Made by a program: the position numbers and the translations under genes
Origin: Geosiphon pyriformis uo1
Lineage: Eukaryota > Fungi > Glomeromycota
DNA length: 58,459 bases
NCBI GenBank assembly: GCA_016748015.1
Contig: JAAOMT010000239.1
Coordinates: 30,359 to 88,817 of the forward strand
Reading direction: 5' to 3'
Part shown: piece after piece, positions 1-58,459 of the stretch
How positions within the stretch are numbered: the stretch's first letter is position 1
How the letters are laid out: each line of letters begins with the position of its first letter
Notes under the pieces: generated by a model
What the model was told of the DNA's origin: nothing
What the model saw: the letters and a program-made list of their open reading frames with translations, nothing else
The model's database searches: none

Positions 1-810
1 AAAAAAAAAAATTTTTTATTTTAATGTTTGAATTTTAATTTAATTAATTTCTCAACCTGATTTTTTATAGTATGGACGAGATCATTAGGTAAACTAATTA
101 AGTTATGAATAACTTTCCTTAATTTGATTTAATATTTTATGATAAGTTGAACAAATTATTCAATGGAATTTTAGAGTTTTTATCAAATCCTTAATTTCAT
201 AAAGGTTTTATGTATAATCTTTAAATGACCAAACTGGAATGTATGAAAATAATAAATCATACTTTGTATTAAATCTTATTCTTTAAAGCTAATATTCAGC
301 AAGATTGATAGATCAATAAAGATGACTTAATTACAGGTGATTTTATTATTTTCTCAATCCGATGATACATATTCAATGTTTTAACTTTAATCAAATAGGA
401 AAAATTCTTTACTTAAATAAATAATTGGCTACACACATTTAAAAAGCTTTTGTTCACAGATCAGTAAAAATGCTAAAAAAACAAAATACAATTGATTAAT
501 AAAGATTATAAGCAGTAGAGATCTTTTATAAACTAAATAATAACCTTTAAATTTACTATATATAAAAAATTTGTGAATAATTATTATGTTTCATGTTTTA
601 TACGAAACCTCGATCGATTTGTTCTTTCATAAATATTAACTTGGTCATTTTAATTTGTTACTTTCTAAACATAATATCAATAAAACCTTTGTAAAAGCCT
701 CTTTTTTGTATTATCGTATTCAATTTTTTCTAAATCTCAAAGTTTAAATAAATTTTTTTTTCTTTTGATAGTTAAATATTCAAAGAGCTATGTTTATTAA
801 CGGGTTTGAA
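1..810 (+). repeat. Left arm of ~810-bp inverted duplication (partner 22511-23329)
   Basis: 1-810 is the reverse complement of 22511-23329. The outer ~560 bp look identical by eye. The inner part has a few substitutions (e.g. ttgtgAataa vs ttgtgTataa) and a diverged stretch with an indel near 745-763. Confidence 0.95.
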
Positions 811-1330
811 GCCTATCATTTATATCTAGAATAATTGGACTTATGAAAAACATTAAAAAGACTTAATCATGGAATTATGATGGAATTTGCTCGACACGGA
901 GCATTCGGAAGTATTTATCCACAAATTTTCATTCTACGAGTTGGTCGAATAAATTAGAGGTCGCACAAATTATAGCTGATAAACTTGGTAAAATTCATTC
1001 TGGTTGTCTGGCCCACCGTGACCTACACTCTATAATTTGACAGTTGTGTAGAAATTAAGAGCAACGTCAAACAATGAAATAGCAGGAGAATATAGGGAGT
1101 ATCTCTTAGAAGTTTTAAGATGAAAAAAGTTGACGATAGCTGGTAATCCTTATAGCTTAGGATTTATATTATGTAAATTTGGCAACAGGAAAGCCTCTTT
1201 TTCATGACTTTTCTCATACTCAAATCCTTATAAGGGTTATTATAAATTGTGCTATACTTGAGATTAGCTCTCCTATTCTTTGCCTTCTATCGCTAAACTC
1301 ATTGAAAGTGTTGGGAAGTTTAAAAAACTT
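772..1330 (+). pseudogene. Decayed TKL protein kinase (exon 2 relic), paralogue of 18469-19901
   Basis: Same acceptor and exon start as the intact kinase (ttttgatag|ttaaatattcaaaga = LNIQR). Remnants MMEFARHG, RKYLSTNFHSTSWSNKL, AHRDLHS and LATGKPLFHD are interrupted by stops and frameshifts. Confidence 0.85.
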
Positions 1331-2834
1331 CGTAGAATATATCTAATGAAGATCGGGCAGTCTTAATTTTCTACCTGTGAGTAATATTCTTACACGTGAT
1401 TTAGTGTATAGGTTATTTTTAAATAGCCTATACATAATAAGAAGTTTATAACACTTGGACGATTCCGTTAAAAATGAATTATCTTTTTTCGATTCATTCA
1501 AGCCTTTTAATCGTGGAATTCAAGCATTTACCTGATCCAGTGAGCAAATAGATATTTTTTCATCAGATAATTATATCGAATATTTGGAATGTAAATCATT
1601 AAATAAATTCGTTTTAAAATTATAAATTAGCAAAGCAATTCAGTTTAAGTAAAAAATAAAAATTTAAAGACAAATTGGTTTACATTGAATATTAACATAT
1701 ATATCAATAGGTTTAAATCAAAATTCAGACATTTTATCATTTCTGATTAAATGTATATTATGGAAATAGACAATAACTCGTTTTATTACATTTTATTGAA
1801 TTTACTGATGATAACAATTAATCTCATTGAAAAAAATGACATATTTAATATATTCAATTATATTAAAAACATTTATTTTTCATATGTTTATAAGGGAGTG
1901 ATAAAATACCGAAACGAATCTAATTAAAAATAAGTATTAAATATTCTATTTTAAATATAGCAATCTTATTTCAAAAAAGAATTTAGAACTTTTATACTTA
2001 AAATTTTATACTTGTGAGTATTTCAAAAAAAAGCTTTACTCTTCAAAGTAATCGATTAAGTATTTTAATAAATACTAAAATTTAAGTTTAATGATGAATC
2101 TTTTTTAATGATGTAAATGTTAATTCAATTAAATATCATGGCGTTTTGATAGTCCCCTATGGATTGGATATTATCTTTTGGAAAAAATATTTTAAAGCTT
2201 CCCAGGAAGTGTAATAATTACAAACTGTTTATCAGATTATGAGAATGCACATGGAGCTAAAATTTTTCTTGAAATGCAAAAGAAATCTATGTTAAAACAG
2301 GAGAAATTAAACTGCTTATTCAACTCCTATTTTTGATTCAAATGATGAGAAAAATAGTTGGCGTTTTTATACATCATAGCTATTTGAACTCTGGTCAAAT
2401 AGAGAAACAGTATAATTACGAATTCTCCTTCAATAAGATTTAACACATTTAATTTTATCATCATAGCTTTACAGATTTTATTCACACCATAGAAAATCTT
2501 GAAATTAAAAAAACAAGTTTTGTATTGCATAATAATACTTATTTTATCGATTGTCAATTATTAATATTATTAAATAAAAATTATATTACACCCAATTTAT
2601 TTTTTAAATTCCCGGCAAAAAACTAGCTTTTTCACAAGACTTGAAATTTTAAAGTATTTTCCAATGAATACTATGAATATGCTAAAAAAGCACAGAAAAT
2701 GACTGGCGTTTGTTAAATTTGTGTTTAAGCCGAATTTGTTTATAAAAGACAAAAGATAAAATCCATAAATACCTAGCATCCAATTTTAAGTAACATCTTA
2801 ACGGATTTTTGAAAATTCTTATTTTTCTACCGTA

Positions 2835-5800
2835 ATGATGCTTGTCAATGAACCTAAGAAAGAAATTGGTGAGTATCTGAAAAGTGAGAAAAAAAGGGGT
2901 AAAAAATCACTATAAATTGTTCAAACGTTGTCAAAAATTTTATAATATAAATATTTAATCAGACAGTCTCATATTATATTTATACAAGCGCGAAGGCAAA
3001 CCGAGTTACGATTCAGCCCTGAAGCGCCTGGTGAACAAGAACAAACTACGTCATTTTCTCAATCGGGGTTTTTTCCTGATCTCCCACCTTCGGTAGAAGA
3101 GAATATTGTTAAAGGTATTATAAAAGAATCAATTGTATGTCTAAAATCGCAGCGTAGTATTCGACTTTTGACGAAAAATGATTGCTAAAGACCAGAAACC
3201 TATCGGCATTGGCTTGTGGGAAAACGATGAGGAAAACGTTATTGATGAGATGGAAATTGACTTCCTTAAGCAAGAAAGTCAAATCGGTGGGCAGAGCGCT
3301 ATCAGTTGTGATCCTTGTGAATCAATTCCGGGGCTTTATCGTCTATTAGACTTATGCAAAGACGAAGGATCGAACGGTCTTGGTGCGTGAATACTTTCTG
3401 AGATTTTTTTAGTATTAAGCTTAGATCTAATTGAGCTATTTTTTAACTATCGATAATTTCTAGTCGATAAAATTATTATTTCCCAACGTTTCGTAAAGAA
3501 GCTTTGTAACGAGATCGTACCAAACAGCTTCAAATCAATTTCGAAAATTAATTTCAAAAAGCTAAATTCTAAGGAAATTTCCCTTGTTGGAGTTTATGGT
3601 CGAAACGAAATGATTGCTAAATTTCTCTTGAACCAAAATATCATCGATCAGTCTATGTATGACTTCAATTTTTCTAGTTAAGTTTTTTTCTTGATTTTCT
3701 GAGAAATTTTCTCCAATGCATATTTTAGATATGATTCTCTCATTGGCAATGTCGATCAAACCATCAATCAAGAACCCGTCACCTTGCGGCCTGGAATTTA
3801 TCTTCAAAGTTTACTCACCCCTCTTAGATCCAGTGATTTCAATCCTAATCAACTACAATTTCTAGTCATACATTGGAGTGAAGAAGGTTGTTATGACAAT
3901 TTAGCATCTTCTCATCGAAAGAAAAACTTGACCAATATGCATCGGTATGATTTGTCATGGCATTATGTTTCTTTTTTCAGCTCAACTATTATCCAGAGCT
4001 AATAAACGTTTTTTATGAAAAGTTATCTTACTAAATTGACGAGCATCAAATTTGTCTTATGAGTGAGAGGGATTTGGAAAATATTGATTGGCAGGTTTTC
4101 CGCAAAGAATCCCAAACAAATAAATTCTGCCGCGACCTTACGGTTACTAAGTGTCAAGAGCAAAAAGAAGATTTTGAGCTTTTTCCTGGATTTGAGGTGA
4201 TTAATTTTCCTTTTCTTATATCCTAAAGAAACATACATCCCGTAATAAGATTTATCCGTTCGCAAATTAATTGCTCACCTTTTGGAATTATATGAATTTT
4301 ATTAGGTGCAATTACCAAACCATATGACTCGTGAAAACGCTTATTATGACAAGCAGTGTGGAAACTTCGCTCTAGATCCCCTCATAGTTGAATCTGTTAC
4401 AAATCAAACGTTTGTATCGCGAGATATTATCCCAGCAACCAAAGTAAAAAAAGAAGAATCCATAGAATTGGAGGATTTTCGAAGGAAACTAGAAACACAG
4501 AAATATGCCCTTCATCTTACTCGTCAACTAAAAATACAAGATTTGGAAATAATTGTCAACGAAGGATTGAATCTGAATGAAATTTTCCAACCTTTATATG
4601 ATAATTTGAGGGCATTGAAGGAGGTGAAAAATAAGAGCAAAACAAAGCAAAAAGAAAATCTAGAAAAAGGTGCAACGTCTTTGATAAAAGCACCAGTGCA
4701 ATATTTTAAAGATAAATACAGGTACGAAATCTAGAACAATTCGAATTTAACTCAATTTTAAAAATTAATCAGATCTATTTTTGCAGTTACATTGAATCAT
4801 TTTTGCCAACGATTCAATTAAGTTCAAACCTTTCTAAGGTTGACAGGGAATTTGATGAAAGGGAACAAAATTTGGTCAAAACTCATTTCGAAAGGATTTG
4901 CAATGAAGTCGAAAGCAAATATTCCATTGGAGAAAGGCTTACTATCTTAAACGTACAAGTTAAAACATGTAATAATCTTATACGTCTTGTCTCTCTTCGC
5001 ATATTTTCTTAACCGCTTTAATGAATTCTCATTTCTCAAATATAGCGAAGTACCCTCTCAGTCGTTCTTTTACGATATTCCGTGAAATTGAAGTCACTCA
5101 ACCTACCTTAGTTCGCACCACAATTCACACGGCTGAATTAAGTGCTGAAGATAATTTGCAATTCAATAAAGATCATTCCTTTATACCACAGCCATATTTA
5201 CATTCTTTGACTACCTCATTTGAGTTTGATCCCGAGACCTATGAACTAAGGTTGCTTTTTGACTTAAATCTAACTTTTAACATGTTAACACTAGCTCACT
5301 TATTCTTGTTTATAGACACATCTCACAATTAGAGAATAAAAAGCTCCTGGTATTTCTTTGGAATAAATCAACATTTAAGCTTGAAATATATTTTGATACA
5401 ATCAAACGGCTACCTAAGATTATTCGTGATCAAGCTGCGTCGAAAAAACTCAATATAGATGAACAGTTTCTTTTAGCGGTTAATCAACCTAAAGGATTAA
5501 TAGCCATATATAACACCGAGAAAGCTGTGGTATGTATTGATCACTTCAGGTTTTCGTTAGTAATTATTATAGATAGCAAATTAATCTACTATCTGATCGT
5601 TTTTCCAGCTCAATACCTATGCCTTTGATCAAGAGCAAGGGACTCTTTCTTTGCATTATGCCAATATCCTACTCTTGCATTTTTATAAGAATTTAGTTCC
5701 CAAAATAGCACATTTTTTCTTCATTCAAAACACCGAAGATATTTGCTTTGTAGAGAAAAATGGCACAGCCAAAATTTATAACTTGACATGCGACAGATTC

Positions 5801-8800
5801 CGACCGAGAATTGCTCAGTTTCCGTCAGATTCGAAGAAAGTCTTGAGCACCCCTGATGGGACATGTATCGTTGCCTTTGTAAAAGAACAAATAAAAATAC
5901 CTCCCGAGGAAAACGAAATGCGGGATCCTCCTCAAGATGAAATCCAAAGCGAAAATTTAATAGACAAAACAATAAACTTGGTGGACGTAAAAAAAATTCC
6001 TAACTATCAAAAAAATGTCTCAAACCAGCTTGAAAAATCAAAGGATCCAGATCTTAATAATGAACAAGTAATTGATCGCACTGAAAATGCTGCGAAAATT
6101 CAAGTTGCTAAAAAACCACAGGTGGCAGCAGAGGGTTCAGGAAATTATATTACCAAAGGATACATATATTTTACTGAAAATTTCAAACAAGATGCTCACA
6201 AAATTGTCGAGATTCCATTAGAACACTCTTCAATTGAAAATTTCGAGTTTTCCATGTTGAATAAAAAACAAACTCATCTTACAACAATCGATCGGGAAAA
6301 GGCTATTTACCATTCAGTCATGGTCAAAATATCTCATGGAAAAACTCAATTCCGATTGGAGCGCCAGTCACAAAGCAAATTTTTGGGTCAAGTTAAGTTA
6401 GAAGGTCAACGACCTTGTACCGTTGATGGCAAAAGCACAAAATTCATGCGTGATATTCGTGTTGGCGATTTTTTGATTTTGGGCGAGAATAGGCTGCAAG
6501 TGGCTGAAATACTGTCCGACACTCTTCTTAAAATATCACCTCAGACCCCTCAATTTGTCAAATTTGAATACAGCATATGGAAAGATTTCAGGATTGAGCA
6601 AAGAAATACAGTTAATCGACTGATCGATGTTTATTCCATGGTATTCACCAAATATGCCACCAAAAGTCCAATTGGTCGTGTAGATCAACCTTTGACATTG
6701 ACCATTGTATTGGATATTTCTCCCGAGAATCGTTTGAATTTGAAAGAGTACAAAAGAAAATTTCAAGAATATGTTCAGAAAATGTTTTCTATGTTTAAAA
6801 AAGACACGAAAAAATCAATGGGTCATTTGAAGCAGTTCAATACTAAGCTCATGACTTTCCAAGAATTTGATGATTTTGAGGTACACGCTAACAAGTACAA
6901 ACTCGGGGAGTAGGTTTTCAATTCTTTTTCTTAGTCCTTTGCCCTCACTTTGTTGAAGAAAATTCAAAATTTTTTATTCAATGTGTACAAAGATGGATGG
7001 TCGATTTCTTTTGCTTGATTCCGCTCCAGATTGCTGTTGCCCGAGATAATGTATTTGTTCCGTTTCAAGATGGTTTATCTACCATTGATATCGACGAACC
7101 TTTATTAGATGATGGATATGGGTTCATCAGCAGCGTCAGCAAGACTATTTCATTTGGTTGGTACGAGGCCATATTTAAACATTATGCTAATCTTGAAGTG
7201 AAAGTTGTTTCATCAATGGGGGAACAATCGTGTGGTAAGTTGTATTCTATGCAGCAAAAATTTTATTGAAATATCTCTAATTTGTGTTTTATTCTTTGAA
7301 ATTCAAAAGGAAAGAGTTATTTTTTAAACCATTTTGTCGGTTCAACCTTTGATGGATCTGCAATGGTTTGTTTAGAGTGAGATATCAATGTCTGAATTCA
7401 GAATTTTAAACGTGATATTAAATCTTGCTTGAAAATAAATTCACTAATTAGCGTTGTACTGAAGGCGTTTGGATGTCTTTGGGTGAGTAAGATTCAATTT
7501 AATCAGTCTTTTCTCAAAGTTTTTTCTGCGTATAAAAAACTTAGTCTTAAGTATAACCATGATCATTCTTTTTAACACTAGTTAAAACCGACGACATTCT
7601 TTATGTAGCCCTTGACTTTGAAGGTTGTAGACTTCTCAATTTTACACTTTAAATTACTGATTTTCAAAATTTCCAATGACCATGAACAATTGTTTGTAAT
7701 TTCAGGGTTTGCCAGTATCGAAAGAACCCCACAAGAAGAAACATTTTTACAACTCTTGAATGCTGCAGTCTCGAACCTTGTATTATTTAAAAGTCGATTC
7801 ACCATAAGCCGAGATATCTCAACTATGTTTCAAGGCTTCCAAGATGGGATGAATTATTTTGGCGATGATCTAGACATTTTCCAGGTGATGAGTTTTATCT
7901 AGCATATATTTCTTTCTCTTTTGAGGTGGATTTAATGTTTACACGCTGGCTCTTCGCGGAATAAATTTTCATGAATAGGCAAGATTTTGTATCATCATTA
8001 CAGATGTAGCAGAACCAGATCAAGAAGATGTTACATCCGAGTTTGAGTCAAAACTTTCGAGAATTGTTGATAAGGTAGATCAAATTGCTCAAATCCCTCC
8101 TTTCAAATTAAATTAAACTAAATTTTTTTGGATACTATAGGACGAAGAAAATAATTTCATAACAAAGCTCTATGCCAATAATTTGAGTGTAATCCCATGG
8201 CCAGTTTTCAAAGAAGCTTCCTTTTACGAAAATTTCGTGGACTTGAAAGATAAATTTGATCCAGATTCTAAGTACGAGAATACACGAATCTTTGTTGAGA
8301 AACTTAAGGTAAAGTTGAGAATAAATTTTTTCAATGTTTGCATGAGCATTATGTTTAATTAACAGTTTGAAATTATCCCTTACAAGATTCTAATGACAAA
8401 GCTAAAGTACAGTAAAACTTTTTGTTTCTTTTTGGTTCCATTATTTTTTCATTGACTTAATTTTGTTTATATTCAGAGTTTGCGATTGGGGTAGTGTCCA
8501 GGCAACATTAATTACTATCCGCACTTTAGAATTGAAGAAATATTTGAAGAATGCAATATCATATGGATTTGAACAAAAAGAAGACTTTGAGCTGGATATT
8601 TCTATCGAAAACACATTATCAAACACTAATTCATTTGAAAATGAATTAAAATTGAATATTAAACATCTTATGGTATATTGAAAAGTTCTAATGCTTTTTT
8701 GGAAAACTAGCTATTGGAAATTAAAATTTGTAAATTTTTTAGAGTCGTGATGATGGGCAATTAATTCCTGACCCAGAAGTTTTGCTCGTTGAAATATTTC

Positions 8801-11800
8801 ATGATACACGTATTAGGGATGGCTCAATAAAACTAATGCCTGATTCTGGCCTGGTTTTATTAAAGGACGGGATGACGCTTACAAACCTTTCTTCTGGTTA
8901 GTAATATAACATCATTAACAAGTCTCCCTTTTATTTTACAACTCGTTTTGAAAGATAAAATTAAGTGTAATTTTTCTTTAATTCAAGATATCCTAGGCTT
9001 TTTTGAGGAAAAAATACAAGCACGTTCCATAATTCCTGATTCTCAATGGCTAGAGCAGCTCGAGACTTTTGTCAAATTTATCATCCAAAGACGTGTCAAA
9101 CGTGTACAGCAATGGTTTGCACGGAATACCAATCGTTTCGAAAAGGAACAGAATGAAATCATTATCACAAACTATGTCTTTGAGCAAGAAATCAGCAGAC
9201 TAAGTTTATTCTGGAATTTTTGTCGTCTTCGGTGTAATAGTTGTGGGCTTTTATGCATGAAAGCGAGTCGTCACAGTGATAATGAGCAGGACATGACTCA
9301 TGACTGTTTGACTGATCACAAATGTCATTCAGAATGTCAATTTAGTGAAGCTCATTTAAATCAAACTATACCAAAATGTAATCAGTTTGCAGGTCACGAG
9401 GGTGGTCATGCTTGCGAAAAAAGTCATGCCTGCGGTGCTTCTTGCATTTATGATGGGAAAAGAAATTGTCAGTTAAAATGTGCCAAAGACATTGGCCATG
9501 GGTCAACTAGTGGAAATAAAGATCATTTATGTGGGGCTACACGTCATTATTGCGGATCTCCGTGTTCATTGAAGACCAAGACACAAAAGGGGGAATACGA
9601 ATGTCACAATACTTGCATTGTAAGCCTCTGCTTTAAATTTTTTTCTTGATTTTTAAAAGCTTTATTACATGTACTTCTTTTTTATTTAATTTAATTTATC
9701 AAACAGATTCCATGTGAAGAAATTCATTCAGTTCATAAATGTGAAAATGAAGTTTGCCCTCTTGAATGTCCAATAAGCAATTGCCATCGACGATGCGAAA
9801 GCAAAGATCATTTTCATGACTTAGAAGGAGGCATTGACCATTTTTGCGGGTGATATAGTGGTTCTAAATGACTAATAAAAAACAGACCTTTTAATATGAC
9901 AAAATTAATAACAAGTTGTGAAAATTATCTAACTTTATAATAATCTAGTGAGGAACATCAATGTGCCGAAGATTGCGAAGAAAATGGGATCTGCAAGATT
10001 ATTACTGAGCCAACAGCTATTAAAGATGAATATGTCAACAAATTTGGTAGTTTCATGTATACTAAAGTAAGAGTTTTTGGTTTGAGTTTAATGAAAAATC
10101 TGCAATTGTTGTTAAAATAAGGCTTAGCTAATTGAATTACCGTTTGGAAAATATTTAGTATTTGCAAAAAGATGAAAAACTTCCATGCTGCATTAAAATT
10201 CCTCCCTACAAATTCAAGCATGATGGAAAACATGTACATGAAGAAAAGAAAGAACATAAATTCTCTCGAGATTGTCCGTCTGATATGGGGCTCCACATAA
10301 AGGAGGAGGAAAAAAAGCAATATAATTTTCATTATTGCGATGTAAAATGTCCGAATTGCAGTTATTATGTAAGTTTTTATGAATTTTATTATGTTATGAT
10401 TTTTTTGAACACTCTGAACCGTTTCAAATTTACTTCAGTGTACATTGCCATATGATCATGGCCGAGATTGCAACAGTCAACATAGTAAGCAAAAAGTTTG
10501 ATTCCACCATTGGAGTTGCAAACATTTAAGTTGTAATTCAATGAATTTTTAAATAGACACCGTACATGGAAATATGTATTCGACAACTTTTACGTGCGAA
10601 GAAGAAAATTTTGAGTTTGAAGGTAAATAATCGAATTGGTAGGTCTTCGAGTTAAAAAGACCTTATTCGTTAACTAAAAATCTATTTTTCACCATTTTAG
10701 GACATCGGTTGACTCTGGGAGATCGCGGTGATTTTGTTCTTTGTCATAAAGTGAGCAGTTGTTTTTTAATAATGAGTTTATCCAGTAAGTAATCAAATTG
10801 AATTGTTCTGTAGCTTTGTGAGAACATAGGCAGGCATCGTCATATCGAATACTGCAAAAATCCTAATGTTTGCGAAGCCGATGGTGAATTGAAAAAGGAA
10901 GGAATTCTTGAACACATCAATGGTAGAAAATACTAAAGCTTTTAAATTTCCAACAACCAGAACGAAATTGAATGACATTTTTATGTAATAGCTGCCATAA
11001 GTCCAAACCCTGATCGAAAAAAAGATTATGTTTCGCATAAAGTGTATTGGGACCGAACTAACTTTCAAGGTAAACTTTTTACCATATTAATTACCACTCT
11101 ATTCAATATCGAGTTCTAATAGATAATTTATGATATTTTTCAAGACCCATACTCTAAAGATAACAGAGAAAATTTCAAGAAATGCGATCATGAATGCCCA
11201 GATGAAAAGCATAAGATTGACAAGGCTACCAGAAAAGATTATGTTAGATCATTTTGCACTCAAAATATCTTTCATGCAAAGCTAGATCATAAAAAGGCTC
11301 TCCCTGAAAACAATGGATATATTTCAATAGACGGCCATCATTTTGATTGCGAAAATCCGGTAAAAACTATTGGAGACTTTCATATTATATTTGTGGTCGA
11401 TTCCAGCAGCTCCATGATATATGATGATTGTAAACCTCGTTGTGACAGCACCGAAACACTTCGACTCTTGGATTCTCATAAGAATCGGCTTGGAGCCGTT
11501 TATGAAGCTTGTTATACATTTATTGAGGCGCGTAAAAGTTCTCGCAAGAATACAACCGCTGGACAATCAGCTATTGATCGCGACACTACATCTCTTGTAC
11601 TCTTTTCAGACACGGCAAAAGTGGCATTTGAGAATCGAAGCCTCTCGAATTCCGATGAGCTTTTAGAAAAAATGATGCAATACCGACCATTGGGTGACAC
11701 CAGTTATAAAGCAGGAATTCTGAAAGTTGCCGATATTATTAATCAACACTATGATTCGAAAAAGTAAGGTCCATCTTAATTTTCTAATTCTTTTAAAGTT

Positions 11801-12303
11801 AGTATTTATTGAAAAACCAAAAATGTTCTCTAGAACAAATGTCATTGTTTTCTTATCTGACGGCGAAGATCATGCTCCTGAAAGTGAATTGAGAAATCTT
11901 TGTCAACGGGAAGCCAACAGAGGGTAAATTGATAAGCAATATGACTAAAATCGATAAAAACATTTTAATGCTTAAAATTTATCACTTTTTTTTTCTGCAC
12001 AGTTCGCCATTGTTATTGTATACAATTAAGTTCACTGGTGTAAGTGACTCTCTAGGTAAAAAAATCAAAAGGTGGGGAGATTATGTAACTGGTAAAGGTG
12101 ACTCCCGAGATCAATCGCTTCTAAAAATGGCAGATATTGCAACTGAATATCTTCCAAAAGGAGATTCAAAAGATGCGCTCAAATCTCAATATGTCCTGGC
12201 GGTAAACGAGATTGAGCTCATCGAGCATTTTACTGAAGTTGCAAGCAGTCTACGCAACCATCAACCAATGTTGATCAGTGAAAATATAAAAATTAGTCGT
12301 TGA
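2835..12303 (+). CDS. Giant multidomain protein (~2,250 aa, 33 exons): unknown N-terminus, VLIG/GBP/RHD3-like GTPase, Cys/His-rich region, C-terminal VWA; one apparent frameshift at ~4039
   Basis: Manual GT-AG splicing from ATG 2835 to TGA 12303 keeps the frame except at ~4039. G1 MGEQSCGKS spans intron 7235-7309; G2 RCTEG is in exon 7452-7482; G3 LDFEG starts in exon 7582-7623. Cys/His repeats run ~9220-11360. The MIDAS motif VDSSSSM...GDTSY...LSDGED lies at ~11395-11870. Confidence 0.88.
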
Positions 12304-14328
12304 TTAATCATCGCAGAGATAAATCTCCAAATGATGAAAATTTTTATTATTAATACTAAAGATGTTTAAATGATTTCGATTTCAATAGGAAACCCGTTTC
12401 TGAAGTCATAAAAAATGGGGCAATAAAATCAATAAAATGTTTATTGTTCTATTATTACAGAGGAAATCTATTAATATTGCCATGTGTTTGATTTTCCAAA
12501 AAAATAGGCAAGAAAAGGTTAAATTATTCAGAAGATAATAATTGCACAAGGATCAATGTAGAAAAAATGAAAAGTGAAATGCTATGAACCCTCAAACATT
12601 AAATTGATATGCTGAATGTTTTAATGATTTAAAGTTTAGCTCAAAAAAATGGTTTTCGATAATTTTTACAAGCTATCACATTATCTTAAATTTTCAGATT
12701 TAGATAATAAAAATTATTTTTTATATATATTAATTTAATTTGTAGTTTTATTATGAATTTATCTCTAAGTTCAAAAAGATAAATAATTAGTAATAAGTAA
12801 AAATATAATTTAAATTACTTATTATTATAAAATTAAATCTTTTATTATTTATTTGTTTGCAAAGCTAATAAAAAAATAAAAATTTAACTTTATTTCAAAT
12901 TTTTGTTAACAGCTGTTATAAAAAATTTTATTTAATAATTATGTAGTTTTATTTTTTAAAAGTATTTAAAATTAGATAATAATCATTATGTTTTATAATA
13001 AGTTAAAAAAATCTGTATATATAATTTATATTTAAATAGTTTTTTATTTAATTATTAATAAAAAAAAATATTTATATTATATTAATTTAATATTGTTATA
13101 ATTAAAAAAACATTTTTAGTTAATAAACTTTTTATAAATAAATAAATTTTATTCTTAAATAATAAAAATATAATAGATAAATTACAATTTAAGTTTTTAT
13201 TTATTTTTAAAAATAATTCAAAATTATATATAATCAGAATAAAAATAAGTTTATGATATCTTATTTTAATATTAATGTAAATAATTATATTATATTTAGA
13301 ATTTAAATAACATAAATCTTAATTTATTTTTTAAAGTTATAATTTAAATTAAACTTGGAATTTCAGAGTAATTTAGAATTTTTTAAAATTTATATGTTTG
13401 TTTAATTATAAATTTAAAAAATAACAAATTAATTTTTTATTTAATTATATAAACAAAAAAACAAAAGAATTAAAATTGTAAAAAATATAATTTTATCAAT
13501 TAACAATAATATTAAGTATTTTAAAAATACATTAATAACAGAGTATAAATTTTGTTTATTACTTTATTGAATATTTTAATAATAATAATATAAATAATTA
13601 ATAAAATTTGTTTATCACTTTAATAAATTTTATACAATAAAATTTTTTATTATAATTATATATTTAGCTAACTAAATATAAATGTATATAAGTAATAATT
13701 AATTTTTATTGAATTTAGTTAAAATTACTTTTAATCTACTAATATATAATAATAATAACTTATTTTAATTTTTTAAATAAACTTTTTTTTAATTTTTCAA
13801 CTTAAAAATAAATTTAGAATAAAACTATATATTAAACTATTGAAAAATATATACAAATAAAAAATAAATATCAAAATTAAAAAATACTTTGATTTTATTA
13901 TTTTTAAAACTTATTTGTAAAAATTTAATAGCATATTTAATTTTAAATGTTCATACTTTTTATTTTTGAGTTTTTATTTATGTTTTTTTTTGTTCTTTTT
14001 ATTATTTTTTGTACTATTTTCTCATGTTATAATTATTTTTATTGTTATTAACAACAATTTGTCACTTTGTTTGTAATTAAAATATTATTTTAATATTAAA
14101 AAATTGGGTTTTTTTAAAATAATTTAAACTTTATTTTTATTTTATATGAATTTGTAGAGTCTAATAGTTTACCAAAATAATTTTTATTTTATATGAACTT
14201 ATAGAGTCTAATAGTTTGCAAAAACAATTTTACATTATTTTATTTATATTAATTTTAAAAAATGTTGAATATTTACAAGCAAAACAATTATTAAAACTGT
14301 AAATTAATTATTATTTTTAACTTTAAGA

Positions 14329-16475
14329 TAGAATTCTGATTGAATCATATCAAATCAAACTTTAAGTGTTGTTCAAGTTTGATTCGAATTATAAACCGAA
14401 CTTGAATTGAACCAATTTTTCAAAGTAAGTTCAGTTTGAGTTTAACATTGAATCTTTTAACAAGTCTAAGTTCAGTTCAAGTCTGATTTAAAGTTCACAA
14501 ACTTGTGGCTTAAGTTGGTTTTCATCATTGCTTTAGAGCTAAATTTTTGGCATTAGCATTATCTGAGGCTTAGAGTTATCACAGTGCCCATATCATTGAA
14601 AACCACATTTTCTTAATATTAGCTTAAGTGGTTTTCATCATTGTCTTAAGCAAAATTTTCAGCCAAAAAGGTTAAGAAAAAAGATTAAAAAAGAGTTATA
14701 CTCACCCTCTTTTTATACGAGTTTACCATTAATTTTATTAGTTATAACCTAATTTTTTTTTAACAGCTTCTTGTTATTACCCTCAATAATACTATAGTTA
14801 ATAGTACTTTCATAAGAGAATTAACAGAAAAATTAGAAAAAAAAAACATTTAATGGAGCTCAGAGAACCTTTAATTTTAATGCTTTGATCATATTCTAAA
14901 CTTGGCAGTACAGATGGCTCTAGATGAAATAAAGAATGATGCTCCAAAGTATTTGTTAAAAACCCAAACTGAATATATTTACCTGAAATTTTCCCAATGT
15001 AAACTTTGTATAAATTAAAAATTAGGAAACTTAACTCTGTAATCTATATTTCGCTCCAATGTTTTGAGCTTCTTGAATGTGCCTATAATACATATCAAAT
15101 TAAATACCATAAATATATTCTGAATTGTTCTATCTGATAGAATTTTACTTATGACATGGTTAGGAATGAGTTATTTCTTAAATTAGCAAGTCATTTTTTT
15201 CTGATTCTATATATTTTGAATACAAAAATTCTAACTGTAAATTTATAAGCATTAAACACTCTTACTAGCACTCAAATTAACTTTTATTAATATGCTATTT
15301 CACACAATCAGTGGGCTGTCTTTGATAAAATTGCTAAATTCTTTAAACTATTTAAGAATATTATGGTCAAAATGTTAGCCAGTTCAAATAATACTGCTTT
15401 CTTAATTATTTCTTTCTTTAATATCATTTTTAATCACATTGAAAACACAGTTAATAATAATAAATTTGGTAAAGCATTATAATCTTGATTGTATTTATTT
15501 AGTTATTTATTTAATATATTTAATATTAGATCTATTACTTGTTATAGTGACTAGGGCAGCAAAAAGAAAGTTGGTTAAATATTACTCTAAAACAAATACA
15601 ACTATAATACTTTGTACTGTATTGGATCCAAGAAAAAAATTCTATTATTTCACAAAGAGAGAATTTTTGGATGACAATATTAATAAAATAAAAGAATTAT
15701 AAATTATTAATTTATTCAAACAGTTTTATTTTTCAACTTTCACACAATAAATAAACCTTTAGAATGCATACTTTCTTTGAAACAAAGTACACACTGGACA
15801 TTATACCAATATTAAATGACAGTTTTTTGTTAAATGGCAATTTAATGATATTATAGCATTAGTTACACGATTCATATTAGAGACAGACTTTGATGATAAT
15901 AAAAAAAAAAACTTGATAAAATTGATCATTATATTTCTAAAAAGATAGCCAATAAGAAAATGGATGTAATAGTATGGTAGAAGATTTATTACAAAAAATA
16001 TTTATTTAAATTAACATTTTATTAATAATTCAATATTTAGGCACATCAAACACAATTCCCTTGTCTTACATATATAGCTTATAATTATTTGGCAATTCAA
16101 GAATCATCTGTTGCTTTTAAACACATTTTTTCTGCAGGTGAGAATATGATTACAGATATAAAGTCTCACTTAGTGCCTAAAACTATAAGAGCAGCATAGT
16201 GTCTTCAATTATGGATGCAGAAATTATTACAAGAAAAATTAAATAATAATATAATATAATATAATGTTTTTAATAGTTAAAACTGAACATGTTCATGAAC
16301 TTCGAACTAAACTTAAACCAGACTTGTTGCATGTGTTCAAGTTTGGTTAAGTTCAGTAATTTTAAGTCTGGTTCAAGTTCGAATTTGAAATTTTGCCAAA
16401 TCTTCTGTTCAATTTCAATTCAGTTCGGCAGTTTAATTGAACTTGAACTGAACTAGACTGAACATCAGAACTCTA
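14329..16475 (+). mobile_element. hAT-superfamily DNA transposon, internally deleted and decayed, both ends present
   Basis: TIRs TAGAATTCTGAT (14329) and ATCAGAACTCTA (ending 16475) differ by 1 mismatch. A perfect 8-bp TSD CTTTAAGA sits at 14321-14328 and 16476-16483. Subterminal gttcaa/ttgaac repeats are present. Transposase remnants include LCTVLDPRKK and a C-terminal dimerisation motif YLAIQESSVAFKHIFSAGENMITD..SHL.PKTIRA. Confidence 0.93.
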
Positions 16476-18468
16476 CTTTAAGATATATTTTTTAATCTTA
16501 TACAATATTTAAATAAAGTATATCAAATATATTTAAAGCAATTAATAGATACAGTTATCTTAATAGTTTTTTAATTAAGAAAAAAGATGAATTTTATTAT
16601 TTTTTTGCTAAAAAAGTTTTTTTTGTAAAATACTAATATGATAAGAAACCTAAATTAAAAGTATCTTTTCATTTTTTAAATTTTAAATTAACAGTATTCA
16701 AAATTTACATCAAATAAAAACTTTTTTCAGAATTATATAAAAAAAATTATAAATTTAAATTGCAAAAAAATAATTTTTTTGAGTTTTTTTTTGTTTATTT
16801 TTATAAAATAATGCTAACAAATATAATTTTATATTAAAAAATAACATAAAATAAAAACAGCTTATGTATTTATTATATGTAATTACCTATATAAATTAGT
16901 TAACCAGCTAAACCAAAATTGTATTCAAAGCAAACTTATGTAAAGTCTGCAAAATGGAAATTAAAATATTAAAAATTATGTGTATTATTATTTTTAAACC
17001 ACTAAAATCCAAATAAGTTAGTTTAATACAATTTGTGACTTTGCTATCAAAAAAAAATATTTATAACATAATAATATTGTTATTTATTGGTAATAGTTAT
17101 ATTTGTTGTAAAAATTTCAAAACCAAAAACTTAAATACAACTCTATTGTTAAAAATTTTCAAGATTTTGTTAACAGTAGAAAGAAATCCAAACAAGTCTT
17201 TTTCTTCTTTACTGCAATTTAATTTTTATATTTAATCAAACATTAAATATAAACTTTTGTAATATTATTTTTAAAACTAATTTTCAATAAAAATTTAATA
17301 AATACACAAGCCAACTCCAAATGGTAACTAATATTAATAATTTTTTTGGTAAGGAATTTCTAAGTTTAGTGTCCAATAGAAAATTTGCTGAGTATTGTAA
17401 AGTAGTCTTGATTTAATGTGAGGTAATTCATAATAGTCAGTAGTTGGGCTACACTTCTGTAGAACAAAAATTTTTATATAATAATATTAGATAATAAATG
17501 ACTCATTTCAAGTATATTTGATTCTTTTGATTCATTTTGCAATATAATAATTTTCTATAGATAGTCTTTATTTGGAGTCAATAATATTGAAACAAAAAAA
17601 TGGTTTAGATTTTTGAATTATTGAAAGTTAGTAAATAAATTTTGAATTAATTGATTGTTTTTTAATTTAAAATATAATAATTTATCTATTTAAATTAAAG
17701 AAATCATTTGTTTTTTTTGAAAAAATATAGTTTTTTTGCTTTGTTGATTAGTTAAATCTTTGTATAATTAAAATTAAGACTGTCATTTATTTCGAAATAC
17801 CAACAATTAAGATTTTTTATTAGTTAATTATACAATCAAAAATTTAAAGTAAACAGCAAAATTTAGGCAATTTTTGGCACTTAGTGAAATCAGATAAAAT
17901 AATTTAATATGTATTCATATAATAATTATGTATTTTCATAATCTTAATAAAGATTTAATACATATTTTACATATAAATTAGATTTTAATTACATTATAGC
18001 AATTAAATATTTATAGATATATTTTGTTTCTTAATATTAAAAATCAATTTTAATTATCTTTGAAAATACTAAACATAATATTTTTAAATATTAGACTACA
18101 TGACATAAAAAATAAAGGCATTATAAAAGATTTTTATAAGGTTGATCTATTACACTATTATGGTTAACATACTATTTTATATTTTCCTGTTTGTAACTTC
18201 AATATACAATTTGTTTACTTATAAAAATAATATTAAAATAATGAAAAATAATGAAAAATAATGATAACCAATCACGAATTGATCTATCAAGAGTTATCTA
18301 AATATAATAGATAGTAAAATAAATCAGTATTAAAAAAGTTTGATAAAATTATGTTCATAAATTCTCACCTTCAGGCAAATAGACTAATCCTTTCAAATAG
18401 AAATTTATAGAGTAAATTAAACATTTAATGTATATGATCCAATAATTAATCAATTAATTACTTCTAAA

Positions 18469-19901
18469 TTAAACAAACAAACCTGTTGAAAAATCAACCA
18501 TTTGAGCAGTTAAAAGACGACTTGTATAAATTGCTCCTGGATGGATTATTACTCTGGCTTTTTCTATCTTATCGCGTTTCATAATTTTTTTAGGAAATTT
18601 TATATATTTCGAAAATTTTTTTGAAGTTTTTGTTAGCGAGTTGTCGTCTTCCACATGTTCTTTTATGTACTTTTCTGATTTCTGAAACTCTAAACTATAT
18701 TTATTAAGTCTTTCCAAATTTTCGTAAACTTCTCTGGCAGTAGGACGATTCTCAAGATTAGCTTCCCAACACTTTTCAATTATTTCGGCGATACAAGATG
18801 GAATAAGAGGGGAGATAATTTCAGGTCTTTGACCATTTAAAATACCCATTACAAGAATTTTATCGTGAGAACAATCATGAAAGGGAAGCTTTCCTGTTGC
18901 CAATTCCCATAATACCATTCCTAGACTATAAATATCACCAGCCGTCGTAAACGTTTCTCCTCTTAAAACTTCTGGTGGAATATAGGGAATTACTCCATAT
19001 ATTCCTTTTTTCTCTCCTGTTGTTGTAGTTGCAGCTTTTATTTCAGAGTTTATAGGTCGACATAATCCAAGGTCTCCAATTGATACATCATCATAAGCAT
19101 ATTGTAGAATGTTGCCCGAGTGTAGGTCACGATGAATCATACCAGTATAATGAATAGTCTCAAGTCCTTCAGCTATATATCGCGCGATCGATAATTTATC
19201 AGACCAACTCGCAGAATGAAAATTCGTTGATAAATACTTCCGGATGTCTCCATACTGGGCAAACTCCATCACAACCCCATACTCGAGTGTTTCAGCGTTT
19301 CGTGTAATGCCGTATATTGAAGTGATATTTTGAATATATCCATTATTAATTAACTTTGTTCTTTGAATATTTAACTATCAAAAGAGAAATAAATAAATAA
19401 ATAAAAAATCTTCCAATGATTTCATAATAATAATAATAATAATTAAAACAATAATTTGATTACCTCTTTAAAGACTTCTTCACTATTCTGCAAAGATGCC
19501 TTTATGAATTTTATTGCTACTTCCATTCCTTCTCCCCACCTTTTATATTCCATTGAACTATGATGTTTTATACTAGTTGAATCAATAAATCCATCAATAT
19601 AGGTTGCTTTATAAATTGTACTGAATCCTCCCTCTCCAATTTTCTTGATATCCCATAAACGTATCCATGGTATCCATTCATAGTGATTTAATTCATATTT
19701 ATTATAAACTGGATTCTTAATTATTTCATCAACCACTTTATTGCCACTTGAAAAGTCTTGGTAGATTTTCTCAAAAAATAGGAATCGGCATGCTCCACAC
19801 TTATTCACTTTATTGCTTATAATACTCTTTTGACATCTATTGCATTTATTGCAATCATGAGTAGCTTCTGGGCAAGTTATTTTAATTTCAAGGTTTTCCA
19901 T
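18469..19901 (-). CDS. Tyrosine-kinase-like (TKL) protein kinase with Cys-containing N-terminus
   Basis: Exon 19901-19464, intron 19463-19375, then exon from 19374 in frame. Motifs GEGGFS, VAIK, HRDLHSGN, DLG, PPE, DIYSLG and RPTA are present. A short extra 3' exon near 18370-18400 is possible. Confidence 0.9.
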
Positions 19902-22510
19902 AGTCTAACTAGATAAAATTGAATAATATGTTATGAGAAGAGGCTTTTATTAAAATTATTTTTAGAAATTAATATTTTAAAAGGTTTAAGTTCGCATTTA
20001 CGAGTTTTTCTATGTTTAACAAATAAATTCATTGAATCATTTGCTTCTTAACCTTATTTATCATCTAATAGTCTTACTAAATTAATTAGATGCAGGAATA
20101 AACTTGATGTAGTAACATACAAAATGCTTCATTATCTTCAATATAAATAGGAATATGTTAAATGATGTCCCCCTAAAAATGTAACCTCTTCCATAACCAA
20201 CCAATTAAAATTTAGTATTCTTCAATATAATATTTGCTACTAAAAATATTAGTCAGTCTTTCTTTACAGAACTAAAATGTGATTTAATTAATCTTACTAT
20301 TGGGTAATAATACTCAAATATGTGACTGCGACATTAAAACACAAAATATTCTTTTTACTCATTCAGTTATTTTATCTATGTAAATAGTTTTTTGTTGAAA
20401 ATTTTTTCTGATATTAAAATATCTCACTTCTTAGATAAAAGCAAATGGAAAATAAAAATTTTCAGATATTAAAATTTATACTTGATTAAATAATTGAAAA
20501 CAGACTTTTTTAAAAATTTGAGTCTGGTTTTAATTATATAATATGATTTTTATTATTATAATATTTTATACAGAAATAAGATATTGAATTTAAATAATAA
20601 AAAATGATTTATTTCAGTATTCTTTTTTGAAAATTTGGATCATTATCCATTTTTAATGATTTCATCATTTTTACGTACATTGATTGATTTGCTTTGATTT
20701 TTGATTTAAGTTAAATTAAATTTTATGGATGATATAATCATGAAAAAATATAATGTATTTGAAATAATTATTAATTAAAATGATAGCTAACCCAAGGGAT
20801 AGATATCCCCTAATAAAATTGATAAAATGCAATAATTAAGTGTTCGAAATATTCTATTAGTTTTTTACAAATTACTTTGAGCCGAAAACAAATTTCTTCT
20901 TTTTAGCACTAAATAATATTTACACATTTGTACTTTGATTAATCTTTTGATTTTTGTTTCTTTTTCTAAATATCTAATTTTTTGGGTTTTAAATTATATT
21001 TTTTTAATTTCCTTTTAATTAACAAAGATTTTAGGGAAACAAAGGCTAGCTTTTATTTCGTGGGTTTACTATCATCCTATTTTTTTCCTTTCCATTGTCC
21101 CCCTAATTTTTATAATCAGTTCTCCATCTTTCTTTTCCTATTAAAAAATTGTTCTTGTTCGTTTTCTGCAAGTGGTTGTTTGCTCACTTTTTCTTATACT
21201 CGGCCAAACCTTTTTCTAAAATATCTACCAAAAAATACTCCTACAAGACTAATTTTTGGTAAAAACCGAAGACCCAACCGTTTGGTTCGAGCCATTGCTG
21301 GTGCTGGCTTCTTCATAAGTTATATATCTTGATTTATAATATTCTAGTTAATAATTTAATCATGAAATAATTATAAAAAATGGCTTTTCTGTTGCCAATT
21401 CTCATAATATTATCCTTGAACTATAAATATTACTAGCTGTTATAAACTTTACTCTTCTTAAAACCTTTGGTAAAATATGTGTTGTTTTTTTGTTGTTACT
21501 ATTGTTTTATTTTTTAATTGATATTTTCAAATATCTGCAATTTTTTTAATTTATTGTAAAAATATTTTTTGAACGCAAATTAAAATAAATTATTAAAAAA
21601 TTTTAAACTATGTTTATTTAATTAATAATTTATTTTTTTAATTAATAAAATGAAAATTTGGAAAAAAATTATTTTCAAATTTCTTTATATTTGGCAAATT
21701 TTATATATAAGTTCTAATAATTTAATTTTAGTTTTTTTAATTAATTAATTATTTAGTTATATGTAGAGTAATTAACATTATACATATTAACCACCTTAAT
21801 TAATTATTAATATAGTTTTTAACTTGAGTATTAATATAGTTATGATTTATGTAAACACAATTTTACATAGCTATAAAATTATTAATCAATTTTAATAACA
21901 GTTATTTAAAAAAAATGAATTTTTCTTATAATGATTTTTTATATGTAATTTTTTTAATATTTACATTTATATTGGCTTTTAAAAATATATCTTGAAATAA
22001 AAACAATTATGTTATTTTTTGTTAACAGCAAAAATTATTTTTTTATTTTTGAAAATAATATTAATTAAAATATTTATAAAATTACTTTTGTATATTGAAT
22101 GTATAAAAATATAATGTACTTTTAATTATAATTGTTTTTTAATATATAATATCTGTTTTTTTTTGCTTTTTATTTTAATTTGTAACACTAAAATTTATTT
22201 TAAAAATATACAGATTTTTGTATATTAAATATTAAAAATAGAAAAAAAATATTAATCAATTAATTAAATTAATTGAAATAATATAAATTATTATTATTTA
22301 AATATTTAAAATGAATATAAAAAATAATAGTAATTAATTATTTTTTTAAAAAGTTTTTATTGATTTTTATATTTATTATTATATTTAAAATTATTATTAA
22401 AATTAATTAATGAATATAATATTTTTTATTGTTATTAAATTTTTTATTTTATAGTATTTATAAGTATAATCCAATTAAGATCTAAAATTATACAATTTAA
22501 ACATAAAAAA

Positions 22511-23329
22511 TTCAAACCCGTTAATAAACATAGCTCTTTGAATATTTAACTATCAAAAGTTCAAAATAAAAAATAGTTAAGTATTAAACTTTGTGATTTA
22601 GAAAAAATTGAATACGATAATACAAAAAAGAGGCTTTTACAAAGATTTTATTGATATTATGTTTAGAAAGTAACAAATTAAAATGACCAAGTTAATATTT
22701 ATGAAAGAACAAATCGATCGAGGTTTCGTATAAAACATGAAATATAATAATTATACACAAATTTTTATATATAGTAAATTTAAAGGTTATTATTTAGTTT
22801 ATAAAAGATCTCTACTGCTTATAATCTTTATTAATCAATTGTATTTTGTTTTTTTAGCATTTTTACTGATCTGTGAACAAAAGCTTTTTAAATGTGTGTA
22901 GCCAATTATTTATTTAAGTAAAGAATTTTTCCTATTTGATTAAAGTTAAAACATTGAATATGTATCATCGGATTGAGAAAATAATAAAATCACCTGTAAT
23001 TAAGTCATCTTTATTGATCTATCAATCTTGCTGAATATTAGCTTTAAAGAATAAGATTTAATACAAAGTATGATTTATTATTTTCATACATTCCAGTTTG
23101 GTCATTTAAAGATTATACATAAAACCTTTATGAAATTAAGGATTTGATAAAAACTCTAAAATTCCATTGAATAATTTGTTCAACTTATCATAAAATATTA
23201 AATCAAATTAAGGAAAGTTATTCATAACTTAATTAGTTTACCTAATGATCTCGTCCATACTATAAAAAATCAGGTTGAGAAATTAATTAAATTAAAATTC
23301 AAACATTAAAATAAAAAATTTTTTTTTTT
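22511..23329 (-). repeat. Right arm of inverted duplication (partner 1-810)
   Basis: Reverse complement of 1-810. It runs into the N gap at the same A/T tract where the window starts. Confidence 0.95.
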
Positions 23330-23952
23330 NNNNNNNNNNNNNNNNNNNNNNNNNNNNNNNNNNNNNNNNNNNNNNNNNNNNNNNNNNNNNNNNNNNNNNN
23401 NNNNNNNNNNNNNNNNNNNNNNNNNNNNNNNNNNNNNNNNNNNNNNNNNNNNNNNNNNNNNNNNNNNNNNNNNNNNNNNNNNNNNNNNNNNNNNNNNNNN
23501 NNNNNNNNNNNNNNNNNNNNNNNNNNNNNNNNNNNNNNNNNNNNNNNNNNNNNNNNNNNNNNNNNNNNNNNNNNNNNNNNNNNNNNNNNNNNNNNNNNNN
23601 NNNNNNNNNNNNNNNNNNNNNNNNNNNNNNNNNNNNNNNNNNNNNNNNNNNNNNNNNNNNNNNNNNNNNNNNNNNNNNNNNNNNNNNNNNNNNNNNNNNN
23701 NNNNNNNNNNNNNNNNNNNNNNNNNNNNNNNNNNNNNNNNNNNNNNNNNNNNNNNNNNNNNNNNNNNNNNNNNNNNNNNNNNNNNNNNNNNNNNNNNNNN
23801 NNNNNNNNNNNNNNNNNNNNNNNNNNNNNNNNNNNNNNNNNNNNNNNNNNNNNNNNNNNNNNNNNNNNNNNNNNNNNNNNNNNNNNNNNNNNNNNNNNNN
23901 NNNNNNNNNNNNNNNNNNNNNNNNNNNNNNNNNNNNNNNNNNNNNNNNNNNN
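23330..23952. other. Scaffold gap (N)
   Basis: Run of N. Further gaps occur at ~26832, 44456, 48264, 53284 and 56058. Confidence 0.99.
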
Positions 23953-24163
23953 CTCATCCAAAGGTATTATTTTTGTGTTGTTGCATTTCACACAAGTATC
24001 TATTTCACCACATTTATAATAATCGAAATATCAGCTTCTAATACCAACGAAATGGCTCAATCAGATGATCAATAAATTAGCAACGCGATTGAAATTCGTA
24101 ATAGATATATGCACACTGAATAATTTAACCATTGGACCAATAGGCATTAAGTATTCAAAAAGT

Positions 24164-24239
24164 CTCGTGAATAAGCAACCCCCCTAAAAAATCGATCCAA
24201 AATTGATGACGTAGGGGGTTGCTTCACGGGAGTTTACGG
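24164..24239. mobile_element. Solitary end of a probable Tc1/mariner-superfamily element with subterminal palindrome
   Basis: Ends ...GGGAGTTTACGG|TA (a CCGTA-type terminus followed by TA). Internal stem aagcaacccccta / tagggggttgctt. No partner end is visible; it may lie in the adjacent gap. Confidence 0.5.
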
Positions 24240-25699
24240 TATATAAAATGGTTCTGAATGAATACTTTTTATTGGAAATTTATTTAAAGATTTTATTGCT
24301 CCATCACTTTTTAACATTTCTTTAATGTGTTTAGTTAAATTCTAAATCCTCTGCTGTAGACTTAATTGCTATATGAATAATATTGAATCTTTTTGATAAT
24401 TAAAGAAAATATTTATTTCAAGGCAAGTAATTCAAATATTCTAGTTTTAGTAAAAATTACATTTTAAAAAAACTTTTTACACATAACACAACCGTTTTTG
24501 AATTCCTCTGGTTACATACAATTTCCAATGCACAAAATAGAAAAGAAAAGAAAACTGGTGATTAAGCCTAAAGTCTGGTACCTTTACCAACACATTTATT
24601 TTTTGCATTTTCCTGCTGCATAAAAAAATATAAATTTCGATTAAATCAAGATGTGCATAATGCCAGAATTCTATACATAAACAAAAATCTCTTTTACTAA
24701 TATTCATAATAATATTAAAAAAAATTTAAAAAACTGAAACAATGAATCATGTAAAGAATAATGATTAATATTAACAAGCCTTTCAAGAATTACATTCAAA
24801 AACTCATTAAAAAGGCTCAATAATAACTGAAAAATAAATATTGTTTGTTTAATAAAATGACCTTCTCGCTGTTTTAAAACATAATGAACAATAATCTAAA
24901 AATGCATAGCAAGTTTTTCTATGTTAAAAACAAAAGATTTTCCATAGATTAACATTGTAGTAAGAAAATAAGTTTGGTTGCTTTCGACAAATTATAAACA
25001 TTAAATCTTACATGAAAAGTCTTTAAAACACATTCCAGAAATCAGCTAAATGCTTGAAGCAAATTGATAATTTTAGCAGCACAGCAATTCAAAGTATAAC
25101 AGCTATTTTTTCAAGACTTATTTACAAAAAACTTTTCAATTGACTATTCAACAGTCCAAATTTGAATTCAAACAAAAATTCTTAGACAAATGTTAAAAAA
25201 GGGATGCAAAAATTCGAACAATTTATGAATAAGTAAAAAAATCTTACAAGACATTTTTTAAAAGATTGATCAAGGTACAATATTCTTTCATTTTGGGTTT
25301 TTAAATATACACTACATGTGCATATTTTAGTTAATTCACTTAATTCATAGATTATTAAGCTATCCAAATATTGACTAGTTATTAAAAATAAATTAAATAA
25401 ATAGCTATCAAATTGCAGTTTCAATAACTTTTAACAAAAAATAATTAAATGTAGTTTAATATTTTAAAAAATCACAATTTTAAATATTTTAGTGATAATT
25501 TTATTTCTTGTAATGTAATTTTTGTGTTTTAACCATTTTTTATTTCAAAAATAAATTATTATTTCATTGTCTAATAATAGCAAATAAATTTCACATTATT
25601 AAAAATTTAGGCTCAAAAAGGTCATTTTTTAATAAAAATTATTGGGAATTTCTTTCATATAATGAAATCAGTTATAAGAAACTTGAAATATTATTTTAA

Positions 25700-26937
25700 T
25701 TATAGGTTTAAAGATTTGTTTTCTTGATGCCTCGGAATGAATCGGACATTGTATGGATTAGGAGTCTGAAGAGCACTTTTAAAAGAATTGTTCAGATCAA
25801 TTGGAAGAACCCTTCCGGTTGCATCCCGTTTCACGTTTTCGATTTTAAAGGTCCAAAGTAGGCCACTTAAGATAGAGAGTAATTCTGCTTCAGCCTATTA
25901 AATATAAATTTTATTTTCAGAATCTAGGGGAGAATAAAATGAATTTAAAAAAGAATTGTTAAAAACTTACTAAGTGAATTCCAGTACAAATTCGTCTCCC
26001 AATCGAAAAAGAATAATGATCTCGATTTTGGTAGGGACCTTTTGCCGAAGCGGCAATGCTTTCTTTTGAATCAAGAAACCGATCCGGATTGAAAACGTCG
26101 GGATTTTGATACCGATTTTCGTCAAAATTCAACGCATAAATATTTAAATAGATGAATGAATTTTTTGGGATATGATATCCTAAATATTCATCATCTTTTT
26201 CAAGAAACCTTAACGGTGCTGGATTCTAATAATAATAATAATAATAGAAAAACTATGAATATATGAGTGATATAATTTGGAAAAAAAACGTCGCAGAATA
26301 TAAAAAAGATTCGGAACTGTAGGTCTCCAACGAAGAGTTTCTTTAATCAGCGATTGGATATATGGAAGCGAGTTAAAATCAGATACGTTTGGTAAGCGTT
26401 CACGTCCAACTACTTTGTCTAATTCTTCGTGCGCTTTCTGTTGAAACTCAGGATGATTGGCTAAAATTGCAATAAGCCAACATATAGTAAGTGCCACGCC
26501 TTCCTAGAATTGATAAAAAGATTTTTAAAATTTATCTGACTTATTATAACGATATTCACTTATTAAAATAGGATTTATGGACTCACTGTTCCTGCTAGCA
26601 TAAACTCATTGCATAATGTAATAACGCCTGACTCGTCAATAGAGCCTTCATTCAATTTCTGCAAAAAATCTTGGGAAACACATGGTTTCTTTTCCAAATC
26701 ATCCTCTACTCTTTTCAATAAGCCTCGCATTAGTGTTTCCAATTCGTCACGTAATTGTATAATGTTGGAAAGCTCCTTTCGATATGGAGGAAAGGACAAG
26801 AATATTGGAAATAGATTTGGTAGAAGATTTTNNNNNNNNNNNNNNNNNNNNTTCAAGCCATTACTTTTCGCATTTAAGAATTTGGTTTTGTAAAGGTAGA
26901 GGGAGACAAGAATGACAATAATATATAAGAGAGCCAT
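25700..26937 (-). CDS. Cytochrome P450 (copy A); middle exons missing in N gap
   Basis: N-terminal anchor MALLYIIVILVSLYLY, I-helix FMLAGT, ExxR (KETLRWRP), PDRF, and heme motif FSIGRRICTG. The last exon ends RHQENKSLNL* at 25700. Confidence 0.92.
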
Positions 26938-27360
26938 TTACTTAAAAATATTACAAATTTTGTAAAATTCCTTCTAAAGTATTACCGTATATATAAAGTA
27001 CCGGAAGGAAAATCTTGCCCTTTAATATTTGATACAAATAATTCCTAGGATAGCTAATTAATAAGCAACTTATTCACTACTTCTTTCAATAATCATTTTA
27101 CATCATCTCTAGACTTTATTAGGAGAATCTACACATAAAACACTCTATGTTCTTTTTTAATTATATTCTAATGATCTTCTAAAGGGGGTTAAAATCGGGA
27201 TTTCACGCACATCGGCCTAACTTGGAAAATTTAAAGATGGAAAGATATTAAACAAACCTAATCAGTTTTTCATTCACTTAAATATTTATAAACTTTATTA
27301 GCTTGTCAAATAATTGCTTAGACTATATTTCATTTATCTGGGGGACATTTTTAAGCCATG

Positions 27361-27665
27361 AAGGGAGACAAGAATGACAATAATATATAAGAGAGCCATT
27401 TGCTTAAAATATTACAAATTTCGTAAAATTCCTTGACAACCATTACAATATGGGGAGAAAAATAGCTGATAATCGTTTTGCATTATATCTATAGACTTTA
27501 TCAATGTAATCTACCATAAAATGCTTTATGTTCCTCTTATTTATATTCAATAAGGGTTTAAATCGGGATTATTAGATGTCCAGTTAGAAACTTCATTAGC
27601 TTGCTCAAACAATTGCTTAGACTATATTTCATTTCTCGTGAGAAATTTTTTAAAGCAATGAAGCT
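27361..27665 (-). pseudogene. Truncated duplicate of the P450 upstream region and first codons
   Basis: agggagacaagaatgacaataatatataagagagccattt repeats 26900-26939, followed by a diverged copy of the upstream sequence. Confidence 0.75.
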
Positions 27666-30600
27666 ATTATATGTATAATCTAAAATTATCGATTGTATCT
27701 GGGCTCTTCATTAGTGATAACTAATGTTATCAATTAACCAATAAAAAATAGCAAAAAGTTAAGATTTTATTCTTATGAATTCTAGTCATATATATAGTAA
27801 ATGCTATTTATTAATTACTTTTTCGATATAATGAAGAAACAGTTATTATGTATAGCATAAATCACCAAAAAAATAAAGTTTTCATTTTTTATCATTAATA
27901 AACATAATTATAGTTGTATATATTTCAAGTATTTTATATTTTATTTGTATTTGAATATGAAATATGTTTAATAAAAAATTTGAATTATTTACTAAATTTC
28001 CAATTTTTTAATTACAAGCCTTTGTATTTTAAAATTTTTAATTGATTTTTACAATAATAGGATGGCTAATATATAACATTGATGACTAATACATGTAATT
28101 AAATATAACAAAATAATAAAAATAAAAAGTTTCAACCATAACAATATTTAGTTATATATTTAGACATTGATAATATTTATTTTAATTATCCTGTTTTTAG
28201 AATAAGTTATTAACTTGATTATTAACCAAAACATTAATGTAATTCCTGTCTTAATTATTAATATTTTTTAAGAATATCTAAGCAAAAATTTTTAAAGCCA
28301 TAAGAAAATATCTATACTTAGATTTATACTCAAATCAATACAATAATATTAAGTCTTTTATTTCTTTTTCACTATTTTTTTCTGATTTGTATATTGTTAG
28401 TTTTAATAAAGTATAATTTACTAAAAATACAAATAATACTTGTTATTAAATTATGAAAGCATTAATGTAAAGCATATAATTATAATAACCTGTTATTTTT
28501 TGTTAATAATATAAACTATTTTTTATTCTTTAAATTCTTTTGTTATCTTTTGAAAAAAATAATAGCTGAAATATTTATGAAACTGATCTTATATACAAAT
28601 TCAATTTACTTAATAAGTTTAATTTCCTTTTTATTATTTGTCATATAATATTGCTATTTGTTAATATATTACTTTCACTTATAACATAAAAATAGTGCTC
28701 TTTATAAGATTGTTAAATTCTTAATTCTTTTATTATTATATAATTAATTACTTTTTTAGCATAAAAAATTCAAAATAATTTGTTTGTTTACAATTGAAAT
28801 GATTTAATTTACATCAAACTTAATTTTTTTATTTTATTTACTTTAACTAACAGTTTCAAAACTTTTAAAATTGGGTTATAATTAATTATTTAGCAAAAAC
28901 TTAAAAGTTTTAAATTGTTAGAAAATATTTCCAAGAATTTTCTGCTGTATAGTTTGTTCAAAAACAACTGCTGATATAACTTAATAAATTGTTAAATAAG
29001 CTTTTAAAAATATAAATCAAATTAGTATATTTTCACAACTTAATTCAAAAAATAATTTAAAATATTTATCTTAATATTATAATAATAAATAAAACTTAAA
29101 TAATAAATTCAACAACCAAAAAAAGTAGTCATTAAATAAAAAAAAACAATTTGAAAATTAATAAAACATACAGACTTTAAAAAAATTAAACTAAAAAACA
29201 GAAAATTCACTTTTTACAAAAAAACTAAGAACAAATTCTTTTTGTGTTTTATAGCTTTAAAAAAGAATATGATTTTAGATATAAGAGTTAAATTAGTCTA
29301 ATAAATTAAAATAATCAACAAATGTATTTTAAATATATTTTTTCTTCAATAGTTCCTTTGGTTTAATTAAAACAGTATAAAAATTATTTTAAAAAAAATA
29401 TCTGACATTAAATATCTTATGATTGAAAAAAAAGCCCATCGAAAAAAAACATTAAAAACTTTTTAACATATAAATTATAAAGTTATTTTAAAATAAAAAG
29501 AATATTTTAAAAAACAAACTTAATTTAACATGTAATTAAGACCAAATATATTAAATTAATTTATATAAAGGCTTGTACAAAAAACTAAAAATAAATAAGC
29601 ATTTTCAATTATAGTAATATTCAAAAAAGAAAAAAATTTATAATCTTGTTTTAATTTCTGTAATTTAAATATCAATGCTAATTAAAATCTTTATTTTTTT
29701 CTCAATATTAAAAACATAATAAACAAATTTAAAAGAGCAAAATTTTTTTTATCATTAATTTACCTGTTGAATTTTGACAAATAAAAATAGATTTTGCTAA
29801 TAGAAACAAAATAGCTTTTATTATAAAGTACAAAACTTCAAAGTTTACAATAATGTCTTAAGAATAACAAATGTTTTATCTTTTTTTTACTAATTGATAA
29901 ATAAAATATTAAATCAATTTACAAAAAGTTTGTTTTAGTATATTTAAACAATATTATTGCATACTTAAAAAGTTAAAATTAATATTTTGAATATCTTTAA
30001 CAAATTTTCAACTTTTTTAAAATATAAATTTTAAAAAAATTCAATAAAATATTTTTTCAAACAACAATTTACCTGTTTTCTAAGACAGCTTATTTCAAAA
30101 TAAAATTTTCTAATTTAGCTAAGATATAAATAAACTTCAATTTTTTTTGAAACTAATATCTTATTATTATCGAAAATTCAATTAAAATTTCACCAAAATT
30201 GCTCATTTTATAAAAATTATTATACAAAAACAGCTTAACAAAAAAAGTTAAATACACAAATAAATTAACTGCTAAATTTTTTAATTAACTAAATACAATT
30301 AAAACACAAAGACTCTATTTTAATTAGCAATTTAATAATAAAAAGCTCTAACAGAATAAACTTAATATAATTTTAAATTATTAGCTTAACTGTTTAAAAA
30401 AATCAATAATTTCAATATTAACTTTAATTTAATTAATAATAACAATTATAATATAATCAAAGATCTCAAAATTAAGTCTTTTAGTATGCTATTAATAGAA
30501 AATAACTGGTTATATGTTACATAATTGCAATTTTTCTTTTAAATTTTAAAAACAATAATAATTTAATTTTTAAAGAAATTTTTTTAGTTAAAACAACTAA

Positions 30601-32205
30601 ATATTAGTCTTTAAACTAATAAGCACATTTTTCAAGAATAAAAATACAAGCCAAAAGAACAAATTTTTTATTTTAACTAATAATAACAAGTTATTTAATC
30701 AAACTAAATTAAAAAAACAAAAAATTAACTATTAATTTTGATATTAATACAACAGTTTTAATATTTAATAGCAAGAATAAAACATTGAAAGCAAAAATAT
30801 TCAAAAATTTACTAAATTTAAAGTTTCTAAAAATATTTAAAATTTGGCAGCAAAAAACATTTTTATTTAAAATTAAAGTTAAAAAAAATCTGATTTAAAA
30901 AACAACAAACAATAAATTTAAAAGCTTTAGTAATAATAATAATATGTTTTTGGAGAAGTTTTTTGTATTAAGTAATAAATACAATATAGCAGGTATTAGT
31001 TAAATAATAAAAACTAATATTAAGAAAATCAGCTTTAACTTGGGTAGTAACAGAAAAATTTCAAATAGTTCAAAGAAATTAATATTAAAACCAGTTTTTT
31101 TGTTAAAAAAGCCACTTAAACAAAATTAAAAATATAAATATGAATTTTTTTAATCTTTTTTATCTTTGTTAAAGCCTTTTTTTTAAAAAAAATCAAGTTT
31201 GCTGTTCTAATTTTCTTGAATTTGTAAGCTATAAAAAAGAAAAATTCTTAAGAAAAATTACAGAGCATTAAAAAATTGTTTTTATCAATAATTAGTTTTA
31301 AGAAAGCCTTTAATTTTTAAAATATCTTAAATTTTATATTTATAAATAAAAAAGTAACTTTTGAACTTGAATAATATTATGATATAAAAAAACTAAAGCT
31401 TATTTTTTTACTTTTTTATGCCTACAATTAAATAATTTTAAAGATTAAACAATTTCAACTTTTAATAAAAGCTGTTTTAACACAATTAAAATATAATTTA
31501 GATTGTATTTTGATAAAAATTTTTGGACTTATTAATAAAATTGTGATAAATTATTTAAAGAGACACTAATTACTTTTCCATATTTTTTAATTTTTTAATA
31601 TTATACGATTTTTTAAAGCCAAACAATTTCTCAAAATTATCAATGTTTATGAACTGACGAAATTACTAACTTTTTAAAGCAAGAAATTAACATGTTAGTA
31701 TTATTTACTTGGTTAAGCTATATTCTTAATATTTTTTAAGAAATATTGTATACTTTTAATTCTCTTATTGCAAATCCGTTTACTATTATACTATTTAAAA
31801 GTAATGGGTGGTTTTTACTTTGAAAAAGTTTCATTTTTTAAGCAATAATAAAAGCATTGAGTTTCTATTTTTGAGTCTGTGAAAAATTTATAATGTGTTT
31901 AATAAGTGAATTCATTTTTATAAATATTTAAAATATTAAGTGATTCTGTCATGTGGTTATTATTATGAAAATAAATGTTCAAAAAATGCTAAATTAAATA
32001 ATTTTTACATCTATTTTTTATGGATATTTAAGTCAACATAAATGATGATAAGTACAATTATCATTAACCGCCAACTTTATGTTCAGAGTTGGCTATAAAT
32101 AGGAAGATTTTATTAGTAGATTATGTACAATCATTGTTAGCTCTTTTATATCAAAAATATTTGTTTTACAAGGATATTTACAAAATTCGTAATATTTTTG
32201 AGTAA

Positions 32206-32430
32206 ATGGCTCTATTATATATTATTGTCATCCTTATCTCTCTCTGCCTTTACAAAACGATATTATTAAAAGCGAAAATTAATGGCTTGAAGGGATTGCC
32301 TGAAGCACCAGCCGGATTCCTATTCTTGGTAAGTTTCCGATATTTTTCAATTTAACAATATTAACAAACCCTATATTATTTGAAAAATAAATTTCAAATT
32401 CATTTATTATTATAGGACATGAGCAAAACA
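32206..32430 (+). pseudogene. P450 exon 1 relic (copy D)
   Basis: MALLYIIVILISLCLYKTILLKAKINGLKGLPEAP, then a 1-nt deletion relative to copies B/C. The first intron is retained and homology is lost after that. Confidence 0.8.
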
Positions 32431-32814
32431 TCAAAAGTATTATTCACAAATTACCCCATCGAAATTAAGTCGGCTCAAAATACGAAGTCGATTTTACAAA
32501 CGACTTGTAAAACGTGAACTTTTACTCAATAAATTATTTTATATGGCTTTATACGCTCAAGAAGCATACTGTTTACATGATAACTTAGGCAGAATTGTTG
32601 ATGGAATTTATGGTACCTTCCTTTTCTGTTGAATCAATCAAATTCAATTCAATTCAATTTAAATATTTTTTTATCTGAACTTTCATTTAAATAAAATTTA
32701 TTAGAAACGCGGGTTAAAAGTCAAATAATTAATTATAGACTAAACTTTAAATTTTTGGTTAAAGCTAGTAACGCTTAATTTTTCGCAATATAAATCTAAT
32801 ATTTATTAATTAGA

Positions 32815-32880
32815 CAAATGAGAGTCGATGATTATGAATGGATTCCATGGGAGCATTTAAAGAATATTAAAAAGTTGCAA
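32815..32880 (+). pseudogene. Short kinase N-terminal fragment
   Basis: DYEWIPWEHLKNIKKL resembles YEWIPWIRLWDIKKI of the 19901 kinase. Confidence 0.5.
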
Positions 32881-34948
32881 AGAAATATGACAGCCTACTT
32901 GCTCGGCCTTGGGTAACAGATGTTGACGAAAGTGATAATGAGCCTAGCAAAATATTTTCTGAAAGGGTTTTCCATAATTTTTTTTATCACGATGACGGCT
33001 AGATCAAACTCGTGAGTGAAAAACATGATCTTCTTTCTATGGATTTAACTCTGCATACCCACAATGGTTTTTTCTATGTGCGAAACTACTTTGCCGAGTC
33101 CTGAAGGATTTTCTTGGAAAATTTTAGCTTTTTTTCAAATTTATCATCGGAAATTAGTCAGCTAATTGCTATTTTCAGTTAGTTGTTTACAATTATAAAT
33201 ACAAGTAATTTATAATGTATTTTACAATTTACATTTATTCCTACTTTTTAGTCATAATCATTATATTTTTTAATTATTCATAATTACTTTTAATTATATG
33301 ATTCTTATCACCTTTTTTATTTGTGATTACATTATGATTTATCAATTATTTTATATTCAAATTGCTTTTTTTAGCAAAATTCTTAAATTTATAAATGAAA
33401 AATTGAAAAAAAAACAGAATTAAGACAAAACAAAAAATAAATTTAATTAGAAAATAGATATTTCCTAATGAAAAAAAAAATATATAATAATAATTTGAGT
33501 TGAAAAATAAAATTATTGCAATTAAAAACATAAATAGCTTTGATAAAAGAATAAATCATAATATTTAAAATGAGTATTAATTTGTTTTTATTTTTTTTAT
33601 TGTAAATATAGATTGATAAATTTAACGTAAAAATAAAAATCATAAAATCATAAATAAGTAGTAATTGGGGATAATTAGATTCAAGAGTTTTTCTAACATT
33701 AAAGAAGTCTTGATTATAATAAAGGCTGTCTTAAATATAAAGAGAATAAATTCTCTAATATCACCGATTATAGATCACTAACTTTTCCTATTTAAATGTT
33801 TAAAAGTAAAGTAGTAATGCTTTCGTCTTATACTAATTAGCTCAGATTAAATTTCGAGTCTATTCCTGATAATGTAATATCGTGATCTTGAAAATGATTT
33901 CTTTCAAATGCAAGAAAGATCTTCCAATCAAGATTCATTGATTAAATATGACCTACTTTACAATTTTTCTTAATGCTTTATACGCTTTTGTAAGCTGGTA
34001 AAAAATATTTTCTGATTTTTCAATTTTATAGCTTAATTTGATAATTTTAATATTTTTAACACTATTTTAATTGCAGTTGGTTTATTAATATATTGTAATT
34101 TTGATAAATTATCAAATATATCCATAAGTATAAATATATTCGATTTGAAAATTTGAAAAAATATCTGTTTTATTTTATTCAAGTCAAAATAAGGCGTTGA
34201 TAGGCAACAAAAAGCAAAAATTTGAATAATGAATTAAATTAAATTACAATAGGAAAAGGAAATTAATTGTATAAATTAATAAAATTTTTTAGTAATATAT
34301 AAAAATAATACAATACAATTTTATGCTTTATTTATTATTCTTAATTTTTAAAAACGGATGTTTTTTATTAAAAATGTTTCCTTTGAAAATTAATTCAGAA
34401 AAAAACAACATAAAAATAAATAAATTAATGAAAAATTATTTTACAAATCTAAAAATATTTGCTTAATAAAAAAGATTAAAAACTAAATTAATACACAGCT
34501 AAATAATTAAAAATGTGATATATTATTTAAAAAATATTATTAAACATAATTCATTTATTTCTTAATAGAAAATTTAATCATTAAATTAAAACCACTACTT
34601 GAAAAGTATTGACGTAAATCACAATTATTTATCAAATTATTAAATAACTGAAAAAAAATAAGAGAAATTATTTCTATAATTTCAACAATTTTATTTAAGA
34701 CTTTAATAATTTGAATATTAATTAATAATTATCATTTTTAATATTATGTTAAAATTTTTTATTATCATAAAACTTAAAGAAAATATCTCAATAAAATAAA
34801 AATAGTATAATGCTAAATTGTCACATAATTACAATTTAAATTATATAAACACATTTATTTTATTAACATCATGTTTATTTGTTATATTTCCAAATTTATT
34901 TTTGAGGTAGACTTTGGAATGACTATTTTATAATACAAATATTATATA

Positions 34949-35076
34949 CAGTCAGACCTCTATAAAAGAACACAGTTGGGACATGCAAATTATGTTCCAT
35001 TTTAGAGGTGTTCTATTATAGAGTTTTATAATTATTATCAAATAAACTATATTTATTTATTAAATCAATCAATATT
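34949..35076. mobile_element. pogo/Tigger-type terminal inverted repeat and element end
   Basis: TA|CAGTCAGACCTCTATAAAAGAAC matches the TIR at 54444 in inverted orientation (21 of 23 nt). It abuts the truncated kinase at ~35077. Confidence 0.8.
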
Positions 35077-36382
35077 ATTATTCAGAATATTATGAAAACT
35101 ACGGACCAATCGATTGGCCTCGACGAATTGAAATTGCGACAGATATTGTTCGTGGCTTGACTTTCCTCCATGAAGTTTCCATTTTGCATCATGACATTCG
35201 AAGCCAAAATATTCTAATAAATAGATATCATGCAGCTAAAATCGCCAATTTTACTCTAAGGTATCGTATGAGATTACATTTATTATTAAAAAAATGCTAT
35301 TGGAAAAGCTAAATATTTTTTATTCGTGTAATCTTTATTCACCAGTCGTAATTATACTGATATAACCTCAGCAATGGCACCAACCTTGGAAACTGTTCGA
35401 TATTTGGCCCCTGAAAAATTATCAGATCATCGTAAAAATCCATACACAACTAAATGTGAAATTTTCAGGTATATATATATTAAAAGTTTGTTTAGATTTA
35501 AAAGCAAAATTAACGTTTTAGCTTAATTCTTTTTTTAGTTTTGGCATATTGCTCTGGGAGATTGCCGAAGAACAGATTCCATACAATGAAAAAACAGATA
35601 TAGTAGAGATTCGTGAGACAGTCCTTAATTCTAAATCACTTCCATTCAGCCTTAATGTTCCCCTAGATTGGCAAAAAATATCTTTGGAAGGTGAATAAAA
35701 AAGTTCTGTATTTTCATAAAATATCCTTTCTTTGGCTCTAATACATTGCATGCATTCTTGGATTGTAAATAGCTACGAGGCATGACCCAAATTTGCGACC
35801 CTCGCTTACAGAGCTATTCACGATACTGATGATGATGATGACCTTGTGATTGATTTGGACATTACGGAGCTCTCTACTGTTTTGTCTGTCGAAGATGCAA
35901 TACAAGAATATAAGAAGAAAGATGGTGACAAAATTATTGCATTTAACGCCTTCCAAAAACATGCTAGTTTTGGAGATTTATATGCTAAATACTGGGTGGA
36001 ATATTATCTCTACTATAATATTAACGGGAATCCATCACAAAATAAAAAGGCTCAAATGGAGAAAGCTGCGGAATATTTCAAAGAAGCTGCGGATAAAGGC
36101 CAAATTCCTGAAGCTCAGCTTCGCTATGGTCATTGTTTGTGGGCCGGTGATGGAGTACAAAGGAGCATTGAAAGTGCCATCAACTATTTCCAATTGGCCG
36201 CTCATAACAACAACATCACCGCCATGTATAATATTGGCAATATATATTATAAAGGATTTGGTATCCCTAAAGATGAAAAAAAGGGAAAACGATATTTAAT
36301 TTTGGCTGCTTTGAAAGGCCAACCAAAAGCGCTGGATATGTGTCGCAAGGAGAATATCCTATTGACCGAAAATTTGGATTAA
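35077..36382 (+). pseudogene. 5'-truncated pseudokinase-Sel1 repeat gene (paralogue of 42360-44661)
   Basis: Starts mid-kinase (EYYENYGPIDW) with HHDIRSQN, KIANFT and RYLAPEK. A frame-breaking deletion lies at ~35823 relative to the paralogue. The Sel1 C-terminus (AQLRYGHCLWAG, AMYNIGNIYYKG) is open to TAA 36382. Confidence 0.88.
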
Positions 36383-39300
36383 AAGATTTTAAAAATCTAA
36401 AATTTTGGATAAATATTTTTTTTTTTGGAACAAATAAAACTTGAAACCGCAATAGCAAAATATATTTATTGCAACCTGACTTAATTTCTTGGTTAAAATT
36501 TGATTAAAAATTATGATTAGATCAAGAAATTCTTTTAAAACCCAAAAAGATTGCATTCAAAAAAGTGATAGTTGAATGGAAAATACATGGTTTTATTTGA
36601 TTAACTGTTTTAATCAATTTATTTTCGGGAAACTAAGAGGTTAGAACTTATTTATTGATTTTCTCTAAAGTGTGGTTGAAACAATTGGAATATTCAACTG
36701 AGTTTGCTAATCATTGGTTTTTGTATGATGATAAAATAAAGAAAAAAGCTAATAAATGTATCATAGTTTGAAGCGAAAATATTTTATTGAACAGGAACGT
36801 CAATATTTCCTTAATCTCTAAATGAGTTCTTTTCTTGGTATTTTATTATGAACATTGTAGTGTTGAATGATTAATAATTTTCTTCCCAAGCAACTTGTTG
36901 AGTCGAGAATGCCATGCAATTCAAAATAAAAATTGGGTTGAAAATTTTGGTATTCTAGGTTATTATCAAACTCCAGAGATCTAAGGTTTTGATCTGAAAA
37001 CTGGCTTGATTTTTTCAGCCAATTTTTAAGAGCAATTCTAAAAATGAAAAAGAATTCATGTTCCCAAATTTTATGGTTAAATATTCTTTATTGACAATTA
37101 TTACATTCTAAGTCAACGAAAAAGGCCAAAAAGTTTAAAAACACTGGCTTTTGATACTCCATGAAATAAATTTCAATGAGGCTGAGAAAGCAGTTAGGCC
37201 ATAATAATTAAAAATTTTCACAAAATTGGCTATAAAGAATTACAATATCGCAATAACACTTTCCAAATCCCTAATTCTAGAATACAAAAATACCAAAAAA
37301 ATAGACCTAACCTAAAGTAAATAGCTACATTATTATCACTTCCAAATTTTAATGCTCTTTCGTGTCCCTTTTCAACACATCTTTATATGAAATGTTTGAA
37401 CACTATAAATTTTAAAAAAATCTTCCAAAAGTCCTTTAATAGGTTTATTTTGTTCTGAATTAGTTACAAAAAGAGGTCAGAATATGAGATCAAAAATTCA
37501 TGTACATTTATTGGATTGGAATTGAATTTCCTATCATAAATATACATTGTTTATTTATAAAGAGTAATATGAAAAAAGCTAAAGATCCAGATCCATAAGG
37601 TAAAATTGAAGAATTATTAAATTATCCCCTTTTTTAAAGAATTTAAAAATATTCGCATTTTTTCTTGAGAAAAACCTACTTATTTTTAAATCAGAAACCA
37701 TCTTATAATTTTAAAAACAACCAAAGCGAAAATAATCTATTTAAGGATTGCTGAAACCTATTTATTCGTTATAAAAGTAATGAAAGAATTTTTATTCTTT
37801 TCGAGAACACCGTTAATGTTATTTGACAAAAACAAAATTAATAAAATTCTTTTTCAAATGCTTTGAAATATTAAGTTGTACTCATAGCTGGAAAAGTTTT
37901 TATATTTAAGTAAAATAGATGGCTAATCATATATAAAAAGTAAGCAAATCATACTTATTTGAAGCTTTAAGATTTCTCCAATATGAATTAAAGATTATAA
38001 TGCCTGTATACATGGATATTGCGTTAGAAATTATTCATACTGTAAAATATGATAAATTTTCGTTGGGCCCAATTATTCCTAATTAATTAAGTATTATTTA
38101 TTTTTACATAAAAAATAACATAAAATACTTTAAAAATTATTGATTTAGTTTTCTAAATATAATAATATAATTAGGATAAATAATTTTAAACTGAATTTTA
38201 GTAATTTGAATTTGAAGTATTTTCTAATTGATTTTTTTAATGATTCAAAAAATACAGTCTTTAATATAAAAACTAAAAAATAATATGATAAAAATAAAAG
38301 TTATAATTATCCTATAAAATTAAAAATATATAATATTATAGAAATTTATTGTATGAAAGTTTAGTCAACTTAAAATCAACAAAATCTCCAGCTTGAACAA
38401 TTTTGAATTTAAATCTTAAAACTAAAATTTGATTGGTTTTATATTTTATATTTTTATTAAAAAAAATTATATTTCAATATCTAATTTGCTTTATTTCTAA
38501 AAATTTCCAAAGCTTATATACTGCACTTATTCTCTAATTGCCTATTCTCGTATGACGTAGTAAATGGAATTTTTAATATGAGCAATTTCAAAAGAATCAC
38601 AATGTATCACTTTTTTTGTATTGGATCATATAATAGTTATTTTTAGTGGCTATTATCCGAAAATCCATGAAATCAACTCAAACTGTTGGGTCAGTTTTAA
38701 TTCAATTTTGGGTTTCGGTTTGGGTTTGCGGAATACTCTTTTCACTTGTTAGAAAAAAAATTTCTATTTTGCAAATTTTATAACTTAATTAGTCATAAAT
38801 TAACATATTATATTTACGATAAATCTGTTTTATTTTTAAGAAAAAAGTATTGTTTTTTCTTAAATGAAAAATGTAATTTTTATACAAAAAATATCAGAAT
38901 ATTTTTATTAATTTCTTAATTCGGAAAATTTTCTACAAATTTAATGAGTAATATTTTAAAATTAAACTCGCTCCTAATTTTAAATGAGTTTTTGTGTTGC
39001 CATCTTTTTATGAGTACTATAATATTGAATAATCTATTTTCTAAGAAACTTGATAAATTAAAATAAATATTAAATCAGAAATTTTATTGAGAAATTTATT
39101 ATTTGAATCTAAGAGTAAATCTTATTTTATAAGAAATTACCTTTTTTATTGCTTAAATATTTATGCTCGAGCTTTTTCTTAAAAATGAAAATATTAAAAT
39201 TAGATCCTGGACAGTCAAATTTTGCTGATCAAAGACTACAACAAACGTTGATCCAAGTCACTCACAAAATACATGTTAAAATTTTAAATGAGGTAAATAA

Positions 39301-39394
39301 ATTATTTATTTGCACATTTTTTATTTTTTCTGATTCGCATTCAATATTTTCTCATATCCTATTTTTTTCTGAAAACAAAATGGAGAAAAATAAA

Positions 39395-39640
39395 AAAATG
39401 ACTACCTATGCTGGAAATAAATTACATATTTTTTCTTGGTCTCCTTAAAGTCCAAATCTCAATCCTATTGACTAATACTCCTAAAAAAAAGAATTTACCA
39501 ACTAATCTTCAAGAACTTGATAAATACATTTTGAACGCATAGAAAGCAATTCTTAGATCAACAATTATAAAGTTAATTAATAATATATTTCAACAAATTC
39601 AAACAGTAATTACAGCACAGGAAGACATCAACTTTCAAAT
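39395..39640 (+). mobile_element. Tc1-like transposase C-terminal relic
   Basis: WSP*SPNLNPID matches the Tc1 WPxxSPDLNPIE motif. It is followed by PTNLQEL...KLINNIFQQIQTVITAQ. Confidence 0.7.
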
Positions 39641-40782
39641 AACAAAATTTTAATGTGTTTAAATATTGTTTATGAAATTATATAGTTAATTCTGCACAAT
39701 TAATAAGATTTTTAACAAGCTTTTAGAAACATGCGTTAATAACATAACCAATAACTGAGATCAAATCTTGAAAGCAAATTATAAACTATAGTCAAAAATT
39801 TTTAATAATAAAGTTATGTAATTTTATTATAAGTTGTAAAATTAATTGTTTTGTTGAGAGTCAAAAACTGTATTTTTTTTGGTAAATCAGTTAAAAATGA
39901 TTAAAGTAGAATTTTAATCATTGGATTTGGTAATCTTCAATACAATTTATGAAAAGTGATTGCTATTATTAATTGAGTACTGAAAATGGTTTTAATAGTT
40001 AATAAGATTAATGTTTTATTGCTTTTATTTTTATACAAACATTATAAGATTGAACATAAATTTAACAAGTTTACTAAGTTTACTAAGTTGACCACCAAAA
40101 TATTTACTAATTAGTTCAAGAATTTTATTAATTTCAAATTATTTAGGAACTAAAAAATTATACCAGGCTTATATTGATAATTCTAGTAGAAACATATATT
40201 AATTTATCTTCAAATGAGTTCTTGGTATGTACATTTCTCATTTATTTTCTTTCCAAAAGTTATAAACAAAATAAAATACTATATCTAATTAATAATTCAA
40301 ATCTCAGGTACATTAAGACAATTACTTTTTTAAACAAGATTTTCTCGCTTTTTCATTTTTAATTATAAATTTTAATAAAAACATTAATAGTTGTATTTTA
40401 TTTTTCGTTAATTATTTTCTTGCAATATGAATTGATAATTTTTTAACCATTAGAGAAATGGTATTGAAATAAAAAATATCGTAATGATCAATCCATTTGA
40501 ATCTCGGAATTATCACTCATTCAATTATCCCTAAATATTATTATGTTATTAAACCCTTTATTTTTTATTTGGCTCTTTCCCAAATCTTCTATGTCGTAGG
40601 CGTTCATATTAGTTTATTTTGAGGTTTGATAGGTGTGATAAAGGGAAAAAAAAAGTTTTTTTTCTTTGCAAGCCACAACAATTTTCTTTCGTTTTCAGAT
40701 AAGGAAAGTTGTTTGAATGCAAACTTATTTTGTGTTGTAATTATTTGAGCAGCGAGACATTTTTCCGAAATCTAGAATTTCC

Positions 40783-42040
40783 ATGGCATCAAATCAAGAA
40801 ACTTACTTAAAACAGCCAATTAAAACTTCGTTTTTTGAAGGGTGAAGATAGATTCGCTAATTGTGAAAGATAAAATATTATTTGCTAGAATTATAGATTT
40901 AAAAGTGGTTCTAAATATTATTAAGTTTTCTTTCAAATAAAATTTTGTCTTTTTTTGCTATCTGCTAAATATATTTCTTAAATTTGTATCTTTTTGACAG
41001 ATAATCTATCAAAATAAATTTACGGGGAGGGAGAACTTCTCTTTAAGGAGAAAAATGAGCTAGTTAGATAGGGTTCATAATGTTTTATTTTTTTCACTTG
41101 TTTAAAAGGGCAGCTGCCGTACAATTCTCACTTGCATCAATTACTCAAATTAACAAATTTCCCAAACCAATCACTCATACTTTTCAAAAAAAAGACTCAA
41201 TGGCAAAATGGCCAACAAGTTTTTTCTATTTCAATTATTGATTTTATGATAGTAGAATCTATACCTCAACAAACAGTGCCAAGTGAGACTGGGTCTCAAC
41301 AAATAGTAGTAGACACAATTGAGAATGGGAATATGAAAATAGGTTCAGCTGTGAAGGTTTCTACAACGTCCCTAACTGTAACTCTTGTCAAAGACAATTA
41401 TACACGTCACCCACAATTGCCAATTTCAAAACTTGCGATTACGACGGAACACAAATAATCAAACAGGACTTTAATGAAATACAATTAGATAATTTTTGTG
41501 GACAGAGATGTGATGAAGGTGGCGTTAGAAATTTGGTCACGCTATTCAACATGGCTGTGATTATGAACTTACAAAAGCGATAGAATATCTGCAAAATAAG
41601 AATTGTGCTCCAGAGAGAAAAAATGAGTTGACCCCTGATATAGAACTTGGTTTTGAAGCGGGTGAAGTTGTTCGAAACGCATATTTGGCTTTGAGGACTA
41701 GAAAAAGTTACTATTTCAAAGATCCAAATCTTGGTATGTTATGAATCTTTTTTAGATTGATTTCTTCTTTAATTAATTAGATGATTTGATTAAACATAAA
41801 AATTCTTCAATCCTTCAATTCTTTGATAAATGACTATTGCTCGCTTGATATTTATGCCCAAGCAAAGGACTATGTTCATACTATCACAACTGGTAAAACT
41901 GTTGAAAGTACACCAAAGTGAAACCATCAGATTCTAGACATTTCGATAACTAGCGTCAAAGACATATAAGAGATTCACTAAGGATTATACACAAGTTGCC
42001 CACATTTAAAACATTTAAGTTCCTCTGAAAGCTTGTCAAA
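40783..42040 (+). pseudogene. Decayed spliced gene of unknown family
   Basis: ATG 40783 (MASNQETYLKQPIKTSFFEG|gtgaag), then exon-like, GC-richer blocks bounded by GT/AG and interrupted by stops. No recognisable motif. Confidence 0.4.
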
Positions 42041-42359
42041 GATTAAAAATTAAAAATTCCGCTTGGAACCATTTAAAACCTCAATTTTAAATTATGAAAA
42101 TGGAACGGTCTAGCATTTAAATCGGAAAATTACTTTGATAACTTAAGTTATTTATTTAAATGTTCTTAATAAAGATTTTAACCTCTAATTTTTTAAGACT
42201 AGGCTTTGAAAAATTCTTAACTGGATAGAGATCATCTTAAAATCAAACCATAAACGATTCCAAAATGTAAAAAGGCTAACAATAGATCTCATTGTCATTG
42301 CTATTTTCATTTAAATAAAATAAACTTTAATTGATGATTGTTGTTAAAATTAGTTTTAA

Positions 42360-54444: not shown

Positions 54445-55019
54445 TATATATTAATTTTAGTGTAATTTTTACAGTATGTAAAATTGCATTTTTATGCTAA
54501 AACCAAAAATTATTATTGTTCAAAAACCTTAAAATACAAAATACTTGAAAATATCTGTATTAAAAATACAAATAAAAATATTACATGATATAAATATTTC
54601 TAATATATACAACTCAAATTATGTTTAACAATAGTAAAAAAATAAAGATCATAACTGTTTTTTTAATTTAATTAAATCAATATAAATTTATTATTTTATA
54701 TTTTTTTCCCAATTTTACACTGTTTAATTTCTTTCTTTTATTGTATTAAAATTTTTTTTAGTTCTAAATATTATATTTCTTATTAAATGAATTGGGTAAT
54801 TTTTAAAATTAATTGTTATTTTATGTCAAAATATATTATATTGAAAAAGATTGCTTATACTAAATATATGAATATAACGCATAAGAATAAAATCTTAACT
54901 TTTTGCTAATTATCACTTGGTCATTTGACAACTCTGGATACATTAATTACACTGGATAAATTGGCAATTTTCGATTATACACGTAATAGCTTAATTGCTT
55001 AAAAATTTCTCACGAGAAA

Positions 55020-55497
55020 CGAAATATAGTTTAAGCAATTATTTGAGCAAGCAAATGAAGTTTCTAAATATTTAAGTGAATAAAAAACTGATTAGGTTTG
55101 TTTAATATCTTTCCATCTTTAAATTTTCCGAGTTAGGCCGATGTGCGTGAAATCCCGATTTTAACCTCCATTTGAAAATCTTTAGAATATAATTAAAGAA
55201 TATAGTGTTTTATGTGTAGATTCTCCTAATAAAGTCTAGAGATGATGTAAAATGATTATTGAAAGAAGTAGTGAATAAGTTGCTTATTAATTAGCTATCC
55301 TAGGAATTATTTGTATCAAATATTAAAGGGCAAGATTTTCCTTCCGGTACTTTATATATACGGTAATACTTTAGAAGGAATTTTACAAAATATGTAATAT
55401 TTTTAAGTAAATGGCTATCTTATATGTTATTGTCATTCTTGTCTCCCTCTACCTTTACAAAACCAAATTCTTAAATGCGAAAAGTAATGGCTTGAAG
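55020..55497 (+). repeat. Inverted duplicate of P450 copy A upstream and 5' region (26852 to ~27330)
   Basis: Near-identical reverse complement, e.g. gttaggccgatgtgcgtgaaatcccgattttaacc. Confidence 0.9.
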
Positions 55498-56023
55498 GGA
55501 TTGCCTGAAGCACCAGGCCGGATTCCTATTCTTGGTAATTTTCCGATATTTTCAATTTAACAATATTAATAAATCCGTATAATATTTCAAGATTAAAATT
55601 TCAAATTCTTTTATGATATAGGACATGTCTTTTTTATAAGACGCACTATATATAAAACGTAATTATATTTTAATAACTCCAAATATTATTATTGTGAATT
55701 GTTTATTTTACTAAAATATATTTATTCAATATAGATTCGCTAAGTTGGGTGATATATTTACTATTTATATTGGCCCTCAGCGCTTTATAATTATAAACAG
55801 CCCCAAAGTTATTAATGATCTTATTGAAAAGCGTAACTATAAATTTTATTGATTTTCTGAGATTGACCTAGATATCTAATAAAATAGCAAATCTGACTAT
55901 CCATAGGAGGTGCCATTTATTCCTCTAAAAAACCCTCATATCTAATAACGACAACTTTGTTACGAGATAGGAGTATATTTGGTTCACCTTATAATGAGTG
56001 GTATCGAAAAGCGCAGCCATTAG
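55411..56023 (+). CDS. Cytochrome P450 copy B, exons 1-4, truncated by gap
   Basis: MAILYVIVIL...PEAPGRIPILGH...GDIFTIYIGPQRFIIINSPKVINDLIEKRGAIYSSK stays in frame across three introns. Confidence 0.88.
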
Positions 56024-57069
56024 GTAAGTGATTAATCAATCTTTTTGTTATTTATTTNNNNNNNNNNNNNNNNNNNNTTAGAACAAATTATAGAATAATT
56101 CAAATTGAAGTGTTTATTGGATTAATGCTTTTACTGTCTTACTAACTAGACTCATATATTAGAAAAGTACAAAGTTAAAGCACATATTAAGAATTTATCA
56201 TATTTTTTTTAAAAAGGTAAGATTGAATGGAAACATGTGGTTGCCTTTTGTGGATTTTATCAATTTTTTTATTCAAACACTGGGTATTATAACTTGTTGA
56301 TTAAAACTATTTTAAATTTAAGTTAATTTTAATTGCTATTATTTTAGTAAAATTAGCAGTTTTAAGTGGCTCTATTGTAACATTTAATTTAAATTTTAAG
56401 ATTAAATGAATAATTGATGACTTTTTTTAATTTGGAAATTAGTTTTGCAGTTTTTTCTATTATGACAATTTTAGTTAATGTAATAGTCGACACTAAATTT
56501 TCTCTAAAAAATGGAAAAGATATATAATTTTTACATCTATATACCAAAGTAATTAATTTTCAATTTTGAAAGTACAAACATAATTAATTTTTATTTTCAG
56601 TATTATTTTTCTAGCTATACCAATTTTTTAATAGTGAACTAACAGGATTATTATAATAACAGAGATTATCACCAACTAAATATATATGTTTAAATTTATG
56701 GATAGAATAGAAATAAAATTTTATAACTATAAAAAATTAAGAGACAGAGATGATTTGGTGTTGTCAAAAAATGGCTTTGTTGTAAATGTGATAATAGTGT
56801 CTCTTTGTCATGTAATGCCAAAAATGATAAATATTACAATGTTTTTTTGTTATATTATGTCCGAAATAATCTGATGCTGTTGCAAAATGGCTTTGTTTGC
56901 AAATATTTTTTAGTTATATAATACCAAATATAACCTAGTGTTGTTAAAAAATAACTTCGTTTGTAAATATCATAATAATTATGTTCAGTGTCTTTTTATT
57001 ATATAATATCAGAAATAATCTGATATTATTGAAAAATAGTTTCATTATTATTAAAATATTGATTAATTG

Positions 57070-57712
57070 TTAACTGTTTTTTAGAATTTCCTTCATTTTT
57101 TTGTATTCATATAATTTTTTTCTAAGTAAATTATGGTTTTCTATACAAAAATTTTCTTCTGTAAATTGCTCTTCAAATCTAATTACCTTTTTTAATGCTT
57201 CATATGCTTCTGTAATTGTAATTATAGCAGGTGGAGATTCTTCTAATTCTTCTTCCGAGTCATTAATTGTGTTGGTTTCAATTTGAGCATCGGCTAAAAC
57301 CATATCTACAATATCATTATCATCAAGAATATTTTCAGTGCCAATAATTTATCAACTGCTACAGTATAATCTTCGAAATTTTTGACCAATTATTGTGTAT
57401 TTGATGGTAAATTGTTGAATATATCCATAGTAATTGATGTTTCGGATTCTTGAATTTCTAATTCTTGATTATAGAAAAGAATATCCGTTTTTTGCCAACA
57501 GTTTTGAATTGTAACAGATGTTACTTGAAATCATGATTGAACAACATAATCAATTGCTTGTTTTATGTTTAATTAATTTCTAAAAAATAAATTAATATTA
57601 GATAAAATTATATAATATATAATGATAATAATGCTGTATATATTATATTACTTAACTATTCAATATTAATTTTTTGTTCAAATTGATGTAAAATATGTTG
57701 ACAATATAAGTG
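57070..57712 (-). mobile_element. pogo/Tigger transposase C-terminal fragment, disabled
   Basis: IKQAIDYVVQS*FQVTSVTIQNCWQKTDIL, then an acidic tail with ITITEAYEAL. Confidence 0.75.
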
Positions 57713-57731
57713 CTGTCTCTTATACACATCT
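57713..57731 (+). other. Nextera/Tn5 mosaic-end adapter contamination
   Basis: Exact 19-mer CTGTCTCTTATACACATCT at a junction between unrelated sequences. Confidence 0.97.
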
Positions 57732-57811
57732 TAAAATTTTTCTTCACATACTGTATATATACGGTAATACTTTAGAAGGAATTTTACAAAATTTGTAATA
57801 TTTTTAAGTAA

Positions 57812-58424
57812 ATGGCTCTCTTATATATTATTGTCATTCTTGTCTCCCTCTACCTTTACAAAACCAAATTCTTAAATGCGAAAAGTAATGGCTTGAAGGG
57901 ATTGCCTGAAGCACCAGGCCGGATTCCTATTCTTGGTAATTTTCCGATATTTTCAATTTAACACTATTAATAAATCCCCTATAATATTTCAAAATTAAAA
58001 CTTCAAATTCTTTTATGATATAGGACATGTCTTTTTAATAAGCCGCACTATGTATAAAACGTAATTATATTTTAATAACTCCATAAATTATTGTGAATTG
58101 TTTATTTTACTAAAATATATTTATTTAATATAGGCTCGCTAAGTTGGGTGATATATTTACAATTTATATTGGCCCTCAGCGCTTTATAATTATAAACAGC
58201 CCCAAAGTTATTAATGATCTTATTGAAAAACGTAATTATAAATTTTATTGATTTTCTGAGATTCGCCCCTAGATATCTAATAAAATAGCAAAATCTGACT
58301 ATCCATAGGAGGTGCCATTTATTCCTCTAAAAAACCATCATATCTAATAACGACAACTTTCTCACGAGATAGGAGTATATTTGGTTCACCTTATAATGAG
58401 TGGTATCGAAAAGCGCAGCCATTA
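57812..58424 (+). CDS. Cytochrome P450 copy C, exons 1-4, runs off window end
   Basis: Same exon structure as copy B. The 5' codons are identical to copy A (MALLYIIVIL). Confidence 0.85.
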
Positions 58425-58459
58425 GGTAAGTGATTAATCAATCTTTTTGTTATTTATTT

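Follow-up and report, generated by a model that had tools for sequence, protein, structure and literature searches.

A single gene of Geosiphon pyriformis occupies positions 2838-12303 on the forward strand of the window, the window being the whole stretch of 58,459 nucleotides that was analysed. This follows from mapping of the public protein and from a check of phase, stop codons and GT-AG boundaries for each exon. The corrected model consists of 33 exons with a coding sequence of 6,888 nt, which encodes 2,295 residues followed by a stop codon. All 32 introns are bounded by GT-AG and measure 63-119 nt each, and there are no in-frame stops. The first-pass annotation had proposed one gene over 2835-12303 with 33 exons and a product of ~2,250 aa; the single gene and the exon count hold, the latter once three skipped micro-exons are added, while the length was slightly low. 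The deposited counterpart is the hypothetical protein KAG9300637.1 (P0001) of 2,267 aa, whose 30 exons fall exactly within 2838-12300 and leave out micro-exons 13, 14 and 26 (Table 1). An Rfam scan of the window gave no match.

Both Geosiphon paralogs (P0092 and P0093) have micro-exons 13 and 14 at the same places, as do the ortholog of Rhizophagus irregularis (GLOIN_2v1865248) and every family member in the alignment, and micro-exon 26 brings back a conserved CTLPYDHG...TVHGNM stretch. KAG9300637.1 lacks the end of the P-loop and switch I, so its GTPase is missed by domain scans, and without micro-exon 26 its exon 27 is read out of frame next to an implausible 29-nt intron. The 33-exon splice model is based on homology, with each junction placed by translating at most 13 codons across it; it is better than the deposited model, in which three micro-exons are skipped. 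The window gene is one of three Geosiphon paralogs, the other two being located on contig C597; both are collinear with it over the full length, as seen by blastn and exon comparison, and intron positions match among the three genes and the Rhizophagus ortholog. It is hardly conceivable that separate adjacent genes, such as those for a propeller protein and a GTPase-VWA protein, have been read as one, given that the same collinear layout is found in the two paralogs and in more than 150 proteins, that R. irregularis has matching exon boundaries and that the exon phases link throughout. The gene and its domain architecture can be taken as near certain, including the previously proposed order of GTPase, Cys/His region and VWA domain in one chain. 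Searches were run with single exons, with P0001 as the public model and with P0092 as an intact paralog.

Table 1. Exons, domains, motifs and lesions of the Geosiphon gene in window coordinates.
Feature	Position	Strand	Basis
Exons 1-11	2838-2898, 2989-3114, 3191-3382, 3464-3656, 3729-3944, 4064-4196, 4306-4721, 4787-4968, 5046-5250, 5316-5529, 5609-6909	+	
Exons 12-22	6993-7234, 7310-7365, 7452-7482, 7582-7626, 7706-7884, 7979-8074, 8141-8308, 8387-8406, 8477-8672, 8743-8896, 8988-9619	+	
Exons 23-33	9707-9849, 9949-10066, 10159-10368, 10439-10484, 10557-10622, 10701-10750, 10814-10922, 10992-11069, 11145-11763, 11834-11923, 12003-12303	+	
D1 (aa ~90-325), GBP/atlastin-like G fold without P-loop	3271-4359	+	AlphaFold model of paralog, structure searches
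Homolog of conserved YLTKLTEHQICLMS, frame lost to a 1-nt deletion near 4041	4027-4063	+	DNA alignment with both paralogs
Deletion junction in linker D2, ~0.83 kb, ~215 aa gone, frame open	4806-4836	+	blastn collinearity jump, tblastn
Six-bladed beta-propeller (aa ~525-889)	5099-6337	+	AlphaFold model, Foldseek, VIA
Propeller insert, acidic/basic, disordered, not conserved	5912-6136	+	AlphaFold pLDDT <40
Small beta-barrel and alpha/beta segment (aa ~907-1062), family-specific	6389-6856	+	Model secondary structure; phmmer
GB1/RHD3-class G domain, exons 12-18	6993-8308	+	PDB family profile, Pfam
G1, GEQSCG and KS, split by an intron	7219-7234 + 7310-7317	+	Sequence
Micro-exon 13, 56 nt, reads (G)KSYFLNHFVGSTFDGSAM, completes G1	7310-7365	+	Sequence; paralog exon 92% identical
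Micro-exon 14, 31 nt, reads RCTEGVWMSL, carries G2/switch I	7452-7482	+	Sequence; paralog exon 100% identical
G2, RCTEG	7452-7466	+	Sequence
G3, DFEG	7614-7625	+	Sequence
G4-like ITD(V); rest of family I[K/R/N]D(V), D invariant	8000-8005	+	Alignment columns
Conserved post-G-domain region, to first Cys cluster	8387-9208	+	Family alignment
Cys/His module (aa ~1521-1995 of P0001)	9209-11335	+	Family alignment, motif counts
Micro-exon 26, 46 nt, reads CTLPYDHGRDCNSQH	10439-10484	+	Exon comparison with paralogs, family alignment, Rhizophagus
VWA domain, MIDAS complete	11336-12300	+	Pfam, alignment, PDB profile
MIDAS DSSSS	11399-11413	+	Alignment
MIDAS Thr in GDT; Asp in FLSDGE	Asp 11859-11861	+	Alignment

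The central G domain carries the G1, G2 and G3 motifs that had been read from the sequence at first pass, and all three are invariant in alignments of 32-37 family members. At the G4-like position the window copy alone has a threonine, the corresponding residue being lysine, arginine or asparagine elsewhere in the family; for comparison, G4 in the GB1/RHD3 class is of the [T/L/V]xRD type in place of NKxD. A profile of the family G domain matches GBP1 (1.4e-7) and Sey1 (4e-6) among the PDB entries, as well as GBP2 and GBP5, the match to the GBP structures spanning only ~90 residues, which start at the P-loop and end shortly after G3. The Pfam URGCP_GTPase, RHD3_GTPase and GBP models are matched by all or nearly all members (32 G domains, all of which match URGCP_GTPase), and of these the GBP cut-off is the only one that the family reaches, with P0035, P0136 and P0148 scoring 25-27 bits against a gathering score of 21.1. 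For URGCP_GTPase (PF25683) all matches lie below the cut-off, the best ones reaching 29-37 bits (4e-12 at best) against a threshold of 55 bits over ~60-100 model positions near the P-loop, and for RHD3 (PF05879) the scores are at most 32.5 bits against 42.4, although in the basidiomycete and Basidiobolus members RHD3 outscores URGCP and is the best Pfam match. With single window exons Pfam returned only a weak VWA_2 match; such exons are too short, which leaves the G domain without a Pfam score from this input. Taken together, the motifs and profiles support the earlier assignment of the domain to the GB1/RHD3 class.

Two more specific identities were considered for the NTPase and rejected. 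The protein is not the housekeeping Sey1, since its G domain stays below the RHD3 cut-off, a membrane anchor is lacking, and the genome has its own Sey1 gene, which lies at C630:266262-267348 and scores above that cut-off. Further GB1/RHD3 loci of Geosiphon are located at C453, C666, C708 and C618. Nor is it a STAND or NLR protein: no NACHT or NB-ARC Pfam domain is found on any member, the NTPase is a G domain of the dynamin superfamily, with the propeller on its N-terminal side, unlike in the STAND/NLR proteins with their C-terminal repeats.

The N-terminal region with the YRLLDL...VDKIII stretch, which the first-pass annotation had set aside for structure comparison, turned out in Foldseek to resemble a second, P-loop-less, GBP-like G domain, here termed D1. 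The AlphaFold model of D1 was made on the paralog sequence, with a pLDDT of 74. In a Foldseek search of the PDB atlastin-1, GBP1, GBP2, GBP5 and RNF112 come out on top, VIA gives Z-scores of 7.2 for GBP1, 6.8 for atlastin-1, 6.3 for RNF112 and 5.6 for Sey1, and the best three rows from the ESM Atlas are all GBPs; GBP, atlastin, RNF112 and Sey1 are thus ranked highest by three independent libraries. The positions of the P-loop, switch I and G3 are taken by GVYGRNEM, LRPGIY and HWSEEG, respectively, and the alignment reveals a GBP-like skeleton of G.YG....I..LL,.PG[IL]Y and WPE.G, to which GLYRTGKSYLMNKL, TKGIW and DTEG correspond in GBP1. As modelled, D1, which has no GK[ST], is a pseudo-GTPase whose fold is newly recognised here, and its resemblance to G domains is one of structure only (Z 5.6-7.2, TM 0.3-0.47). 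PDB sequence and profile searches with D1 were empty, and a feature-based search of the ESM Atlas gave nothing usable. Comparison of D1 with the central G domain in hhalign detected no sequence relation, which leaves an origin by duplication unproven.

Between the two G folds lie a linker and a predicted beta-propeller. Linker D2 is variable across the family, and the stretch missing from the window gene occurs in paralogs and orthologs; tblastn with residues 486-701 of P0092 and 367-557 of P0094 found no counterpart in the window gene. In the AlphaFold model of the propeller (mfee0ba8d86b7) the blades have pLDDT values above 90, in contrast to the insert. The top Foldseek matches are all WD40 propellers with E-values of ~1e-5, and VIA gives Z-scores of 11-15 to NHL, WD40, Kelch and TolB propellers, but the Pfam WD40, NHL and Kelch models have zero matches on any family member, and the assignment is therefore to the fold and not to any of these families. 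A beta-propeller in this family would likewise be newly recognised here, on the strength of the model. For the barrel exon that follows, phmmer retrieved family members only.

The region directly behind the central G domain is presumed to be helical, and the Cys/His module follows. The cysteine- and histidine-rich part noticed at first pass amounts to ~48 Cys and ~43 His across exons 22-31 of the window gene; family-wide, ~60 Cys/His positions of the module are conserved, with repeated HxC-x3-5-HxC-x3-4-C units. These resemble NF-X1-type fingers by eye only, as zf-NF-X1 (PF01422) was found in none of 36 Cys/His modules at E-values up to 5. The module had no match among Pfam and PDB profiles, and a feature-based search of the ESM Atlas recovered fragments of its own family only. 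The module, ~480 aa in length, is presumably zinc-binding and, if this reading is true, represents a fold with no known relative. The C-terminal VWA domain has a complete MIDAS (DSSSS, GDT, SDGE), in agreement with the first reading, and P0001 scores 36.2 bits against a threshold of 27 for VWA_2 (PF13519) and 23.8 against 23.8 for VWA (PF00092). The nearest PDB matches of the VWA profile are the VWA domains of CLCA1, ITIH4 and CMG2. No transmembrane helix, lipid box or CaaX box is present, and a hydrophobic 19-mer occurs only in one buried strand; judging from their sequences, the family proteins are soluble, and the membrane attack envisaged in the first-pass annotation finds no support in these features.

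The window copy differs from its relatives by several lesions, which raise the question whether it is a decaying paralog, becoming or already a pseudogene, with the public and 33-exon models being optimistic reconstructions. The single-base deletion in exon 6 costs 14 conserved D1 residues unless an alternative acceptor is used; the public model bypasses the affected segment via an acceptor at 4063/4064, the ancestral exon boundary being HR/YLTKLT in Rhizophagus. If the assembly is right, the window copy is without one helix and one strand of D1. The D2 deletion, the lysine-to-threonine change in the G4-like motif and the longest end branch among the three Geosiphon copies point in the same direction, and a clearly dead family fragment exists on contig C589. 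Against this, the 2,295 codons are open and all splice sites canonical, indels downstream of D2 are exclusively multiples of three, and omega takes values of 0.19-0.27 for D1, for the G domain and for the Cys/His module. The gene departs from ~250 near-invariant columns at 8 positions, similarly to other members, and the missing base may be no more than a fault of the assembly. Decay of the window copy thus appears quite improbable.

The family is confined to fungi in the matches obtained and comprises proteins of ~2,100-2,600 aa, the full-length layout being present in more than 150 proteins, whose range extends from chytrids to Agaricomycetes. A survey of copy number, one of the checks suggested at first pass, shows it to be multi-copy and not universal: at least eight copies are found in Diversispora epigaea and four on one contig in Phellopilus, and Ascomycota are absent among the matches listed. 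The half of the protein from the G domain to the VWA domain is 35-43% identical between chytrids and mushrooms. The family tree is congruent with fungal taxonomy, and inheritance is vertical. The dN/dS between paralogs is ~0.3 (omega 0.19-0.44), being lowest in the G domain and Cys/His parts. The N-terminal extensions of eight members contained no effector-type Pfam domain, apart from a B-box below the threshold in a single chytrid. Nothing on the family, which is unnamed and unstudied, emerged from literature searches that covered fungal VLIG/URGCP, conflict systems combining GTPase and vWA, and six family locus tags.

By its layout of two G domains the family most resembles the GVIN/VLIG proteins. 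Human GVIN1 is described from AlphaFold3 as having two large GTPase domains and coats cytosolic bacteria (bioRxiv 10.1101/2025.03.24.645074), and by this published description, with which our comparison was made, it has two GBP-like large G folds and a linker, as does the fungal family. The GVIN/VLIG proteins (human GVIN1, mouse VLIG-1) and URGCP are likewise giant, soluble proteins of ~2,300 aa and have in common with the family a GB1/RHD3-class G domain and a GxQSxGKS-type P-loop, and no GBP arginine finger. The first-pass annotation had placed the GTPase closest to VLIG/URGCP, which the second GBP-like fold favours and the URGCP scores, at most 37 bits, do not. In contrast to GVIN/VLIG, the first G domain of the fungal proteins has no P-loop, a propeller is inserted between the G domains, and the C-terminus consists of a Cys/His module followed by a MIDAS VWA domain; moreover, the family is fungal only and has no interferon context. 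Among solved structures, GBP1, GBP2 and GBP5 (PF02263) are the best relatives of both the central G domain and the D1 fold, and their RD-like G4 may be paralleled by the [K/R/N]D of the family. The P-loop arginine of the GBPs is however absent (GEQSCGKS versus GLYRTGKS), as is their CaaX box, and the fungal protein, at four times their length, differs in its C-terminal half. As to the Sey1/RHD3 proteins and atlastins, the P-loop is similar to that of Sey1, as is the NH..G..F segment behind it, and structural as well as profile searches return Sey1p, but the family has no transmembrane hairpin. Midasin/Rea1 and TFIIH p44/Ssl1, the latter combining a VWA domain with zinc fingers, are intracellular MIDAS-VWA proteins. 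They likewise have a cytoplasmic VWA domain with a DxSxS...T...D MIDAS beside zinc-type Cys/His clusters, although a sequence relation to the family was not detected.

These resemblances suggest a possible mode of action. The central G domain would bind GTP and pair head-to-head with another G domain, as in GBPs, atlastin, Sey1 and GVIN1. The dead N-terminal D1 would be its likely in-cis partner and keep the protein closed, until a ligand on the propeller releases the active G domain, which could then dimerise or polymerise in a GTP-dependent manner. The Cys/His-VWA end, being rigid, might clamp a conserved protein partner via an acidic side chain on the MIDAS metal. We infer the in-cis pairing of G and pseudo-G domains, the propeller as sensor and the binding of zinc; by analogy, a scaffold of the GVIN/VLIG type that self-assembles under the control of GTP is, by a narrow margin, the probable overall reading.

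The first-pass annotation had favoured a single-chain immune sensor and effector, in which the propeller or VWA domain senses an invader and GTP-driven assembly attacks or coats it, like GBP1 and GVIN1. The class of the G domain and the GVIN1-like layout agree with such a role, as do the patchy, multi-copy distribution with tandem paralogs and a decayed fragment, which is typical of birth-and-death evolution, and the absence of listed Ascomycota. On the other hand, omega is lowest in the putative output modules, the tree, which follows taxonomy, gives no hint that genes were transferred or rapidly turned over between phyla, and variable N-terminal effector domains and a membrane anchor are lacking. 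The immune reading is an analogy, possible but doubtful, and a role in cell-autonomous defence, likewise drawn by analogy, is only tentatively put forward. Alternatively, the proteins might use GTP to remodel or assemble a conserved intracellular complex, in analogy to Rea1/midasin with its MIDAS or to Sey1/atlastin, and would have been lost from some fungal lineages. The identity retained from chytrids to mushrooms, the conserved Cys/His positions, the invariant MIDAS, purifying selection and vertical inheritance speak for a non-immune machine of this kind, and the high conservation of the Cys/His and VWA parts is easier to reconcile with a constant cellular partner than with an arms race. 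Yet lineage-specific expansions occur in D. epigaea and Phellopilus, the absence from the listed Ascomycota would be unusual for a core machine, and Sey1 is already present separately, so that this explanation too is a doubtful one.

A broader and rather unlikely proposal would see kingdom-wide fungal giants of the GVIN/VLIG kind, in which the inactive G domain controls the active one, the propeller senses, and the zinc-rich module with the MIDAS VWA domain is the output. These might be a GTPase-based counterpart of the NLRs, and giant coat-forming immune GTPases would then predate the split of fungi and animals. Skipping of micro-exons, as in the deposited model, may hide further family members in other fungal annotations. 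If the GVIN/VLIG-type reading is correct, the giant two-G-domain layout recently shown in human cell-autonomous defence for GVIN1 exists in fungi as an ancient, widely distributed counterpart whose sensor and output modules differ, and Schizophyllum, Rhizoctonia and Rhizophagus would be tractable organisms for studies on the gating of such GTPases.

The single long gene proposed in the first-pass annotation is real and is already present in the public database, albeit without a name. When the 420-aa ORF at 5651-6913 was used as query for an exhaustive phmmer search, a 2,267-aa protein with 100% identity over the query was found, KAG9300637.1, labelled "hypothetical protein G9A89_023435 [Geosiphon pyriformis]", which was placed exactly on 2838-12300 in 30 exons with all introns GT-AG. 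The exon model of the annotation is superior to the deposited one, in which three micro-exons are skipped. First, the public model splices 7234 straight to 7582 and thereby lacks 29 residues. The stretch encoded by the first two micro-exons is present in every aligned homolog, both paralog gene models have 17- and 10-codon exons at the matching positions, and in the Rhizophagus irregularis ortholog the exon boundaries fall at the identical residues. Next, without the third micro-exon the public model reads 10557-10622 out of the true frame and needs a 29-nt "intron" at 10623-10651. With all three added, the corrected model consists of 33 exons (6,888 nt, 2,295 aa), each stop-free in its phase, with GT-AG introns of 63-119 nt; exons, the public model and a paralog served as stand-ins for the corrected protein in searches and fold predictions. 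Because KAG9300637.1 is missing the last part of G1 and the whole of G2, its GTPase is invisible to Pfam, which finds the VWA domain alone. Similar P-loop gaps are seen in the alignment of several other deposited family members, such as P0011, P0018 and P0019.

Coordinates of micro-exons, neighbouring ORFs and related loci (G000, Geosiphon genome; C numbers, contigs)
Feature	Coordinates	Strand	Remarks
Micro-exon	7310-7365	+	reads (G)KSYFLNHFVGSTFDGSAM; good splice sites; 92% DNA identity to paralog exon
Micro-exon	7452-7482	+	reads RCTEGVWMSL; good splice sites; 100% DNA identity to paralog exon
Third micro-exon	10439-10484	+	likewise absent from public model
Neighbouring ORF	18469-19272	-	
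Neighbouring ORF	35846-36382	+	
Neighbouring ORF	48745-49446	-	
Neighbouring ORF	50487-51950	-	
Neighbouring ORF	53781-54239	-	
Decayed family fragment (L004)	G000:C589:92598-95783	-	propeller to pre-GTPase part; many in-frame stops and deletions
URGCP-like locus	G000:C453:181128-181815		exon pair vs URGCP_GTPase model 139-221 + 245-346; E 1e-8, below cut-off
URGCP-like locus	G000:C666:480476-481161		exon pair vs URGCP_GTPase model 139-221 + 245-346; E 1e-8, below cut-off
GBP-like locus	C708:794760-795155		above cut-off
GBP-like locus	C618:35206-35913		above cut-off

The central G domain has G1, G2 and G3 invariant across the family and a G4-like motif I[K/R/N]D. Its earlier assignment to the GB1/RHD3 class holds, and its placement nearest to VLIG/URGCP holds in part: Pfam URGCP_GTPase (best 4e-12) and RHD3_GTPase (best 6.7e-10) match all 32 members and GBP matches 30 of the 32, but the domain stays below the URGCP and RHD3 cut-offs; the solved GBP1 and Sey1 structures are matched as well. 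Nesting within the housekeeping, single-copy Sey1, which the annotation had named as the outcome that would overturn its reading, is not supported, since Sey1 has its own above-cut-off locus on contig C630. The genome also holds two GBP-like and two URGCP-like loci, of which the latter may constitute a second, separate VLIG/URGCP-like family. C-terminally, the Cys/His module contains ~45 Cys and ~40 His in ~478 aa, with ~60 conserved positions and with repeated HxC...HxC...C units, and has no relatives in Pfam or the PDB; the VWA domain passes the Pfam cut-off with the full MIDAS that had been described. No TM helix or CaaX box was found in eight members checked.

Structures were predicted for residues 500-1080 and for the N-terminal domain D1. 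The former (pLDDT 75) are predicted to form a beta-propeller, a small barrel and an alpha/beta piece, along with a disordered insert; the propeller model resembles WD40, NHL, Kelch and TolB folds and has no Pfam repeat match. D1, the YRLLDL...VDKIII block for which a Foldseek comparison had been advised, was modelled using the sequence of the intact paralog (pLDDT 74). Atlastin-1, GBP1/2/5 and RNF112 rank first in the PDB (Foldseek; E 5e-3, prob 0.99), GBP1 (Z 7.2), atlastin-1 (6.8), RNF112 (6.3), GBP2, atlastin-3 and Sey1 (5.6) come on top among 48,161 chains (VIA), and the best three rows from the ESM Atlas are GBP clusters. The three libraries concur, at moderate scores, on a predicted GBP/atlastin-like fold, and hhalign detected no sequence relation between D1 and the central G domain. 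The alignment retains a GBP-like skeleton in order, G.YG....I..LL,.PG[IL]Y and WPE.G, where GBP1 has GLYRTGKSYLMNKL, TKGIW and DTEG. GK[ST], the switch-I Thr and the G3 Asp are all absent from D1, and it is therefore named a pseudo-GTPase. In many mushroom members (alignments A3/A5, e.g. P0144:101-364) the dead P-loop reads GVYGSKS, one residue short of Walker A (GxxxxGKS); it may be a vestige of an ancestor that was active, or form a non-canonical site for nucleotides. The chytrid member P0060 (Dinochytrium kinnereticum) has an N-terminal ANCHR-like B-box match at 15-54 (E 3.9e-4; 20.9 bits, below the cut-off of 27); the N-terminal extensions of other members have no Pfam match.

Word-indexed searches returned 88 and 190 relatives. 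Among the matches listed, every relative with a source name is fungal, all but two are labelled only "hypothetical", "unnamed" or "VWFA domain-containing", and none is from an ascomycete; the sources are Endogone, Basidiobolus, chytrids, a great number of Agaricomycetes, and Glomeromycotina, whose genomes carry many paralogs each. The Geosiphon genome contains three complete copies, the window copy and two on contig C597, 28 kb apart, and in addition a stop-riddled fragment on C589 with ~43% identity to paralog P0092. A FastTree phylogeny of 159 G-domain regions gives one clade per taxon group, with the three Geosiphon copies clustered (99*) within Glomeromycotina; such a pattern points to vertical descent with local duplication.

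Of these copies, the one in the window has the longest end branch, and there is a small chance that it is decaying. A 1-nt deletion near 4041, either a real frameshift or an assembly error, throws the conserved YLTKLTEHQICLMS out of frame, and the public model bypasses this stretch via an acceptor at 4064, losing a core strand and a portion of a helix of the predicted D1 structure; a 0.83-kb deletion has removed ~215 aa of the variable linker with the frame kept, and the G4-like motif has a Thr for K/R/N, unique in the family. Decay is, however, at odds with the pairwise dN/dS against the paralogs (0.30 overall; D1 0.24-0.27, G domain 0.22-0.23, Cys/His module 0.19) and with just eight real departures at ~250 near-invariant columns, eight more being artefacts caused by mis-splicing in the public model. 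Between the G domain and the stop, indels relative to the paralogs occur only in multiples of three.

The window (contig C788 of the 128-Mb genome) is AT-rich, with ~33% GC in exons and down to 8% in intergenic sequence; directly downstream of the gene, G+C falls to 8-9% at 12500-14500. Five neighbouring ORFs encode Tyr/Ser-Thr kinase domains (two), Sel1-repeat arrays (two, one of which has 10 repeats with E 2e-129) and an HTH remnant of a Tc5 transposase. Such TKL-type kinase genes, Sel1-repeat genes and Tc5-like remnants are usual for Glomeromycotina, and none of these neighbours is linked to the gene.

In GBPs, atlastins and Sey1, GTP binding leads to head-to-head G-domain dimerisation and higher assembly. 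By analogy with these proteins and with human GVIN1, which has two large GTPase domains in its model and coats cytosolic Burkholderia (bioRxiv 10.1101/2025.03.24.645074), we propose that the Geosiphon protein, whose parts are observed and whose every mechanistic step we infer, might be a GTP-gated, self-assembling scaffold. The dead G domain would pair in cis with the live central one, the propeller would provide regulatory input, and the Cys/His-VWA end would grip a conserved protein via the MIDAS. Purifying selection, strongly conserved output modules and the absence of variable effector domains and of any kind of anchor speak against an immune role, whereas the multi-copy, patchy occurrence of the family with birth-and-death evolution and the parallel with GVIN1 make an immune function possible.
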